Position numbers and translations under genes: made by a program
NCBI GenBank assembly: GCA_047947115.1
Contig: CP170459.1
Coordinates: 1,072,386-1,136,385 of the forward strand
Origin: Verrucomicrobiota bacterium
Lineage (GTDB): Bacteria > Verrucomicrobiota > Verrucomicrobiia > Limisphaerales > AAA164-E04
Length of the DNA stretch: 64,000 nt
Reading direction: 5' to 3'
Notes under the pieces: model-generated
What the model was told of the DNA's origin: nothing
Databases searched by the model: none
What the model saw: only the letters and a program-made list of their open reading frames with translations
Shown: piece after piece, positions 1-64,000 of the stretch
Numbering within the stretch: position 1 is the first letter of the stretch
Layout of the letters: every line of letters begins with the position of its first letter

Positions 1-2
1 GA

Positions 3-800
3 GGCATCCTGTATTGGAAGGAAGGGGATCTGGGCAACGCGCGTGCCTGCTTCCGCAGCGCCCAAGTACATGACAGTGATTCGGAGCAAAACGAGTATCG
101 GAATGATTATGTTTTGATGGATTATCTCGACGGTCTGATCTCCCTCAAGTTAAACGCATCCGGCGACTCCAATTACAAACGGGCCCAAGCATCAGCCCGC
201 CTGGCTATTCCGCCTCCTTACAACCGGGACGACAACGTAATCATTTTTGCCGACTACGGAAAAGGCCCAACCAAATTCGCGGCTGGCGAGTATGGAGAAC
301 GGTTGCACATCCGCGCAGGTCATTCCAATGCGCGTGAAATCAGGATCACCACAGCCGAAGGTGGTATCCATCTGGGCCCCTATGATGACCTGAGCTACCA
401 GGCGAGCACACGAGGCGGACGTGTGATGGACCATATCCTGGCCAACCAGGCCGTGTTCAAATCCACTACCGACACGGCAGGAGACGCCGCCCTGCTCAGC
501 GGCATCATTTTGACGCAGGGGAGGAACACACAGGATGTGGGGTTAGGGCTCGTCGCAGCCGGATTGGTCAGCAAGATATTTTCCGCCGCCGCATCACCAC
601 AGGCGGACACCCGCGACTGGGATAATCTGCCAGATTATCTCACCTTCGGCACCATGAGCCTGCCTCCGGGAAATCACGCCCTAAGTATTGAATACCTCGA
701 TGGCTCCGGAAATGTCATACCGAGCATGACACGCACCGAACATGTGGTGGTGAATCCTTTGCCATCGGATACCGTCCTATATTTCAGCGATACCAAATAA
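3..800 (+). CDS. Partial (5' truncated) hypothetical envelope protein, COG3014-like
   Basis: Frame is open from position 3 to TAA at 800. C-terminal ADTRDWDNLP resembles the ADxRxWxxLP motif of COG3014-like proteins, which sit next to YcfL lipoproteins. Confidence 0.6.
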   Translation, partial: GILYWKEGDLGNARACFRSAQVHDSDSEQNEYRNDYVLMDYLDGLISLKLNASGDSNYKRAQASARLAIPPPYNRDDNVIIFADYGKGPTKFAAGEYGERLHIRAGHSNAREIRITTAEGGIHLGPYDDLSYQASTRGGRVMDHILANQAVFKSTTDTAGDAALLSGIILTQGRNTQDVGLGLVAAGLVSKIFSAAASPQADTRDWDNLPDYLTFGTMSLPPGNHALSIEYLDGSGNVIPSMTRTEHVVVNPLPSDTVLYFSDTK

Positions 801-817
801 CAACGAAAGATTACCCT

Positions 818-1237
818 ATGAACAATACCTTCTTGATTCTGTCACTTATCGTGACCTGTGTATGCTTCACGGTCAGTGGATGCAAAACCAAGGCCTCCTA
901 CGCGCCCGAAGTGGTCGACGGTTATGATATGGAAAACCAAACCCCGTTTGTCCTCATGAACAAACGTGTGGCCAAATCGGTCACTGTGGCCGGCATCCAG
1001 GAACGCATCCTCGAGGACGGACGCTTGGAGGTCACCGCCAATGTACTCAGCAAGGATGATCGCCGCATCCAGGTGCAGATCAGCTGTGTGTTCAAAAATG
1101 AAAACGGTTTTCCAACAGGTGACGAAACACCCTGGACCACGCTCATCCTGACCGAAAACGCCCAGGAAGGCGCCATCTTCAAATCCATGAACACCCGCGC
1201 CCGCAGGTACACCATCCGCGTGCGAGAGGCCCGGTAG
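818..1237 (+). CDS. YcfL/DUF1425-family lipoprotein
   Basis: Signal peptide with lipobox VSGC; FKNENGF...W...A..Y pattern; 139 aa. Confidence 0.7.
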   Translation: MNNTFLILSLIVTCVCFTVSGCKTKASYAPEVVDGYDMENQTPFVLMNKRVAKSVTVAGIQERILEDGRLEVTANVLSKDDRRIQVQISCVFKNENGFPTGDETPWTTLILTENAQEGAIFKSMNTRARRYTIRVREAR

Positions 1238-1286
1238 TGGTGCAAATCATCGAAACCATTTAAAACTCAGCGACTCCCACCCCGGA

Positions 1287-1436
1287 ATGAGCAGAGGATT
1301 TGCCACAGTTCTGGGACTTTGCTTTGTGGCTTTGGGCGTTGCAAAATGGTTGTTTTCACTGGAGCGATTCAGTGCATTTGATATTGGCACGGGTTTATTG
1401 TTCTTCGTGGCAGGTGCGGCATGTTTGAAACGTTAA
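1287..1436 (+). CDS. Small two-TM membrane protein (49 aa)
   Basis: Manual translation MSRGFATVLGLCFVALGVAKWLFSLERFSAFDIGTGLLFFVAGAACLKR; two hydrophobic segments; below the ORF-track cutoff. Confidence 0.45.
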   Translation: MSRGFATVLGLCFVALGVAKWLFSLERFSAFDIGTGLLFFVAGAACLKR

Positions 1437-1626
1437 AAGCCATTTTTAAGCATGTAACGTTTGCCAAAAGTAATTTCAAAAAAGCTCTGCGTCCCTAGCG
1501 CAGCGGGCGTGGGGATAAGAAGCATCAGCGAGCCCCTTATGCGCAAATACTTTTGGCAATCAGTATAAAATCGCCAGTTCGGACTCGCTTGCTAAAGGAT
1601 AAGGTTTCGGGAATACTCGGTCTGCC

Positions 1627-2382
1627 ATGCCCGACACCAACCTCACATCCGAAACAACGCCATCCAACCCGCAGCAGTTTCGGACCACCCGCTGGTCGGT
1701 GGTGTGTTCGGCATTGGATTCGGAGACGTCCGGGAGTCGATTGGCCATGGAACATCTGTGCCGGATGTATTGGTATCCGGTTTTTCATTTCATCCGGAGA
1801 AACGGGCACAACCAACACGATGCGCAGGATCTGACGCAGGCATTCTTTGCCAGGTTTGTTGAAAAACAATGGCTCGAAAAAGCCGACCGATCGCGCGGAC
1901 GATTCAGGTCCTTTCTGCTGATGATTCTCAAACGATTTCTGGCAAGTGAATGGAAACGCGAGCACGCCTTGAAGCGGGAAGGCAACCTTCACTGGCTGAG
2001 CCTGAACATGGACACAGCTGAAACCCGCTATGCTCAGGAACCCGCCGACACCACCACCCCGGAACAATCCTTCGAGAAACAATGGGCCCTGACGCTGCTG
2101 GAGACCGTCATGCAGACCCTCAAGGCACGATATATCGAAGACAACAAAACAGATCTGTTCGAACATTTGAAACCCTGCCTCATGGGCAGCCGCGAATCAC
2201 AACCCTACGCCACCCTGGCCGCCCAACTCGGAATGTCCGAAGGCGCGGTAAAAGTGTCCGTTCATCGCCTCCGTAATCAATACCGCGAATGTCTTCGGGG
2301 CGAAATCGCTCAAACAGTCTCATCCCCTTCCGAAGTGGATGAGGAAATGAAACACTTGATTCGAGTGCTGGCGAGGGGCTGA
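1627..2382 (+). CDS. ECF sigma-70 factor of the kinase-associated PVC type
   Basis: FRTTRWSVV N-terminus; region 2 YWYPV...DAQDLTQAFF...RGRFRSFLL; region 4 LAAQLGMSEGAVKVSVHRLR. Confidence 0.9.
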   Translation: MPDTNLTSETTPSNPQQFRTTRWSVVCSALDSETSGSRLAMEHLCRMYWYPVFHFIRRNGHNQHDAQDLTQAFFARFVEKQWLEKADRSRGRFRSFLLMILKRFLASEWKREHALKREGNLHWLSLNMDTAETRYAQEPADTTTPEQSFEKQWALTLLETVMQTLKARYIEDNKTDLFEHLKPCLMGSRESQPYATLAAQLGMSEGAVKVSVHRLRNQYRECLRGEIAQTVSSPSEVDEEMKHLIRVLARG

Positions 2383-2412
2383 ACCTTTCTGGTTTCACGT
2401 CAGCTTTTTCAC

Positions 2413-2808
2413 TCACTCGGTCTCTATTTCAAGAGGATAGTGGTCTGCTATGTATGAAAAATCCCGATCTCGATGGAGCACAGTTGCACCGAATTCCATC
2501 GCTATGGCGGCGATTAAACAATCGGTGATACTTCGGATCTGGATTCCATTCCTTTGGAGACCTTTATAGATGTCTGCAGCAAACATGATTGAAGATCGAT
2601 TCTGTGGCAGAATAATGAGTTTGCCAAAGTCCGCTTCTATTTTGCTTCGGTCAAAGGAATTTCGCAATCCTTGAACAATTTCCAACAGGATCAGATCGAT
2701 ATACGCAACCGCTTCCCGGCTTGCTAATTTTTGTTTTAAGCAATTACTTGCCCAATTATTTCGACCAGAGAGAAAGTCTATCCAAACACTGGTGTCGACG
2801 AGGACCAT
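2413..2808 (-). CDS. vapC: PIN-domain toxin (VapC family)
   Basis: MVLVDTSVWIDF, E..QG, SITDCLIAAIA, LHRDRDF. Confidence 0.9.
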   Translation of the reverse strand: MVLVDTSVWIDFLSGRNNWASNCLKQKLASREAVAYIDLILLEIVQGLRNSFDRSKIEADFGKLIILPQNRSSIMFAADIYKGLQRNGIQIRSITDCLIAAIAMEFGATVLHRDRDFSYIADHYPLEIETE

Positions 2809-2810
2809 GA

Positions 2811-3011
2811 TCAGAACCTGGGCTTGCGAAGCTCATTTAAATCCCCTTGCCATCGGAATTTGCCTTCAAGGGCTAAAAGATCGTTTTGCTGCTCTCGAGC
2901 CACCAGTTCTCTGAGGGCAAGATCTACAAGCTCACGCTTAGTGCGTAAACCCGTAATTCTTAACCCATCCTGGACCAATGTATCTTCAATATATATGTTT
3001 GTTCGTCCCAT
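2811..3011 (-). CDS. vapB: VapB-type (RHH, DUF2191-like) antitoxin
   Basis: MGRTNIYIEDTL...GLRTKRELVDLALRELV; directly upstream of the PIN gene; start moved to ATG at 3011. Confidence 0.85.
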   Translation of the reverse strand: MGRTNIYIEDTLVQDGLRITGLRTKRELVDLALRELVAREQQNDLLALEGKFRWQGDLNELRKPRF

Positions 3012-3039
3012 ACACCAAAAACCGCCATTTTGGTGTATG
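3009..3039. promoter_or_regulatory. Putative antitoxin operator (12-bp perfect inverted repeat)
   Basis: CATACACCAAAA-N7-TTTTGGTGTATG overlapping the vapB start codon. Confidence 0.65.
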
Positions 3040-3138
3040 TTGTCAATAAGTCTTAGCATCGAATGACCACGCAAAACTAAGGATTCTTTGTAACCTTTGC
3101 TCGGGGATTCCTAGTGTATAGGATGAAAGGAATCAAAC

Positions 3139-5253
3139 ATGGCATCCGAAACAAAATGTTCCAACTGTGGCAAAGTGATTGGCGAAAGCGCTCCGGCAGG
3201 CTTGTGCCCCGAATGTCTGCTCAAGGGTGGTCTGGAAACTGGCATGGATTTGGGAGACGAAACGCAAGCCATCACCGGTGATAAAAAGGAGCGATTTGTC
3301 CCTCCAACGGCATCCGAACTGGAACCTTTGTTCCCACAACTGGAAATTCTGGAACTGATCGGCCAAGGTGGAATGGGAGCCGTCTACAAAGCACGCCAAA
3401 AAGAACTCGACCGCATCGTCGCGCTGAAAATTCTGCCACCCGATATCGGACAAGATGAAGCCTTCGCAGAACGCTTTTCCCGTGAAGCCAAAGCCCTCGC
3501 AAAACTGAACCACCCGGGCATCGTCACCATCCACGATTTTGGAAAAGTAAATCTAAAGACACCTCCAGACGGTAGGGCCCCGCTGCTGCAGGGCCGCGAC
3601 GCGACCAAGGATGAACAAACAGACCAAACCACATCCACCGTCCCAACCACTCCCCTCTACTTTTTCCTCATGGAATTCGTGGACGGCGTCAACATCCGCC
3701 AACTCCTCGACGGCGGCCGGGTTTCCCCCCGAGAAGCGTTGGCCATCGTTCCACAAATATGCGACGCGCTTCAATTCGCGCACGATCACGGCATCGTCCA
3801 CCGTGATATCAAACCCGAAAACATCCTCATGGACCGCCGCGGCAACGTCAAAGTCGCCGATTTCGGTCTCGCCAAAATCGTTGCAAACTGGGATTCCAGA
3901 TCGGATTCCCAATCCATGGAAAATGAAACATCCTCAGAGCCCTCATCCTCCCTCACCGTTTCCGGAAGAATCATGGGCACCCCCAAATACATGTCGCCGG
4001 AACAAATCAAAGCACCGGGAGAAGTGGATCACCGGGCCGACATCTACGCGCTGGGTGTGGTGCTCTACCAAATGCTGACGGGCAAACTTCCGGACAAACA
4101 ATGGCAGCCTCCCTCGAAAAAAGTGAGCGTGGATGTCCGGCTCGACGAAATCGTCCTTCGCGCCCTGGATCAGGATCCCAACCTGCGCTATCAAAGCGTC
4201 AGCGAATTCAAAACCCAGATCGATACCCTCTCTGAATCGACTGACGAAGTTGTCAAAGCAAAACCAGACACTCATGCAGAACACGAGACTGCACCCTATC
4301 CCCTCGAACCCTGGATGCAGCAATGGATCGCCAAGCCGACGGCCCGCCGACTCCAAATGTTCAAACTCATGCTTCTGGCGGGATTTGGGATGTCCTTGGT
4401 GTTTTGCTTTCCAACAAGGGATATCAGCAGAGATGTTGTCGAAACCTGGAGTTTCGGTCTGGGCGATCCCTGGTTCGAATCCATCCGCAACTATGCCAAA
4501 GGTCACAACATTGGCAAACTCCACTTTGGAACAAAGAGTTTTCTGGTGGGATGTATGGCCTGTTTGCATTGGATCTGGTTCACCATGCTGGTTCGAACCG
4601 AATGGCTGGCAGGAAATCGACTACCCAAGGAGGACGTTGTCTTCACTTGGGAACTGATTCGAGTCGAAAACGGCACTCCAAACATTGACTGGCGCCGCAT
4701 CATTCTGAGCGGAGCCATCGCATGCACCATTGCTTGCGTGGCATCCTGCATGTTCGTTGTGCTGATGCAGGTGGCTCTCGGAGGCGCACCTTCTCCCGGC
4801 ACGGTCATGATCTGGAATTCCATCATGGCCTGTGGATTCATCGGATTCATGGTAAAGAGGTCTTTGAACCAAAGCACACCTCCCAAATTCCCGGGAAGCA
4901 GCGCAAGAGCGGTACAGGCATTTTGGGATTTGATGGAAAGGGGAGCATATGAAAAGTGCTGGTTCGTATCAGCGCCTGCTTTCAAAGAAACGCAACAACA
5001 GGAAAGATGGATTCAAAAAATGGAAACCGAAAGGAAGCCATTTGGCAAAGCAACCACACGCAAGACACTTTCGCTGGAATTCATTGAACCAAACATTCGA
5101 TTTGAGCAGCACATTTTGACTGAATTTGAAAACGGGAAGTCGGCTCAAGAATCCATCCTCTGCGGTCGACAACCGGATGGGGATGTGGTGGGAAGGCATT
5201 CGTATCCATTTCAGTCAATCAAGAAAGCTTGGCCGAAAGACACTTCGATGTGA
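3139..5253 (+). CDS. Hanks-type Ser/Thr protein kinase with N-terminal Cys motif, TM region and DUF4019-like C-terminus (end probably damaged)
   Basis: CSNC...CPEC; GQGGMGAVY, VALK, HRDIKPEN, DFG, GTPKYMSPEQ, DIYALG; several TM helices follow. Confidence 0.92.
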   Translation: MASETKCSNCGKVIGESAPAGLCPECLLKGGLETGMDLGDETQAITGDKKERFVPPTASELEPLFPQLEILELIGQGGMGAVYKARQKELDRIVALKILPPDIGQDEAFAERFSREAKALAKLNHPGIVTIHDFGKVNLKTPPDGRAPLLQGRDATKDEQTDQTTSTVPTTPLYFFLMEFVDGVNIRQLLDGGRVSPREALAIVPQICDALQFAHDHGIVHRDIKPENILMDRRGNVKVADFGLAKIVANWDSRSDSQSMENETSSEPSSSLTVSGRIMGTPKYMSPEQIKAPGEVDHRADIYALGVVLYQMLTGKLPDKQWQPPSKKVSVDVRLDEIVLRALDQDPNLRYQSVSEFKTQIDTLSESTDEVVKAKPDTHAEHETAPYPLEPWMQQWIAKPTARRLQMFKLMLLAGFGMSLVFCFPTRDISRDVVETWSFGLGDPWFESIRNYAKGHNIGKLHFGTKSFLVGCMACLHWIWFTMLVRTEWLAGNRLPKEDVVFTWELIRVENGTPNIDWRRIILSGAIACTIACVASCMFVVLMQVALGGAPSPGTVMIWNSIMACGFIGFMVKRSLNQSTPPKFPGSSARAVQAFWDLMERGAYEKCWFVSAPAFKETQQQERWIQKMETERKPFGKATTRKTLSLEFIEPNIRFEQHILTEFENGKSAQESILCGRQPDGDVVGRHSYPFQSIKKAWPKDTSM
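3571..3595 (+). repeat. GTAG-type REP hairpin inside the kinase ORF
   Basis: GGTAGGGCCCCGCTGCTGCAGGGCC; 19/25 identical to the intergenic copy at 12028, with two compensatory pair changes. Confidence 0.6.
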
Positions 5254-5489
5254 AAGCCCTTAACAAATTCGGTTTCATTAAAAACAGAATAAGCCTCAGT
5301 TCAAACGGTTTTGTTGGAGCCGAAACCCGCATGGATACTTTCCATTTTGATCAACCACTTTCCGAAATCAAAACATTCCTCATGGGATCACGCCCCTATC
5401 GCACCAACATCTGGCGAAATGTTCCTTTGCCCAAATCAATCCGGCAAATTGAGCAAGGTTCGTTGAAAACGAACCCAACGATTCAATAA
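5181..5489 (+). pseudogene. Out-of-frame fragment of an extracytoplasmic kinase C-terminal domain
   Basis: Frame open from 5130 to 5489, overlapping the kinase end. RHFDVKAL...TFHFDQPLSEIKTFLMGSRPYRTNIWRNVPL recalls C-terminal domains of verrucomicrobial kinases (from memory). Confidence 0.45.
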
Positions 5490-5500
5490 TTGAGCGCCTA

Positions 5501-5944
5501 TCAAAAACTTGTAGGATTGATCACTTTGAAACCCGTCAAAGACGCCAATTGCAATTGCCTTTTGTCAGAAGAAACGAAATTATCTGCCTTCAATAGGACA
5601 GCACAAGCAACATGCAATGTATCCAAGGTACGACACCCTGAGGAAGGTGCATATTCCATGGCAAGCGAACGACACATCCGCCATGCTTCAGGCCAATCCA
5701 CTCCTTTGAAAGTAAGCACACCTTTATTTCGATCCTCATCAATGGAGGAAAGCAACCGCTCTACCTGTAATGTGCTACATTCTCCTCGATACTTTTTCAA
5801 CGTGATGGCAGCGGTCATCTCACTCAAATGAAAATCGTTGATTAAAATAGGCTCACCATCGTCCAAAACAAAAGAACGAACGACTTCCGACTCGGGTTCT
5901 TCAGTATACAGTTTGATGATTATCCCCGTGTCATAATAACGCAT
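5501..5944 (-). CDS. vapC: PIN-domain toxin (VapC family)
   Basis: YYDTGIIIKLY..E, RTLDTLHVACA, FVSSDKRQ; TAATG overlap with the antitoxin stop. Confidence 0.88.
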   Translation of the reverse strand: MRYYDTGIIIKLYTEEPESEVVRSFVLDDGEPILINDFHLSEMTAAITLKKYRGECSTLQVERLLSSIDEDRNKGVLTFKGVDWPEAWRMCRSLAMEYAPSSGCRTLDTLHVACAVLLKADNFVSSDKRQLQLASLTGFKVINPTSF

Positions 5945-6186
5945 TACCAATCTCCTCGCGTTTCATTGAGGAGATCATCAGAGGACGTGCCTTGTGTTGC
6001 TCCCCCCCAAATACTTCTTGCTCGTTCTCCAAAATCCGGAAATTGGACCTTTTCAGGCTGTTCAGGTGGAAGGAGCCGAGCAACAAGTTTTTTGCGTCGA
6101 GTAATGCCTACTTCATAACCGGCTTCTACTTCTCGCAAAACACTCGCGAGATTATGTTGAGCCTGCATGATTGAGTATTTCTTCAT
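5944..6186 (-). CDS. Phd/YefM-family antitoxin
   Basis: MKKYSIMQAQHNLASVLREVEAGYEVGITRRKKLVARL; start moved to ATG at 6186. Confidence 0.85.
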   Translation of the reverse strand: MKKYSIMQAQHNLASVLREVEAGYEVGITRRKKLVARLLPPEQPEKVQFPDFGERARSIWGGATQGTSSDDLLNETRGDW

Positions 6187-6291
6187 AACGCATAAAAATA
6201 ACGCATGCAACGACTGTGTCAATTTGTAATGCACGACAATGCCTTTTGCAAATAACTTGAACCTTCCCACCCAACCATCAACCATACCCAC

Positions 6292-6957
6292 ATGAACCTT
6301 GAAACCTGGACCAACATAGATGCCTACTTCACCGACCTATTGCACGACAGTGACCCTATCCTGGATACCGTCCTGGCTGATAGCGCAAAAGCGGGACTCC
6401 CGGAAATTCAAGTCTCCGTTCCCCAGGGAAAATGGCTCCACTTGATGGTTCAACTCTCCGGTGCCAAACGCGTCCTCGAACTGGGAACCCTCGGCGCCTA
6501 CAGCACCATCTGGATGGCCAGAGCCCTTCCAAGCGACGGACGCCTGATCGCCCTCGAAGTCGAACCCCTACACGTCCAAGTCTCCCGACAAAACCTCGCC
6601 CACGCAGGTCTCTCGGAAAAAGTCGACGTGATGGAAGGGGCCGCACTCGATACTTTGCAACAACTCATCGAACAAAACGTGGAACCCTTCGATTTCGTCT
6701 TCCTCGACGCCGACAAAGAAAACTACCCGAACTATCTCCCGGGCATCCTTCAACTCATGCATACGGGCTCCGTCCTTATCGCAGACAATGTTGTCCGAGA
6801 CGGAGCCGTCATCGAACCAGACCATACCGATTCCAGAGTCCAAGGCGTCCGGCAATTCAACCAACTGGTGGCGGACAATCCCACCATCAACGCCACCGGC
6901 ATCCAAACCGTGGGAACCAAAGGCTACGACGGCTACCTGATTGGCAGAATATCTTAA
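6292..6957 (+). CDS. Class I SAM-dependent O-methyltransferase (caffeoyl-CoA OMT-like)
   Basis: VLELGTLGAYSTIW, FDFVFLDADKENYPNY, ADNV, KGYDG. Confidence 0.92.
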   Translation: MNLETWTNIDAYFTDLLHDSDPILDTVLADSAKAGLPEIQVSVPQGKWLHLMVQLSGAKRVLELGTLGAYSTIWMARALPSDGRLIALEVEPLHVQVSRQNLAHAGLSEKVDVMEGAALDTLQQLIEQNVEPFDFVFLDADKENYPNYLPGILQLMHTGSVLIADNVVRDGAVIEPDHTDSRVQGVRQFNQLVADNPTINATGIQTVGTKGYDGYLIGRIS

Positions 6958-6963
6958 GAGTTG

Positions 6964-7011
6964 ATTTGCATTGTTTTTTGTTTCACAATGAATGCAGCAA
7001 ACAATGCAAAT
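6964..7011. promoter_or_regulatory. Putative AbrB-antitoxin operator (13-bp inverted repeat)
   Basis: ATTTGCATTGTTT-N22-AAACAATGCAAAT just upstream of the ATG at 7023. Confidence 0.55.
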
Positions 7012-7022
7012 GCACTAAAGTC

Positions 7023-7265
7023 ATGATTCAATCCACACTAACCGACCGTTGGCAGACCACCATTCCCTCTGTAGTAAGGAATGCCCTTCAGCTGAAACCC
7101 AGGCAACGACTCATTTACGAATTGGTGGATGGTGCAGTTCTAATCAAGCCCCAACCGGAAACTCTTAATGACCTTTACGGATGTCTAGCTGACGACCAAC
7201 CAACTCTCTCCAAATCAGAAGAACGAGAAAAAGCCCGCCAAGCCAGGGCCGGAAAATATAAATGA
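7023..7265 (+). CDS. AbrB/MazE-family antitoxin
   Basis: MIQSTLTDRWQTTIPSVVRNALQLKP (the C-terminal part of track ORF 6432..7265); ATGA overlap with the PIN gene. Confidence 0.85.
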   Translation: MIQSTLTDRWQTTIPSVVRNALQLKPRQRLIYELVDGAVLIKPQPETLNDLYGCLADDQPTLSKSEEREKARQARAGKYK

Positions 7266-7672
7266 CAAAATATCTCCTGGACGCAAATGTCCTCATCCGT
7301 TTTTTAAGAGGAGATCATTCAAAACACGCTGCAGCAGCTCAAAGCCTGTTCTCCGAAGCGTGTGCAGGAAACTGTTCCCTGATCTTAACGGAAGTAGTCG
7401 TCGCAGAAACAGTATGGGTACTGAACTCGGTATATAGCGTCGATCGAAGAAGAATAGCGCTGGGCATCCAAAAAGTCATTCTAAGTGCCGGAGTGCGCTG
7501 CATCAATCGAAACGAAATGATCGACGCTCTGGACCGCTTTGCATCCACTAAGTGTGATTTTATCGATTGCTACCTGGCGGCACTGGCCGCTCAATCTGGG
7601 GATCATGTCGCGTCCTTTGACAAGGACTTCAAACGTTTTCCTGACGTACAGCGATGGAATCATCAAACATGA
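7262..7672 (+). CDS. vapC: PIN-domain toxin (VapC family)
   Basis: YLLDANVLIRFL, AETVWVL, DFIDCYL, SFDKDF. Confidence 0.9.
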   Translation: MTKYLLDANVLIRFLRGDHSKHAAAAQSLFSEACAGNCSLILTEVVVAETVWVLNSVYSVDRRRIALGIQKVILSAGVRCINRNEMIDALDRFASTKCDFIDCYLAALAAQSGDHVASFDKDFKRFPDVQRWNHQT

Positions 7673-7785
7673 AGTAACAGAACGAAGTTCGATGACAGGC
7701 CAATTTGTGTCAACAGGTTGGCCTGCCCCCAGGAAGGAGGCTTGCATGAGAGGTGGGTTTTGGATCAGAGTATATAGCGATACGG

Positions 7786-8214
7786 ATGCATGTCTCCAAA
7801 ACCATTACCAACTCATTCCATGATTTTCATTTGTTCGAAATCAGCAAAACCACGCATCACCCCGAGAAACGTGGCCCTTTCATGGTCTCCCAAAGCGGCA
7901 GCGCTCCCGGTGATCCCGAACTGCGGGAGTGCACCTTTGTGCTGACCAAGCGCGGCACCTGGATGCATCTTTATATCTTTTTCCTCATGTCTCACGAATT
8001 GCGTCACCGTGTGGCCGTCTTTGATTCGGTCGCCAAAGTCATGGAACTGGCCGAAACACTGGTCGGAAAACCCGTGGTGGAAACCATGGAATCCCTTCCC
8101 GAATTGCTGAACGATTCCGGGTTCAATCCAGCACACGAAGATCCGGTCAGTTCCGCGCTGATAGAAAAAGTCCGTAAGAAACATCCCAAAGGATTGCCTC
8201 CTTCTTTCGGGTGA
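7786..8214 (+). CDS. Hypothetical protein
   Basis: Coherent ORF filling the gap (MHVSKTITNSF...RGPFMVSQ...FVLTKRGTW); start uncertain (7753 or 7786). Confidence 0.65.
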   Translation: MHVSKTITNSFHDFHLFEISKTTHHPEKRGPFMVSQSGSAPGDPELRECTFVLTKRGTWMHLYIFFLMSHELRHRVAVFDSVAKVMELAETLVGKPVVETMESLPELLNDSGFNPAHEDPVSSALIEKVRKKHPKGLPPSFG

Positions 8215-8258
8215 ATCCGGATTGATTATTGCAGGGTCTATGATTCAATGAACGCATC

Positions 8259-8564
8259 ATGTTAGTCGTTCACGTATTTGTTCACGTCAAAGAAGACCAG
8301 GTGGAAGCGTTTAAAGCAGCCACACTGGAAAATGCGCGCAACAGTGTTCAAGAAACCGGCATAGCTCGATTCGACGTCGTCCAGCAGCAGGACGACCCAA
8401 CCCGATTCGTGCTGGTGGAAGCCTATCGGGATGCGGAAGCGCCGGCTCGGCACAAGGAAACCCAGCATTATCTCACCTGACGTGAAACGGTGGAAACCAT
8501 GATGGCCGAACCGCGTCACAGCATCAAATTTGAAAACTGTTTCCCCGGCGACGATGCCTGGTAG
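8259..8564 (+). pseudogene. Antibiotic-biosynthesis-monooxygenase/LsrG-like protein with an in-frame TGA
   Basis: [20 protein letters not shown]...[21 protein letters not shown]...DDAW*. TGA at 8478-8480 stands where the family normally has Trp. Confidence 0.8.
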
Positions 8565-9720
8565 GCCACCATTTGATTTTACCACGGCAGGACGCATTGT
8601 CTTTGGATGGGACCGCCTGCAGGAACTGCCAAAACTGGCAGCCGGGTTTGGGTCGCGCGTGCTGTTGGTTTGCGGCAGCAAGCCGAAACGCATTCAACCT
8701 TGCCTGCAAATTCTCGAACAGAATCATTGCAGGGTCGAGTGCTTCCAGGTTTTGAACGAACCCTCCATAGACACCATTGAAGCTGGCAGCCGGAAAGCCC
8801 GCGAAGGATTTGACTGGGTATTGGGGATGGGTGGAGGCAGCGTGCTCGACGCCGCAAAAGCCATCGCCATCATGACCCGACAATCCGGCGAGGTCATGGA
8901 TTACCTGAAAGTCATTGGCCACGGCAAACCTTTCCAATCACCAGGCCTCCCCATGGTCGCTGTGCCCACCACAGCGGGCACCGGATCCGAAGTCACGCGC
9001 AACGCCGTCCTTTCTTCCAACGAACACAAAGTCAAAGTCAGCATGCGGCATCCCTCCATGCTGCCCGATATGGCGCTGGTGGATCCGGCCCTGACCGTTT
9101 CATGCCCACCGACTATCACAGCTGCGACAGGGCTGGACGCATTGACTCAGCTGATCGAACCATTCCTATCGTGCAAATCCAATCCGATGACGGACGCCTT
9201 TTGCCGACAGGGCATTCCACTCGCCGCACAATCCATCCGAACCGTCGTGGAAAAACCCGAAGACAAACAGGCCAGAACCGACATGGCGCTTGCCAGTTTG
9301 CTTGGAGGTTTGGCCCTGGCCAATGCTGGGCTGGGTGCGGTGCACGGCATCGCCGGGCCATTTGGCGGCATGTTCCCGGGTGCGCCCCATGGGGCCATTT
9401 GTGCGGCGCTTCTTCCAGGTTCATTGGAAGTAAACCACCGGGTCATCAAAGACCGTCACCCGGATCACGCATGCCTTCAGCGCTTCGATGAATTGGCCAG
9501 AATGATAAACGGCGAAGCTCACGCGTCTTTTGAGAGCATGTTGAACTGGGTGGTCGAAACGATAGTCAAGTTAAACATCCCAGGCTTGGGAACATACGGG
9601 TTCAGCAACGAGCACCTGCCGGACCTGATCCAAAAATCAAAAAATGCCAGCAGCATGAAAGGCAATCCCATCGAACTGACCCACAACGAAATCCAAACAA
9701 TCCTCCAAAAAGCCGTCTAA
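8554..9720 (+). CDS. Iron-containing alcohol dehydrogenase
   Basis: GGGSVLDAAKA, PTTAGTGSEVT, DALTQ, GLGAVHG, PHG. Confidence 0.93.
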   Translation: MPGRPPFDFTTAGRIVFGWDRLQELPKLAAGFGSRVLLVCGSKPKRIQPCLQILEQNHCRVECFQVLNEPSIDTIEAGSRKAREGFDWVLGMGGGSVLDAAKAIAIMTRQSGEVMDYLKVIGHGKPFQSPGLPMVAVPTTAGTGSEVTRNAVLSSNEHKVKVSMRHPSMLPDMALVDPALTVSCPPTITAATGLDALTQLIEPFLSCKSNPMTDAFCRQGIPLAAQSIRTVVEKPEDKQARTDMALASLLGGLALANAGLGAVHGIAGPFGGMFPGAPHGAICAALLPGSLEVNHRVIKDRHPDHACLQRFDELARMINGEAHASFESMLNWVVETIVKLNIPGLGTYGFSNEHLPDLIQKSKNASSMKGNPIELTHNEIQTILQKAV

Positions 9721-9910
9721 CAATTCCCCAAGGTAGAAATTGGTCGTCCCTGACTCGTTCCTCAGAGCTCACCAACAGACAAATGCCTCCCAAAGGGAAA
9801 CCCAAAAATCTTCACGCATCCGATGACATGAGGTCAATGAAGTCTTGGGAGGTTATTGAGGGTATCCCGACTCATCCCATGAGCGTCAGGAAAAAAACGT
9901 TTTTGACATC

Positions 9911-10102
9911 CTTGGCGTCGTTGCGCCTGCGCGCCTTTGCGATAAAAACCAGCAGCCATTGACAACTTTTTGAACTTTCAAAGGTTCGATTCAAGAATCT
10001 CTCACGCTGATAAGTGCAAAACTGGAATGGATAACCAAAGGAGAATTTGACCCCTTCCATCAGTTTTCTCGCAAAGGCGCCAAGACTGCGAAGGGCGCAA
10101 AG
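9911..10102. repeat. MITE-like element with inverted CTTTGCG/CGCAAAG-rich ends
   Basis: ...GCGCCTTTGCGATAAAA (~9930-9947) versus TTTTCTCGCAAAGGCGC (~10064-10080), each with tandem degenerate sub-repeats. Confidence 0.5.
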
Positions 10103-10207
10103 TTTTTTAGAGCACACCCAACTGGAATGAGTCGTTGAAACCGTGTTTGCAAAGGATTTGGTATTCGAAACCCAACATACATCCGTTCATCGTTTGATTC
10201 TTTTCGA

Positions 10208-12017
10208 ATGACAAGGCAAAGTGCAGTCATGCAAAACGCGATTCACCACAGATGTCTTAAATGGATTCCGATAGGGTTGATCTTTTTGAGTTCATCCATC
10301 CAGATAAACGCCCTATCCGTCATTGATTTGTTGATCGTTTATTCCCCGGAAGCAGGCCTGGCCGGCAACGGTTCCGAAGCCATGCAACAACTCGCCATGG
10401 CAGCCGTACGGGAAATGAATGCAGCACATGAACGCAGTGTGAGCGATGTTCGGTTTCATCTGGTAGGGTGGTTCAATCAGAGGAAAACCAAGCCGGCACT
10501 TCCACATCCTCCAACCTGCGGGCCATTCGCGAAGCACAGGATGGAACTCTGGACGAAATCCAGGGACTACGGGATCTTTACGGCGCGGACATCGTCACCT
10601 ATATCTTCGACAACGACAGCGGTTCCAATGTTGGCTTGGCGAACAGCTTGACCTCTCTGGATCCATCCTTCAGTGAAAAAGCTTTCAATGTCATTGTGCG
10701 ACGCAAGGCATATGGCGATTGGGTGTTGGCCCACGAAATCGCCCACAACCTCGGCGCCGAACACGACCGGGGAAACGTCAACGGTCTGCCCGGACTGACC
10801 GATTGCGCGTACGGTGACTTTTACAACATTGATGGAGAAGGCGTACACACCATCATGGCCCAAAGTCGATTCAGCGAACGCATCGGCTATTTGTCAAATC
10901 CAAAAGTCCAATTGGCCGGGGAGACGCTGGGAACCGATTCGCCACCGGAAGCGTGTGCGGACAACGTTTCCGCCATCAACATGGCCGGACCTTTCGTCGC
11001 TGGATTTCGTTCCAGAACATTTCTCAACGATGCCTTTGTGGACCGAACCTTGCTGAAAGGATACGGATTCAGTCTGACCGGTGACCTGACAAATTCAACC
11101 CGCGAAGACACCGAACCACTCCACAACCCCAATCGAGACACCGGATCGTTGTGGTGGTCCTGGACCGCGCCCTCAACGGATGAATACGAAATATCCTTTG
11201 CCGGATCTTCCGGGACGCTGTCAGTCGTTTTTTACGAAGGCGACACCCTGCCATCACTGGAACCATTAACAGCATTCAGCAATCAATCCCCTAATCATTC
11301 TGACACTTTGCACGCGGAAGAAGGGATCACCTATCAAATTGCCGCAACAAGTTTGTTAAGTAATAACGCGTTCGTGGCCTTTTCAATCACCCGACCCAAT
11401 GATGCTTTTGAAAATCCCGCCATATTGTCCGGCACACAGTTGATCGCCACTACAGACAGTTCGAATGCCACCAATGAACCCAGAGAGCCCAACCATGGAG
11501 CCATTGATGTTTTTTTGGTTCCACCAGCAACTCCGTTTGGTGGCAATGGTTGGCTCCCGCCAGCGGACCATTCCAGCTCTCCACACAAGGGAGTTTGTTC
11601 GGCACCAATCTAGGGGTTTACACAGGAGCAGCACTGCCCGATCTGGAACTCATAGCAGAAGACGCATACGAGCGAGATCAACCTGTGGCAGAACTCACCT
11701 TCCCCGCGCAAGCGGGTGAGATCTATCGCATCGCTGTGGCAGGTCCCGGAGGATTGGACATTCCTGGTGGTTTTACCGTCTTGAGCCTGGCACAAACACC
11801 TCAACCCAACCTTCGCATGTCCCTGGAAAGAACCACACCATCCAGTCTGATCATTCAAGTGGAAGGATTCACTGATTCCGACTGGATCATTGAAACCACA
11901 GAAGATTTTGAAACCTGGACCGAGTCCGCCCGGTTCACCCCGTCAGACCTCCCAGCGCAACTGCAAGGAACACCCGATCAAACCCAGCGCTTTTTCCGTG
12001 CAAGAAGTATCCCATAG
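10208..12017 (+). pseudogene. Secreted reprolysin-like (M12) zinc metallopeptidase split by two frameshifts
   Basis: Three consecutive overlapping ORFs: signal peptide + IDLLIVYS; HEIAHNLGAEHD with Met-turn TIM and NDAF repeats; C-terminal RFFRA domain. Shifts at G3 10466-10468 and T7 11510-11516. Confidence 0.85.
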
Positions 12018-12027
12018 CGTGTGGTAT

Positions 12028-12091
12028 GGTAGGGACACGCTGCCGCGTGTCCGGTGGCGCGTTCGCGGCCGCGCAGCATTGCGGCTCTGCC
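12028..12091. repeat. GTAG-type REP doublet (REPIN-like)
   Basis: GGTAG+GGACACGC-TGCC-GCGTGTCC, then an inverted degenerate copy GGCCGCGCAGCATTGCGGCTCTGCC; lies between convergent genes. Confidence 0.65.
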
Positions 12092-12150
12092 TCCCCGTGT
12101 CTCTGCGCCTCAAATCCCGTTTACAGGAACGGACGTGAGTAAAAAACCAA

Positions 12151-12927
12151 TCATCGAGCCGCAGCCGGCATCTGCACATCCGTGCGAGGTTGGTACCCAC
12201 GATGCCAATTCTGCACCCATAGTTCCTGCAACTTGATGTAGTCAATATGGCCATCCGTGTAGGCGAGATTAATCCCCTTGTCATGGCGATCCACGAAATA
12301 CCGACGCATGCCCTGAGTGTTATCGCCTCCGTCGTAATTCTGCGGAGGGGTATTTTCAGCACGCGGCCAGGCATCGACCCAATTACCGTCACCATACAAA
12401 GGCACATTGGCGCTGCTATTCATATACATGCCCCAATACCGATTCCGTTCATCGTCCGTTGAAGGCTCGTAGTAACTACCCATCGGCCACTGCATCCAGG
12501 AATTGATCGTATAACTCCCCTCGGCCTTGCTCTTCGCAAAATTTCCCCACCAGAAACTCCAATTCGTTTTGCTGTCACCGGGCCCGTCCTGTTTGGAGCG
12601 ACTCTTGATCGATGGACAAATAATCGTCTGCATGGAGCCCTCATAGCTTTGCTGGGGATCATCCACATAAGAACTGTCCCCCATATAAGGCGCGATGGCG
12701 TGAAACCAATAAGGCTTGCCAGGGCCCAGCACCTGCAGAACCTTATCCTCGTTATCGTCGGCATACATGATGGTCGCCAAAGCAACCTGCTTGAGATTAT
12801 TGGTGCATTTGATGGTTTTGGCCTTGGATTTGGCCCGCCCCAGAGCTGGCAGAAGCATGCCAGCCAGAATGGCGATAATAGCGATCACGACCAACAATTC
12901 GATCAGAGTGAAACCTTTGTTTTTCAT
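12151..12927 (-). CDS. Prepilin-type N-terminal cleavage protein with H-X9-DG motif
   Basis: [46 protein letters not shown]. Confidence 0.92.
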
Positions 12928-13080
12928 GGAATTCAACACACTATGCCCCCTGAGAGTCGAAAGGCCAAGATAGAAAATCCCTCAAAACACCTGCCAGAAG
13001 CACCATACAGACAAAGAAACGACAAACTTGAGCTTGCCAAAAGAGGCCCGGCCCATTAATTTCCACCTCCTGCAACGCAT

Positions 13081-13167
13081 GCCGGCGTGGCGGAATTGGC
13101 AGACGCGCTAGACTCAAAATCTGGTTCTCGCAAGGGAGTGGGGGTTCGAGCCCCTCCGCCGGTACCA
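13081..13167 (+). tRNA. tRNA-Leu (anticodon CAA)
   Basis: Acceptor stem GCCGGCG/CGCCGGT, D-loop GGAATTGGCAGAC, anticodon arm CTAGA-CTCAAAA-TCTGG, long variable arm, GGTTCGAG, encoded CCA. Confidence 0.97.
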
Positions 13168-13345
13168 TGACAAATTCAATTTGTTATGGATTTCAATACC
13201 CAATCTTTAGGCAAGAGCCGAGATCGGGAACCTAGCAATGCGGCCTGATCCTTTGTACCCTCTCAAACTCAGTCTCACACCTTTGACCAATAGCCTAAGT
13301 TCTGAACCTGAAATTCAACCCCCAACTTCCCTTGAAGCGCAACTT

Positions 13346-13411
13346 ATGCGATCGAATAGATATTCGTTTTACATGCGATCGAATTAAAAACTATCTTGCA
13401 TGCGTTCGCAT
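13346..13411. promoter_or_regulatory. Three HipB-type operator palindromes at a 27-bp period
   Basis: ATGCGATCGAAT (13346), ATGCGATCGAAT (13373), ATGCGTTCGCAT (13400). Confidence 0.75.
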
Positions 13412-13422
13412 TGTTTTTTACG

Positions 13423-13701
13423 ATGAAGATTATGTTTATCACCTCAGTTATCGAACTTGGTGCGTTGGTCCGTTCTGAAAGGAGGAAACGGAATTGGACT
13501 CAGCAGGAACTCGCTGAAAGGGTAGGAGTCAAATCACTATGGGTTTCACAATTCGAGCGGGGAAAGGCGACGGCGCAGGTTGGGCTTGTTTTGCGTACGT
13601 TAAAAACGCTGGATATCGTGCTGCAGGTTGGAAATGTTTGTTCCGACAAGGAGCAGGTTGATTCGATGGACATTGATCTGGACTCCATCGTAGGCCTCTG
13701 A
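13423..13701 (+). CDS. hipB: HipB-like XRE HTH antitoxin
   Basis: LGALVRSERRKRNWTQQELAERVGV...SQFERGK; upstream of hipA. Confidence 0.88.
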   Translation: MKIMFITSVIELGALVRSERRKRNWTQQELAERVGVKSLWVSQFERGKATAQVGLVLRTLKTLDIVLQVGNVCSDKEQVDSMDIDLDSIVGL

Positions 13702-13732
13702 AGTCCGGGAAACCTTGAATCATTGAACTGAA

Positions 13733-15064
13733 ATGTCAGTTGCATTCGAAAACCAGAAGGAAGTATTGGAAGCTCTTTACAACGGGAAAAGGGTTGGACA
13801 ACTGCATTACGCGAAGAACCTGGCCAGATTTTCTTATACCGAGGAGTGGACGAGAGATCCAGCCGCCTTCCCTATTTCGTTATCAATGCCCTTGGCACAG
13901 AAAGATCACACTGATCAGGTCGTGCGTCCTTTTGTCGCAGGTCTATTGCCAGACAGTGATGCTGTGTTGAATCAATGGAGCAGAAGATTTCAAGTCTCCC
14001 GCCACAATCCATTCAAACTGCTGGAACACATTGGCGAGGAATGTGCCGGCGGCATCCAATTCGTTCCGCCGGACCGTTTGCCCAAATGGCTGAGTCATTC
14101 ACCTCCGTCCGGAGTTGACTGGCTGACCGAGGAAGATTTCGTCGAACGAATCGAAAGACTCGGGAAGGATGGCAGCGCGTCTCGAAAGTATGGGGATGAA
14201 GGACATTTCAGTCTCGCAGGTGCGCAAGTAAAGACCGCACTTTATCGTGACCCGATTGAAAATCGGTGGGGAGTTCCGAAGGGAATCACACCGACGACGC
14301 ATATTATCAAACCAAACACGGGGAACTTTGATTCGTTTGAACTGAATGAACACTACTGTTTGAAACTGGCCCATTCAATGGGTCTGAAAGCAGCCGCATC
14401 CTGGACTGAGATAATTGGAACTACCCCCGTCATCATCGTTGAGCGCTATGATCGCATCAAGCTCACGGACAAAATGATCCGCATCCATCAGGAAGATTGT
14501 TGCCAAGCGCTGTCAAGGCCACCCGAGAAAAAATATCAAAACGAAGGTGGACCATCTGCCACCGAACTTTTCCAATTAATCCGAAACCATTCCAGTAAAC
14601 CGCATGAAGATGTCATTCGGTTGCTGGACGCTTTGATTTTCAATTATCTTGTTTGCGGCACAGATGCGCATGCCAAGAATTTCAGTTTATTGATCGCCGG
14701 CAAGGGGCAGGTGCGACTGGCACCACTCTATGACCTGATATCCATCCTGCCATATGAACAATATGAACCGAGAAAAACAAAACTGGCCATGAAGATAGGC
14801 GGACATTACCGCCTTTGGGAAATCGGTAAAAAGCAATGGCAAAAGGCAGCAAAAGAATGGCAGTTCGATCAAGATTTTGTGATCGATCGCCTCTACACCG
14901 CATCAGAAAAACTGAAAAAAGCCGCACATGCAACCAGATCTGAAATGCCCGGACAAGCACATGAACAAAATCGCTTTTTGGATGAAATCGCAAAGTTGAT
15001 TTCAGACCGTGCAGATTCATGCTCAAAAAAAATCGCTGATCAAAATTCAAGACATGGGGCTTAA
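13733..15064 (+). CDS. hipA: HipA-family kinase toxin
   Basis: ISLSMP, GLLPD, FSLAGAQVK, IVERYDR, HQED, DAHAKNFS, LAPLYDL. Confidence 0.95.
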   Translation: MSVAFENQKEVLEALYNGKRVGQLHYAKNLARFSYTEEWTRDPAAFPISLSMPLAQKDHTDQVVRPFVAGLLPDSDAVLNQWSRRFQVSRHNPFKLLEHIGEECAGGIQFVPPDRLPKWLSHSPPSGVDWLTEEDFVERIERLGKDGSASRKYGDEGHFSLAGAQVKTALYRDPIENRWGVPKGITPTTHIIKPNTGNFDSFELNEHYCLKLAHSMGLKAAASWTEIIGTTPVIIVERYDRIKLTDKMIRIHQEDCCQALSRPPEKKYQNEGGPSATELFQLIRNHSSKPHEDVIRLLDALIFNYLVCGTDAHAKNFSLLIAGKGQVRLAPLYDLISILPYEQYEPRKTKLAMKIGGHYRLWEIGKKQWQKAAKEWQFDQDFVIDRLYTASEKLKKAAHATRSEMPGQAHEQNRFLDEIAKLISDRADSCSKKIADQNSRHGA

Positions 15065-15100
15065 AGGTATATTCCATCATCCGCTCTACTCCTTCTCAAC

Positions 15101-15131
15101 ATCTGCGTCAATCTGCGAGCATCTGTGGTTC
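15101..15131. repeat. Tandem ATCTG decamer repeat (half element)
   Basis: ATCTGCGTCA ATCTGCGAGC ATCTGTGGTTC; same family as 22821-22850. Confidence 0.55.
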
Positions 15132-15245
15132 AAACTTAGCAACCCGTAAAAAGTAACAAAAGTTAAGACTGACCCTCCCTCGTGTGTGTTTTGTCTTTTA
15201 TTGTGGCGGATCGTGATTACTCTTTGGGCGCTACGTAGTATTGGC

Positions 15246-17036
15246 ATGGAAACCAAATTTATCAGGAACTTTAGCATTATTGCTCATATCGACCACGGCA
15301 AGACGACCTTGTCGGACCGCTTGCTGCATTTGACCGGAACCATTTCGGACCGTGACATGCAGGCTCAGTTGTTGGATTCAATGGATCTGGAAAAGGAGCG
15401 CGGCATCACCATTAAAGCGCATCCGGTCACGATGTATTATACCGCCAAGGACGGAAACCGGTATGAGTTGAATCTGATCGACACTCCCGGGCATGTTGAT
15501 TTTTCTTATGAAGTCTCACGCAGTTTGAGTGCTTGTGAAGGGGCTTTGTTGATCATTGACGCCGCACAGGGGGTAGAAGCGCAAACAGTTGCAAACCTCC
15601 ACCTGGCCATGAAGCAGGAACTGACCATCATTCCTGTGCTCAATAAAATCGATCTTCCACATGCCAATGTCGAGGAAGTGCTCACTCAGTTGGAGGACAT
15701 TCTGGCGATTCCCCGTGAAGAGGCCATTCCGGCCAGTGCCAAAAACGGCATCGGCATTGAAGAGATTCTGGAGGCAATCGTTCAGCGGGTGCCTCCCCCC
15801 AAACCGACGGGCGCTGCATCGACACAAGCCCTGCTGTTTGATTCTTATTACGATACCTACCGGGGTGTTGTGACGCATGTGCGCGTTTTTAATGGTGCGT
15901 TGAAGGCGGGAAATCAGGTCAAATTGCTGCATTCCAGCAAAAATGTGGAAATCAAGGAGGTCGGCAGTTTCAATCCCAAACCATACAAACGGGATGAACT
16001 AACCGCTGGTGAAACGGGCTATTTCACCGCGAACATCAAGTCTCCGCTGGATATCAAGATCGGCGACACCATGACCGATTCCAAGAATCCGTCGCCTCCA
16101 CTTCCCGGTTTTCAGGAAATTCATCCGATGGTGTACAGTGGAATATATCCCATCAACACCGCCGACTACGAACACCTGAAAGCCAATCTGGCCAAACTGC
16201 AACTTAATGACTCTGCGTTTGCCTATCAGCAGGAGACATCCGTGGCGCTCGGCTTTGGTTTTCGCTGTGGTTTCCTTGGCTTGTTGCATCTGGAAATCAT
16301 CCAGGAACGATTGCGCCGTGAGTTCGAGATGGACATCATCGCGACTTATCCCAGTGTGGTTTACAAGGTCACACTGACTGATGGATCTGTCAAAGAAGTG
16401 GATAATCCGGCTCACCTGCCACCGGTCAATCATATCGAAGTCATTGAGGAACCCATGGTCAAATCATTCATCATCTGCCCCAACGGTTACATCGGGGACA
16501 TGATGGCTCTGGTATCAGAAAAGCGCGGACTTCTGGTTCATACCGAGACCCTGGACGGAGCGCGAGTGATGCTGACCTGTCGCATTCCTTTGGGTGAAAT
16601 CCTCATTGATTTCCACGATCGCATCAAAAGTTTGACCCGGGGTTACGGCTCCATGGATTACGAACACGATGGGTATGAACCAGCCGACATGGTGAAACTG
16701 GACATGCTCGTCAACGCCGAATCGGTCGATGCCTTTTCCTGCATTGTCCACCGCACCAAAGCGGAATACAGGGGACGCGCTCTGGCGGCGAAACTGAGCG
16801 AGGTCATCCCGCGCCAACAATTCCAAGTGGCGATTCAAGCTGCAATCGGAGGCAAGATTGTTGCCCGTGAAACCGTTCGCGCCCTACGCAAGGATGTGAC
16901 CGCAAAGTGCTACGGCGGTGATATTACGCGAAAACGCAAATTGTTGGAGAAACAAAAGGAAGGTAAAAAGCGTATGAAATCAGTGGGATCGGTGAACATC
17001 CCGCAAGAAGCCTTTGTTCAGGTGTTAAAATCATGA
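15246..17036 (+). CDS. lepA: Elongation factor 4
   Basis: IRNFSIIAHIDHGKTTL, DTPGHVDF, NKID, KCYGGDITRKRKLLEKQK. Confidence 0.98.
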   Translation: METKFIRNFSIIAHIDHGKTTLSDRLLHLTGTISDRDMQAQLLDSMDLEKERGITIKAHPVTMYYTAKDGNRYELNLIDTPGHVDFSYEVSRSLSACEGALLIIDAAQGVEAQTVANLHLAMKQELTIIPVLNKIDLPHANVEEVLTQLEDILAIPREEAIPASAKNGIGIEEILEAIVQRVPPPKPTGAASTQALLFDSYYDTYRGVVTHVRVFNGALKAGNQVKLLHSSKNVEIKEVGSFNPKPYKRDELTAGETGYFTANIKSPLDIKIGDTMTDSKNPSPPLPGFQEIHPMVYSGIYPINTADYEHLKANLAKLQLNDSAFAYQQETSVALGFGFRCGFLGLLHLEIIQERLRREFEMDIIATYPSVVYKVTLTDGSVKEVDNPAHLPPVNHIEVIEEPMVKSFIICPNGYIGDMMALVSEKRGLLVHTETLDGARVMLTCRIPLGEILIDFHDRIKSLTRGYGSMDYEHDGYEPADMVKLDMLVNAESVDAFSCIVHRTKAEYRGRALAAKLSEVIPRQQFQVAIQAAIGGKIVARETVRALRKDVTAKCYGGDITRKRKLLEKQKEGKKRMKSVGSVNIPQEAFVQVLKS

Positions 17037-18220
17037 TTACTTTTTCAATTCGTTGGTTGACCTCCAAAAAGGTCAGGACAGCCGTCCAGATGCGGCATCA
17101 TGTATGGAAATATTTGAACGCCCAGCGCGACCTTTTGAAACCCGATGCCATTGAAGCCCTGGAAGCCTCCATGCAGCAGGTCACCCATGCCATTCTTGCC
17201 AAGGATGGCGCTCCCAGCCTCGACGAGGCGATGGAGAATATCGAGAAGACCGCCAACGATTGGCTGAAACCTTACCCTCACGCGGCGTTACGCGAGAATA
17301 TAGAAGTGTTTCTGGTCGCGGCAGCGGTGGTCTTGGCGTTCCGATCCTTTTTCTTCCAACCCATGGCGATTCCGTCCGGTTCGGCTCAACCGACCTTTTG
17401 GGGAATTGTGGCGGAAGATTTGAAATCAAAAAAGGATGCGACCGTTCCAACAGGGTTGAAAAAATACTACCTGTCGTGGGTCAAAGGGGAGAAATATTAC
17501 CACGTTCAGGCGCGCAATTCTGGCGTGTTCCGCGCCATCGATGAAAAACCCGTGCGGATCATCCCTTTCATCACCAAACAACGTTTCATGGTTGGAAATG
17601 AAAAGTACACGCTTTGGTGGCCTCCCGAGAACCTTTGGAGCGAATCCAGACTCCAAAACGGTCTGTCCATCAAGGAAGGGGATGACATCATCAAATTGAA
17701 GGTGACCAGTGGGGATCATTTGTTTGTCGATCGGTTCACCTACAACTTCAGGAGACCCACGCGCGGAGAAACCATTGTATTCAAGTCAACGGGTGTACCC
17801 AAATTGACCCAAAACACCCATTACATCAAACGACTGGTCGGACTGGGCGGGGAGAAGATTAGTATTGGAGATGACCGCCATGCCTACATCAACGGCACCC
17901 GTCTGGAAGCGAGTGATCCCGGTTTCGAATTCGTTTACTCATTTGGTGACAATCCCCCTGAGGACAGCAAATTCTCAGGCCACGTGAACGGTAAAGTGGC
18001 TTTGGAAGCTGGCAACATGGCAGTCGGTATGAATACCCAGTTCCGGGATGGTGAGACGGAATACCAAATCCGCGACAACCATTACTTCGTCATGGGCGAC
18101 AACACCATGAACAGTTATGACAGCCGTGCCTGGTTGGATTTCCCACGTGAGAAGGTCATTGGAAAACAGTTTTTTGTCTTCTGGCCCATCACCGATCGAT
18201 TCGGATGGCACAATAAGTAG
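17033..18220 (+). CDS. lepB: Signal peptidase I
   Basis: IPSGS catalytic Ser, YIKRLVG, MGDNTMNSYDSR; coupled to lepA. Confidence 0.93.
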   Translation: MITFSIRWLTSKKVRTAVQMRHHVWKYLNAQRDLLKPDAIEALEASMQQVTHAILAKDGAPSLDEAMENIEKTANDWLKPYPHAALRENIEVFLVAAAVVLAFRSFFFQPMAIPSGSAQPTFWGIVAEDLKSKKDATVPTGLKKYYLSWVKGEKYYHVQARNSGVFRAIDEKPVRIIPFITKQRFMVGNEKYTLWWPPENLWSESRLQNGLSIKEGDDIIKLKVTSGDHLFVDRFTYNFRRPTRGETIVFKSTGVPKLTQNTHYIKRLVGLGGEKISIGDDRHAYINGTRLEASDPGFEFVYSFGDNPPEDSKFSGHVNGKVALEAGNMAVGMNTQFRDGETEYQIRDNHYFVMGDNTMNSYDSRAWLDFPREKVIGKQFFVFWPITDRFGWHNK

Positions 18221-18469
18221 TCCTTACCACAAGGCGGATGCTGATACATTTCGCAAGATTTTAATGCTTCCGGAGTGATGGGTTCGGTCATTTCAGGAAT
18301 AATAAACCCCGGTTTTCAGCTCAAGATTTAATCCTATCTAGCTGACGCTCATAATCTTTTGTTAATCGAACTAAAGTTGAACGCAATGTGCCGTTAAAAG
18401 CACAGTTGTTTCAAGGAGCATTTTGCTCTTAATTACCGTCGGTCCCAAAAGAGATTCAACAGAACGTAT

Positions 18470-19360
18470 ATGATCATGAACATTCAACCAAAAAGCAAAG
18501 GTGTGTCCCGATCAAAACACCAGGGTTTCACACTCATTGAACTGCTCGTTGTGATCGCCATCATCGCGATCCTCGCCGGCATGTTGCTGCCGGCCCTCAG
18601 CAAGGCAAAGGATAAGGCCAAAGGCATCCTTTGCATGAACAATACCAAACAACTCATGCTGGCTTGCCACATGTATTTGGGAGACAATGAAGACAAATTC
18701 CCGGCTTCCTGCCACGGAAGCGGCGTCGCACAAGGCTCATGGGTGACCGGATGGCTGGATTGGGGTAATCGCCAAGACAACACGAACGTCCAATACCTGC
18801 TGGACCCTCAATACTCTGTTTTGGCTTCCTATTTTTCAAATGCCAAAAACATCTTCAAATGCCCATCGGACAATAAACTCAGTGCCGCACAAAGACGTCT
18901 CGGTTGGTCCGAACGCGTGCGGAGTATTTCAGGAAACATCCGCGTAGGCGTTTGCAGAAACAACGCAGGCGGTGCGGCAGCCTGGGCTTCCCGCGATTAC
19001 GCAACAGAAGTCGAAAAAATGTCAGGATTAAATAACCCGGGCCCATCCGAGACCTGGGTCTATGCGGACGAGCATCCGGACAGCATCAACGATGCCGGGT
19101 GTTTCACCCCAGAGCTGGAGCGCGGCAATCCCTGGGTGGATACCCCTGCGAATTACCATAACGGCGCGGGAGGCCTCGCCTTTGCGGACGGTCACTCTGA
19201 AGTGCATAAATGGACCTCCTCCAACTCCCAGCAAAACAACCCCATTCGCGTTGCTGCCTTCTCCGCACCTGCCGCTACAGCAAACGATCCGGACGCTGTG
19301 TGGCTGGCATTGCGCACGCAACGAAAAGCAGGGCATCAGCTCCCGGTTGGAGCACGATAA
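18470..19360 (+). CDS. Prepilin-type N-terminal cleavage protein with H-X9-DG motif
   Basis: [44 protein letters not shown]. Confidence 0.92.
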
Positions 19361-19389
19361 AGTTTCGATACCAATATTCACAACAACTC

Positions 19390-19423
19390 AAAAGCCCGTC
19401 GGATTCATCCGACGGGCTTTTTT
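19390..19423 (+). terminator. Intrinsic terminator
   Basis: AAAAGCCCGTCGGAT-TC-ATCCGACGGGCTTTT followed by more Ts. Confidence 0.85.
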
Positions 19424-19466
19424 ATTTGAACCGACCCCAAGATTGGACTACATAAAAGGAAGTCTT

Positions 19467-19919
19467 ATGCATACCAAATTTTCCAAAACCCTTTGCTCAC
19501 TCATCGGAACCATGGCCGTTATCGCAGCACTCCTCACAGGATGCGGCGGCGACTCTGCTCCCAAGGCTGTTGCCAAGGACATTGATGCAGTCGCCATGAT
19601 GGAAAAACTCATGAGCGACAACTCCAAGGAACGGTTTGACGCCCTGATTGAACTCAGTGAGGGCCGGGAGAATGCAGCTCCGGCTTTGGATATGATTGAG
19701 GAAGTTTTGAAAACCGACAAGGATGCCAAGAACAGGGAAATGGCAGCCTACGTGTTGATGCAAATGGGCCCCAAAGCCGCCAAACCAGCTTTGCCAACCC
19801 TCAAGGAAGCCTTGGAAAAAGAAAAGAACGGAAACGTTCAAATCAACATCATCAACGCATGGAACGCCATCGACCCCGACACCGCACCAAACGGCGGCGG
19901 ACGGGGCAACCAGCCTTGA
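19467..19919 (+). CDS. HEAT-repeat lipoprotein
   Basis: Start moved to ATG at 19467 (AAAGGA upstream); lipobox LTGC; REMAAYVLMQMGPKAAKPALPTL. Confidence 0.8.
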   Translation: MHTKFSKTLCSLIGTMAVIAALLTGCGGDSAPKAVAKDIDAVAMMEKLMSDNSKERFDALIELSEGRENAAPALDMIEEVLKTDKDAKNREMAAYVLMQMGPKAAKPALPTLKEALEKEKNGNVQINIINAWNAIDPDTAPNGGGRGNQP

Positions 19920-20229
19920 TAAAAAGCTTTCCTGGGTAGCGGGTGCCTGCCTATACCGCGACTGCGTGGATCCCCGGCGTGCCACCTTATGGCTTGCGAA
20001 TGTCATATCACCCCACGAAGGGAACCCCGACAATGACCTCTCTGTCCGACAGCGGCTCTTGGGCGCAGTCTGAAAAAATAGAAGGCAAGCGCCGCCTTGC
20101 AACCACTTCAAACCTTCAGAACATCCAAGATGTAATCAGTATGCTATGGAAACGCTGCAGCATCTCGAAAACCGTTGGCTGTCCGCATCGCATGTTTATT
20201 GGTTAGGAATAGCCCTAAGGAAGAATTAT

Positions 20230-20254
20230 GGGAAGAGGTAGCACTCATCCCTCC
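20230..20254 (-). repeat. GGAG-type REP-like hairpin
   Basis: Reverse complement GGAGGGATGAGTGCTACCTCTTCCC is 18/25 identical to the copy at 33611. Confidence 0.4.
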
Positions 20255-20259
20255 ATGCT

Positions 20260-20760
20260 TTAAAAAGGAAACCCAATCACTCCCTCAGGGAGTTGCACAT
20301 GGAACAACATTCCAAAAAGCAATTTAATCCCGATCATCAAAGCCAAGATCATGGAGCCGGACACATACCATCGGCTCCCCTGCATCCATACCAAAGCAAA
20401 TCCGAATCCAAGGGAAGATAAGGTAAAACCCAACCAGGGAATCAAAAAAATATAAGCGCCAAAACCCAATAAGAACCCCAAAAGCGCTTTGGTCCTTGTC
20501 GTTTCCGTCTTGTTTAATGCACCAGATGGGTGCGTTGCTGATTTCCATTTCGCGAACAAGCCGCTCCCGCACAAAGCAACACCACCTGTCGTCATCAAGA
20601 CGCCAAGCAAAATGGGAAAAAACTGGGGCCCGGGGTCCTGATTGTTGGCAAATCCAGGCTTTTTAATGTCCATGGAAAGGACCAATGCAAGCAAGCCCAG
20701 GATCAGCCAGACAGCTCCTGACAGAGTCTGCCGTGATGACTCGTCGAATGTCGTGTTCAT
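20260..20760 (-). CDS. tctB: Tripartite tricarboxylate transporter small TM subunit
   Basis: DPGPQFFPILLG, LGF, LF..LFHVQLP; four TM helices; follows tctC. Confidence 0.85.
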   Translation of the reverse strand: MNTTFDESSRQTLSGAVWLILGLLALVLSMDIKKPGFANNQDPGPQFFPILLGVLMTTGGVALCGSGLFAKWKSATHPSGALNKTETTRTKALLGFLLGFGAYIFLIPWLGFTLSSLGFGFALVWMQGSRWYVSGSMILALMIGIKLLFGMLFHVQLPEGVIGFPF

Positions 20761-21782
20761 TGCTGGCTGGCATATCCAGTCGCATCTATCACCTTCTCCC
20801 ACTTGGCATCCTCAGACCGCAGGAATTCCTTGAAAGCGTTACCTTGTTTTAATTCGATGCCGAATCCGTTCTTCTTCATAAAGGATTGGTAAGCTTCAGA
20901 GTGAGTAATTTCAGAAAAGGCTTCGGTTAATTTGATCACCACAGATTCGGGAGTCTCAAGAGGCAACATCAAACCGCGCCACCCTACCATCTCCCAATCA
21001 ATCCCGGCCTCCTTGCAAGTAGGATAATCAGGATAATCCGCCAGCCTTTCGCCAGACATGACGGATAACACACGCAATTCCCCGGCTTCAATTTGGGCTG
21101 CAGCTTCAGGAACACTGCAACATACAGCATCAATGTGTCCCCCCATCAATTCGACCAAAGAAGGTGCCGAACCCTGCGTTGGAATCCACAGAATGGAATC
21201 CACGGGCAAACCGGCAGCAATCTGAAATCCGGCCCGCGCCAAATCCCACGCGCCCCCGGTGGCGGTTCCCGACATCTGCACCTTGCCGGGATTGGCTTTG
21301 ACGTGATCGAGAAATTCCTGAAGCGAATTCCACGGTGCATCCTTGCGCACGATCAAAGCAGCGGCGTCCGCATTGACCTGCATCAAAGGTGTGTAACGCT
21401 CGTATGTAAGATCGGAAATACCCATCCAATGCATGGTGCTCAATTCAAAGGTCCCCATTGTGATGGTATATCCGTCAGGTTTGGCATTGGCGCCAAATGA
21501 ATGCCCCACCGCCCCACTGCCACCAGTTTTATTCTGCACCACACAAGGTACGTCCAGAGAAGTTTTGAGGGCATCGGCCAAAAACCTGGACACACGATCA
21601 GTCCCTCCACCGGCATTCCAGGGACAAATGATGGTGATGGTCTTGGTGGGATAATCTGCGCTGGAATCGACGGAATGTTGTCCGGATTGGGGACCACAGC
21701 CAGACAACAAACCCGCGATCATCAAACAGACACTTTCCCGCCTGACAAGAGCGGACAACCATTTTGGGTATAAAAGCTTCAT
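20757..21782 (-). CDS. tctC: Tripartite tricarboxylate transporter substrate-binding lipoprotein (Bug/TctC)
   Basis: YPTKTITIICPWNAGGGTD, NKTGGSG, PDGYT, GWRGL; lipobox LSGC; start uncertain. Confidence 0.92.
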   Translation of the reverse strand: MKLLYPKWLSALVRRESVCLMIAGLLSGCGPQSGQHSVDSSADYPTKTITIICPWNAGGGTDRVSRFLADALKTSLDVPCVVQNKTGGSGAVGHSFGANAKPDGYTITMGTFELSTMHWMGISDLTYERYTPLMQVNADAAALIVRKDAPWNSLQEFLDHVKANPGKVQMSGTATGGAWDLARAGFQIAAGLPVDSILWIPTQGSAPSLVELMGGHIDAVCCSVPEAAAQIEAGELRVLSVMSGERLADYPDYPTCKEAGIDWEMVGWRGLMLPLETPESVVIKLTEAFSEITHSEAYQSFMKKNGFGIELKQGNAFKEFLRSEDAKWEKVIDATGYASQQ

Positions 21783-21863
21783 GAGGTGCACCGAGCATGC
21801 TCCAAAACCCATGCAGTGACAAGACTCCATTCCCAAGTCACCAAACGAAACTTATGATTGAAC

Positions 21864-22040
21864 CTACTTAACGGAATCAGGCGCAAGCGGCTTCAAATCC
21901 ACTTGTTCGCTATGATTCGTCGGCTCAGAGACATGTGGGGAAAACATTCCACGGGATAGTTTAAAAAGATGAACGGCCACCAGAATGGCGCCGACCACAA
22001 TAAGCACATCAACTAGAATGAGACCCTTGGAAATGGCCAT
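21864..22040 (-). CDS. Small single-TM hypothetical protein
   Basis: MAISKGLILVDVLIVVGAILVAVHLF, 58 aa. Confidence 0.4.
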   Translation of the reverse strand: MAISKGLILVDVLIVVGAILVAVHLFKLSRGMFSPHVSEPTNHSEQVDLKPLAPDSVK

Positions 22041-22324
22041 GGAACGATAAACCTTTGTAAATTGAAATGTCACCATCCTCACCTGAAAAGCTGGTGAATT
22101 GGATTCAGGTTGATCCATAAAAAAAGACAATCACGGTATTCAGTTATTACTAATTCGAAATTATACAGTTCGACTGGAATAACCACCATAATCAGTACCA
22201 AATTTCCGCCATTAAGTCCTAAAATACGACATTTTGAGGGATTTTATGTCTGAGTGATGGTGTCCATGCACGCTTACTGAAGACGATTCCTCTTGATCAA
22301 TACGCTGAAGGGTCCAAGCCGGGA

Positions 22325-22673
22325 AATTTTCAATGATAAACTCGGAGGCATGCATCCCCGGTGACACCTCTGTTTCAATGGCGTCGCGTACGTCAGAAAA
22401 TTTGGAGATCAGGCAGTGGTCATTGTGTTGGATGCCGCATCCACCGGAACCTTTGCGTATGAGTGTGCGGTGGATGTACTTGTAGTGACATACGAAGATA
22501 TTTTGAAAGACGGTTTACTGATCGATGAATCCACACAAAACAAATGGGATCCCTGGTCGGGTGAGGCAGTGGAGGGTTCGTTGAAAGAAAAGCGTCTTCG
22601 TCCGGTGTACGACCTGATCACCTACATGAATGCCTAGGAAAATTTCTATCCTGATGGTCAGTTGATCCGATAG
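22325..22673 (+). pseudogene. Decayed DUF3179-like C-terminal remnant
   Basis: LIDESTQNKWDPWSGEAVEGSLKEKRL...TYMNA*ENFYPD; TAG at 22635-22637 where Trp is expected; upstream part frameshifted. Confidence 0.6.
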
Positions 22674-22707
22674 TGTTGCCGTTTCCCGAATCTGTTTATA
22701 GTATATT

Positions 22708-22850
22708 GAACCGCAGATTTGCGCAGATGTTGGGTCAATAAAATTTGGCAGTAGAAACAACTCGAATCGGTCAAAAAACAAGGCCATTCCAAAAGTACCG
22801 ATCACAACTTCCTTACCACTATCTGCGTCCATCTGTAAAATCTGCGGTTC
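22708..22850. repeat. MITE-like element with CAGAT/ATCTG inverted ends
   Basis: GAACCGCAGATTT (22708) and AAATCTGCGGTTC (ends 22850) form a perfect 13-bp inverted repeat with internal ATCTG sub-repeats. Confidence 0.6.
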
Positions 22851-22879
22851 CAACAACAACTCGTGAAGGATGGACAAGG

Positions 22880-24022
22880 CTACTTGGTCGAGTTGTCGGC
22901 ATCGGTAACTTCTTTGAGCCGGATTTTCTGGCTCATCTGTATGGAGATCTTGGTCTCTCCGGGCAGCATGGCTTTCATGGCCTCAGGGACGCTCATGAGC
23001 ATGGTCATTTCCTGAGTGGCGTCCGATTCCACGATGTGGCCTGATATCTGATCGAGCTTGATGAGTCCGGTATTTTTGCCGCCTTCCATCGAAATCTTCA
23101 TACCCATCATCTCATCAATTTGATCCTGTCCAGCAAGCACCTTGCCTTCGTAGGATAAGACATTCAACTGAACTTCGCCCTGAGTGGTCTGGCCCAGATA
23201 TGTGTAGGCGTTGTCGATATCCATGGCACCACTGATTCCGAAGACCTGGGTATAAATGCGATTCCACTTATCGCCGCCTTTGACTGCCGTTTCGGGTAGA
23301 AAAGGATATTGGATCAACTGTTTGAATTGGTCTTCTTGAACGATACCTTGAGCAACGGATTTTGCGGCAGCGGGAAGAGCGTTGATCACTTTTTCATACA
23401 TTTCATCCACTCCTTCAACGGAAGTAATTTCCCCGGCGGGATTCAAGGTCATGGTGAGCTTTTGTCCCATCAATGCGTCCAATCCGGCCAACATGGAATG
23501 CATTGGATCGATGGATTCGGCGGCCTTTTTGTTGTCGCTGTCGTAGTTGAGCTTGTTGCCCATCATGTCCATGTTCAGCTTGGCGGCCAGGAATTCCATT
23601 TCGAGCTGGGTATTTCCACTGGCAGGGTCCTTCCGGGTGGTGAGCGCATAGGTGAAGTTTTGATCGGCCTTGCTGTTCATAGCGGCGGCCAGGGGAGAAT
23701 TGCCTGCAGACGTGACCTGATCGATGCCAATCTCATATACAAACCTTTTTCCTACAGGCCATTTTAAGGTGAGCTGCTGTGGTTCAAGTATGCTTGTTAT
23801 ACCCTGTTTCAACTCCGGATGTTCCTCCTGCATGCCGGATAGGGTTGTTTGGTTTATCCCATTGCTGGTTGCGACGCTTTTGGCTTCCTGTTGGGACGTC
23901 TGATCGGCTGTGATCGGATCTTCGGTTTCCATTTTGGAGCAACCGATGAAGAGGATTGCCAGACACCATATAAGAAGAAATGATTTCATCAAATTTGACT
24001 GCATGATCCCAGACCATTTCAC
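22880..24022 (-). CDS. DUF6263-like lipoprotein
   Basis: Lipobox FIGC; YDSD, G.ITSVEG, LPETAVKGGDKW. Confidence 0.7.
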   Translation of the reverse strand: MKWSGIMQSNLMKSFLLIWCLAILFIGCSKMETEDPITADQTSQQEAKSVATSNGINQTTLSGMQEEHPELKQGITSILEPQQLTLKWPVGKRFVYEIGIDQVTSAGNSPLAAAMNSKADQNFTYALTTRKDPASGNTQLEMEFLAAKLNMDMMGNKLNYDSDNKKAAESIDPMHSMLAGLDALMGQKLTMTLNPAGEITSVEGVDEMYEKVINALPAAAKSVAQGIVQEDQFKQLIQYPFLPETAVKGGDKWNRIYTQVFGISGAMDIDNAYTYLGQTTQGEVQLNVLSYEGKVLAGQDQIDEMMGMKISMEGGKNTGLIKLDQISGHIVESDATQEMTMLMSVPEAMKAMLPGETKISIQMSQKIRLKEVTDADNSTK

Positions 24023-24100
24023 AGCATCTTAGGAATGGCAAGGAGAAGTCATCACGGATTTGATTGCCTGATGCTTTGAATTCAGATAGGCATCCTTGTC

Positions 24101-25345
24101 ATGAAAATACGTGTGCTTTTCATCTTGGGCATTCTCTTGGCGACTTCCATGATCGCCAGTGCTGAGGGATATCTGGCAGGGGTCGCGGTGCGGGATGTCA
24201 CCCCGTCTCCGTTGCTTCCGGTGTCGGGCGGCATCGGCCCGTCGAATCCGGTAGAAGAACAACGCGGCAACCTAACTGTGCGAGCATTCGCCGTTCAAAA
24301 CGGGGAATCGACGGTCGTGTTTGTTTCATCCGATTTTCTTGGCTTTCCATCCGCTCTGGGAAATCGTGTGCGTGAAAAAGTACACTGGATCCCCGGGGAA
24401 AACATCCTTATTGGAGCTTCCCACACACACAGCGCACCGGATTGCTATGGCTTTCCCGACGGAAAAGGCGGAACCAGCGCAGACCCGAAATACTGGGATC
24501 TCGTGTGCAACCAGATGGCGGCAGCCATCCACTCGGCATTGGCTTCCTTGCGCCCGGTGCAATTGAAAATCAACACGGGTGAAGCTCGTGGAAAAATCGC
24601 CTATAACGCCTACGCAGAAGCACTCTATGATCCACGTTGCCACGTCATTCAGGCAGTGGGCTCTGATGGAAAACCGGTTGTGACATTGGTGAATTATGCC
24701 GTACATCCCGAGGTGTTGGGATCGAATGCGGGGATTTGCAGTCCGGACCTGATCTGGCCCATGACCGAGCGCATCGAACAGGAACTTGGCGGAGTCGCGA
24801 TGTTCATGAACAGCGCCCAGGGCGGCATGGTAACTGCGGACAACCGCAAAGAGGACGGCAGTGACTCCCGCACCTGGGACGAATGCCTGAGAATAGGTCA
24901 TCTATTGGCGGATGAAGCCATGCGCATCATAGGTGAAGCAGACTTTCAGACCGAATCCCACCTGGTGGTTCACGCCAGTAAAGTCTCCTTCCCCGTGGAA
25001 TCCAGGGAAATGCTGGCCGTGTTGGAGGCATCGCCTTTGAAGTTTGAGTTGGAAGATCAGTCACGCATTACCACGACGATGAACCTGGTCGAACTGGGCA
25101 ATGCGCAAATTTTGACCATTCCGGGGGAGGCACTGCCCAATATCGGTTATTATCTGAAACGTCAGATGCAAGGCGAGCACAACCTGTTATTCGGTCTGAC
25201 CAATGACGCATTTGGCTACATCATGACCCGTGTGGACTGGGGAAGTTTTAAGCGCTACCAATATATCACACGGGTTTCTCTGGGTGAAGGCACTGGAGAG
25301 GCTTTGATCACCGAATCGATCAAACTGATTGATCGGACACGCTGA
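24101..25345 (+). CDS. Secreted neutral/alkaline ceramidase-like hydrolase
   Basis: Signal peptide; ASHTHSAPD, NYAVHPEV, PGE, GLTND..GY. Confidence 0.8.
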   Translation: MKIRVLFILGILLATSMIASAEGYLAGVAVRDVTPSPLLPVSGGIGPSNPVEEQRGNLTVRAFAVQNGESTVVFVSSDFLGFPSALGNRVREKVHWIPGENILIGASHTHSAPDCYGFPDGKGGTSADPKYWDLVCNQMAAAIHSALASLRPVQLKINTGEARGKIAYNAYAEALYDPRCHVIQAVGSDGKPVVTLVNYAVHPEVLGSNAGICSPDLIWPMTERIEQELGGVAMFMNSAQGGMVTADNRKEDGSDSRTWDECLRIGHLLADEAMRIIGEADFQTESHLVVHASKVSFPVESREMLAVLEASPLKFELEDQSRITTTMNLVELGNAQILTIPGEALPNIGYYLKRQMQGEHNLLFGLTNDAFGYIMTRVDWGSFKRYQYITRVSLGEGTGEALITESIKLIDRTR

Positions 25346-25366
25346 GTTTCTTTGGAGACATTGTTC

Positions 25367-25807
25367 ATGAGGGAAAAGCCATTGGAAAATCTGGAACCGG
25401 GTCGAACGGTGTTTGAGACCACATCCAGCGTTCGGCCGGATGATATCGACATGTTTCGGCATGTGCACGCCAGCAAATATCAGGATTACCTGCTGGCGGC
25501 TCGATTCGACCAGATGAACCGCTGCTACGGCATTTCGATGGAACAATTCATCGAAGCTGGCTTTGGTTGGTATGTGCGAGAGTTTCAGATTGAATACAAA
25601 CGATCGCTCGGACTCGGGGACACATTCAAGGTGCGCACCTGGATTCAGGATTTTTATCGTACCGGAGTTCAGGTGGAATACGAGATCGTTCGCTTGCCGG
25701 ATGAGAAACTCAGCTGCCGTGGATCCTCCCATTACACGCTCATTTCCTTGAAAACACAGCGACCGGAACCTATTCCAAACTGGGTTCTGGAAAAGTACAC
25801 AGTTTGA
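25367..25807 (+). CDS. Acyl-CoA thioesterase (4HBT/YbgC hotdog fold)
   Basis: VRPDDIDMFRHV...Y..Y...AR; start 25352 or 25367. Confidence 0.88.
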   Translation: MREKPLENLEPGRTVFETTSSVRPDDIDMFRHVHASKYQDYLLAARFDQMNRCYGISMEQFIEAGFGWYVREFQIEYKRSLGLGDTFKVRTWIQDFYRTGVQVEYEIVRLPDEKLSCRGSSHYTLISLKTQRPEPIPNWVLEKYTV

Positions 25808-25954
25808 GACTATATTATTTCTTCCTTCCACAGGGCCTCGGAAATAGGATACTAAGGGGGAGGGAGGTTGAAGGTGTTTTTGTAGACTTATCTGGAAATC
25901 GCTTTCGAATCATGACATCCCAAAGTTGTCAAATAGTTGTAACACTATCGAAAA

Positions 25955-26503
25955 ATGCAGAAAGTCTTGTTTATTTGTACGGGGAATTGGTACCGCAGTC
26001 GGTTGTCTGAAGTGCTGTTCAATTACTACGCCATGCTTGGAAAAATTGAATGGCGTGCCGACTCACGCGGGATGACCGAGACTTCCATTCGTGGCATTTC
26101 TCCGGACGCAATGGCTTATCTTGAAAAGAAAGGACTGCACACCTACCTCGACGAACCCCGAGATCCGGAAGCTATCAAAGTGTCCGATCTGGAGGAAAAC
26201 GATCTGATCATTGCCTTGTGCCGGGATGAACACGAGGGAATGATGCGTGAACGATTCGGCCAGATTCCCAAGTTCATGGAGAACCAGGGTAAGCTTCGTT
26301 TCTGGAATGTATTTGACGTCCCGCCTGACATGCCGTCCGGATTCAGAAGCCTGTTTGGCTCCAAAAGCGAGCGACCTTCACAGCCTGCTCACAGCAGTTC
26401 CGAGCACATCGACCTTGCCGTCAAGCTGCTGATTCATGAGTTATCGGAAAATCAGCTGAAAGCGACCATGGATCCCAAATCTACCGGTCAGGAAAGAGAA
26501 TAA
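25955..26503 (+). CDS. Low-molecular-weight phosphatase family protein
   Basis: VLFICTGNWYRS P-loop; ADSRG. Confidence 0.85.
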   Translation: MQKVLFICTGNWYRSRLSEVLFNYYAMLGKIEWRADSRGMTETSIRGISPDAMAYLEKKGLHTYLDEPRDPEAIKVSDLEENDLIIALCRDEHEGMMRERFGQIPKFMENQGKLRFWNVFDVPPDMPSGFRSLFGSKSERPSQPAHSSSEHIDLAVKLLIHELSENQLKATMDPKSTGQERE

Positions 26504-26505
26504 AA

Positions 26506-27549
26506 TCAGGGAACCTCGACATCGGAATGATCAGGTGCGATTACTTGAGCGTCCGGCAGAGGGGTTCTGCGGCGACGCCACCATTGTTTGAGCAAACCCT
26601 GAGATGGACTGAATGCCCAGGCCAATCCGAATAACCCCGAACCAGCCACCACCATGCAGCCAGCAGTGGAACTGTTCAACCAGATGGCCAGGTGCACGCC
26701 CACAACGGTACTCAACGCGGCATGCAGGATGGATAACATCATGACTTTGGGAAACCGGGTGGTCAGCAACGAAGCCGTTGCTCCGGGCAAGATCAACATG
26801 GCAATCACCAGAATCGCGCCCACCGCTTCAAACGCGCTGATAACTATCACCGACAACCAGCACATCAACGCATAATGCACACAGGTGGCGTTGATGCCCA
26901 TCGATGATGCCAATCCGGGGTCAAAGGAACTCACAAGTAATTCCTTGTAAAACAACAGGACCAAACCAAGCGTTAATAATGCAACCATCCCCATCCGGAC
27001 CACAGGATCCGGTGCGATTTCATGTCCGGCCAATGAGGTGAACGGTTGAATGGACACGAAAGCGATTTCGCCATGCAAAACGCAATCGGCATCCAAATCC
27101 ACCTTATCGGCATAGACACTGATCAAGACCACCCCCAGGGCAAACAATGTAGAGAAAGTGATGCCGATGGCGGCATCCTGTTTGATTCGGGTGCGTTTGT
27201 GGATGATTTCAATCAGCATGGTCGTGACGATGCCGGCGACCAGAGAACCGATAAAAACGGCAAGCCCGTAAGAAAACCCATGTGAAGAAGCACTGGCATC
27301 ATCAGCGCCCCCACCGACCGACCAGGCGTTCGCAACCAGAAACCCGATCGCCAATCCCGGCAGCACACTGTGGCTGATGGCGTCCCCCACCAGAGCCATT
27401 CGGCGCAGAATCAGGTAATTCCCCGCCAAACCGCACGCGGCACAGACGAAAAAGCCCATGAGGACAATCCACCCGTAAATGGGGAGGTCGGTCGTCCAAG
27501 GAGCCACCACCACCGTTTGCCAATCCCAGGCTGGAATCAATTCATTCAT
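26506..27549 (-). CDS. Mn/Zn/Fe ABC transporter permease (TroD/MntD-like)
   Basis: GDAISHSVLPG, DAAIG, YKELLVSSFDP, AVGAILV. Confidence 0.92.
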   Translation of the reverse strand: MNELIPAWDWQTVVVAPWTTDLPIYGWIVLMGFFVCAACGLAGNYLILRRMALVGDAISHSVLPGLAIGFLVANAWSVGGGADDASASSHGFSYGLAVFIGSLVAGIVTTMLIEIIHKRTRIKQDAAIGITFSTLFALGVVLISVYADKVDLDADCVLHGEIAFVSIQPFTSLAGHEIAPDPVVRMGMVALLTLGLVLLFYKELLVSSFDPGLASSMGINATCVHYALMCWLSVIVISAFEAVGAILVIAMLILPGATASLLTTRFPKVMMLSILHAALSTVVGVHLAIWLNSSTAGCMVVAGSGLFGLAWAFSPSQGLLKQWWRRRRTPLPDAQVIAPDHSDVEVP

Positions 27550-29036
27550 GACTGTTTCCCATAACCGGTGCTGCCACCCGACAATCCACCCGACCCCGCC
27601 CCGTGCACCGATACAATGTCTTCAGGAGACGGGATGGGTTTACCGTGTGGATCTCGGCTGGCGAAGTTCAATTGCCGTTCGAGCTGACGCACGATGTCCT
27701 CACCCAGAATATGTTCTATTTCTTCCGCATCATCGTGAACATGATCGGGTGGATAATTGGCGGCATCGGTCAGATACAACTCCCACAAACGATGGTTTCG
27801 AACAATGGTTTGAGCGCGGCGCATTCCCTCCGGAGTGAGGTAGAGTGCCTTTTCGCCCGGAGGCAGCGTAGCGAACCCCATGTGTTGGAGCTCCCGGCAT
27901 GACTCTTCCGATGTTTCCAGCGTCTGCCTGCGCGATTCCGCCAGTTCCATGAACGTAACACCTTCTCGTTTGAAACCTTCCCGTTCCATGACATGAAATA
28001 CCGCCTTGAGTGTGTTCTCACGCCGTACGCGTCCGGACCGGGCACGTTGTGTCCACCATCGATGAAGGATGCCGTGCCTTGGTGCGAAGAGAAACGCCAG
28101 TAAAAACAACCCCGCAGCGGAAAGTACCATGAACGGTCCGGTAGGTAGCTGATGCCCCAGAAACGAAAAAAAAGCGCCCAGAGCACCTGAAACCATTCCC
28201 AGCACACACGCAATGATTACCATGCGATGCAGACGGTCACTCAACAAATAGCTCGTGGCGGCAGGAGTGATCAGCATGGCGGAAACCAGCACCACACCGA
28301 CGGCCTGCAAGGCAATCACCACGGAAAATGCCAACAACAACATGAACCCATGGTGCACCCAAGGCACCGGCATATCGATACAATGGGCAAATCCGGCGTC
28401 AAAACTCACCGTGAGCAATTCCTTGTAAAACAACCAAACCAAACCCACGGTCAACACGGTTACCACAGCCATGAGCTGGATATCGGACGCTCCAAGCGAT
28501 GCGGCCTGACCGAACAGGAATTTGTCGATACCGCTTTTATTGCCTGATGGAAGACGCTGGATCATGGTGACCAGGCAAATCCCGACACCGAAAAAACCTG
28601 CAAGCACCATGCCCAGTGCGGTGTCCTCTTTCAATTTGGTGGTGGCGGTCAATCGCGTCACCATGAAACTGCCAAGCAAGCCTGCCATCGTGGCCCCCAC
28701 AAAAATGGCGATGGGATCCTTCTCCATATTCCAAAGAAAACCGGCCGCCACTCCGGGCAGAACGGCATGTGAAATGGTATCCCCCACCAAGGCCAGTTTC
28801 CTGACCAACAAAAAGCTACCCAACATGCCGCACGTGAAACCCAGAAGAATGGCTCCTGTCAGAGCATACCGAAGAGATGGATCCCGAAAGCTGAAAAAGC
28901 GAAGTGCCTGATCCAGGACAGATATTTCGGTGATCTCTCCAATACGCGCGGCATGCATCTGTGATAAGGAAGCAAACAGGAACAAACACAGCAATCCGCT
29001 CAAATGAACACGCACTGTTTTCATGATGACAAGCAT
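27546..29036 (-). CDS. Metal ABC permease fused to a C-terminal DtxR/MntR-type repressor domain (YtgCR-like)
   Basis: ABC-3 permease motifs, then RENTLK...LTPEG...VRNHRLWELYL...HVHDDAEEIEH...DPHGKPIP; start 29024 or 29036. Confidence 0.9.
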   Translation of the reverse strand: MLVIMKTVRVHLSGLLCLFLFASLSQMHAARIGEITEISVLDQALRFFSFRDPSLRYALTGAILLGFTCGMLGSFLLVRKLALVGDTISHAVLPGVAAGFLWNMEKDPIAIFVGATMAGLLGSFMVTRLTATTKLKEDTALGMVLAGFFGVGICLVTMIQRLPSGNKSGIDKFLFGQAASLGASDIQLMAVVTVLTVGLVWLFYKELLTVSFDAGFAHCIDMPVPWVHHGFMLLLAFSVVIALQAVGVVLVSAMLITPAATSYLLSDRLHRMVIIACVLGMVSGALGAFFSFLGHQLPTGPFMVLSAAGLFLLAFLFAPRHGILHRWWTQRARSGRVRRENTLKAVFHVMEREGFKREGVTFMELAESRRQTLETSEESCRELQHMGFATLPPGEKALYLTPEGMRRAQTIVRNHRLWELYLTDAANYPPDHVHDDAEEIEHILGEDIVRQLERQLNFASRDPHGKPIPSPEDIVSVHGAGSGGLSGGSTGYGKQS

Positions 29037-29040
29037 AGGC

Positions 29041-29868
29041 TCAGGACTTGGTCTGACGGACGGCATCGGCGACTTCAGAAAGAATGGTCAATCGGCCTCC
29101 ATAGGTCTTCTGAAGTTTGTCATAGGTAAAAACCTCCTCAGTCGGACCAAAATCCACCAAACGCATATTGAGCAACACCAGCATGTTGAAGTAATTACGG
29201 GCGGTCGGAAGATCATGATGCACTACGAGGATGGTTTTCCCCTGCTTTCTGAGTTCATGAAGCAACGAGATAATTGAGGATTCCGTTGCCGCATCGACAC
29301 CTGCAAAAGGCTCGTCCATCAGATACAGATCACTCTCCTGTGCCAAAGCGCGCGCCAAAAAAACGCGCTGCTGCTGCCCACCACTCAAGTTGGCAATCTG
29401 GCGATCGGCATAAGGCATCATTTTGACTTTTTCCAGACAGGCACAGGCTATATCACGATCCTGCTTTTTGGGTCGCTTGAACAAGCCCAACTTCCCGTAT
29501 CGCCCCATCAGGACAACATCCATTACATTCACTGGAAAATCCCAGTCCACCGACTCACGTTGAGGCACATAACCCACCCTTCGCAGGTTCTTCTTGTTCG
29601 ATTCCCCAAACAGACGCACCCAACCGCTATCGGTCGGGATGAGTCCCATAATGGCTTTGATCAAAGTAGACTTGCCAGCTCCGTTCGGACCAATAATACC
29701 AATCAGTTTTCCGGGCGGTATACGTAAATCGATCCCATAGAGAACCGGTTTGTGGTGATAGGCCACCGTCAGATCATGAACCTCCAACGGAACTTCCGCA
29801 TCCGACAAGCCCTTGGTCCATTTGTCCGTCTGGACATGATCAGGCAATGGAATGTTTGGTTGATTCAT
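29041..29868 (-). CDS. Metal ABC transporter ATPase (TroB/MntB-like)
   Basis: [40 protein letters not shown]. Confidence 0.95.
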   Translation of the reverse strand: MNQPNIPLPDHVQTDKWTKGLSDAEVPLEVHDLTVAYHHKPVLYGIDLRIPPGKLIGIIGPNGAGKSTLIKAIMGLIPTDSGWVRLFGESNKKNLRRVGYVPQRESVDWDFPVNVMDVVLMGRYGKLGLFKRPKKQDRDIACACLEKVKMMPYADRQIANLSGGQQQRVFLARALAQESDLYLMDEPFAGVDAATESSIISLLHELRKQGKTILVVHHDLPTARNYFNMLVLLNMRLVDFGPTEEVFTYDKLQKTYGGRLTILSEVADAVRQTKS

Positions 29869-29954
29869 ATGGATGATGATCTTGTTCCAGCTCCCCACGA
29901 TCGGGCAGCTTCTCAAGACCTTATACTAACTCAGGCGCTGAGTGCATCAAGCAA

Positions 29955-29976
29955 AAAGTTAGATAAATCTAACTTT
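29955..29976. promoter_or_regulatory. DtxR/MntR-family operator
   Basis: Perfect palindrome AAAGTTAGAT-AA-ATCTAACTTT with a TTAG...CTAA core, next to a minus-strand TTGATG...TAGTAT promoter and a plus-strand TTGACA-N17-TAATTT promoter. Confidence 0.75.
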
Positions 29977-30014
29977 GATTTGACACTCAATAATTATTTT
30001 TTTAATTTTTTTTG

Positions 30015-30221
30015 AGTCTTTTCGTGAACGTGCGTGTCAAAGGAAACTGAAGGCCAAATTCTGATCTATTTTAGTTCTCAATATGCTCAGTTCCCAGAAG
30101 GTCCTCTACCGTGTTGTGCGGCATGGTGGAGGGCCTTCATGTTTTCAGGGGCATATCTTATAAATAGTTCAGCCCAATCTGCTTATTAAAAAACGGCCAT
30201 GCCCCGGAGGCATGACCGTTT
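30015..30221 (+). ncRNA. Candidate small RNA divergent from the metal ABC operon
   Basis: Promoter TTGACA(29980)-N17-TAATTT; 17-bp hairpin 30097-30138 whose three G.U pairs form only on the + strand; no convincing ORF. Confidence 0.3.
30188..30221 (-). terminator. Intrinsic terminator of the FKBP gene
   Basis: Minus strand CGGTCATGCC-TCCGG-GGCATGGCCG-TTTTTT. Confidence 0.75.
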
Positions 30222-30248
30222 GAAAAAGGGACTGGGGTCTATCAGACC

Positions 30249-31088
30249 TTATTTCTTTTCGGCTGCTTTTTCTTTCTTCAGGTATTCGTCCACCTCATCC
30301 TGTTTGATGACTTCGATCTGAGCGCCTTTTTTGAGCTCTTCAGCGGATGGTACCTTGATAATGTCGCTGGTGATGGGAGCAGAAGCTTTCTTAGGCTTTG
30401 GAGGCTCTTCGATTCCAATCAGTTCCACTTCGAAAAGGAGAGTTGAATTGGGCGGGATATTTCGGTTCCCGTTTGGTCCATAGGCCAAATCTCCAGGGAT
30501 GAAGAGTTGCCACTTGGAGCCGACTTTCATCAACTGCAAGGCTTCCGTCCAACCACGAATCACGCCCGTGACACTGAATTTGGCAGGAGTGCCACGTGAA
30601 TAGGAGCTATCGAATTCCTTCCCATCGATGAATGTGCCACGGTAGTGCACGCTGACACGATCGGAGGCTGTGGGGATGGCCCCGGTGCCTTCGGTCAGGA
30701 CTTTGTATTGAAGACCGCTACCCAGAGTTTTGACACCCTCCTTGGTTTTATTCTCCTCGAGAAAGGCCTTTCCTATTTCCAGGTTCTCAGCAGCCTGTTT
30801 ATCGCGTTGAGCCTTTTGATTTTCACGCGCCAGATTGGTGACTTCCTGATAAACGGAGTTGATCTCACTATCATCCATCAAGCATTGGTCGTGGATGAAG
30901 TCCTTCATGCCATCCAGGAAGGTCTGCAGGTCCACATCAATGTTGTTCTGCTTCAGGATTCTTCCATAGTTGGCGCCGAGGCCGTAGCCGAGGCGTTTTT
31001 TCTGGTCTGCCAAGTCTTCCTTGGTCGCGGCTTGGGCAACCACCGTCGCAAGCCCCAAGATCATACATGCACGGATGATAAACTTCAT
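30249..31088 (-). CDS. fkpA: FKBP-type peptidyl-prolyl isomerase (FkpA/Mip)
   Basis: Signal peptide; FLEENKTKEGV...SGLQY, VHYRG, FDSS, VIRGWTEALQLM, LAYG. Confidence 0.93.
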   Translation of the reverse strand: MKFIIRACMILGLATVVAQAATKEDLADQKKRLGYGLGANYGRILKQNNIDVDLQTFLDGMKDFIHDQCLMDDSEINSVYQEVTNLARENQKAQRDKQAAENLEIGKAFLEENKTKEGVKTLGSGLQYKVLTEGTGAIPTASDRVSVHYRGTFIDGKEFDSSYSRGTPAKFSVTGVIRGWTEALQLMKVGSKWQLFIPGDLAYGPNGNRNIPPNSTLLFEVELIGIEEPPKPKKASAPITSDIIKVPSAEELKKGAQIEVIKQDEVDEYLKKEKAAEKK

Positions 31089-31306
31089 GGATATCACTTC
31101 TTATTGTTTAGGTTAATACACTCAATCAAAATTTTCTGAGCGGTCATCTGTAGCATTTCAATGCCGGTGCGTCTAGGGTTTTTGCTGGGTGTGAAGCGAT
31201 CGGTGCATGGCTTGGCCTGCCAATGGTGAGGCCTTTTGAATTCGAATGTCCAGAGGATACGCGTCGGGGATTCACGCTGTCGCGGGATTCTACCTTGGGG
31301 GTCGGG

Positions 31307-33535
31307 CTAATGCATATTGACCGGATCAATGTCCACGGCGGTCAATACTCCTTCGGGCAACCGTGTTTCGGCAATGAGTTGGGCAAGCTTGGCGCTCAGT
31401 CGGGACATGCGGGCACATTTCATCATGATTTGGTAGCGAAAGAAGGTTTCCGCTCTTTCAAGCGGTGCGGGTGAAGGTCCGGCAACCGTAAGATCGGGCA
31501 TGCTCTCTTTAAACTGCCCTATTAGCTGGGCAAGGTGCTGACCGCTTAGCTTAAGTTTTTCCTCGTTCTTGCCCCGCAGTGTGATCACCGCCAGTCGCAT
31601 GGCAGGTGGATACAATGTCTCTTTCCGAAACTCGATTTCCTGCTCGTAAAATCCGAGATAATCATGACGTCGCGCATATTGAATGGCCGCATGGAAAGGG
31701 GTAAAGGACTGAACATAAACATCCCCTTCCACATCCCCTCTCCCTGCCCTGCCCGCCACCTGTGTCAGGAGTTGGAAGGTGCGTTCGCCCGCCCGGAAAT
31801 CCGGCATGTGCAAACTTAGATCGGCATAGATGATCCCGACCAGGGTGACATTGGGGAAATGCAGCCCCTTGGCGATCATTTGTGTGCCGATGAGGATATC
31901 AACCTTGCCCAATCTGAAATCGGTGAGGATGCGTTTGTAATCTTCTTTTCGTTTGAGCGTATCCGAATCCATGCGCTCGATGCCTGCCTTGGGAAACAAC
32001 ACTTTCAACGTGTCTTCCACCTTCTCGGTGCCAATCCCGGCAAATCGAATCTCGTAACTTTTGCACGTATCGATCGGACAACAAACGGGAGCCTTTTCAT
32101 CATGACCACAAATGTGGCAGCGCAATTGTTGTTTTCGGCGGTGGTAAGTCAGGGAAATGCTGCAATTGGGGCACCCCGCCACAAAACCGCATTTGGGACA
32201 CTGCATGGAGGAGGCATAGCCACGGCGATTTAGAAACAGCATCGTCTGCTCACGGTTATCCAGTCGCTGTTGAATCGATTCCTTGAGTTGTTGAGAAAGG
32301 ATCGGAATGCCCTTGTTCTTTCTTCCTTCGCTTCTCATATCCACCACCCGCACCCAGGGCATGGTCTTGTTATCGGCGCGGGATGGCATTTCCAACAAAT
32401 GATATTTTCCCTTTTGCGTATTATAATAGGTCTCCAGAGAAGGGGTGGCCGAACCCAGAACCACCACTGCCTGTTCCCTCTGCGCGCGCACCACGGCCAC
32501 ATCGCGGGCATGATAACGCGGGGCTTCTTCCTGTTTGTAGGAGTGCTCGTGTTCTTCGTCGACAATGATCAATCCCAAGGGCTCTACCGGCGCAAAGACC
32601 GCGCTGCGGGCACCGATTACGATGCGCGCCCGGCCTTCACGGATCTTGTGCCATTCATCATGTCGTTCGCCATCGGACAAATGACTGTGCAACACAGCCA
32701 CCAGAGTTTTGTTTTTACCCGAAGAAAACCGGGCTTTGAATCGTTCAACCGTCTGAGGGGTCAGAGAGATTTCGGGAACGAGCACGATAGCTCCCTTCCC
32801 CTGGTCCATGGCATGATCAATGGCCTGGAGATAAACTTCGGTTTTGCCGCTTCCCGTTACACCATGCAGTAGAAAGACCGATGATGTCCTTTGATCCGGA
32901 TCCGCATCCAGGGCCTGCTCGATGGCGTCCAATGAACGGCGTTGTTCCTGATTCAATTCGAGGGATTCAGTAGGTACGATGTGCTCGTCCGCGTAGGGAT
33001 CGCGTTCAATCACTTCGTGCGTTATTCTGGCCACGCCGGCGTCTTCCAGTTTCTTGACGGTTGCCTTGGTCGACTGCGTCATTTTCAAGAACTCTTGAAG
33101 GGGCATTTCCTTCCACTCCTGAAGAATGGCTCGCAGTTCCTGCTGGCGCTTGGTCAACTTGATCTCGGAACCCACCGGTTCCATGGAACGGATGTGCAGC
33201 TGCTTTTTCCATCCCTCTTTCTCTTTGCGCACTGCCACTGGAAGGACGCTCTTCAACGCGGTCTCAATTGGACAGCAATAGTAAGCTGCCATCCAACGCG
33301 CCAGAGCCAGCACTTTGGGGGTCACCAGACTTCCTTTGCCGATGACATTCAGGATGGGTTTGAGTTTGTGGTGATCGGATTGATCGGGGAGTCCGGTGAC
33401 CACGCCCATCAGTTTGCGTCCACCAAAAGGAACTTTCACCCGCGCACCAATGTCCACCCGATCTTGAAACTCGGGAGGAACCAGGTAATCGAACTCCTTG
33501 CGGAGCGCGATTTCCAATGTGACGCGTGCGATCAT
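31307..33535 (-). CDS. priA: Primosomal protein N'
   Basis: GVTGSGKTEVY, DEEH, SATPS, Zn-finger Cys clusters, GTQMIAKG, QVAGRAGR. Confidence 0.97.
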   Translation of the reverse strand: MIARVTLEIALRKEFDYLVPPEFQDRVDIGARVKVPFGGRKLMGVVTGLPDQSDHHKLKPILNVIGKGSLVTPKVLALARWMAAYYCCPIETALKSVLPVAVRKEKEGWKKQLHIRSMEPVGSEIKLTKRQQELRAILQEWKEMPLQEFLKMTQSTKATVKKLEDAGVARITHEVIERDPYADEHIVPTESLELNQEQRRSLDAIEQALDADPDQRTSSVFLLHGVTGSGKTEVYLQAIDHAMDQGKGAIVLVPEISLTPQTVERFKARFSSGKNKTLVAVLHSHLSDGERHDEWHKIREGRARIVIGARSAVFAPVEPLGLIIVDEEHEHSYKQEEAPRYHARDVAVVRAQREQAVVVLGSATPSLETYYNTQKGKYHLLEMPSRADNKTMPWVRVVDMRSEGRKNKGIPILSQQLKESIQQRLDNREQTMLFLNRRGYASSMQCPKCGFVAGCPNCSISLTYHRRKQQLRCHICGHDEKAPVCCPIDTCKSYEIRFAGIGTEKVEDTLKVLFPKAGIERMDSDTLKRKEDYKRILTDFRLGKVDILIGTQMIAKGLHFPNVTLVGIIYADLSLHMPDFRAGERTFQLLTQVAGRAGRGDVEGDVYVQSFTPFHAAIQYARRHDYLGFYEQEIEFRKETLYPPAMRLAVITLRGKNEEKLKLSGQHLAQLIGQFKESMPDLTVAGPSPAPLERAETFFRYQIMMKCARMSRLSAKLAQLIAETRLPEGVLTAVDIDPVNMH

Positions 33536-33610
33536 GGGCCTATTACTCACGGAGAGGCACAGAGACGCAAAGGAAAAAGTGTTTGAGATATTTGCATTTT
33601 TACAGTCCTC

Positions 33611-33636
33611 GGAGGGTCGAGTTCCACCTCGATCCC
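33611..33636 (+). repeat. GGAG-type REP-like hairpin
   Basis: GGA-GGGTCGAG-TTCCAC-CTCGATCC-C. Confidence 0.4.
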
Positions 33637-33874
33637 ATACTTCCTCCTTATCAATCTACATGACCAAATGACGTGGAATGTGGGTAGCCATCGGTTCGCG
33701 TGCGACCACAGCCTTTCCATTGCAACTTGATGGCAGTTCAATCAACTCAAGGTTTGAAGTGGGTTTCCCGATAAAATCGGGAGAGCTTGACCCTCCGGAT
33801 CTACCAACACGGGCATTTCAGGAATGAGCGTTGCTTTTTGGTGATGATCTGGAATATTTAGCCCATCCAAGATC

Positions 33875-34948
33875 ATGAAAAGTTTGAAAGTATTATCTCG
33901 CATATCGGCGCTTGTCGCATTGTGCACTCTACAAATGAACGTGTGGGGTCAGAACAATCCCTGGCTGCACTTCGAAGGACAGGGTGGTCCGGGCAAGGGA
34001 AAACACATCGTTTTGATATCCGGAGACGAAGAATATCGCTCCGAAGAAACAAACCCCATGCTCGCGAAAATACTGAGCCAGCGCCACGGTTTCGACTGCA
34101 CCGTTCTTTTCTCACAGGATCCTGAAAACAATTACATCGATCCGAACAACCAACAAAGCATGCCCGGCCTGGAAGCCTTGAAGGAAGCGGACCTGGTGAT
34201 CATCGGGACGCGCTTCCGCCGATTAAACGATGAGCAATATCAGATCATCGCCGACTACCTCAACTCCGGCAAACCTATCATGGGATTTCGCACGGCCACC
34301 CATGCTTTTACCGGTCCGGGACAAACAGGCGATTTCCGTTGGGGACAATTCGGGCTCAAGATACTGGGCGAAACATGGATCAGCCATCACGGTCATCACA
34401 AAGGACAGGGAACCCTTGCCATCGTCGAAGAGAAAAATGCCAAACACCCCGTGCTGAAAGGCGTTGGCAAAATCTTCGGACCCACGGACGTTTATGGCAT
34501 TCGAAACCTGGATCCCGCGCAGTCTACTATTCTTCTCCGCGGCGCGGTCACGGCCTCCTTGGATGAGGATTCAGCTCCGATTGATGGTGAAAAAAATGAT
34601 CCCATGATGCCCCTGGCATGGCTGCGCACCTACACCGCCCCGAATGGGACCAGTCAGGGCCATGCTTTCTGCACCACCCTGGGCGCTTCGGTGGATATGC
34701 TGGATAAAGATCTGCGACGCTTGTTCGTAAACGTCGCGTATCACCTCACAGGATTGAAAGTACGCAAAGCGGCGGATGTCACCTTTGTGGACGATTTCGC
34801 TCCGACCTTCTACGGATTTAACAACGAAGAAGGCTATTATAAAAAGCGCAACCTGAAGATCAGCGATTTCGAACTGGGCAGCAACGCCTCCACCGGGCTG
34901 GCCAATCCAAAATCAGCTCCCGCATGGCGCCCCGTGCTGCCCTATTGA
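33875..34948 (+). CDS. Secreted ThuA-like (class I glutamine amidotransferase fold) protein
   Basis: HIVLISGDEEYRSEE, GFRTATHAF, GETWISHHG, PLAW, TTLG. Confidence 0.85.
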   Translation: MKSLKVLSRISALVALCTLQMNVWGQNNPWLHFEGQGGPGKGKHIVLISGDEEYRSEETNPMLAKILSQRHGFDCTVLFSQDPENNYIDPNNQQSMPGLEALKEADLVIIGTRFRRLNDEQYQIIADYLNSGKPIMGFRTATHAFTGPGQTGDFRWGQFGLKILGETWISHHGHHKGQGTLAIVEEKNAKHPVLKGVGKIFGPTDVYGIRNLDPAQSTILLRGAVTASLDEDSAPIDGEKNDPMMPLAWLRTYTAPNGTSQGHAFCTTLGASVDMLDKDLRRLFVNVAYHLTGLKVRKAADVTFVDDFAPTFYGFNNEEGYYKKRNLKISDFELGSNASTGLANPKSAPAWRPVLPY

Positions 34949-34975
34949 AAATTTCGATCACCCACTCTTCCAGCT

Positions 34976-35029
34976 CGGGAGAATCTTTGGCTGTCAATCG
35001 ATGCCATAAGATTCTCCCGCTTGTTTTTT
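34976..35029 (+). terminator. Intrinsic terminator
   Basis: CGGGAGAATCTTTGGC...GCCATAAGATTCTCCCG followed by CTTGTTTTTT. Confidence 0.65.
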
Positions 35030-35038
35030 CCGAGCCCT

Positions 35039-35102
35039 ATTGAGACCGAATCTCAAAAAAGAATTGACGTTGTCTGTGTTTTGATTGAGACTCAGTCTCA
35101 TT
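35039..35102 (+). promoter_or_regulatory. Sigma70 promoter flanked by two Fur-like boxes
   Basis: ATTGAGACCGAATCTCAAA (35039) and ATTGAGACTCAGTCTCATT (35084) on either side of the -35 TTGACG (35064). Confidence 0.7.
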
Positions 35103-35161
35103 AGCGGGAAGGTTGACAGAATCTCCTTTCAAAAAGAATCATCAAAAACAGCTGAAAATTC

Positions 35162-36613
35162 ATGTCGTATCATCGTATCGTATCGATTCGTCTTGTTGCC
35201 GTGCTGCTTGCTATCGGCTCATTAACTCAACTAGCGATCGCTCAGGATTCCGCCAAAAAAAGTTCGGTGGATGACCGGATTGAAAAACTGGAGCAGACCT
35301 TGGAAGCTGTCCTGACCGAACTTCAGGAGCTGAAATCAGAGCGAAACAAACTGGCTGAAGAAGCAAAGCAACAACGAGAACAGACCGAGGCGCTGGAAGA
35401 ACAACAACAAGCCATGCTGGAAGAAATGGCCGCCCAGGAAGAAGCCCTCGCATCGGCTCCGTCTTCAGGACCGGCCATCACCTTGACGGGAAACAACATT
35501 GCCAATCCCATCGCCCCACCCCAACGTCCCGGCCTCACTCGAAACACTTTACCAGCCGGATTGATGCTGGGCGCATATGGGGAACATCATTTCAATTTCA
35601 CCGAAGGAGCGGGAGGGGATCAATCCGATATTCACCGGTTCGTGGGTTTCATGGGGTATCAGTTTGCCGACTGGGTTTTCCTGAACACGGAAACGGAAAT
35701 TGAACACGCCTTTGTCAATGATGGTGACGGTGAGATTTCGCTGGAACAATTCTTCTTTGATTTCAGCATTGCCAATCCTGTCAATATCCGTGTCGGACGC
35801 ACCTTGCATCCAGCTGGCATCGTCAACCGCTATCATGAACCCACCACCTTCAACGGGACCGAACGCCCAACCTATTCGCAGCGTATCTTGCCTAGCACCT
35901 GGTCCATTGACGGTATCGGTGTATGGGGACGTGTCACCGACTGGTTGAGCTACGAAAGTTATGTGCATGCGGGACTGGATGGATCAGGGTTCAGTGGTGC
36001 TTCCGGTCTTCGTGGCGGTCGCATGAAAGAACGTCCCAGTTTGAATGACGTCGGCATCAGTTCTCGTATTGATTTTTATCCGCTCATCGCGGCGGAGTCG
36101 GATACGGAATGGAAATGGCGCAGTGGTTTTTCCTATTCCAACATCGGTGTTGAAAACGGCGATCAGGGTCGAAACGCAGGACGTCCCACTGAAAACGTTG
36201 GAATTTGGGCCGCCGATACTCAGTTTAGCTGGCGTAAATGGGATTTCAGGACAGAAGCAGCTTATGTGGATAATCCGGCTGCAATGAATCCTATGGTGGG
36301 TGCTGGCACTTCGGATGAGTTATTCGGTGCTTATGTGGAATTGGGTTACCACTTCTGGCCGGATTCCTGGAAAACCGGCAAACTTGAGAACTCCGATGCC
36401 GTGGCGTTTGTTCGCTATGAATACATCGATCCACAGTCCGGGAAAACATTGGCGGGTCCCGCCAACCGCAATCTGTCCCTGCGTGAAACGACTTTGGGTA
36501 TCGGATTCTACCCCATGCCGCGCGTGGTCCTAAAAGCAGATTATACCTTTGTGGAATCACTGGCGGCCGACCTCGCGGACCGTGTTGCTTTGGGGGTTGG
36601 TTACGCCTTTTAG
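35162..36613 (+). CDS. Outer-membrane porin (OprO/P-like) with N-terminal coiled coil
   Basis: Signal peptide, coiled coil, AYGEHHFN...HRFV...EIEH...HEPTTF...ERP...PSTW, terminal GVGYAF. Confidence 0.8.
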   Translation: MSYHRIVSIRLVAVLLAIGSLTQLAIAQDSAKKSSVDDRIEKLEQTLEAVLTELQELKSERNKLAEEAKQQREQTEALEEQQQAMLEEMAAQEEALASAPSSGPAITLTGNNIANPIAPPQRPGLTRNTLPAGLMLGAYGEHHFNFTEGAGGDQSDIHRFVGFMGYQFADWVFLNTETEIEHAFVNDGDGEISLEQFFFDFSIANPVNIRVGRTLHPAGIVNRYHEPTTFNGTERPTYSQRILPSTWSIDGIGVWGRVTDWLSYESYVHAGLDGSGFSGASGLRGGRMKERPSLNDVGISSRIDFYPLIAAESDTEWKWRSGFSYSNIGVENGDQGRNAGRPTENVGIWAADTQFSWRKWDFRTEAAYVDNPAAMNPMVGAGTSDELFGAYVELGYHFWPDSWKTGKLENSDAVAFVRYEYIDPQSGKTLAGPANRNLSLRETTLGIGFYPMPRVVLKADYTFVESLAADLADRVALGVGYAF

Positions 36614-36639
36614 AAGATCAAGAAACCGCTGGCCAAAGG

Positions 36640-38196
36640 ATGGCTCCTCAACATATCACAACCCATCACGCTATGAATCTCGTCCGTATCATTTCAAAGT
36701 CCATCTGGGCACTTGCGATAGGCAGTCTGTGGCTGAGTCCTCTGGTTGCCGAGGAATACATGACGGAGAATCAGGCGCTGAAACTGGCGTTCCCGAAAGC
36801 CGATGAGTTTGATCTTCACCGCATGATAGCCACCAAGACGCAGCGCGACGATCTCGCGGAGCGTCTTGGAGTTCGTTTACCCAGTCGTTTCTTCAAATAC
36901 TACCGATGCAAGCAGGGTGGCAAACTCATCGGACGAGCTATCGTCGATGAAGCCCCCGGCAAATACCATCCCTTCGGATATCTCCTCGCAGTCGATCCCG
37001 CCCACAAGGTGCGCTCCGTGGAAATATTGAACTACCACGAAAAATACGGGTTCGAAGTCAAACAAGATTCCTTCAAGGATCAATTCAAAGGGCACTCCCC
37101 CACAGACAGCAAACACCTGGAGCGCGACATTCGGATCATCGCCGGCGCAACAATCTCCTGCCAATCATTGATTGAATCCATCAAGCGTCAGTTGATTTAT
37201 CTCGAAGTCATGACCGAAGCGAAGGATACAAAGCAATCCGGTTTGATGCCTACACCTTCCGGCAATCTTCCTGGACCAATTCGCGAGACAACATCCGAGG
37301 AAAAGATGGTCCACCGCAACCGGGGCCGTTTGCTGATGGGAACGTTTCTCGAAATCCAAGCCTTTGGTCCATCCGAAGCCAGCATGGACCATGCGATGAA
37401 CCTGGCGTTCGAGGAAGTGGCCCGGATCGAACAACTACTCAGCACCTACAGGCCCGACTCGATCATTTCAAAACTCAACCAGCATGGGGCCGAAAAACCG
37501 GTTTCATTGAATCGAGAAGTATTCGACCTTCTGGAACGCAGCAAAGAAATCACATCCCAAACCAAAGGAGCTTTCGATATCACCGTCGGCCCCATTGTCC
37601 AATTGTGGCGCCATGCCAAGGAAGGTATCCCGGATGTAACTGCCATTGAACAATCCACCAAGAATGTCGGCATGCATCACGTACAACTGGACGAGAAAAG
37701 CCTGACAGCCTGGTTCGACACAAAAGGTGTCCAAGTGGATCTGGGTGGCATTGGAAAAGGCTACGCCATGGACCGTGCGGCTGAAATTCTGAAACAGCAA
37801 GGCATCCAACGTGCCATGCTTTCATTTGGCGGGCACATTCTGGCACTCGATCCACCACCTGGAAAAAGCGGGTGGAACATTTGGATCCGTGACCCGGACC
37901 AGGAAGACGCATTCATCCATGAAATGGATATCCAGAATGCTTCCGTGGCCACCACGGCAAACGACCAGCGGGGATATTGGATCAACGGCAAACGCTATTC
38001 ACACATCATCCACCCCGCTACAGGACTCCCGGTTGAAGGCAAAGCTTCTGTCACCGTCATCACGAAAAAAGCGGAAGAAGGCGACGCCCTATCAACGGCC
38101 TTGTTTGCATCGAAAGAAGGGCACATGGAAAACTTGCATTTCCCAACAGCGCTCTCACTGGGGTCAGGGAGCATCCTCTACAGTCAATTCCATTGA
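36640..38196 (+). CDS. Fusion of an FMN-binding domain and an ApbE FAD:protein FMN transferase
   Basis: N-terminal: EILNYHEKYG.EV...QFKG...IAGATIS. C-terminal: MGT, S.Y..DS.IS.LN, GAFDITVGP, DLGGIGKGY, SHII.P.TG, DALSTALF. Start 36640 or 36673. Confidence 0.88.
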   Translation: MAPQHITTHHAMNLVRIISKSIWALAIGSLWLSPLVAEEYMTENQALKLAFPKADEFDLHRMIATKTQRDDLAERLGVRLPSRFFKYYRCKQGGKLIGRAIVDEAPGKYHPFGYLLAVDPAHKVRSVEILNYHEKYGFEVKQDSFKDQFKGHSPTDSKHLERDIRIIAGATISCQSLIESIKRQLIYLEVMTEAKDTKQSGLMPTPSGNLPGPIRETTSEEKMVHRNRGRLLMGTFLEIQAFGPSEASMDHAMNLAFEEVARIEQLLSTYRPDSIISKLNQHGAEKPVSLNREVFDLLERSKEITSQTKGAFDITVGPIVQLWRHAKEGIPDVTAIEQSTKNVGMHHVQLDEKSLTAWFDTKGVQVDLGGIGKGYAMDRAAEILKQQGIQRAMLSFGGHILALDPPPGKSGWNIWIRDPDQEDAFIHEMDIQNASVATTANDQRGYWINGKRYSHIIHPATGLPVEGKASVTVITKKAEEGDALSTALFASKEGHMENLHFPTALSLGSGSILYSQFH

Positions 38197-38362
38197 TCAC
38201 ATCCGATCGTAACAACCGCCCTCTGGAGTACTCCAGGTATCAAGCGTTGATTGGATCGTTTCTTTGGGATGTTCCCTTGCGTCGTGAGCAGCAGAGGATG
38301 AATGCATCAAGGATCCGCATCGAGATCCACGCAGTTGCGGGACAAGCTGACACATTTTAACT

Positions 38363-38794
38363 CTACTCGGGGCGTACTTCGTCTTCAACGAGAGCTTCGC
38401 CGGCGACAATATCTGCCGCGATGGTCCTTCCGTGGGCGGGACCGGTGACTTTGACTTCTCCGACTTTCTGGTTTTTACGGTAGATGAAGAGTCGCTGGTC
38501 AACCTGAGGCATGGGGTGCAGGGGAAAATCGAGGATGACAAATCGCAACGCCGTGTGAACCGATGCCACCTGGCCGATAGGGGCGTTGACCACCGGGATG
38601 ATGGTGGTTTTGGATTGGTAGGTTTTTCCGGATGCGGATTTGGTGTTGCCCAATGCGCCGTCGTTGCCTGTCCAAACCGGGTCATGTTCCATTCCGGGAG
38701 GAGTGGACAAAGCCTGTTTCTTACAAGCACTCAAACCCATGATGAGTAGGGTAAAAAGGACGAAATAACGCATGGGAGCAATAAACGCGCGCAA
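38363..38794 (-). CDS. Hypothetical lipoprotein
   Basis: Lipobox LSAC; RFVILDF...YRKNQKVGEVKVTGP...ADIVAGE. Confidence 0.7.
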   Translation of the reverse strand: MRAFIAPMRYFVLFTLLIMGLSACKKQALSTPPGMEHDPVWTGNDGALGNTKSASGKTYQSKTTIIPVVNAPIGQVASVHTALRFVILDFPLHPMPQVDQRLFIYRKNQKVGEVKVTGPAHGRTIAADIVAGEALVEDEVRPE

Positions 38795-38903
38795 CCATCA
38801 AAAGTCAAGTCGTGGTCGAGGTCGTTCATTGCATCGTGCTGGTGTTGTGGTTTAGGATCCCGATGGTTCGTCGGCAGTTGCCATTCGAACTTTCTGATAG
38901 AAT

Positions 38904-39719
38904 ATGAAACAAGCCATTCCATCCAGAACCATCCCCTGCGCCTTGACCGTGGCAGGTTCCGACAGTGGCGGGGGAGCAGGGATTCAAACGGATCTCAAGA
39001 CCTTTGCCGTTTTGAAGGTTCATGGCACGAGTGTGCTGACATGTATTACAGCACAAAACCCGAAGGAGGTGAAAGCGATTCAACCTGTCTCATCCCGTGT
39101 GGTTTTTTCGCAGTTTCAGGCTTTGAACAATGGATTAAAGCCAGTAGCGGTGAAATCGGGCATGTTGTTCTCAAAATCCATCGTGCAATCCGTCCTTCGT
39201 GGCCTTGAGCTGTTGAAGCCACGTTGGTATGTCTTGGATCCGGTGATGATTGCCACCAGTGGTGCTCAGTTGCTCCAGGGCAGCTGCATTGAGGTCATCC
39301 AAAATCGATTGATCCCCATGGCAAGTCTTGTCACGCCCAATATCGCGGAAGCAGAGGTGTTACTGGGACGGACCATTCGGGGTTCCGCTCAAGCTAAAGC
39401 ATCCGTTCGCCAACTGGTGGATCGATATGAAGTCCCATTTTTGCTCAAGGGCGGTCATCTCCCCTCGCGCGGGAAGGTGATCGACTATTTTTGTGATGGT
39501 CATACATTAAATGCCATGGAATCGGCCTACATCAAGGGCAAAGACACGCACGGCACCGGATGCACCTATTCGGCGGCCATCACTGCTCATCTTGCAATGG
39601 GTGCTTCACTGGAGTCGGCGGTTGTTAAAGGAAAGTCCTTCATTGCCGAAGCCATTGAACAATCCTACCGAACTGGTGCTCATCAAGCTCTGAATGTTTG
39701 GAAAGGAGCAACTACATGA
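38904..39719 (+). CDS. thiD: Hydroxymethylpyrimidine/phosphomethylpyrimidine kinase
   Basis: AGSDSGGGAGIQTD, TAQN, DPVM, TPN..E, LKGGH, HGTGCT. Confidence 0.95.
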   Translation: MKQAIPSRTIPCALTVAGSDSGGGAGIQTDLKTFAVLKVHGTSVLTCITAQNPKEVKAIQPVSSRVVFSQFQALNNGLKPVAVKSGMLFSKSIVQSVLRGLELLKPRWYVLDPVMIATSGAQLLQGSCIEVIQNRLIPMASLVTPNIAEAEVLLGRTIRGSAQAKASVRQLVDRYEVPFLLKGGHLPSRGKVIDYFCDGHTLNAMESAYIKGKDTHGTGCTYSAAITAHLAMGASLESAVVKGKSFIAEAIEQSYRTGAHQALNVWKGATT

Positions 39720-40864
39720 GAACCGTTTATCTCGATTATAACGCCACCACACCTCTCGACGAGGGGGTTTGGGAAACCATGGTTCCCCATATGCGGAATC
39801 ATTATGGCAACCCATCCAGCATCCATCGGGTGGGTCGGGATGCCAAAGCGCATCTGGATGATGCGAGGTATGATCTTTCCGAGTTGTGGCAATGCAAACC
39901 CAGCGAAATCGTGTTCACCAGCGGGGGTACGGAAAGCAACAATCTGGCCATCTTTGGAACGGCGCGACTGCTCAAATCGAAGGGTCGACATCTCGTTTGC
40001 AGCGCCGTCGAACATCATGCCGTGTTGCATTGCTTTGAGTACCTGTCCGAAAAGGAGGGGTTTGATCTTACCATCCTGCCCGTTGACGGCGAAGGTCGAG
40101 TCGACCCAAATTCCGTCAAGGAAGCCATTCAAGAGGATACACAATTGGTTTCGGTGATGGCTGCCAACAATGAAATCGGGACAATTCAGCCCATCGCGGA
40201 AATCGGCGCCATCTGTCGTGAACGCGGCGTGCTTTTTCACACGGATGCCGTGCAATGGTTTGGCAAAGAACCGGTAGAATCCATCCATCAGTTCAATGCG
40301 GACCTGGTTTCGGTATGTGCCCATAAATTGCACGGTCCCAAAGGTTCGGGTGCGTTGTTCATTCGTTCTCCCCTGTTGCCGGATAAAATCCTTTTTGGAG
40401 GTGCTCATGAGAACGAACGCCGTGCTGGAACGGAAAATCTTGCGGCCATTGTAGGACTGGTCGAAGCCTTGAAACGGTTTTCCAATCCACCGGTTTTTAG
40501 TCAGCAAACCATCCGCGAAGCAAATCAATGCCTGCGGGAATGCCTGCTTACGGTTCCGGAAGTAGACATCCTGACCCCCCAAACGGGCAGTCTTCAAAAT
40601 ACGCTTTCATTTACGGTTAACGGTTGCGACAGCATCGGTTTGCTGGCAGGATTGGATTTGGAAGGCATTTGTGCTTCGAGTGGTTCGGCCTGCTCAGTGG
40701 GGTCTTTGGAACCCTCCCACGTCGTTCTGGCAATGGGAATTAGCCGCGACAAAGCCAACGCTTTGGTGCGCTTATCGTTAGGTAAAGAGAACACTCAGGA
40801 AGATATGATTTACGCAAATGAGATGATTCCACGTGTGCTCAAGCGGTGCCTGATTGTGAAATGA
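39716..40864 (+). CDS. Cysteine desulfurase (IscS/NifS group I)
   Basis: YLDYNATTP, TSGGTESNN, ANNEIG, AHKLHGPKG, SSGSAC. Confidence 0.95.
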   Translation: MRTVYLDYNATTPLDEGVWETMVPHMRNHYGNPSSIHRVGRDAKAHLDDARYDLSELWQCKPSEIVFTSGGTESNNLAIFGTARLLKSKGRHLVCSAVEHHAVLHCFEYLSEKEGFDLTILPVDGEGRVDPNSVKEAIQEDTQLVSVMAANNEIGTIQPIAEIGAICRERGVLFHTDAVQWFGKEPVESIHQFNADLVSVCAHKLHGPKGSGALFIRSPLLPDKILFGGAHENERRAGTENLAAIVGLVEALKRFSNPPVFSQQTIREANQCLRECLLTVPEVDILTPQTGSLQNTLSFTVNGCDSIGLLAGLDLEGICASSGSACSVGSLEPSHVVLAMGISRDKANALVRLSLGKENTQEDMIYANEMIPRVLKRCLIVK

Positions 40865-41074
40865 TGGCCCAACAAGCTGTGAATAACTTTGTGAATAGTG
40901 TGCGTAGCCTCAACAAGTGGGGCTAACCCGCTGGATATCAATTTGTTGTTCACATGGCAGATTCGTTGTAAGTCCTTGAGCCAGCCTTGACACCGCCACT
41001 TGTTTGGCTTATTCACAGGGCTTAATTTTAATACATTTTGTCTCTCTTTGAGAAATAATAGACATCCATAGCGC
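40865..41074. other. Putative chromosomal replication origin (oriC)
   Basis: DnaA boxes TGTGAATAA 40878, TGTGAATAG 40890, TTGTTCACA 40946, TTATTCACA 41009; IHF-consensus TATCAATTTGTTG 40936; last box followed by GGGC and an AT-rich run; upstream of dnaN; apparent C-rich to G-rich switch across the window. Confidence 0.75.
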
Positions 41075-42193
41075 ATGAATATCACCATCGCCAAAGAAGA
41101 ATTGGTTCGCGGACTGCAATCTGTGCAGAACGTGGTCAATCCGCGCACCACGCTCCCCGTCCTCTCCAACGTCCTGCTGGTCGCTGAAGAGGGCAAATTG
41201 ATCCTTACAGCGACCGATCTGGATGTCACGGTCTCCTGCACCGTCACAGCCGACGTTCAAGAGGAAGGCAAGGTAACTCTTCCCGCCAAAAAAATGGTGG
41301 GAATCGTCCGTGAACTTTCCACGCCTGAAATTGAACTTCAGGTCGACGAGAAGAATGTGTGCAGCATCCACGCCGGAGCTTCTTTCTTCAAAATCGTTGG
41401 TCTGGGAGCCAATGAGTTCCCTCCCCTGGCCAAGTTTGAGGAGAAAAACAAGGTGTCCATTTCCCAGGAACGGCTCAGAGGCATGCTTAGGAAGACTTCT
41501 TATGCAGTTTCCACCGAGGAATCTCGTTATGTTCTCAACGGTATCTTTTTAAGCATCAAAGAATTCAAGCTGACCATGGTTGCCACGGACGGACGGCGTC
41601 TGGCATTGGTGGAAGAAGAGCTCGAGGAAACACCCGATGTGCAGGTACAGTTCATTGTTCCAACCAAGGCCATCAACGAACTCAATCGCTTGCTGGGGGA
41701 TGAGGGAACTGTGGAGGTGCAGTTTCAGGACAATCAGGCATCGTTTTTTCTTTCGGGCGAAGGTGAGAATTCAGCACTGATGATCACAAAGCTCATTGAA
41801 GGCAATTATCCGAACTACTCGCAGGTCATTCCCAAGAAGTGCAGTGAACGGGTTCCTTTGGTCCGCGAAGAGCTCCTGCAGGCCCTCAGGCGCGCGGAAA
41901 TCATGACCAGTGACAAAGCGCACTCCGTCAAATTCGCTTTTACCCAAAACAACCTCCAAATTACTGCGAACACCCCTGATGTGGGCGAGGCCAGGGAAAA
42001 TATTGCCATCAACTATTCCGGCGAGGATATCACCGTGTCCTTCAACCCGCTTTACATGATGGATCCCCTGAAAGTGCTCGAAGACGATGAGGTCTTTCTG
42101 GAAATGTCCGACGAGCTGAGTCCCGGCGTGATCAAGGTCCAGACGCCTTTCATCTACGTCATCATGCCCATGCGGACCAATACCGTTTCTTAA
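41075..42193 (+). CDS. dnaN: DNA polymerase III beta clamp
   Basis: LPVLSNVL, ATDLD, SRYVLNG, VATDGRRL, LIEGNYPNY, VIMPMR. Confidence 0.98.
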   Translation: MNITIAKEELVRGLQSVQNVVNPRTTLPVLSNVLLVAEEGKLILTATDLDVTVSCTVTADVQEEGKVTLPAKKMVGIVRELSTPEIELQVDEKNVCSIHAGASFFKIVGLGANEFPPLAKFEEKNKVSISQERLRGMLRKTSYAVSTEESRYVLNGIFLSIKEFKLTMVATDGRRLALVEEELEETPDVQVQFIVPTKAINELNRLLGDEGTVEVQFQDNQASFFLSGEGENSALMITKLIEGNYPNYSQVIPKKCSERVPLVREELLQALRRAEIMTSDKAHSVKFAFTQNNLQITANTPDVGEARENIAINYSGEDITVSFNPLYMMDPLKVLEDDEVFLEMSDELSPGVIKVQTPFIYVIMPMRTNTVS

Positions 42194-42271
42194 GGTTCAC
42201 GATCAAAGTAACTTAACCTGACTCATAGCCACCCGGATCTTCGATCCAGTTGGTATCAAAAAGCCATTGCC

Positions 42272-43036
42272 ATGATTGAAACCGTCAAAACCATCGCATC
42301 AGAAGCCGGAGAAAAGATCTTATCCTTTTACGGACAACCGATTCCGGTTGAGAAAAAGTCGGATGACAGCCCTTTGACCAAGGCTGATCTGGCGGCTCAT
42401 CACGCCATTGTCGCGGGATTAAAAGACCTCGACAACACCATTCCGGTTTTGTCAGAGGAAGCTAAAGAGATTCCTTTTGAGGAAAGGCGAAGTTGGGATC
42501 GGTTTTGGGTGGTGGATCCGATGGACGGCACCAAGGAATTCATCAAGCAGACCGGCGAGTTTACCGTCAATATAGCCTTGGTCCAAGGCGGTATATCTTC
42601 GCTGGGTGTGGTTTACGTTCCGGCAAAGAACCTGTTTTATTGGGCTGAGAAAGGAAAAGGAGCATTCAAACAAGTCAAGGAGGAAGCTTCTCTTGCCATC
42701 AAAGTGAGGAAAGCAGACCCTGAAGCTCTCTCCATTGTGGCCAGTCGGGATCATGCTGGTCCCATGGTTCAGGAACTTCTGGAGCGATACCCCACGGCAC
42801 AGACCCAGAGCATGGGCAGTTCCTTGAAATTTTGTTTAGTGGCCGAGGGTAAAGCCGATGTCTATTTGCGAGACGTGCCGACCATGGAATGGGACACAGC
42901 AGCGGCTCAATGTATTGTGGAAGAATCCGGTGGTGTCGTGAAGGATATCGATGGCAGTGTGCTTCTCTACAACAAAGAGGTGTTGAGAAATCCCTCCATT
43001 ATCACCTTGGGAGATCCGTTGTTTGCGTGGAAATAA
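42272..43036 (+). CDS. cysQ: 3'(2'),5'-bisphosphate nucleotidase
   Basis: SPLTKAD, LSEE, DPMDGTKEF, GSSLKFCLVAEG, EWDTAAAQ. Confidence 0.95.
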   Translation: MIETVKTIASEAGEKILSFYGQPIPVEKKSDDSPLTKADLAAHHAIVAGLKDLDNTIPVLSEEAKEIPFEERRSWDRFWVVDPMDGTKEFIKQTGEFTVNIALVQGGISSLGVVYVPAKNLFYWAEKGKGAFKQVKEEASLAIKVRKADPEALSIVASRDHAGPMVQELLERYPTAQTQSMGSSLKFCLVAEGKADVYLRDVPTMEWDTAAAQCIVEESGGVVKDIDGSVLLYNKEVLRNPSIITLGDPLFAWK

Positions 43037-43037
43037 G

Positions 43038-43212
43038 GACCGCGGCAAGCGGAAACATCCTTCAACCAGACAAACTTGAACGCACATACGAAAGCCCGTA
43101 GTTGATTAACGTCACATTGCGGTGACGGAGCAACCCACCGTTAGCTCGATGGTCGGTCTTTCAATGTCGTGCAGATATGTCCAGATCTTGGGATTCTTCA
43201 CTCACCGCGGTC
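43038..43212 (-). ncRNA. ssrS: Candidate 6S RNA
   Basis: 175-nt collinear rod; closing stem GACCGCGGTGAGTG/CGCTTGCCGCGGTC with G.U pairs valid on the minus strand; CTGCACGACAT and GCGTTCAAG at positions resembling conserved 6S segments; TACCCT -10-like hexamer 6 nt upstream. Confidence 0.55.
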
Positions 43213-43355
43213 AAACAGAGGGTATGATGCTCAAAACCTCCCGCTTATTGCACGTATTTTATGGCATAATTCATGCCAAAGCGAAGTAGTTGAAAAGGGT
43301 ATTCTGGAAAACCAAGGAAAAATCGAGAAACAACCAACGACACATTGCCTGCTTT

Positions 43356-43931
43356 ATGTTCCTACGCATCGTTTTCTTTGAATCATCCCTCTTGTTGGTC
43401 GCATGGGTATTGGGTTGGTTGCTGGGCGTTCCTTTGTTCGACGCTCATACTTGGAATTGGAAAGGGCTTGCTATCGGACTCTCCTCAACCTTACCACTCA
43501 TCTCCATGTTTTTCTGGTTGCTCCAATCCCAATGGGAACCTTGCCAAAACATTCGGCGGATCATGGATGTGGTCATACGACCCATGTTTCAGGAGTTTAC
43601 CATCCTGCAGTTGCTCATCATCTCTCTTGTTGCAGGCATCAGCGAAGAAATCCTGTTTCGAGGTGTCATTCAAGGTGGAGCTCAAACCTCCATGGGCGCA
43701 CCGGCCGCCATCGTTTTATCGGCCGTCCTCTTTGGAGCATGCCATGCCCTTACTCCATTCTACTTTGTTCTGGCAACCTTCATGGGTGTCTACATGAGCG
43801 TGGTCTGGATGGCGACCGGACAATTATTGGCACCGATCATCACCCATGCTGTTTACGATTTTCTCGTTTTGGTCTGGTATCTCCATTATTCAAATCAAAG
43901 AAAGGTGTCTGCTCTTCGCAAAGATGGGTAA
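43356..43931 (+). CDS. CPBP (CAAX protease/Abi) intramembrane protease
   Basis: EEILFRG, FGACH, HAVYD; start uncertain (43290 or 43356). Confidence 0.9.
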   Translation: MFLRIVFFESSLLLVAWVLGWLLGVPLFDAHTWNWKGLAIGLSSTLPLISMFFWLLQSQWEPCQNIRRIMDVVIRPMFQEFTILQLLIISLVAGISEEILFRGVIQGGAQTSMGAPAAIVLSAVLFGACHALTPFYFVLATFMGVYMSVVWMATGQLLAPIITHAVYDFLVLVWYLHYSNQRKVSALRKDG

Positions 43932-43950
43932 ACTCATCCAGACCAAGGGG

Positions 43951-45402
43951 TCATGTTTCGCGAGATACCGATTCCAATTCCGATCTACCGAGCCAGTAAC
44001 ACGCCAATGGCGCAGGGATTTTCAGGAACCGAGCCTTGGCTGTTTTGTGTTGGACGTCCATCACTTGAAAATCAGGCAGCTCTCGGGTGATCACATAGCC
44101 TTTCTCTGTGTTTTGTTGGGCGCAAAATTCAATCAATCCCTTCAATTCCTGGATACCGGTATGTTTGGGTGTCCGATATTTTACTTCAAAGGGAACCAAT
44201 CTATCCCCTAGATCAGCAATGATATCCACCTCCTTGTCCCTTTTACCTCGCCAATAAGAAAACCCGATGCTTCGAGCGTAGTAACGAGTGAAGAGGTGCT
44301 TGAAAAACGCTGTCTCGACCGCTCGACCAAGGGCATTCGAATCTTCCAACATTTCTTTTCCCTTCAACAACACGCCCGGCGCAATGGCAGCATCCGCCAG
44401 ATAAACTTTTGGAGACGCTTTCAACACCTGCTTGCCATATCCAAGTGGTAGTAATCGATGAATCAGATGTGTGTTTTCCAGTAGTTCGATGAAGTTTCCT
44501 ACTGTAGGTCGTTTTAGCTGAAGGCTGGAACACAAATCCTGTAAATTGAGCAATCCACCATCATGCAGACAAAGATAGAGGAACACCTGTTCCAACTCCA
44601 CGACACGACGAACGCCGAATAACGCCGTCATATCCCGCTTGAGTACTTTATCCACGATGTCCTCACGCAGAAGTTTTTGTGCGAGAGAAATGCTTTCCAT
44701 CTGAGCCGTCTGCGGAAAACCGCCTCGCAACAAATATTCGTGGAATAAGCCGACGAGTGGACGGCCCACTTCGCCCCATTTTACAAACTCATTTGCATCC
44801 CACGAAAACAGTTCCAAAAACGAATGGATGGCGGGTAAGGGAGGAATCGGCGTTTTGCGAATTTGCAGGTATTCAAAAAACGACAAAGTTGCCAGTCGAA
44901 TGGTCTGCCATCGACCCACTCCTGATTCCTGTCCCTCTGTGACCAACGGTGTGGCGGATCCGGTTACGGCAATGCGACGACGCTTTACAAAATCAACTTG
45001 ATGCTTCAACCAAGTCTGCCAGCCTTTCACCAACTGAATTTCATCGAGAAAAAGATACTCTGGTCCTTCGCGAGCGGGTTCAAACTCCCGCCATAGATCC
45101 AACAGGTCATCCAGCCCGATCTGTTTCAAAAGAGGGTGGTCAAAGGTCACATAAAGGATGTTTGTCGGAGCAACCCCTTGATCTAACAAGACGTCTATTG
45201 CCTGGAGGTAAAGTGTCGTCTTGCCCACCTGCCGTGCTCCGCTCAGAAGGAGAGCACGACCAGCGGGAGGATTCTGCGCCCAAGCCGAAATCTCCCTGAA
45301 CGCGGCCCTTTTCCATGTCGGCATGTCCGGAAAACGACCGCCTCTCCACCAAGGATTAAACTGACGAAGCACCGCAAAAAGCTCTGTTTTTGGAACAACC
45401 AC
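43951..45402 (-). CDS. AAA_14 ATPase with DUF4143/PD-(D/E)XK-like C-terminus
   Basis: QFNPWW, GARQVGKTT, FLDEIQ, TGS, GGFP, EVDII...PFEVK. Confidence 0.9.
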   Translation of the reverse strand: MVVPKTELFAVLRQFNPWWRGGRFPDMPTWKRAAFREISAWAQNPPAGRALLLSGARQVGKTTLYLQAIDVLLDQGVAPTNILYVTFDHPLLKQIGLDDLLDLWREFEPAREGPEYLFLDEIQLVKGWQTWLKHQVDFVKRRRIAVTGSATPLVTEGQESGVGRWQTIRLATLSFFEYLQIRKTPIPPLPAIHSFLELFSWDANEFVKWGEVGRPLVGLFHEYLLRGGFPQTAQMESISLAQKLLREDIVDKVLKRDMTALFGVRRVVELEQVFLYLCLHDGGLLNLQDLCSSLQLKRPTVGNFIELLENTHLIHRLLPLGYGKQVLKASPKVYLADAAIAPGVLLKGKEMLEDSNALGRAVETAFFKHLFTRYYARSIGFSYWRGKRDKEVDIIADLGDRLVPFEVKYRTPKHTGIQELKGLIEFCAQQNTEKGYVITRELPDFQVMDVQHKTAKARFLKIPAPLACYWLGRSELESVSRET

Positions 45403-45569
45403 TTAGAAAAACATAAATAAAATACCATTTAATGCAAGTATACATTACATAAAAGACATCATTTGTGATTTTCTCTTTTCTTTGTTCCAGTTCCGGTTTT
45501 GGATGTCAGTCCTGACTATTGACGCAATTCAATCTCGCAATTCAGGTGACAGATGGCTAAATAGGTCCC

Positions 45570-46709
45570 TTGCATTATTTCGATCACAACGCCACCGCCC
45601 CCATGAATGTGGTTGCCCGGGACGCTTGGCTGGAGGCTGTTGAGCAGTTTCCAGGTAATCCTTCCAGTTTGCACCGTATCGGTGCACGTGCAGACAAGGC
45701 ATTGGAGGATGCCCGTCAGGTGATGGGCGATCTGCTTGGTTGTTCACCTCTGGATGTGGTGTGGACCAGTGGTGCCACCGAGTCCAACAACACCATCTGG
45801 TATCACCTGTCTCAAACTCTGCCGGAGGATGCCACGGTTTGGGTGGCCTCCATCGAACATCCCTGTTGCCTGGAGAGTGCGAGATACTGGATGGGAAACC
45901 GTATTGTCTGGATTCCTGTGAGCGAACAAGGTGTGGTTGAATCAAGTTGGCTCGATTCGCAAATTCAAAACGGCAGACCTCATTTGGTTTGTGTCATGGC
46001 GGCCAACAATGAAACCGGATGCCTTCAACCCTGGGAATCCGTTCGTCAATGGTGTGCCGGGCAAAAAGTTGCTTTTTTCTGCGACGCGGCACAGTGGGTC
46101 GGTCGTTTGCCGATGCGTGGCCTTGGAAAATGTGATTGGGTGTCTGGTTGCGCCCATAAATTTGGAGGACCCAAAGGAATTGGATTTCTCAAATGCCCTT
46201 CCGCCGGAAAACTGCAATCCTTGTTACGGGGAGGTCCCCAGGAGATGCAGCGGCGTGCCGGAACGGAAAACGTGGCAGGAGCGATCGCCATGGTGACGGC
46301 TTTGAAAGCTCGTGAAGAGGAACTGACCATCGAAAAGCTATCAGAGCTGAAGAATGTTCAAGTAACCTTCGAATCCTGGTTGCGAACCGAAATGCCTGAT
46401 GTCCGGGTGTTGGGTGATGAAGTTCCCAGGCTCTGGAATACGACAACGGTGGTCATGCCTGATACGGATTGTCGCATGCGTTGGGTGGTCAAGCTGGACA
46501 AAATGGGTTTTGCCGTTTCCTCGGGTTCGGCATGTGCCAGCGGAAAGGAGCAGACTTCTCACGTAATGGAGGCCATGGGCGTAACGGGTGCAGCTGCTTC
46601 AAGAGTGTTGCGGTTCAGTTCCGGTATGAAGACGTCCCTCGAAGACTGGCGAGCTTTGCTCGATGCGGTCAAACAGATCCAATCCATATCGGATGAAGCT
46701 AAAGTCTGA
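45570..46709 (+). CDS. Second cysteine desulfurase-family PLP enzyme
   Basis: YFDHNATAP, TSGATESNN, ANNETG, AHKFGGPKG, SSGSAC. Confidence 0.92.
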   Translation: MHYFDHNATAPMNVVARDAWLEAVEQFPGNPSSLHRIGARADKALEDARQVMGDLLGCSPLDVVWTSGATESNNTIWYHLSQTLPEDATVWVASIEHPCCLESARYWMGNRIVWIPVSEQGVVESSWLDSQIQNGRPHLVCVMAANNETGCLQPWESVRQWCAGQKVAFFCDAAQWVGRLPMRGLGKCDWVSGCAHKFGGPKGIGFLKCPSAGKLQSLLRGGPQEMQRRAGTENVAGAIAMVTALKAREEELTIEKLSELKNVQVTFESWLRTEMPDVRVLGDEVPRLWNTTTVVMPDTDCRMRWVVKLDKMGFAVSSGSACASGKEQTSHVMEAMGVTGAAASRVLRFSSGMKTSLEDWRALLDAVKQIQSISDEAKV

Positions 46710-46741
46710 AGATGTGTGGATCCAGAAAGGTAGATCGAAGC

Positions 46742-48829
46742 ATGAAGTGGTTATGGACCATTTTGGTTTTGCTGGCAATGCAGGTTGGAGCAGAGGAGAT
46801 CACTGATTCCGCTTCAGCGTTGCATCGTGCTCTGGGTGATGAACCCTTGCGGGATCATGTGCGGAAGCTGGACCATTTACAGTCACGCACCCGGTTCCTG
46901 GAGCAGTGGAATGTATGGATGGTGGAGTTCTTCGTGGAAGATGAACGGATCGCCATGTTGACGCTGAATCGTGAAGGAGAAGTTTTGGAACGCGCCTTGA
47001 ATCGGTCGGATGAAGAAGAGGTTGTGCATCGCGTCGATGAACTCCGGCAGGAATTTGCCCATGCAAAACGTATCGGAAATGAGGCCGAGGTTCGGGAGAT
47101 TCAGGAACTGCTCAAACGTCTGGAGCGATCCCATCCTTTCGCCGGGCAGGAGGTGGATTTGGAACAGGTGCTTGCGACGGTTCACGGATTGGGTGGTTAT
47201 GGCATGGGGTTGATTCGTTGGGCACCGGTTGAGGGAGTTTCTGGTACCCAGGTGATGGTGGAACGTGAGGAGGATGGACGGTGGGTTCGGATCGAGTCGC
47301 TTCCTCTGCGTCAAGGACGATGGATCGACCACGATGTTCGGGTGGGTGAAACCGTTCGTTACCGCATTGGATTGATGGCGCCCGAGCGAGCATTCAGCAC
47401 AAAACGCATCATTGAGATCGTTCCCAGGCAGTTGGATGATTCGAAGATGCCAGTCTATACCGTTCAAATCCCGAAAGAAGGATTGGAGCGCATGCTGGCG
47501 GATGTCACGGAGGACATTGAGATGGATGGCACGTTCATGCTGAACAAACAGCGATGGCCCATGGAGGTACGACTACGCGGAGCCAGCACCCGGCATGCGG
47601 TTAAAAAGAGTTATCGCATTCAGTTCAAAGAAGGATCTCCCTTTTCAACCGATGTCATCTATCTGAAAGCTGAACCCATGGACCACACGCTTCAGCAGGA
47701 AAAACTCTCCTGTGATTTGTTCCTCCAAAACGGCCTGCATTGTTCGGAAGCCAGGTATGTGAATCTGGTTATCAACGGTCAATACCAGGGTGTTTACCTG
47801 GACATCGAACCTATTCGCTCGCCATTCAAAAAGCATCCCGGCCTGGATCCGGATGGTGTGCTGATCCGTGCTTCCACCTTTGGTTCTGCCGACCAAAAAC
47901 CTTTGGGTGATTTACGCGGTAAGGGGGATGGATTGAAGCAATTGGAAACGTTTTTGAAAGAGGCTCAAAGCGTATCCAATGCCGACTTCAGCGCTTGGGT
48001 AAAGGAAAATATGGATTGGCCTCGTGTGCGTGATTATCTCGCGATGCAGGTCCTTTGTCATCGTTCGGAAATTGAAGCCAATGATTACTTCTTTTATCAG
48101 GATCCGGGCACCTTGAAGTGGTCCTTTATTCCATGGGATCACAACAACGGAAACTTTGCCGTGGCCGCTTTCGAGAACCGGGTGTTGGAACCACGCATTC
48201 CGGTCTTTCCACAGACCATTCAGGATATCGGATGGCAACCGAATTATGCCTACCTGATCCATTCACGCATTTTTCGTCAGCTCGATCTGCGGTTGGATTA
48301 CTTGAACCGGCTGCGTGAATGGACGAGGAAATGGTTGCTGGAAGGAAAGATTGAGGGGCTGATTGAAGCCAATCATCAGCAAATACTGGAAGCGTATCCA
48401 GTGGATCCATACCGCACGCCGTACCATGAAAAAGATCCGTTTCTGAGTGCTGCCGATGATCTGAAAACATTTGCCAAGCAACACGGACGCCGTTTGATGG
48501 AGTTGATTGATCATGCACTGGATGAACCCAGGCAAGTTGAAGTGGATTTTATCCAAAGGGATGGCGATGGTTGTCGGTTGAGATTGAAAAACGTCGGTCA
48601 GGAACCGCTGTCACTCCAGAACCTTCGTTTTGTATTCAAGCATGGCGAAAAGATCGTACGTCCCGCATGGCGAAAAACAGGTTCGCTTACGAACGGTCAG
48701 ACCATCGAAATTGCATTCGAAGAAGGTTTCCGCACCGGAGGTTTGTTTTGCGTTTTGCCGGTTCGTGGTGCGGATGATCGGGAACGAGAGATCCCAATGG
48801 ATTTTTGTGTTATCCCGCCGATGGATTGA
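46742..48829 (+). CDS. Secreted CotH kinase-family protein
   Basis: Signal peptide; RLRGASTR..KKSYRI, INGQYQGVY..IE, NDYFFY, W.FIPWDHN. Confidence 0.88.
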   Translation: MKWLWTILVLLAMQVGAEEITDSASALHRALGDEPLRDHVRKLDHLQSRTRFLEQWNVWMVEFFVEDERIAMLTLNREGEVLERALNRSDEEEVVHRVDELRQEFAHAKRIGNEAEVREIQELLKRLERSHPFAGQEVDLEQVLATVHGLGGYGMGLIRWAPVEGVSGTQVMVEREEDGRWVRIESLPLRQGRWIDHDVRVGETVRYRIGLMAPERAFSTKRIIEIVPRQLDDSKMPVYTVQIPKEGLERMLADVTEDIEMDGTFMLNKQRWPMEVRLRGASTRHAVKKSYRIQFKEGSPFSTDVIYLKAEPMDHTLQQEKLSCDLFLQNGLHCSEARYVNLVINGQYQGVYLDIEPIRSPFKKHPGLDPDGVLIRASTFGSADQKPLGDLRGKGDGLKQLETFLKEAQSVSNADFSAWVKENMDWPRVRDYLAMQVLCHRSEIEANDYFFYQDPGTLKWSFIPWDHNNGNFAVAAFENRVLEPRIPVFPQTIQDIGWQPNYAYLIHSRIFRQLDLRLDYLNRLREWTRKWLLEGKIEGLIEANHQQILEAYPVDPYRTPYHEKDPFLSAADDLKTFAKQHGRRLMELIDHALDEPRQVEVDFIQRDGDGCRLRLKNVGQEPLSLQNLRFVFKHGEKIVRPAWRKTGSLTNGQTIEIAFEEGFRTGGLFCVLPVRGADDREREIPMDFCVIPPMD

Positions 48830-48857
48830 TCACACGTGAGCTACAAGGCGATTGGGT

Positions 48858-49113
48858 CGCCCCTTCAGGGCTCGGTGTAAGGTGAAATTGGATACCCAGG
48901 GCGATGCCCTGGGCTGGATTAGGGTGCACCTTTGATGCGTTGGAATGGAATCCTGTTGGGATAATTGATGATGCACGTTTTTTCACCTTTTTCCTTTTTG
49001 AATAATTAATCGAGTATTCGCTCGAACCACGCCCCAACGGGGCATTCTACATCAGCCCGGGGCATCGCTCTGAGAATTGTCGTTTCCAATCATTTCAAAG
49101 CCCTGTAGGGGCG
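48858..49113. repeat. Inverted pair of ~83-bp multi-hairpin REP-like units
   Basis: CGCCCCTTCAGGGCT...CAGGGCGATGCCCTGGGCTG (48858-48940) mirrored by CAGCCCGGGGCATCGCTCTG...AGCCCTGTAGGGGCG (49029-49113). Confidence 0.7.
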
Positions 49114-49208
49114 TTCCAGGAAATGCCACAGTCTCGTGCAAAAAATTAAGGGCTTCATTCCACCGTATTCACCATTGAAACAAGGCTTCACTCCGGTAAA
49201 ATATCCAC

Positions 49209-50309
49209 ATGATTTACGATGCATCCATGGATGCTTTGATGGAGAAGGTGTGGGAAGGTCGGCGCGTTTCTGCTGATGATGCGCGTAGATTGTATACATT
49301 ACCGTTGGAAGAGCTGGGTGCGTTGGCTCATCGCCGGCGTCTGTTGGCCAAGGAAAAGGCTTATGAAGGGCGTGGTAATGACATCATCACCTACAATGTC
49401 GACCGCAATATCAACTACACTAACATCTGCAATGTGTATTGCAAGTTCTGTGCGTTTTACCGGACGGAAAAGGATGTTGATTCCTATGTGATCACCAAGG
49501 ATGAACTCGATCAGAAGATCGAGGAAACGGTGGCCCTGGGTGGGACGCAGATCCTGATGCAGGGAGGGCATCATCCTTCGTTGGATTTGGATTGGTATTT
49601 GGACACGCTTTCCCACATCAAATCGAAGTTCCCTCAGGTCAACATCCACGCTTTCAGTCCGAGTGAGTTCATTCATTTCCAAAAGCTATTTGATCTTCCG
49701 ATGGAGGATTTGCTGAAGCAGTTCAAGGAGGCGGGACTTGGTTCGATACCCGGAGGTGGAGGAGAAATTCTGGTGGATCGTGTACGCAACCGAATTGCTC
49801 CGCTCAAGGCGACGAGTGATGAATGGATGGGTGTGATGGATGCCGCCCATCGTATCGGGTTAAACTCCTCGGCGACCATGATGTTTGGACACGTAGAGAC
49901 ATTGGATGACCGTATTGAGCACCTTGAACGCGTTCGATCCCAGCAGGAAGCCTCAGGAGGATTCACCGCGTTCATTGCCTGGACCTTTCAGTCGGAAAAC
50001 ACCAAATTGAAGGCAGAGACAGTCGGGGCTCATGAATACCTCAGGATGCAGGCGCTGAGCCGCATCTATCTTGACAATGTCGAAAACATCCAGAGTTCCT
50101 GGGTCACGCAAGGGCTCGAAGTGGGTCAGGTGGCCTTGACCTATGGTGCCAACGATCTTGGCAGCATCATGATCGAGGAAAACGTCGTCAGCCAGGCCGG
50201 GACAACGTTCCAGATGACCGTTGCCGACATGCACCGACTGATCCGTGATCTTGGATTTGAACCAAGGCAGCGGGATAATTGGTATCGATTGGTTGAGTCA
50301 GCGGGTTAA
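49209..50309 (+). CDS. mqnC: Cyclic dehypoxanthinyl futalosine synthase (radical SAM)
   Basis: DRNINYTNICNVYCKFCAF, ILMQGG, PGGGGEIL, ATMMFGH, FIAWTFQ, GANDLGSIMIEENV. Confidence 0.92.
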   Translation: MIYDASMDALMEKVWEGRRVSADDARRLYTLPLEELGALAHRRRLLAKEKAYEGRGNDIITYNVDRNINYTNICNVYCKFCAFYRTEKDVDSYVITKDELDQKIEETVALGGTQILMQGGHHPSLDLDWYLDTLSHIKSKFPQVNIHAFSPSEFIHFQKLFDLPMEDLLKQFKEAGLGSIPGGGGEILVDRVRNRIAPLKATSDEWMGVMDAAHRIGLNSSATMMFGHVETLDDRIEHLERVRSQQEASGGFTAFIAWTFQSENTKLKAETVGAHEYLRMQALSRIYLDNVENIQSSWVTQGLEVGQVALTYGANDLGSIMIEENVVSQAGTTFQMTVADMHRLIRDLGFEPRQRDNWYRLVESAG

Positions 50310-50331
50310 ATCTTGTCCAGCATGCGTTACT

Positions 50332-50520
50332 GAACATTCGGTGGACCTGGAACCGAGGCTATCGTTTCTTGTCTTGTGACACATGCTGGTCAAGGCGAAA
50401 CGACCACTGGGCCGTAATATCTCATTCTAGCGGAGGCCAATCTTCAGTTGATAGAATCAGAAAGGACCATTGAAGAGGCCTTGATGGACAAGGGGTATCA
50501 CAGCAACGCATTATTGGAAC
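50332..50520 (+). mobile_element. Degraded IS1182/IS5-like DDE transposase remnant
   Basis: Manual translation EHSVDLE/TEAIVSCLVTHAGQGETTTGP*YLILAEANL...IEEALMDKGYHSNALL, with one frameshift and one stop. Confidence 0.6.
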
Positions 50521-50664
50521 GGCCCCCAAGAAGAGTTTTTAACGGCGGAGTTGGGATGAGCGAAAAAGTGTGTTGTCAAATGCCTGGAATAGTTAGGACT
50601 GACCCCTGAAATTGATAATCGGTATTGATGTTGCTTGAGGATGTGGTAGGGTGGTGGGCTCATT

Positions 50665-52035
50665 ATGACGTTGACTGAAAAAATTCTGGCTCGAGCCGCA
50701 GGGAAGGCTCAGGTCCAAGCTGGTGACAATGTTTGGGTCAAAGCGGATACGCTCATGACCCATGATGTTTGTGGTCCCGGCACCATTGGTGTTTTCAAAC
50801 GCGAATTTGGCGAAGATGCCAAGGTATGGGACAAGGAACGCATTGTCATTATCCCCGACCACTACATTTTCACCGCCGATTCTCGTTCAAATCGCAATGT
50901 CGATATCCTGCGAGAATTTGTTAAACAACAGGACATCAAATATTTTTATGATGTGATTGATGATCCTGACGGGAAATGGGTGTTTAACCCTGACCAAGGT
51001 CTGCTGAAGAAGCAATACGGTTCAAATTACGCCGGTGTTTGTCATACCGCACTGGCACATCGTGGTCATACTCGTCCCGGTGAAGTACTTTTCGGAACCG
51101 ATTCGCACACATGCATGGCTGGTGCGTTCAATCAATTTGCAACGGGCATCGGCAACACGGATGCCGGGTTTGTCATGGGCACTGGAAAGTTGTTGATCAA
51201 GGTTCCCGAAACCATGCATTTCCGCCTCGAAGGCGAAATGCAACAGGGTGTCATGGCCAAGGACATCATCCTGCATATCATTGGCGAGATTGGTTTTGAC
51301 GGAGCGACCTACCGGGCCATGCAGTTCGACGGTCCCGGCGCCAACAGCCTGACGGTTGATGACCGCATGACGATTGCCAATATGGCGATTGAGGCCGGGG
51401 GCAAAAATGGTATCTTTGAATTTGATGAGAAAACCAAGGCTTATGTGGACCATCGAACATCCATGAACGGCACACGTCCGAATTACGATCCGGTTGAAAG
51501 GGACGCCAACGAAACATTTGTTTCGGAGTTGGTCGTTGATCTCAGCAAGCTCGAGCCCACGATCGCCTGCCACCCTGATCCTGGTAATCGCAAGCTGGCC
51601 AAAGAGATGAGTGATCTGGTTCTGGATCGGGCTTACATTGGTTCCTGCACGGGTGGAAAGACCAGTGATTTTCTGGCATTTGCCCAAGTGATCAAAGGGA
51701 AGTCTGTGGTCATCGACACATTTGGTGTGCCCGCCACGCCTGAAATTGTCAACGATCTCAAGACAACCGAGTGGGACGGCAAGAGTGTATGGGATATTCT
51801 TTCAGATGCGGGTGTGCAGATGACTGAAAACGCCGGTTGTTCGGCTTGTCTCGGTGGTCCGGTGGATACTTTTGGCCGTATGAACAAGCCTATGAAGTGC
51901 ATCAGCGCCACCAACCGAAATTTTCCGGGTCGCATGGGGCATAAGGAATCCCAGGTATTTCTGGCATCTCCTGCCACAGTGGCTGCCAGTGCCTTGACCG
52001 GTAAAGTGACGGATCCTCGCGAATATTGGAGCTGA
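50665..52035 (+). CDS. leuC: 3-isopropylmalate dehydratase/homoaconitase large subunit
   Basis: MTLTEKIL, PDH, GVCH, GTDSHT, IGSCTGG, CSACLG, TNRNFPGRMG. Confidence 0.88.
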   Translation: MTLTEKILARAAGKAQVQAGDNVWVKADTLMTHDVCGPGTIGVFKREFGEDAKVWDKERIVIIPDHYIFTADSRSNRNVDILREFVKQQDIKYFYDVIDDPDGKWVFNPDQGLLKKQYGSNYAGVCHTALAHRGHTRPGEVLFGTDSHTCMAGAFNQFATGIGNTDAGFVMGTGKLLIKVPETMHFRLEGEMQQGVMAKDIILHIIGEIGFDGATYRAMQFDGPGANSLTVDDRMTIANMAIEAGGKNGIFEFDEKTKAYVDHRTSMNGTRPNYDPVERDANETFVSELVVDLSKLEPTIACHPDPGNRKLAKEMSDLVLDRAYIGSCTGGKTSDFLAFAQVIKGKSVVIDTFGVPATPEIVNDLKTTEWDGKSVWDILSDAGVQMTENAGCSACLGGPVDTFGRMNKPMKCISATNRNFPGRMGHKESQVFLASPATVAASALTGKVTDPREYWS

Positions 52036-52071
52036 TCCATTCGACCGCAGGGTCATCGGCCAAGTCGTATC

Positions 52072-53007
52072 ATGGGCTTCAGTAAAAAATCACCTTTCGG
52101 ACGAGAGAAAGCGCCTCGAGTGGGTTCCCAATCGAGGCGCTCCACTCAGTCCAAACCGAACATGGTTGCTCCGCATCCAAGCAAGAACGAGGATACCGCA
52201 TCTGAAACAAAACTGCGGATCTTCATTCTTCCCAACCTGTTGACTGCTGGTAATCTGTTCTGCGGATTCCTGGCATTGACCAACATTGTGCAGGCAGATC
52301 CTGCACGCGACGACTTCAACAGTATTATTCTTAAAGCATTGTTGTTAATATTGTTGGCTTGTTTGTTTGATTTATTCGACGGACGCGTTGCCAGGATGGG
52401 CGGGGTGGAAAGTCCATTTGGTCGTGAGTTTGATTCGCTGGCGGACATTGTTTCCTTTGGGGTGGCCCCTGCGTTTCTGGTTCACCGGATTGTCTTGAAG
52501 GATGTTTTTGTGCAGCATGAGGAATTCGGTTGGTTCATTGCTTCAGTTTATTTGATATGTGGAGCGCTCAGGTTGGCACGATTCAACGTGATGGCGGCTG
52601 AACCCAGCTCTGAATCGAGCAAGGAGTTCATGGGTTTTCCCATTCCTGCCGCTGCGGGATTGGTGGCATCTCTGACACTTTTCCTGATGTGGTGGGAGGA
52701 CAAGGGATTCTCCACCGGCCAATGGCGTTATATCCTGCCTGTGCTGCTCATCTTCCTGTCGATGATGATGATCAGTGAAGTGAAGTATCCGTCCTTCAAG
52801 GGGATCGGTTTTCGCACACGGGGAAGGTTTACCACTATCGTCGGTGCTATTCTGTTCATCGGTTTGATCTTTATCATGTGGAATAAGATTCTGCCGATTA
52901 TTCTGCCCATTATCTTCACCGCCTATCTTGTCTATGGATTCATTCGTTTACGGCTGCCCCGCAACCGTCTGCGAGAAATTGAAGAGGAAGAAGATTTGGA
53001 ACTGTAG
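52072..53007 (+). CDS. pssA: CDP-diacylglycerol-serine O-phosphatidyltransferase
   Basis: LPNLLT, DLFDGRVAR, FGREFDSLAD, RLARFN, G.PIPAAA. Confidence 0.92.
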   Translation: MGFSKKSPFGREKAPRVGSQSRRSTQSKPNMVAPHPSKNEDTASETKLRIFILPNLLTAGNLFCGFLALTNIVQADPARDDFNSIILKALLLILLACLFDLFDGRVARMGGVESPFGREFDSLADIVSFGVAPAFLVHRIVLKDVFVQHEEFGWFIASVYLICGALRLARFNVMAAEPSSESSKEFMGFPIPAAAGLVASLTLFLMWWEDKGFSTGQWRYILPVLLIFLSMMMISEVKYPSFKGIGFRTRGRFTTIVGAILFIGLIFIMWNKILPIILPIIFTAYLVYGFIRLRLPRNRLREIEEEEDLEL

Positions 53008-53085
53008 GCTGGGTTGGATTAACTTTGACATCCATCCTCTCGGATATTAAGAATCTGGTATCGTCTTTGCTACACCAATAACATC

Positions 53086-54234
53086 ATGGAGGCCATTTTG
53101 AATTATAGAAATATGTTGGGAAAATCACTTTTAATCGCCGGAATCATGGGTTTGACGGCCGCTTCTGCTGACTTGCGAGCACAGTCTGTGGGTGTTGGAT
53201 TCAACATCATCGAACTGCCGCAGGGAAGCTCTCTGGTTTCCAATCCATTCCAGACCGGAAGTAATTTGGTTTCTGACTTGTTTGTTGCTGTTCCCGACGG
53301 ATTTAGCGTTTCCAAGATGATAGATGGCGGGTGGGAGTCCAATGTATGGTCCGCCGATTCATCTTCCTGGTCGGTACCAAATATGAGTTTGTCTCCCGGT
53401 GAAGGTGCTCGCATCGATTCTCCATCTGCTTATCAATGGTTTACAACAGGAAAACCTTTGGTTGGACAGTTGCAGAACTGGATTCCAGAAGGAGATTCTG
53501 CCCGAGGCAGCCGGTTGGCTCTGGGAGGGTTGGTTTCCACGGATCTTGGATTGAATGCTCCTGATGGAACCACTCTTTTCAATGTGGATGGCGATGGCAA
53601 CCTTGTTTCCGTTGCTGTGTTCACTGGTGGAGTCTGGGTTCCAGAAGAACCCAGTTTGAGTGTGGGAGGCGCTTTTGTCTTCAGCAGTCCCAGTGCATTC
53701 GAATGGGGGCAGGAGTTGGTGGTTGAAGGCATTGAAAACCCACTGGGATTTGCTCTACATCCAAGCGATCAGACCGTTACCGAAGGGGATAGCGTCACTT
53801 TGAGCGCCCAGGCTTCCGGTGCGGACAGTATTACTTATCAATGGCAGAAAAACGGCAACGATATTCCCGGTGCCACAAATGCCTCCTTTACAATCGAAGC
53901 AGCAGGTTCGGGTGATGCCGGGCAGTATTCGGTGGTCGCATCGACTTCCGATGCAGCCTTGCGTAGTTCTTTTGCCACCGTAACCGTGGAGCCCGTTGTG
54001 GTGGAGCCCTCCACTCAACCCAGCACAGCCATTGTCATCACGGAAGGCGGTCTGGCGAGTGTAACCATTACCGGAACGGTTGGGGAGCTCTACACCGTTC
54101 AGGCATCCACCGATCTCGGAACATGGGTTAATCGTGCCACTGATTTGGCCAATGAAGAAGGAACGGTTGTCTTTGAGGAACGTTTCAGCAACAGACGTCC
54201 GTCACGGTTCTATCGTGTGATTGTCCAGGAATAG
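53086..54234 (+). CDS. Secreted protein with Ig-like domain and C-terminal RFYR domain
   Basis: Signal peptide; PSDQTV...YQWQKNG.DIPGAT...DAGQYSV; YTVQASTDLGTW...RFYRV. Confidence 0.85.
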   Translation: MEAILNYRNMLGKSLLIAGIMGLTAASADLRAQSVGVGFNIIELPQGSSLVSNPFQTGSNLVSDLFVAVPDGFSVSKMIDGGWESNVWSADSSSWSVPNMSLSPGEGARIDSPSAYQWFTTGKPLVGQLQNWIPEGDSARGSRLALGGLVSTDLGLNAPDGTTLFNVDGDGNLVSVAVFTGGVWVPEEPSLSVGGAFVFSSPSAFEWGQELVVEGIENPLGFALHPSDQTVTEGDSVTLSAQASGADSITYQWQKNGNDIPGATNASFTIEAAGSGDAGQYSVVASTSDAALRSSFATVTVEPVVVEPSTQPSTAIVITEGGLASVTITGTVGELYTVQASTDLGTWVNRATDLANEEGTVVFEERFSNRRPSRFYRVIVQE

Positions 54235-54264
54235 TCATTATGCACTGTTCAACAACATTTTATC

Positions 54265-54302
54265 AAACAAACGCCTGCAATCCGCAGGCGTTTGTTTTTT
54301 TC
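54265..54302 (+). terminator. Intrinsic terminator
   Basis: AAACAAACGCCTGC-AATCC-GCAGGCGTTTGTTT followed by a T run. Confidence 0.85.
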
Positions 54303-54397
54303 CGGTCAATTCGATGTAACTTTTTTAGAAACCTGCTTGTCTGGTCTGCTGAAATTAAGGAATTCTTTTGAGAATGGGACTTGAGTATTTGAAATCG

Positions 54398-56116
54398 ATG
54401 AAACGTATTGGCTTGCTTGCATCAGCTGCCGCATGTTGCGCTTTGGTGGCTTGCAAATCAGCCTATTACAAGAAGAAGACGGATAAGGAAGTTTACTCGA
54501 TCATCGAGCAAATCGAATCAGACCTGTTTGGCGAGAGTGACGAGTTTACCATCAATACCCGGTATTCCGATCGTAAACCGGATGACATCAGCCCTCAGGA
54601 AATCATTGATGATCGAAATAAAAAGGAGGTCCAGCATATCGATGTCGATTCCGCCCTCCAGCTTGCCATTGAAAATAGTCGCGATTATCAAAACCAAAAA
54701 GAATCCCTTTACCTCACTGCCCTGAGTTTAAGCGAAACCGAGTTTGTCTTCAGCCCGAATTTCCTGGCACGATCCACGGTTTCAGGTGATCGGCAAAGTG
54801 ACGGTGAACGCACAGGCGGAGTCAATTCACGTCTGAGTGTGAATCAGGCTATGCGGTCAGGTGGCAATATCGGAGCGACGATTGCCAATGATCTTCTTCG
54901 TTTCTATACCGGAAACCCCCGACGATCCGCCGTCAGCACCATATCGGTGAACCTGTTCCAACCCATCCTGCGTGGAGCGGGAAGCAGGGTGGCTACGGAA
55001 AATTTGAAGCAGGCTGAACGCAACGTTATCTATGCCATTCGGGATTTCAGTCACTTTCAGAACGAATTTGCGGTAGGCAAGGTATTGGATTACTTCCGTC
55101 TTTTGCAGGGGAGGGACATCATTCGCAATAGTTTTGCGGATTATCAGAGCAGAACCAACGAAACCGCCCGTCTGCACCGCCAGATGGATGCCGGACGTGT
55201 CACAACCGTGGACATGGGGGAAACCCAACAGGCCGAATTGTCTTCGCGCAATAATTACATCAATGCCATCGCGGATTACGGAACGTCTCTGGACCGATTC
55301 AAGATCGATCTTGGACTGCCCTTGGGAATCGACTTCAAACTAGACGACAAAGCTTTGCAGTCGATCACTGAAAAGGGTCTTCCCATTTTGGATATTGATG
55401 CAGAGTATGGATTTGACCTGGCTCTTGAGTATTCTTGGCCACTCATGAATGAAATTGACCGGTTCGAGGATGCCAAGCGTAAGGTCTATGTGGCTGCCAA
55501 TCAGCTGAAGCCCGGAGTGGACTTTTTTGCGGACGCTTCCCTTTCGTCTGATCGCCCTACGGATTATACAAGTTTTGATCCGGATGACATTCGGGCCGGA
55601 ATGGGTGTTGAACTGGATCTGCCGATCAACCGTTTTCGTGAGCGGAATCAGTATCGATCCACGATCATCAGTTTCGAAGCTGCACTGCGTCGTTTAAGTC
55701 TGGCTCTGGATAACAAACGCAATAACATTCGTTTGGGGCTTCGCAGTCTGAAACAATTTGAACAAAACTACGAAATTCAAAAGATATCGGTTGAGTTGGC
55801 AGCGAAACGTGCCGCAGGCGCCAGTTTGAATTATCAGGCTGGAAGAGCGAATGTGGATCAGATCGTGCGTGCCCAAGACGATCTGGTCGCCGCACGCAAC
55901 AACATGATTCGCACCATGGTCAATTATCTGGATGCACGCATGGCCCTTCTCCTCGAGATAGGTATTCTTCGCACCGACCGGGAATCATTCTGGATCAATG
56001 AAGCTGCCGTTGTCGTCGATCTGGTGACAGGCGAACCTAAACCAGAAGATCCCGCTCAAACACCTGACAATCAAGAAGAGGTAAAACTCCTCACACCTGA
56101 CGAACTTTTTCAATAA
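54398..56116 (+). CDS. TolC-family outer membrane lipoprotein
   Basis: Lipobox LVAC; ALQLAIENSRDYQ, QPILRGAG, two helical repeats; first gene of the efflux operon. Confidence 0.85.
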   Translation: MKRIGLLASAAACCALVACKSAYYKKKTDKEVYSIIEQIESDLFGESDEFTINTRYSDRKPDDISPQEIIDDRNKKEVQHIDVDSALQLAIENSRDYQNQKESLYLTALSLSETEFVFSPNFLARSTVSGDRQSDGERTGGVNSRLSVNQAMRSGGNIGATIANDLLRFYTGNPRRSAVSTISVNLFQPILRGAGSRVATENLKQAERNVIYAIRDFSHFQNEFAVGKVLDYFRLLQGRDIIRNSFADYQSRTNETARLHRQMDAGRVTTVDMGETQQAELSSRNNYINAIADYGTSLDRFKIDLGLPLGIDFKLDDKALQSITEKGLPILDIDAEYGFDLALEYSWPLMNEIDRFEDAKRKVYVAANQLKPGVDFFADASLSSDRPTDYTSFDPDDIRAGMGVELDLPINRFRERNQYRSTIISFEAALRRLSLALDNKRNNIRLGLRSLKQFEQNYEIQKISVELAAKRAAGASLNYQAGRANVDQIVRAQDDLVAARNNMIRTMVNYLDARMALLLEIGILRTDRESFWINEAAVVVDLVTGEPKPEDPAQTPDNQEEVKLLTPDELFQ

Positions 56117-56140
56117 GTAGAAACGTTGTAATTTTCCATT

Positions 56141-57964
56141 ATGAGTCATCAAAGCAAAACTGCTGACAAATCGAGCCCATCCAAAGCCAAGTTGGTCATT
56201 GGCACTGTCCTGGGGGTCGTGATTGTTCTTTGGATCCTGTCCAGCATGGGAGGATCGGATGCGACCGAGCACTCCTACTACGAAGTGGACCGAGGTGACT
56301 TCCTTGTCTCCGTGTCCGCCGGTGGAACCTTGGAAGCCGTGAATCAGGAAATCATCCGTAACGATGTGGATGGCACCTCACGGATTATCTACATCGTTCC
56401 CGAAGGAACGGTGGTGAAGGAAGGAGATTTAATCGTGGAACTGGATTCCGCCGAAGCAGAAGAACAGGTCAACCAGCAAAAACTGAGTTACGAAAAAGCC
56501 GTTCAGGATTTCGAAGCCGCCAAGGCGAATCTGGAAATTGAGCAGAGTCAGGTGCAGAGTCAGATCGACGCTGCGATCCTAGCTACCAATTTTGCCTTCA
56601 TCGATTATCGTAAATTCATAGAAGGCGACAAGCTGCAGCAGCTTCGCAACGCGGAAATCAATATTCAAACGGTCGAAGAACAGCTGAAGTTGAATCAGAA
56701 CCAGTTGTTCTGGACAGAAAAACTTTACAAGGAGGAATTTGAAACGCTCACGCGACTTGAGCAGGATCAACTCTCCGTGACCAATTCTCAACTCAATCTC
56801 GAGCAGGCCAAGACTGAGTATAAAATGTTGAAACAGTACGATCTTCCCAAACTGGAAGAAGAGTTTCTTTCGAATCTGATCGAATCATCCAATGAATTGA
56901 CTCGCGTGATTCTGCAGGCGACCAATTCTCTTAATACAGCCATCGCAGCCTTGACAACACAGAGTAATTCCTTGGTGTTAAACAAGGAACGTCTGGATCG
57001 TGAGGTGGAACAGCTTGATAAATCGAAGATCTATGCACCCAAGGGAGGTATGGTGGTTTACGCCAAGTCTCGGAGTCGATTCAGTTCGGAATCCATGATC
57101 GAGGAAGGTGCCCAGGTGCGCAACCGACAGGAACTAATCACTCTGCCTGATACCTCGCAGATGAAAGTGGACATCAAGGTGCACGAATCACAGATCAACA
57201 AGGTGAAGAAGGGTCTGACCGCTTTCATCGTGTTGGATTCCGAACCCGACAAGCGATACAAAGGCATCGTGAGCAAAGTGGCTCCCCTGCCCGATTCCGC
57301 TTCCTTTTTCAGCGATCCAAATTTGAAAGAATACGCCACCGAGATCCTGGTTACCGACCAGTTGCCGGATTTGAAACCCGGTGTTTCGGCACGCGCAGAA
57401 ATTGTGATCACAAATATCCCAAGCACTTTGAAAGTACCAATACAATCTGTTACCACCATCAACAGCAAACAGGTGGTGTTTAAAGCCGGTTCAAGTGAGC
57501 CTGAGCCCATCCCGGTGGAGGTCGGCATGTTCAATACCAAGTTCATTCAGGTGCTCTCCGGAGTGAATGAAGGTGATAAGATTCTGCTGTCTCCACCCCT
57601 GAAAATGGAAGAGGTTAACCTTGCCGGAGAAGTATTCGGTGATGAGGAAGCGGTCAGTGATGATGAGTTGAAACCAGACACTTCCGCCTTGGAACGTCAT
57701 GATCAATCCAACCAGTCACGTCGTCAGCAGAGCGGCTTTGGCGGGCCCGGTGGTCCGGGACGCGGACCCGGTGGTCAGGGCGGTGGCGGACCCGGAGGCC
57801 AGGGTGGTGGCGGGTTTGATCGCGAAGCCATGATGAAGCGTTTCGATACTGATGGCGATGGCCAACTGAGCGATTCGGAACGCCAGGCCATGCGCAGCCA
57901 GTTTCAGGGCGGCCAGGGTGGTGGTGGTCGTCCAAGTGGTGGCAGCGGACGTCCGGGGCAGTAA
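56141..57964 (+). CDS. HlyD/MacA-type periplasmic adaptor with long helical hairpin and Gly-rich EF-hand tail
   Basis: VPEGTVVKEGD..VELD, IYAPKGG, LKPGVSA; tail DTDGDGQLSDSE. Confidence 0.88.
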   Translation: MSHQSKTADKSSPSKAKLVIGTVLGVVIVLWILSSMGGSDATEHSYYEVDRGDFLVSVSAGGTLEAVNQEIIRNDVDGTSRIIYIVPEGTVVKEGDLIVELDSAEAEEQVNQQKLSYEKAVQDFEAAKANLEIEQSQVQSQIDAAILATNFAFIDYRKFIEGDKLQQLRNAEINIQTVEEQLKLNQNQLFWTEKLYKEEFETLTRLEQDQLSVTNSQLNLEQAKTEYKMLKQYDLPKLEEEFLSNLIESSNELTRVILQATNSLNTAIAALTTQSNSLVLNKERLDREVEQLDKSKIYAPKGGMVVYAKSRSRFSSESMIEEGAQVRNRQELITLPDTSQMKVDIKVHESQINKVKKGLTAFIVLDSEPDKRYKGIVSKVAPLPDSASFFSDPNLKEYATEILVTDQLPDLKPGVSARAEIVITNIPSTLKVPIQSVTTINSKQVVFKAGSSEPEPIPVEVGMFNTKFIQVLSGVNEGDKILLSPPLKMEEVNLAGEVFGDEEAVSDDELKPDTSALERHDQSNQSRRQQSGFGGPGGPGRGPGGQGGGGPGGQGGGGFDREAMMKRFDTDGDGQLSDSERQAMRSQFQGGQGGGGRPSGGSGRPGQ

Positions 57965-58023
57965 TCCTCGATTTTGAAGAATCTGTCACCTTATACCTTA
58001 AGACTTAACCCAGGGAATTTGTT

Positions 58024-58758
58024 TTGGCATTGGAACCGATCATCAAGATTGAAGGGATAGAACGAAAATACTCCATGGGCGATGACATCGAAGTCATGGC
58101 GCTTAACGGAGTGAATATCGCCATTCACCAAGGGGAGTATGTTGCGATCATGGGGCCCTCCGGATCCGGCAAATCGACCATGCTCAACTTGCTGGGTTGC
58201 CTTGACCGACCAACCGGCGGTGCGTATTGGCTGGGTGGAGAGGATGTCGCCCGCATGGGAGACGACGCACTCTCCGATGTGCGCGGTCGCCGCATTGGAT
58301 TTATTTTTCAATCCTACAACCTGATCGCTCAGTTGACTGTACTGGAAAACATCCAGGTGCCGTTGTTTTATCAGGGCAAAAGCATGCAGGAATCTTACGA
58401 TCGCTGTGTTGAGTTGGCGGAGCTGGTTGGTTTGGGGGATCGATTGACACATCGTCCGAATCAGTTGTCCGGTGGTCAGCAACAGCGTGTTGCCATTGCA
58501 AGGTCCCTCGTCAACGATCCGCTCATGATTCTTGCCGATGAACCCACGGGAAACCTGGATTCCAAAACCGGTTTGGAAGTGCTGGATCTCATCGATGACC
58601 TGAATGATTCAGGCAAGACCATTGTCTTGGTGACACATGATAATTACGTGGCCGAACGAGCACATCGAGTCATCCACATGAAGGATGGCAAGGTGGATCG
58701 GGAAGAGATCAAACGTAAGCAGGGCGAAGAACGCCAGAAGATTTACAAAAGACGCTGA
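58024..58758 (+). CDS. ABC ATPase (MacB/LolD type)
   Basis: [41 protein letters not shown]. Confidence 0.95.
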
Positions 58759-58763
58759 TATCC

Positions 58764-60059
58764 ATGGTGAGTTACCAACATTTTATGAGCACGGTGCAGT
58801 TGGGTGTCAAAACCCTCATGCTGCATAAACTGCGGTCCGGTCTGACCATGCTGGGTATCATCTTCGGGGTGTGTTCCGTTATTGCCATGCTGGCCATTGG
58901 GGAAGGAGCTTCCTATGAAGCGCAGGAACGCATCAAGGCACTCGGAAGCAATAACATCATTGTGCGCAGTGTCAAACCTCCCGAAGAATCCCGCGAACAA
59001 AACAACAATTCGGGGCGCAGTCGGGGCATTCGATATGGATTGACCTATGACGATACCGCTCGTATTTACTCAACGATTCCCGGTGTTGAACGTGTGCTGC
59101 CCATGCGGTTGATTCGCGAGAAGGTTCGGTTTTTTGAAATGGAAATGCCCTGCCAGGTGGTTGGCACATTGTCTTTTTATCCAGAAATCGTGAAAATAGA
59201 TATGGCCAAGGGACGGTTCATTTCGCACATGGATGAGATCTACAAACAAAACGTCTGCGTGCTCACGACGACACTGGCCCAACGCTTGTTCCCCTACCAC
59301 GATCCACTGCAGCAGAGCGTGAAAATATCCGGTGTTTACTACAAGGTCGTTGGTCTGGTCCGGGAAATCAACACACCTGACGAACGGCCACAGAGTGGAG
59401 AAACCGAAGGGGAAACCATGGAAAACAATGTCTACATCCCCCTTGCCACGGCCAAGGCCCGCTTTGGAGAAACCATCGTCAAGCGCACAGGAAACACTGT
59501 CAATTCCGAGACGGTGCAAGTGCACGAGATTCGTGTGCAAATGAAAGATCACACATTTGTCGAATCGGCCGACCCGCAAGTACGCACCCTGCTGTCACGG
59601 TTTCACAAGGAAATCGATTATGAAATCACCGTTCCTCTCCAACTTCTTCGTCAAGCCGAGGCTACCAAGCGTATGTTCAACATTGTGCTCGGATCGATTG
59701 CCGCCATTTCGCTGTTGGTCGGTGGTATTGGCATCATGAATATCATGCTCGCCAACGTCACCGAACGTACCCGGGAGATCGGTGTGCGCCGAGCCCTTGG
59801 AGCCAAGAAAAGTGACATTACCACCCAGTTCCTGGTGGAAACTGTCGTGCTGTCGGTGGGAGGCGGATTGGTAGGTGTGATCGTCGGTGTGCTGACACCT
59901 CTCATCGTCACACATTTGACGAATATGCAAACTATCATCACCCTTTGGTCGGTGGTGCTGGCGTTTGGCATTTCCGGAGCCATCGGAGTGGTGTTTGGTA
60001 TTTACCCGGCCAATGCAGCCGCCAGTCTTGATCCAATCGAAGCGCTCCGTCACGAATAA
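58764..60059 (+). CDS. MacB/FtsX-type ABC permease
   Basis: RSGLTMLGIIFG, VGGIGIMNIM, ERTREIGVRRALGA, DPIEALRHE. Confidence 0.95.
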   Translation: MVSYQHFMSTVQLGVKTLMLHKLRSGLTMLGIIFGVCSVIAMLAIGEGASYEAQERIKALGSNNIIVRSVKPPEESREQNNNSGRSRGIRYGLTYDDTARIYSTIPGVERVLPMRLIREKVRFFEMEMPCQVVGTLSFYPEIVKIDMAKGRFISHMDEIYKQNVCVLTTTLAQRLFPYHDPLQQSVKISGVYYKVVGLVREINTPDERPQSGETEGETMENNVYIPLATAKARFGETIVKRTGNTVNSETVQVHEIRVQMKDHTFVESADPQVRTLLSRFHKEIDYEITVPLQLLRQAEATKRMFNIVLGSIAAISLLVGGIGIMNIMLANVTERTREIGVRRALGAKKSDITTQFLVETVVLSVGGGLVGVIVGVLTPLIVTHLTNMQTIITLWSVVLAFGISGAIGVVFGIYPANAAASLDPIEALRHE

Positions 60060-60214
60060 ATCTCCTGCGGATCAATCCCAACAACCCACAGGAAATAGCA
60101 TCTTTGTGGATTGCCCTTTGGGGAATGTTGCCTTCATCTTATTGAAATGGTTGATTGTCATGGCCGTTATTTTGGGCCAGCTTAATGATATCCAAGTTCA
60201 AAGCCTTTACTCTT

Positions 60215-61063
60215 ATGAAGATTTACATGCCATTTTGCATTACCCAGGGTCGTGTCAGGAAACACGGATTCACACTTATTGAGCTTCTGGTTGTGATCGC
60301 GATCATTGCTATTTTGGCTGGAATGCTTTTACCGGCTTTGAGCGCTGCAAAAAACAAAGCGCACCGTGCAAGCTGTATTAATAATTTAAGGCAATTGGGT
60401 ATCGTTACGTTCATCTATGCCGACGACCACGAAGACAAACTATACCCTTCGTTGTTCAATCCGGAGGCACTTGCCGGTAGCGCTCCTTGGTGGTCTTATC
60501 GTCTGTTTGGCGGAGCTGATGGACAACCTGCCGATGTGGATAATCCATTCAATCATGGTCACCTCTTCCGCTATAACTACATCACTGATGCGCGCATGTA
60601 TTTTGATCCTGGTCTGAAAGGTGTGGATGCCAATCTCGAAGGGCGTGGATATGAACTGAAATATTACCAGAATGATAACAATCCATTCCCGGTGGCTCAA
60701 GGGGCCTGGGTTCGATCCAGCTATGTTTACTACCCGCAATCCCAACAGCCTGCCACCAAAACACCGGCCAATGAGAATCAGGCTCAGTGGCGTAAAGTGG
60801 CCACCAAGTCCATTCAACTGGCTTCTGATCGAACTTTTATCACGGGCTTTATCTATTCCTTCAAAACGATCCCTCACAAAACCAACCGAAATCCGGTCGG
60901 TCTCAATGTGCTATGGGGAGACTCGCACGTGTCCTTTTCCAATGACAAGCGTGCTTTCGATCCCAGCTTATGGGATGTCCCTGAAGGCAGCACTGCAGGT
61001 GATCTGAATCCCGGAAACAACCCCGAACGGTTTCGATCCATTGTGGGCTGGCTGCGCCCATAG
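60215..61063 (+). CDS. Prepilin-type N-terminal cleavage protein (variant H-X14-DSH)
   Basis: [41 protein letters not shown]; start uncertain (60155-60227). Confidence 0.9.
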
Positions 61064-61154
61064 ATGCATGTTTTGAGTTGGTTTTCCTTGGTGACATTTT
61101 CCGGTCCTGCATTCAGAATGGTCGTGTATTCAACAATCTCAACCGACTGCTCTG

Positions 61155-62636
61155 ATGAAATTCAAACATCTCGTTCGTGTTCTTTGCGCCGTTGTGACCA
61201 TGCTGGCGTGCCATACCTGTTATGCCGCCAAACCCAATATCCTGATTGTCACCGTCGATGACATGAGCTGTGACTCGGTGGGAGTGTTCGGTTGCGAGCT
61301 TCAGGGAACCACACCTCACATCGACAAGTTGGCTCAGCACGGGCTGCGTTATCATCACGCACATGTGCAAACGGGCAGTTGTTATCCCTGTCGTAACGTC
61401 TTGTTTTCCGGTCGCTTTTCCCACAATACCGGAGTCGAAGGATTCTATCAGGTTAAGAACACCACCTATCCACATATGGTGGACTTGATGAAGGCTGGTG
61501 GTTACTTCGTTGGCATCCGAGGCAAGGTGGCCCACTCCACTCCGTATCAACCTTACGGATGGGATGAAGATTTGACAGTGATTGATGGCAAACTACAGCA
61601 CACCAAGCATCCCGAATCCTATTATCAATCCACCAAAAAGGGCATCGAATCCGCCGTCAAAGTCGGGAAACCCTTTTGTCTCAACATTAACATCTCCGAT
61701 CCTCACAAACCCTTTTACGCCATGAACGGCAAAGGCGATATCGTGGACGATTCAAATGTGCCCTCGCATATTTTCAAACCTGAAGAAGTGCCCATCCCTG
61801 GATTCCTGTTTGATCATCCGGATGTTCGGTCAGAGCTGGCACATTACTACTCTTCCGTGCGTCGTGCGGATGATTGCCTGGGCCAGGTGATGAAGGCATT
61901 GGATGAGTCCGGAAAACGTGAGGACACAGTCATCTTCTTTTTATCGGATCACGGCATGCCCCTGCCCTTCGCTAAAACAGCGGTATGGCATCACAGCACA
62001 CGCACCCCATGGATCGTTGTCTGGCCGGGCGTCACCCGGGCTGGAGCGGTGGACAAGCAACACATGATTTCCGGTGTGGATCTTCTTCCAACCCTGCTGG
62101 ACGTAGCAGGATTGCCTCATCCGGAGGGTTTCGACGGACATTCATTTCTTCCGACCATTCGAGGCGAACGTCAGGCCGGGCGCAATTACGTCTACAAATT
62201 TCACAACGAGAATTCCGGACGCAATCGGAGTCCCATGCGCAGTGTACAATCCAAACAATTCGGATATATTTTCAATCCATGGTCGGATGGCAAACGTGTT
62301 TTCAAAACCGCAACGCGGGGCACCATCACTTTTCGGACCATGCAGCAACTGGCCAAAACGGATGAAACCATTGCCGCCAGACTGAAGCTGTTGGAATACG
62401 GTGTGCCGGAAGAATTCTACGATTACGAAAACGATCCCGACGCGTTGCACAACCTGATTGATGATCCACGTTACGCCGATGAAATCACACGACACCGTGC
62501 CGCCATGTTACGATTCATGCGCGCGTCCAACGACCACGCGCTGGAAGCTTTCGAGCATCGTGATGATCCGGCGGCTGTCAGTGCTTATGTCGAAAAGAAA
62601 CAAGCCGAAGCCGATGCCCGGCGCAAAGCCAAGTAA
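61155..62636 (+). CDS. Formylglycine-dependent sulfatase (S1)
   Basis: PNILIVTVDD, CYPCR..LFSGR, DPH, SDHG, DLLPT. Confidence 0.92.
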   Translation: MKFKHLVRVLCAVVTMLACHTCYAAKPNILIVTVDDMSCDSVGVFGCELQGTTPHIDKLAQHGLRYHHAHVQTGSCYPCRNVLFSGRFSHNTGVEGFYQVKNTTYPHMVDLMKAGGYFVGIRGKVAHSTPYQPYGWDEDLTVIDGKLQHTKHPESYYQSTKKGIESAVKVGKPFCLNINISDPHKPFYAMNGKGDIVDDSNVPSHIFKPEEVPIPGFLFDHPDVRSELAHYYSSVRRADDCLGQVMKALDESGKREDTVIFFLSDHGMPLPFAKTAVWHHSTRTPWIVVWPGVTRAGAVDKQHMISGVDLLPTLLDVAGLPHPEGFDGHSFLPTIRGERQAGRNYVYKFHNENSGRNRSPMRSVQSKQFGYIFNPWSDGKRVFKTATRGTITFRTMQQLAKTDETIAARLKLLEYGVPEEFYDYENDPDALHNLIDDPRYADEITRHRAAMLRFMRASNDHALEAFEHRDDPAAVSAYVEKKQAEADARRKAK

Positions 62637-62673
62637 TTGGAAGGACTCACCTCAACCCAAAAACGAAAACAAG

Positions 62674-64000
62674 ATGAATCGCTCCCCTCTATTTACTCTT
62701 TTAATTGCGGCAGGTCTCAGCGCCCTGTGTTGTTCCTGTGCCACTCCTTCGAAGGCCACCCCGACTCCAGCGCCCGAGCCTTTCGGTGTTTTACCAAGTG
62801 AGCGTCAGTTGGCATGGCATGAATTGGAGTTTTACGGATTCCTGCATTTTTCGATCAACACCTTTACCGACATGGAATGGGGTAGTGGCGAAGAGCCTCC
62901 TGCGCGATTCAACCCCACGGCCTTTGATGCAGATCAGATTGCGCAGACTGCCGCTGACGCCGGGATGACCGCATTGATTCTCACCTGCAAACACCATGAC
63001 GGGTTCTGTCTGTGGCCATCGGATCATACCGAGCATTCGGTGAAGAACAGCCCCTTTCGCGATGGTGAGGGTGATGTCGTTCGGGAAATTTCCGATGCCT
63101 GCCGCAAGCGCGGGCTCAAGTTCGGGGTCTATCTTTCACCTTGGGATCGCAATCATGCAGAGTATGGTCGCCCGGCTTATATTGATTATTTTCGAGCACA
63201 ACTACGTGAATTGCTGACTGAGTACGGTCCCATTGCTGAAGTCTGGTTTGACGGTGCCAATGGCGGTACCGGCTTTTACGGCGGCGCAAATGAGAAGCGC
63301 AATATTGATCGTTCCACTTATTACGATTGGGAGAATACCTGGGCCATTGTGCGCGAACTGCAGCCCCAGGCAGTGATGTTCAGTGATGTAGGGCCCGATG
63401 TGCGCTGGGTTGGGAACGAAAGAGGTATTGCCGGGGATCCTTGTTGGGCGACTTACACCCCTCACGGACTGAATGGACTCAAACCTGCCCCTGGTCAGAC
63501 CATGGACAAGGAAGGTCAGAATGGGCATCGGGACGGTGAGTTCTGGATTCCCGCAGAAGCGGATGTTTCGATCCGTCCGGGCTGGTTTTATCACGAATCA
63601 CAAGATGACAAAGTGCGCAGCTCTCAAAACCTTGTTGATCTCTATTATAAATCCGTTGGGCGTGGCGCATCCTTCCTGTTGAACCTCCCTCCCGATCCGA
63701 GGGGCATCATTCATGAAAACGACGTTGCCGCGCTCAATGGTTTCCGAGCTCATTTGGATGCCACCTTTGCAAACAACATGGCCAAGGGCGCCCGACTTAC
63801 TCCAAGCAACACACGAGGCAACCAGGAAAAAGCCTACGGTGCTCATTTATTGCTGGACGGAGATCGCAATACCTATTGGGCAAGTGATGACAACATGAAC
63901 ACTCCTACATTGGAAGTTGATTTTGGACAAACAACCCGGTTCAACGTGATTGATATCCGCGAGCACCTGCCCTTGGGGCTGCGAGTGGATCAGTGGGCTC
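62674..64000 (+). CDS. Alpha-L-fucosidase GH29 (3' truncated)
   Basis: Not in the track (no stop). Manual translation PSERQLAW...FLHFSINTFTD.EWG, KHHDGFCLWPS, YLSPWD, WFDGA, RWVGNE, DVSIRPGWFY, SVGR. Confidence 0.95.
   Translation, partial: MNRSPLFTLLIAAGLSALCCSCATPSKATPTPAPEPFGVLPSERQLAWHELEFYGFLHFSINTFTDMEWGSGEEPPARFNPTAFDADQIAQTAADAGMTALILTCKHHDGFCLWPSDHTEHSVKNSPFRDGEGDVVREISDACRKRGLKFGVYLSPWDRNHAEYGRPAYIDYFRAQLRELLTEYGPIAEVWFDGANGGTGFYGGANEKRNIDRSTYYDWENTWAIVRELQPQAVMFSDVGPDVRWVGNERGIAGDPCWATYTPHGLNGLKPAPGQTMDKEGQNGHRDGEFWIPAEADVSIRPGWFYHESQDDKVRSSQNLVDLYYKSVGRGASFLLNLPPDPRGIIHENDVAALNGFRAHLDATFANNMAKGARLTPSNTRGNQEKAYGAHLLLDGDRNTYWASDDNMNTPTLEVDFGQTTRFNVIDIREHLPLGLRVDQWA

Follow-up and report, generated by a model that had tools for sequence, protein, structure and literature searches.

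A porin gene and the FMN_bind::ApbE fusion gene behind it, studied here within a 64,000-nt stretch of DNA (the window), are a reduced version of an iron-linked gene set that is widespread but unpublished and usually carries a protein with four transmembrane helices (4-TM). Control of the operon by iron via a Fur-family repressor is well supported by sequence comparison across genomes, and we put at about 60% the probability that the locus is an iron-starvation operon, in which a Fur-family repressor controls a porin and a self-flavinylating carrier that would most likely reduce Fe(III) for FeoB.

In the mechanism we propose, whose Fur repression, flavinylation, ferric reduction and electron source are inferred, a Fur-family repressor would bind two 7-1-7 palindromes that flank or overlap the promoter and whose form, TGAGAc-N3-gTCTCA, would be that of the Fur box in the PVC lineage. 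Scarce iron would lead to synthesis of an outer-membrane porin of 16 strands, with a coiled-coil stalk in the periplasm, and of an exported two-domain flavoprotein. The ApbE domain of the latter would take FMN from FAD and link it covalently to Thr171 of the RnfG/NqrC-like partner domain, in cis via the flexible linker or between two copies of the protein. The flavoprotein may then serve as a periplasmic one- or two-electron carrier acting on the iron species imported by the porin, most likely reducing Fe(III) to the Fe(II) that the co-regulated importer FeoB takes up. The features of the locus are given in Table 1.

Table 1 Features of the porin–flavoprotein locus, with positions counted in the window
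Feature	Position	Strand	Details
Terminator-like hairpin of the upstream ThuA-like gene	34976..35029	+	12-nt perfect arms, 20-nt loop, T-run
Operator box 1	35039..35057	.	core TGAGACC-G-AATCTCA, 7-1-7 palindrome; kept in L152-L154 and L155
Candidate -35 element TTGACG	35064..35069	+	between the boxes; TTGAC invariant in an alignment of three lineages
Operator box 2	35084..35102	.	core TGAGACT-C-AGTCTCA, perfect 7-1-7 palindrome
TTGACA-18-AATCAT, sigma-70-like	35113..35142	+	sole scanner hit; 3' of both boxes; not conserved
Gene 1, porin, 483 aa	35162..36613	+	signal peptide ~1-27, coiled-coil helix 36-98, disordered linker 99-126, 16-strand barrel 134-482
Gene 2, FMN_bind::ApbE fusion, 518 aa	36640..38196	+	probable start Met12 (36673), giving 507 aa
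RnfG/NqrC-like FMN-binding domain, residues 38-196	36751..37227	+	PF04205, Foldseek
Thr171 codon, predicted FMN acceptor in A-G-A-T	37150..37152	+
Flexible linker, residues 197-227	37228..37320	+	pLDDT <50 for 196-219
ApbE flavin-transferase domain, residues 228-495	37321..38124	+	Thr439 37954-37956, His455 38002-38004, Asp482 38083-38085

The porin and the fused flavoprotein

The two genes are codirectional and separated by 26 nt, or by 59 nt with Met12 as the start of gene 2, which is favoured because the homologues are 507 aa long. No terminator-like site on the + strand was found between them. The operon is covered by contigs from RNA libraries, a coverage that is no proof of transcription.

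The initial annotation described gene 1 as a coiled-coil porin, and the predicted structure (mean pLDDT 83.9) agrees, with the N-terminal helix followed by a porin-fold barrel whose 16 strands all lie within residues 134-482. Structure comparison matched the model to OmpM1 (E 9.5e-13), OprP (2o4v, E 1.2e-11, TMq 0.51) and OprO (4rjw, E 1.9e-10), and the modelled fold is of the trimeric porin type. With Veillonella OmpM1 the protein shares a coiled coil N-terminal to the 16-strand barrel, but the SLH domain that precedes the coiled coil in OmpM1 is missing. With the phosphate porins OprP and OprO (PF07396) it shares the 16-strand trimeric-porin fold; unlike them, it gave no PF07396 match at E 0.01 in the Pfam search, and it has invariant Glu, His and Asp residues beside Arg residues. 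According to precomputed annotation, PF07396 is present in most of the 120 listed porin homologues (38-61% identity). The mean column identity of the family is 42%, with invariant His, Glu and Asp residues; among them, E177, E179, E181, H182 and others lie beside invariant Arg residues.

Gene 2 had been read as a flavinylation-substrate domain joined to ApbE, and both parts match their Pfam models above the cut-offs: FMN_bind (PF04205) over residues 114-183 with 26.3 bits (cut-off 22), and ApbE (PF02424) over residues 233-492 with 250.1 bits (cut-off 25.6, E 3.5e-74). For the N-terminal domain, the NCBIfam RnfG models all scored below their cut-offs (33.6 vs 230 bits) and a sequence-only PDB search returned hits at chance level only, while Foldseek retrieved RnfG (9eri_G, E 5.2e-6; 8ahx_G, E 6.5e-6) and NqrC (4u9s, E 7.2e-5). 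The ApbE-domain model matched the solved ApbE 4ifw with a Foldseek E of 3.6e-23 and an rmsd of 2.1 over 279 columns. The fusion itself is genuine and no assembly artefact, as 94 of the best 120 hits have the same fused architecture and a sister lineage keeps the synteny.

The putative flavinylation motif, IAGATIS at residues 167-173, contains G169, A170 and the acceptor T171 of the consensus D-x-x-[S/T]-G-A-[S/T], and departs from it by Arg165 at -6 and Ala168 at -3. Across the fused family the counts at -3 are 42 Thr, 25 Ala and 25-26 Ser, and a conserved Asp is found at -8 instead; 93 of the 94 fused relatives among the best 120 hits retain the acceptor Thr. Exchange of the motif Asp for Ala is described as having minor effects only (PMC12052999). 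Compared with RnfG and NqrC, the FMN subunits of Rnf and Na+-NQR, the domain has the same fold, Pfam family and acceptor Thr in G-A-T, but genes for Rnf or Nqr membrane subunits do not flank it, and neither the -6 Asp nor the -3 Ser/Thr is present in its motif.

The catalytic triad of V. cholerae ApbE is given as Ser241 (in the T-S-G motif), His257 and Asp285 (PMC12052999). In an alignment with solved structures, His455 and Asp482 of the query correspond to the latter two; they are invariant in all 94 fused relatives from the best 120 hits, and the Ser position is occupied by Thr439 (Ser in 74 and Thr in 20 of the 94, the query counting among the 20). With the hydroxyl kept, activity of the ApbE domain appears plausible despite this exchange. 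Three motifs had been listed as deviating from ApbE, and all were found, GGHI at 397-400, ATTAND at 437-442 and HIIHP at 455-459. GGHI is no true deviation, because solved ApbEs vary at this position (GGD, GGN, GGA), and the other two are sub-clade variants; the His that replaces the HxxDP Asp in the query occurs in only 5 of 94 fused relatives.

Self-flavinylation by the gene 2 product, as suggested before, thus remains a plausible prediction in view of the acceptor Thr, the retained His and Asp, and the occurrence of the same parts elsewhere as separate neighbours or as a reversed fusion. We consider it quite unlikely that the fusion is instead a general flavin transferase or trafficking protein for other targets, with a porin that imports flavins or FAD under iron limitation and an FMN domain that is accessory. 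Such a role would suit a motif that is non-canonical at two positions, an ApbE domain that evolves faster than the N-domain (dN/dS 0.141 vs 0.062), and the best structural match of gene 2, the T. pallidum flavin-trafficking protein. It is opposed by the near-invariant acceptor Thr, by an N-domain constrained like the housekeeping neighbours, by split forms that keep the FMN_bind gene beside the porin, and by three other ApbE loci in the genome, which serve other targets.

The operator and its iron-linked partners

Two palindromic boxes followed by the porin gene, downstream of a terminator, had been reported from the sequence, and all of these elements were located. The terminator arms (34976-34987 and 35008-35019) are followed by CTTGTTTTTT; the scanner missed this hairpin because its loop limit was 8 and the loop here is 20 nt. 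A segment from 34966 to 35012 is missing from one estuary contig. The claim that the boxes straddle the promoter is plausible. The TTGAC between them is invariant, and the only promoter predicted by the scanner lies downstream of both and is unconserved: it reads TTGGTA in L152, and three of the four estuary runs have A>G at 35116.

The pattern ATTGAGA-N5-TCTCA occurs at 35039-35055 and 35084-35100, with a start-to-start distance of 45 nt. At least four matches to it were obtained in 7 of 100 shuffles of the window alone, which is not significant. We accepted the boxes as real because they are kept across genomes. Four sites within one mismatch of ATTGAGANNNNNTCTCAAT exist genome-wide, all in non-coding DNA, which makes up roughly 10% of the sequence as defined by a crude ORF mask. 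In the same genome the box also precedes feoA-feoA-feoB by about 35 nt, and a fourth good box precedes an msrP-like gene for a periplasmic molybdoenzyme (PF00174). This last box is kept in 0 of 12 relatives' loci, so a match in one genome alone carries little weight.

A search for feoB loci returned 21, and all but L117 and L118 were examined, 19 in total. The box was present in 14 of the 19 (11 exact, 3 with one mismatch) and in all 12 loci from the same family (6/6 same-genus and 6/6 same-family; 10 exact, 2 with one mismatch), at -573 to -697 relative to feoB except in L111 (-290). Of 8 other PVC loci, 7 (L013, L094, L095, L097, L047, L016 and L032) also have it, with at most one mismatch, within the start region of the porin gene or immediately upstream; L096 lacks it there. 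The sister lineages L152-L154 and L155, whose porins are 94% and 75% identical to the query, each have two exact boxes 46-47 nt apart with constant arms and variable central bases, and box 1 showed no variant in four estuary runs. Across genomes, feoAAB and the porin module are the only conserved partners of the box.

A Fur box of the 7-1-7 type spans 15 bp, with two inverted half-sites around one central base and outer TGA...TCA. The boxes resemble it in being 15-bp inverted repeats, in occurring as two copies at the promoter and in having a copy before the feo genes. They differ from the canonical enterobacterial consensus TGATAAT-N-ATTATCA at half-site positions 4 and 6 (TGAGAc here vs TGATAAT); neither box is within 2 mismatches of it, and no intergenic site within 1 mismatch of it was found in this genome. 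A search of the literature listed no paper that names a Fur box of Verrucomicrobia or Planctomycetes in its title or abstract.

The genome has two Fur-family genes, and the NCBIfam PerR and Fur models score alike for both paralogues, all below the cut-offs. No such box lies upstream of the paralogue with typical HHH/CxxC features, and the second paralogue has a distinct perfect palindrome of its own upstream, which leaves one regulator per motif. The equal scores, the departure from the canonical Fur consensus and the copy before the MsrP-type gene could speak for a different member of the Fur family, a metalloregulator or peroxide sensor (PerR-, Mur- or Zur-like), and for a module serving envelope redox, oxidative stress, or Mn or another metal. 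We regard this as unlikely, considering the conserved box partners described above, the unconserved msrP site, the separate palindrome of the second paralogue, and the neighbours of the module elsewhere, which include FeoB, a Fur-family gene, FTR1-like and ferritin genes. The Fur-type, iron-linked control put forward in the initial annotation is upheld: the box is common to feoAAB throughout the family and to the PVC porin family, and in other genomes the module lies next to Fur, FeoB, FTR1-like and ABC-import genes.

Distribution, partner loss and selection

Local HMMs for the porin, the N-domain and ApbE were run on 80 loci. All three occurred together in 12 of them, from several phyla, as fused or split genes or as a reversed fusion (L027). 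The module neighbours FeoB in L020, an FTR1-like gene in L019, ferritin in L022, and Fur with a binding-protein-dependent ABC permease and ATPase in L027. The porin and FMN-domain genes are directly adjacent in every arrangement, including the order apbE-porin-FMN_bind (L029, L041).

This constant adjacency, together with the unusual conservation of the porin family, would fit a conduit carrying electrons outward, a flavin analogue of the porin–cytochrome complexes in which the FMN domain, inside the barrel or beneath it, passes electrons to Fe(III) outside the cell or to other acceptors. Such a conduit seems very unlikely to us, as a 16-strand barrel would be narrow for a folded domain of ~160 aa, no inner-membrane donor was found in the genome, and regulation shared with an Fe(II) importer suits assimilation more than respiration.

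Most relatives also have Aq_1264_TM (PF27139), a small His-bearing 4-TM protein, which as a neighbour is probably the electron source in most other genomes. No homologue of it was detected in the query genome, either among six-frame ORFs of at least 60 aa (hmmsearch, E 0.01) or by tblastn (E 0.1), and the gene is also absent from the sister contigs L152-L154. An adjacent PepSY or reductase partner had been reported as lacking, in agreement with the flanking genes (ThuA-like, an unassigned opposite-strand lipoprotein gene and thiD) and with 0 PepSY_TM and 0 Ferric_reduct matches in the whole genome. The idea that the locus is a minimal unit arisen as an invention does not hold: the locus is a wider cassette in shortened form, the usual 4-TM gene having been lost.

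None of the 7 congeners and none of the 21 same-family genomes searched yielded the module, which is therefore dispensable; the congener G006 has a ~70-aa remnant of the fusion gene at the same locus. That remnant, the missing congeneric copies and the absent 4-TM partner could be taken to mean that what remains of the larger cassette here has no function. Against the sister lineage, which is also without the 4-TM gene, dN/dS is 0.040 for the porin and 0.149 for gene 2, and the neighbouring genes give 0.047-0.064. Within gene 2 it is lowest in the N-domain, at the value given above, and only the linker is near neutral (0.61). Both genes are under purifying selection and are not decaying; a functionless leftover is disfavoured by these dN/dS values, by the intact frames and by the conservation of both operator boxes, and we hold it to be highly improbable. 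Loss of the 4-TM partner under continuing purifying selection raises the question of the electron source.

Relation to published systems

ApbE-flavinylated proteins have been linked to iron assimilation, and the systems implicated by Meheust et al. 2021 include PepSY-like and MsrQ-like ones and P19/FTR1 clusters in which an FMN-binding gene occurs; clusters without a transmembrane electron-transfer core are also recognised there (PMC8238504). The present module is like these iron systems in its exported FMN_bind and ApbE domains, its predicted Fur control and its iron-transporter neighbours. It is unlike those described there in having a dedicated outer-membrane porin and in joining substrate and enzyme in one chain, and the partner in its relatives is the 4-TM Aq_1264_TM, not PepSY, MsrQ or DUF4405, with none in the query. 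The words 'porin', 'fused' and 'fusion' do not occur in the main text of that paper, whose supplementary tables may list such clusters (PMC8238504). We found no published description of a cassette of porin, flavoprotein, 4-TM protein and ApbE.

A further reading, possible but doubtful in our view, is that the porin and the self-flavinylating flavoprotein alone form an undescribed route for iron, comprising a metal-selective porin with an invariant Glu/His/Asp cluster, a covalently flavinylated periplasmic carrier without need of a dedicated membrane partner, and a PVC-specific Fur operator. If that were true, this operator class (TGAGAc-N3-gTCTCA) would mark out the iron regulon in Verrucomicrobia and Planctomycetes. 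The conserved operator could be used to predict iron regulons in both groups.

Periplasmic flavinylated proteins are an emerging alternative to cytochromes for extracytoplasmic redox work, and for these the locus offers the simplest natural test object, two genes of which one holds enzyme and substrate in a single chain. Flavin transferase and target in one polypeptide are also described for trypanosomatid fumarate reductases, in which ApbE is fused N-terminally to its own substrate and shares <25% identity with bacterial ApbEs (PMC12052999). Unlike those eukaryotic, intracellular fusions, the query protein is bacterial and predicted to be exported, its target is RnfG/NqrC-like, and its ApbE domain is C-terminal, the N-terminal position being found in L027.

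Predicted operator and its conservation

The operon is a fused and partner-less form, with only two genes, of an iron-linked flavinylation cassette that is unpublished, and it stands under a lineage-specific Fur-type operator. It follows a terminator-like hairpin, with perfect 12-nt arms and a T-run, and two boxes spaced 45 nt apart (table). The two genes are separated by 26 nt, or by 59 nt if translation of the second begins at Met12, which the 507-aa length of its homologues would suggest. An Rfam search of 33500-39500 at E 0.1 matched no family, so there is no FMN or other riboswitch in this interval.

Coordinates of the operon, related sites in the source genome (C1, its own contig coordinates) and 4-TM genes at module loci (L) in other genomes and metagenomes
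Feature	Coordinates	Strand	Remark
ThuA-like gene	33875-34948		upstream of hairpin
Terminator-like hairpin	34976-34987 / 35008-35019		arms
Box 1	35039		ATTGAGA-N5-TCTCA; Fur-type 7-1-7 palindrome TGAGACC-G-AATCTCA
Box 2	35084		ATTGAGA-N5-TCTCA; Fur-type 7-1-7 palindrome TGAGACT-C-AGTCTCA
Gene 1 (porin)	35162-36613	+	
Gene 2 (fusion)	36640-38196	+	same strand as gene 1
Fur-family paralogue 1	C1:4842146-4842502		
Fur-family paralogue 2	C1:213243-213701		
Palindrome before paralogue 2	C1:213183-213203		TTAGAAT-C-ATTCTAA, perfect 7-1-7
msrP-like gene	C1:526133-527204		outside window
Further copy of box 2 core	C1:80217-80231		exact; outside window
4-TM gene	L013:9611-10120		
4-TM gene	L017:9595-10140		
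4-TM gene	L019:7364-7867		
4-TM gene	L022:4686-5204		
4-TM gene	L029:7474-7980		
4-TM gene	L041:11124-11609		
4-TM gene	L061:8539-9150		

Within the window alone, the number of boxes was not beyond chance, being reached by 7 of 100 shuffles, and we take comparative genomics to decide the question. The 6.08-Mb genome has 10 exact copies of the core TGAGA-N5-TCTCA, versus 0 for the reversed control. Sites matching the 19-mer with at most one mismatch number four, all of them in the approximately 10% of the genome that a crude ORF mask left as non-coding: the two described here, one ahead of feoA-feoA-feoB and another ahead of an msrP-like gene. The canonical Fur consensus had no intergenic site with at most one mismatch in the source genome. 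Since the regulon was judged by short degenerate patterns only, weak members may be missed.

We then examined 19 of the 21 feoB loci returned, all but L117 and L118, and found the box upstream of feoB in exact form in 11 and with one mismatch in three, at an offset of about -573 to -697 in every locus with a box except L111 (-290). All six same-genus and all six same-family loci carry it, and five same-order loci among those examined have none. Of eight other PVC loci with the same porin family, seven (L013, L094, L095, L097, L047, L016 and L032; not L096) also have the box, with at most one mismatch, within the porin start region or immediately ahead of it; our own arithmetic, assuming uniform composition, predicts about 0.004 boxes per 120 nt. 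In the sister metagenome contigs L152-L154 synteny is unchanged and flanking proteins are 94-96% identical to those of the window; these contigs and the more distant sister L155 (porin 75% identical) retain two exact boxes, 46-47 nt apart. A three-way upstream alignment has as its conserved blocks the two boxes and an intervening TTGAC element, and nothing else.

The source genome encodes two Fur-family proteins, for neither of which could NCBIfam distinguish Fur from PerR. Autoregulation of paralogue 1 was rejected, as no box was seen upstream of it. Paralogue 2 has its own palindrome 43 nt ahead of its start, the sole exact copy in the genome and different from the operon box, which points to an independent PerR- or Irr-like regulon under autoregulation. 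From its distribution, we concluded that the box is the predicted operator for a Fur-family regulator and that Feo and the porin module are the conserved targets of this regulator. Iron as the signal is inferred from these targets; a less likely rival reading is that the regulator responds to another metal or to peroxide.

The msrP-like gene, a stand-alone molybdoenzyme gene (PF00174), has a good box in the source genome only, where no MsrQ-type partner (PF01794) was found anywhere. The box, allowing one mismatch, was absent from all 12 relatives' loci, and the gene was dropped as a regulon member and served as a negative control. A prepilin-type N_methyl/DUF1559 gene has the further copy of the box 2 core in its promoter region, and about 14 nucleotides adjoining this copy are identical to the sequence beside the feoA box.

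Domains and folds of the fusion and the porin

The product of gene 2 contains Pfam domains FMN_bind (114-183) and ApbE (233-492), and NCBIfam RnfG models align to residues 32-189 with scores below their cut-offs. Its structural model (pLDDT 85.8, pTM 0.60) has an N-terminal hydrophobic helix and two well-folded domains with a disordered linker (196-219). In Foldseek the C-domain matched solved ApbE/Ftp/FmnB structures (E 3.6e-23, rmsd 2.1); for the N-domain the matches were RnfG and NqrC (E 5e-6 to 7e-5). When the N-domain was searched against the PDB by sequence alone, all matches were at chance level. The initial annotation had allowed that the fusion might be an assembly artefact, which is countered by the finding that 94 of the best 120 matches are fused proteins of at least 450 aa, many labelled as Planctomycetes or anammox bacteria. 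An exhaustive search with the N-domain returned 1741 cluster representatives at E <=0.001, and among the best 150 of these, 52 were at least 430 aa long, four were 300-429 aa and 94 were shorter than 300 aa, so that fused and stand-alone forms interleave.

In the review PMC12052999, the conserved catalytic residues of V. cholerae ApbE are given as Ser241, His257 and Asp285, and the substrate motif as D-x-x-[S/T]-G-A-[S/T], with a minor effect of changing Asp to Ala. The corresponding triad in gene 2 is Thr439-His455-Asp482; of the 94 fused relatives, 74 have S-H-D at these positions and 20 have T-H-D. The acceptor Thr171 is retained in 93 of the 94; at -3 to it, 42 have Thr, 25 have Ala and 25-26 have Ser. 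The Asp position of HxxDP is occupied by Asp in 65 fused relatives, Asn in 23 and His in five. Of the three ApbE motifs described earlier as deviant, TTAND and HIIHP are real departures belonging to the sub-clade of the query, while GGHI is not one, the site being D, N or A in solved enzymes.

The product of gene 1 had no match in Pfam; of the 120 homologues listed for it, most contain Porin_O_P (PF07396). The AlphaFold model (mean pLDDT 83.9, pTM 0.72) begins with a helix of 63 residues (36-98), continues through a disordered linker (99-126) into 16 strands (134-482), and groups in Foldseek with trimeric porins, first with OmpM1 of Veillonella (E 9.5e-13), likewise a stalked porin, and then with OmpU, OprP (TMq 0.51) and OprO. 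Mean column identity in the family is 42%, unusually high for a porin, and the invariant residues include H143, D156, H158, E177, E179, E181, H182, E195, H225, E234 and several Arg. Glu residues alternate along one strand, suggesting a dedicated site, possibly for metal binding, instead of a general pore.

The wider module and a proposed mechanism

A survey of 80 loci with local HMMs found the porin, N-domain and ApbE together in 12. The N-domain and ApbE are fused in L013, L016, L020, L027, L032 and L047, encoded by two overlapping ORFs in L031, and by separate adjacent genes in L019 and L022; L029 and L041 have the gene order apbE-porin-FMN_bind, and L061 has FMN_bind-4TM-apbE-porin. The L027 fusion (Nitrospiria; 7986-9500) has its domains the other way round, with ApbE at 12-289 and FMN_bind at 413-492, implying an independent fusion. 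A Fur-family gene and two porin paralogues precede it, and a binding-protein-dependent ABC permease and ATPase follow. Other module neighbours are FeoB (L020), an FTR1-like permease (L019) and ferritin (L022).

At seven module loci there is also a gene for a 4-TM protein, homologous between the loci and about 165 aa long, with the motif E-x-[TA]-H-F-H. ESM Atlas assigns this protein to PF27139 (Aq_1264_TM; score 0.96, TM 0.87), and it had no match in the local Pfam copy; it may be a membrane electron or metal partner of the module. No 4-TM gene was detected in the source genome by hmmsearch of six-frame ORFs or by tblastn at E 0.1, nor in the sister contigs, and PepSY_TM and Ferric_reduct had no match in the source genome. 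DUF4405 was considered as an electron donor and rejected: the best of its three genome matches is an ordinary cytochrome b at a Rieske/cytochrome bc-type locus, which gives no specific donor lead.

The box stands before the porin in the Planctomycetes MAGs L016 (1969-9635) and L032. L016 has the box before a further gene as well, which encodes an unassigned 473-aa protein with a CxxCH motif; downstream of this gene come an EB_dh haem-domain protein, DUF2325, a lipoprotein and finally the fusion, making this operon larger and haem-linked.

Meheust et al. 2021 (PMC8238504) tie flavinylation to iron assimilation via PepSY-like, MsrQ-like and P19/FTR1 clusters and describe some flavinylation clusters without a membrane core; the main text mentions neither porin nor fusion. 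The words "porin" and "fusion" do not occur in the 2024 follow-up (PMC11334425), and the only literature match joining ApbE, porin and FMN-binding, judged by title and start of abstract, concerns hypothetical proteins of Treponema pallidum.

The architecture, families, folds, conserved operator, association with iron genes and selection were observed. As a mechanism, we propose that low iron would cause a Fur-family repressor to release the operon, and that the ApbE domain would flavinylate Thr171, either within the same chain or in another copy of the protein. The resulting flavoprotein would reduce Fe(III) species that came in by the porin, with FeoB taking up Fe(II). Two rival explanations are less likely: the porin-flavoprotein pair might form an outward conduit, or the fusion and porin might serve flavin trafficking.

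Fate of the operon in the source lineage

The porin was found in none of seven congeners and none of 21 same-family genomes searched; distant copies occur in four of 39 same-order genomes. The congener G006 (C116:1-400 and the end of C89; loci L125 and L135) keeps a fusion remnant of about 70 aa, corresponding to residues 420-489 at 56% identity. It lies about 277 nt downstream of the thuA orthologue, at the equivalent of 34949-38196, so the operon once stood there and was then deleted. Horizontal transfer was rejected on composition, GC being 0.50-0.53 over 30000-43000 with no anomaly.

Such losses raise the possibility that the operon is a relic in the source lineage as well. The dN/dS values versus the sister lineage speak against decay, being 0.040 for the porin, 0.062 for the N-domain, 0.141 for the ApbE domain and 0.61 for the linker, beside 0.047-0.064 for neighbouring genes. 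We therefore disfavour the relic reading; judged by these substitution patterns, the operon is not decaying. The fusion is 84.8% identical to its sister orthologue (L152:4001-5539), against 94-96% for all neighbouring proteins, the excess change falling in the signal peptide, the linker and the ApbE domain.

Contigs from four RNA libraries span the operon; since contigs cannot reveal transcription, starts or strand, this coverage was not counted as evidence of expression. Near-identical DNA (13-17 differences per 3.4 kb) is present in estuary and seawater metagenomes. One estuary contig (sequencing run X10) lacks 47 nt, 34966-35012, among them the greater part of the terminator hairpin that precedes the boxes, and appears to be a natural deletion variant.
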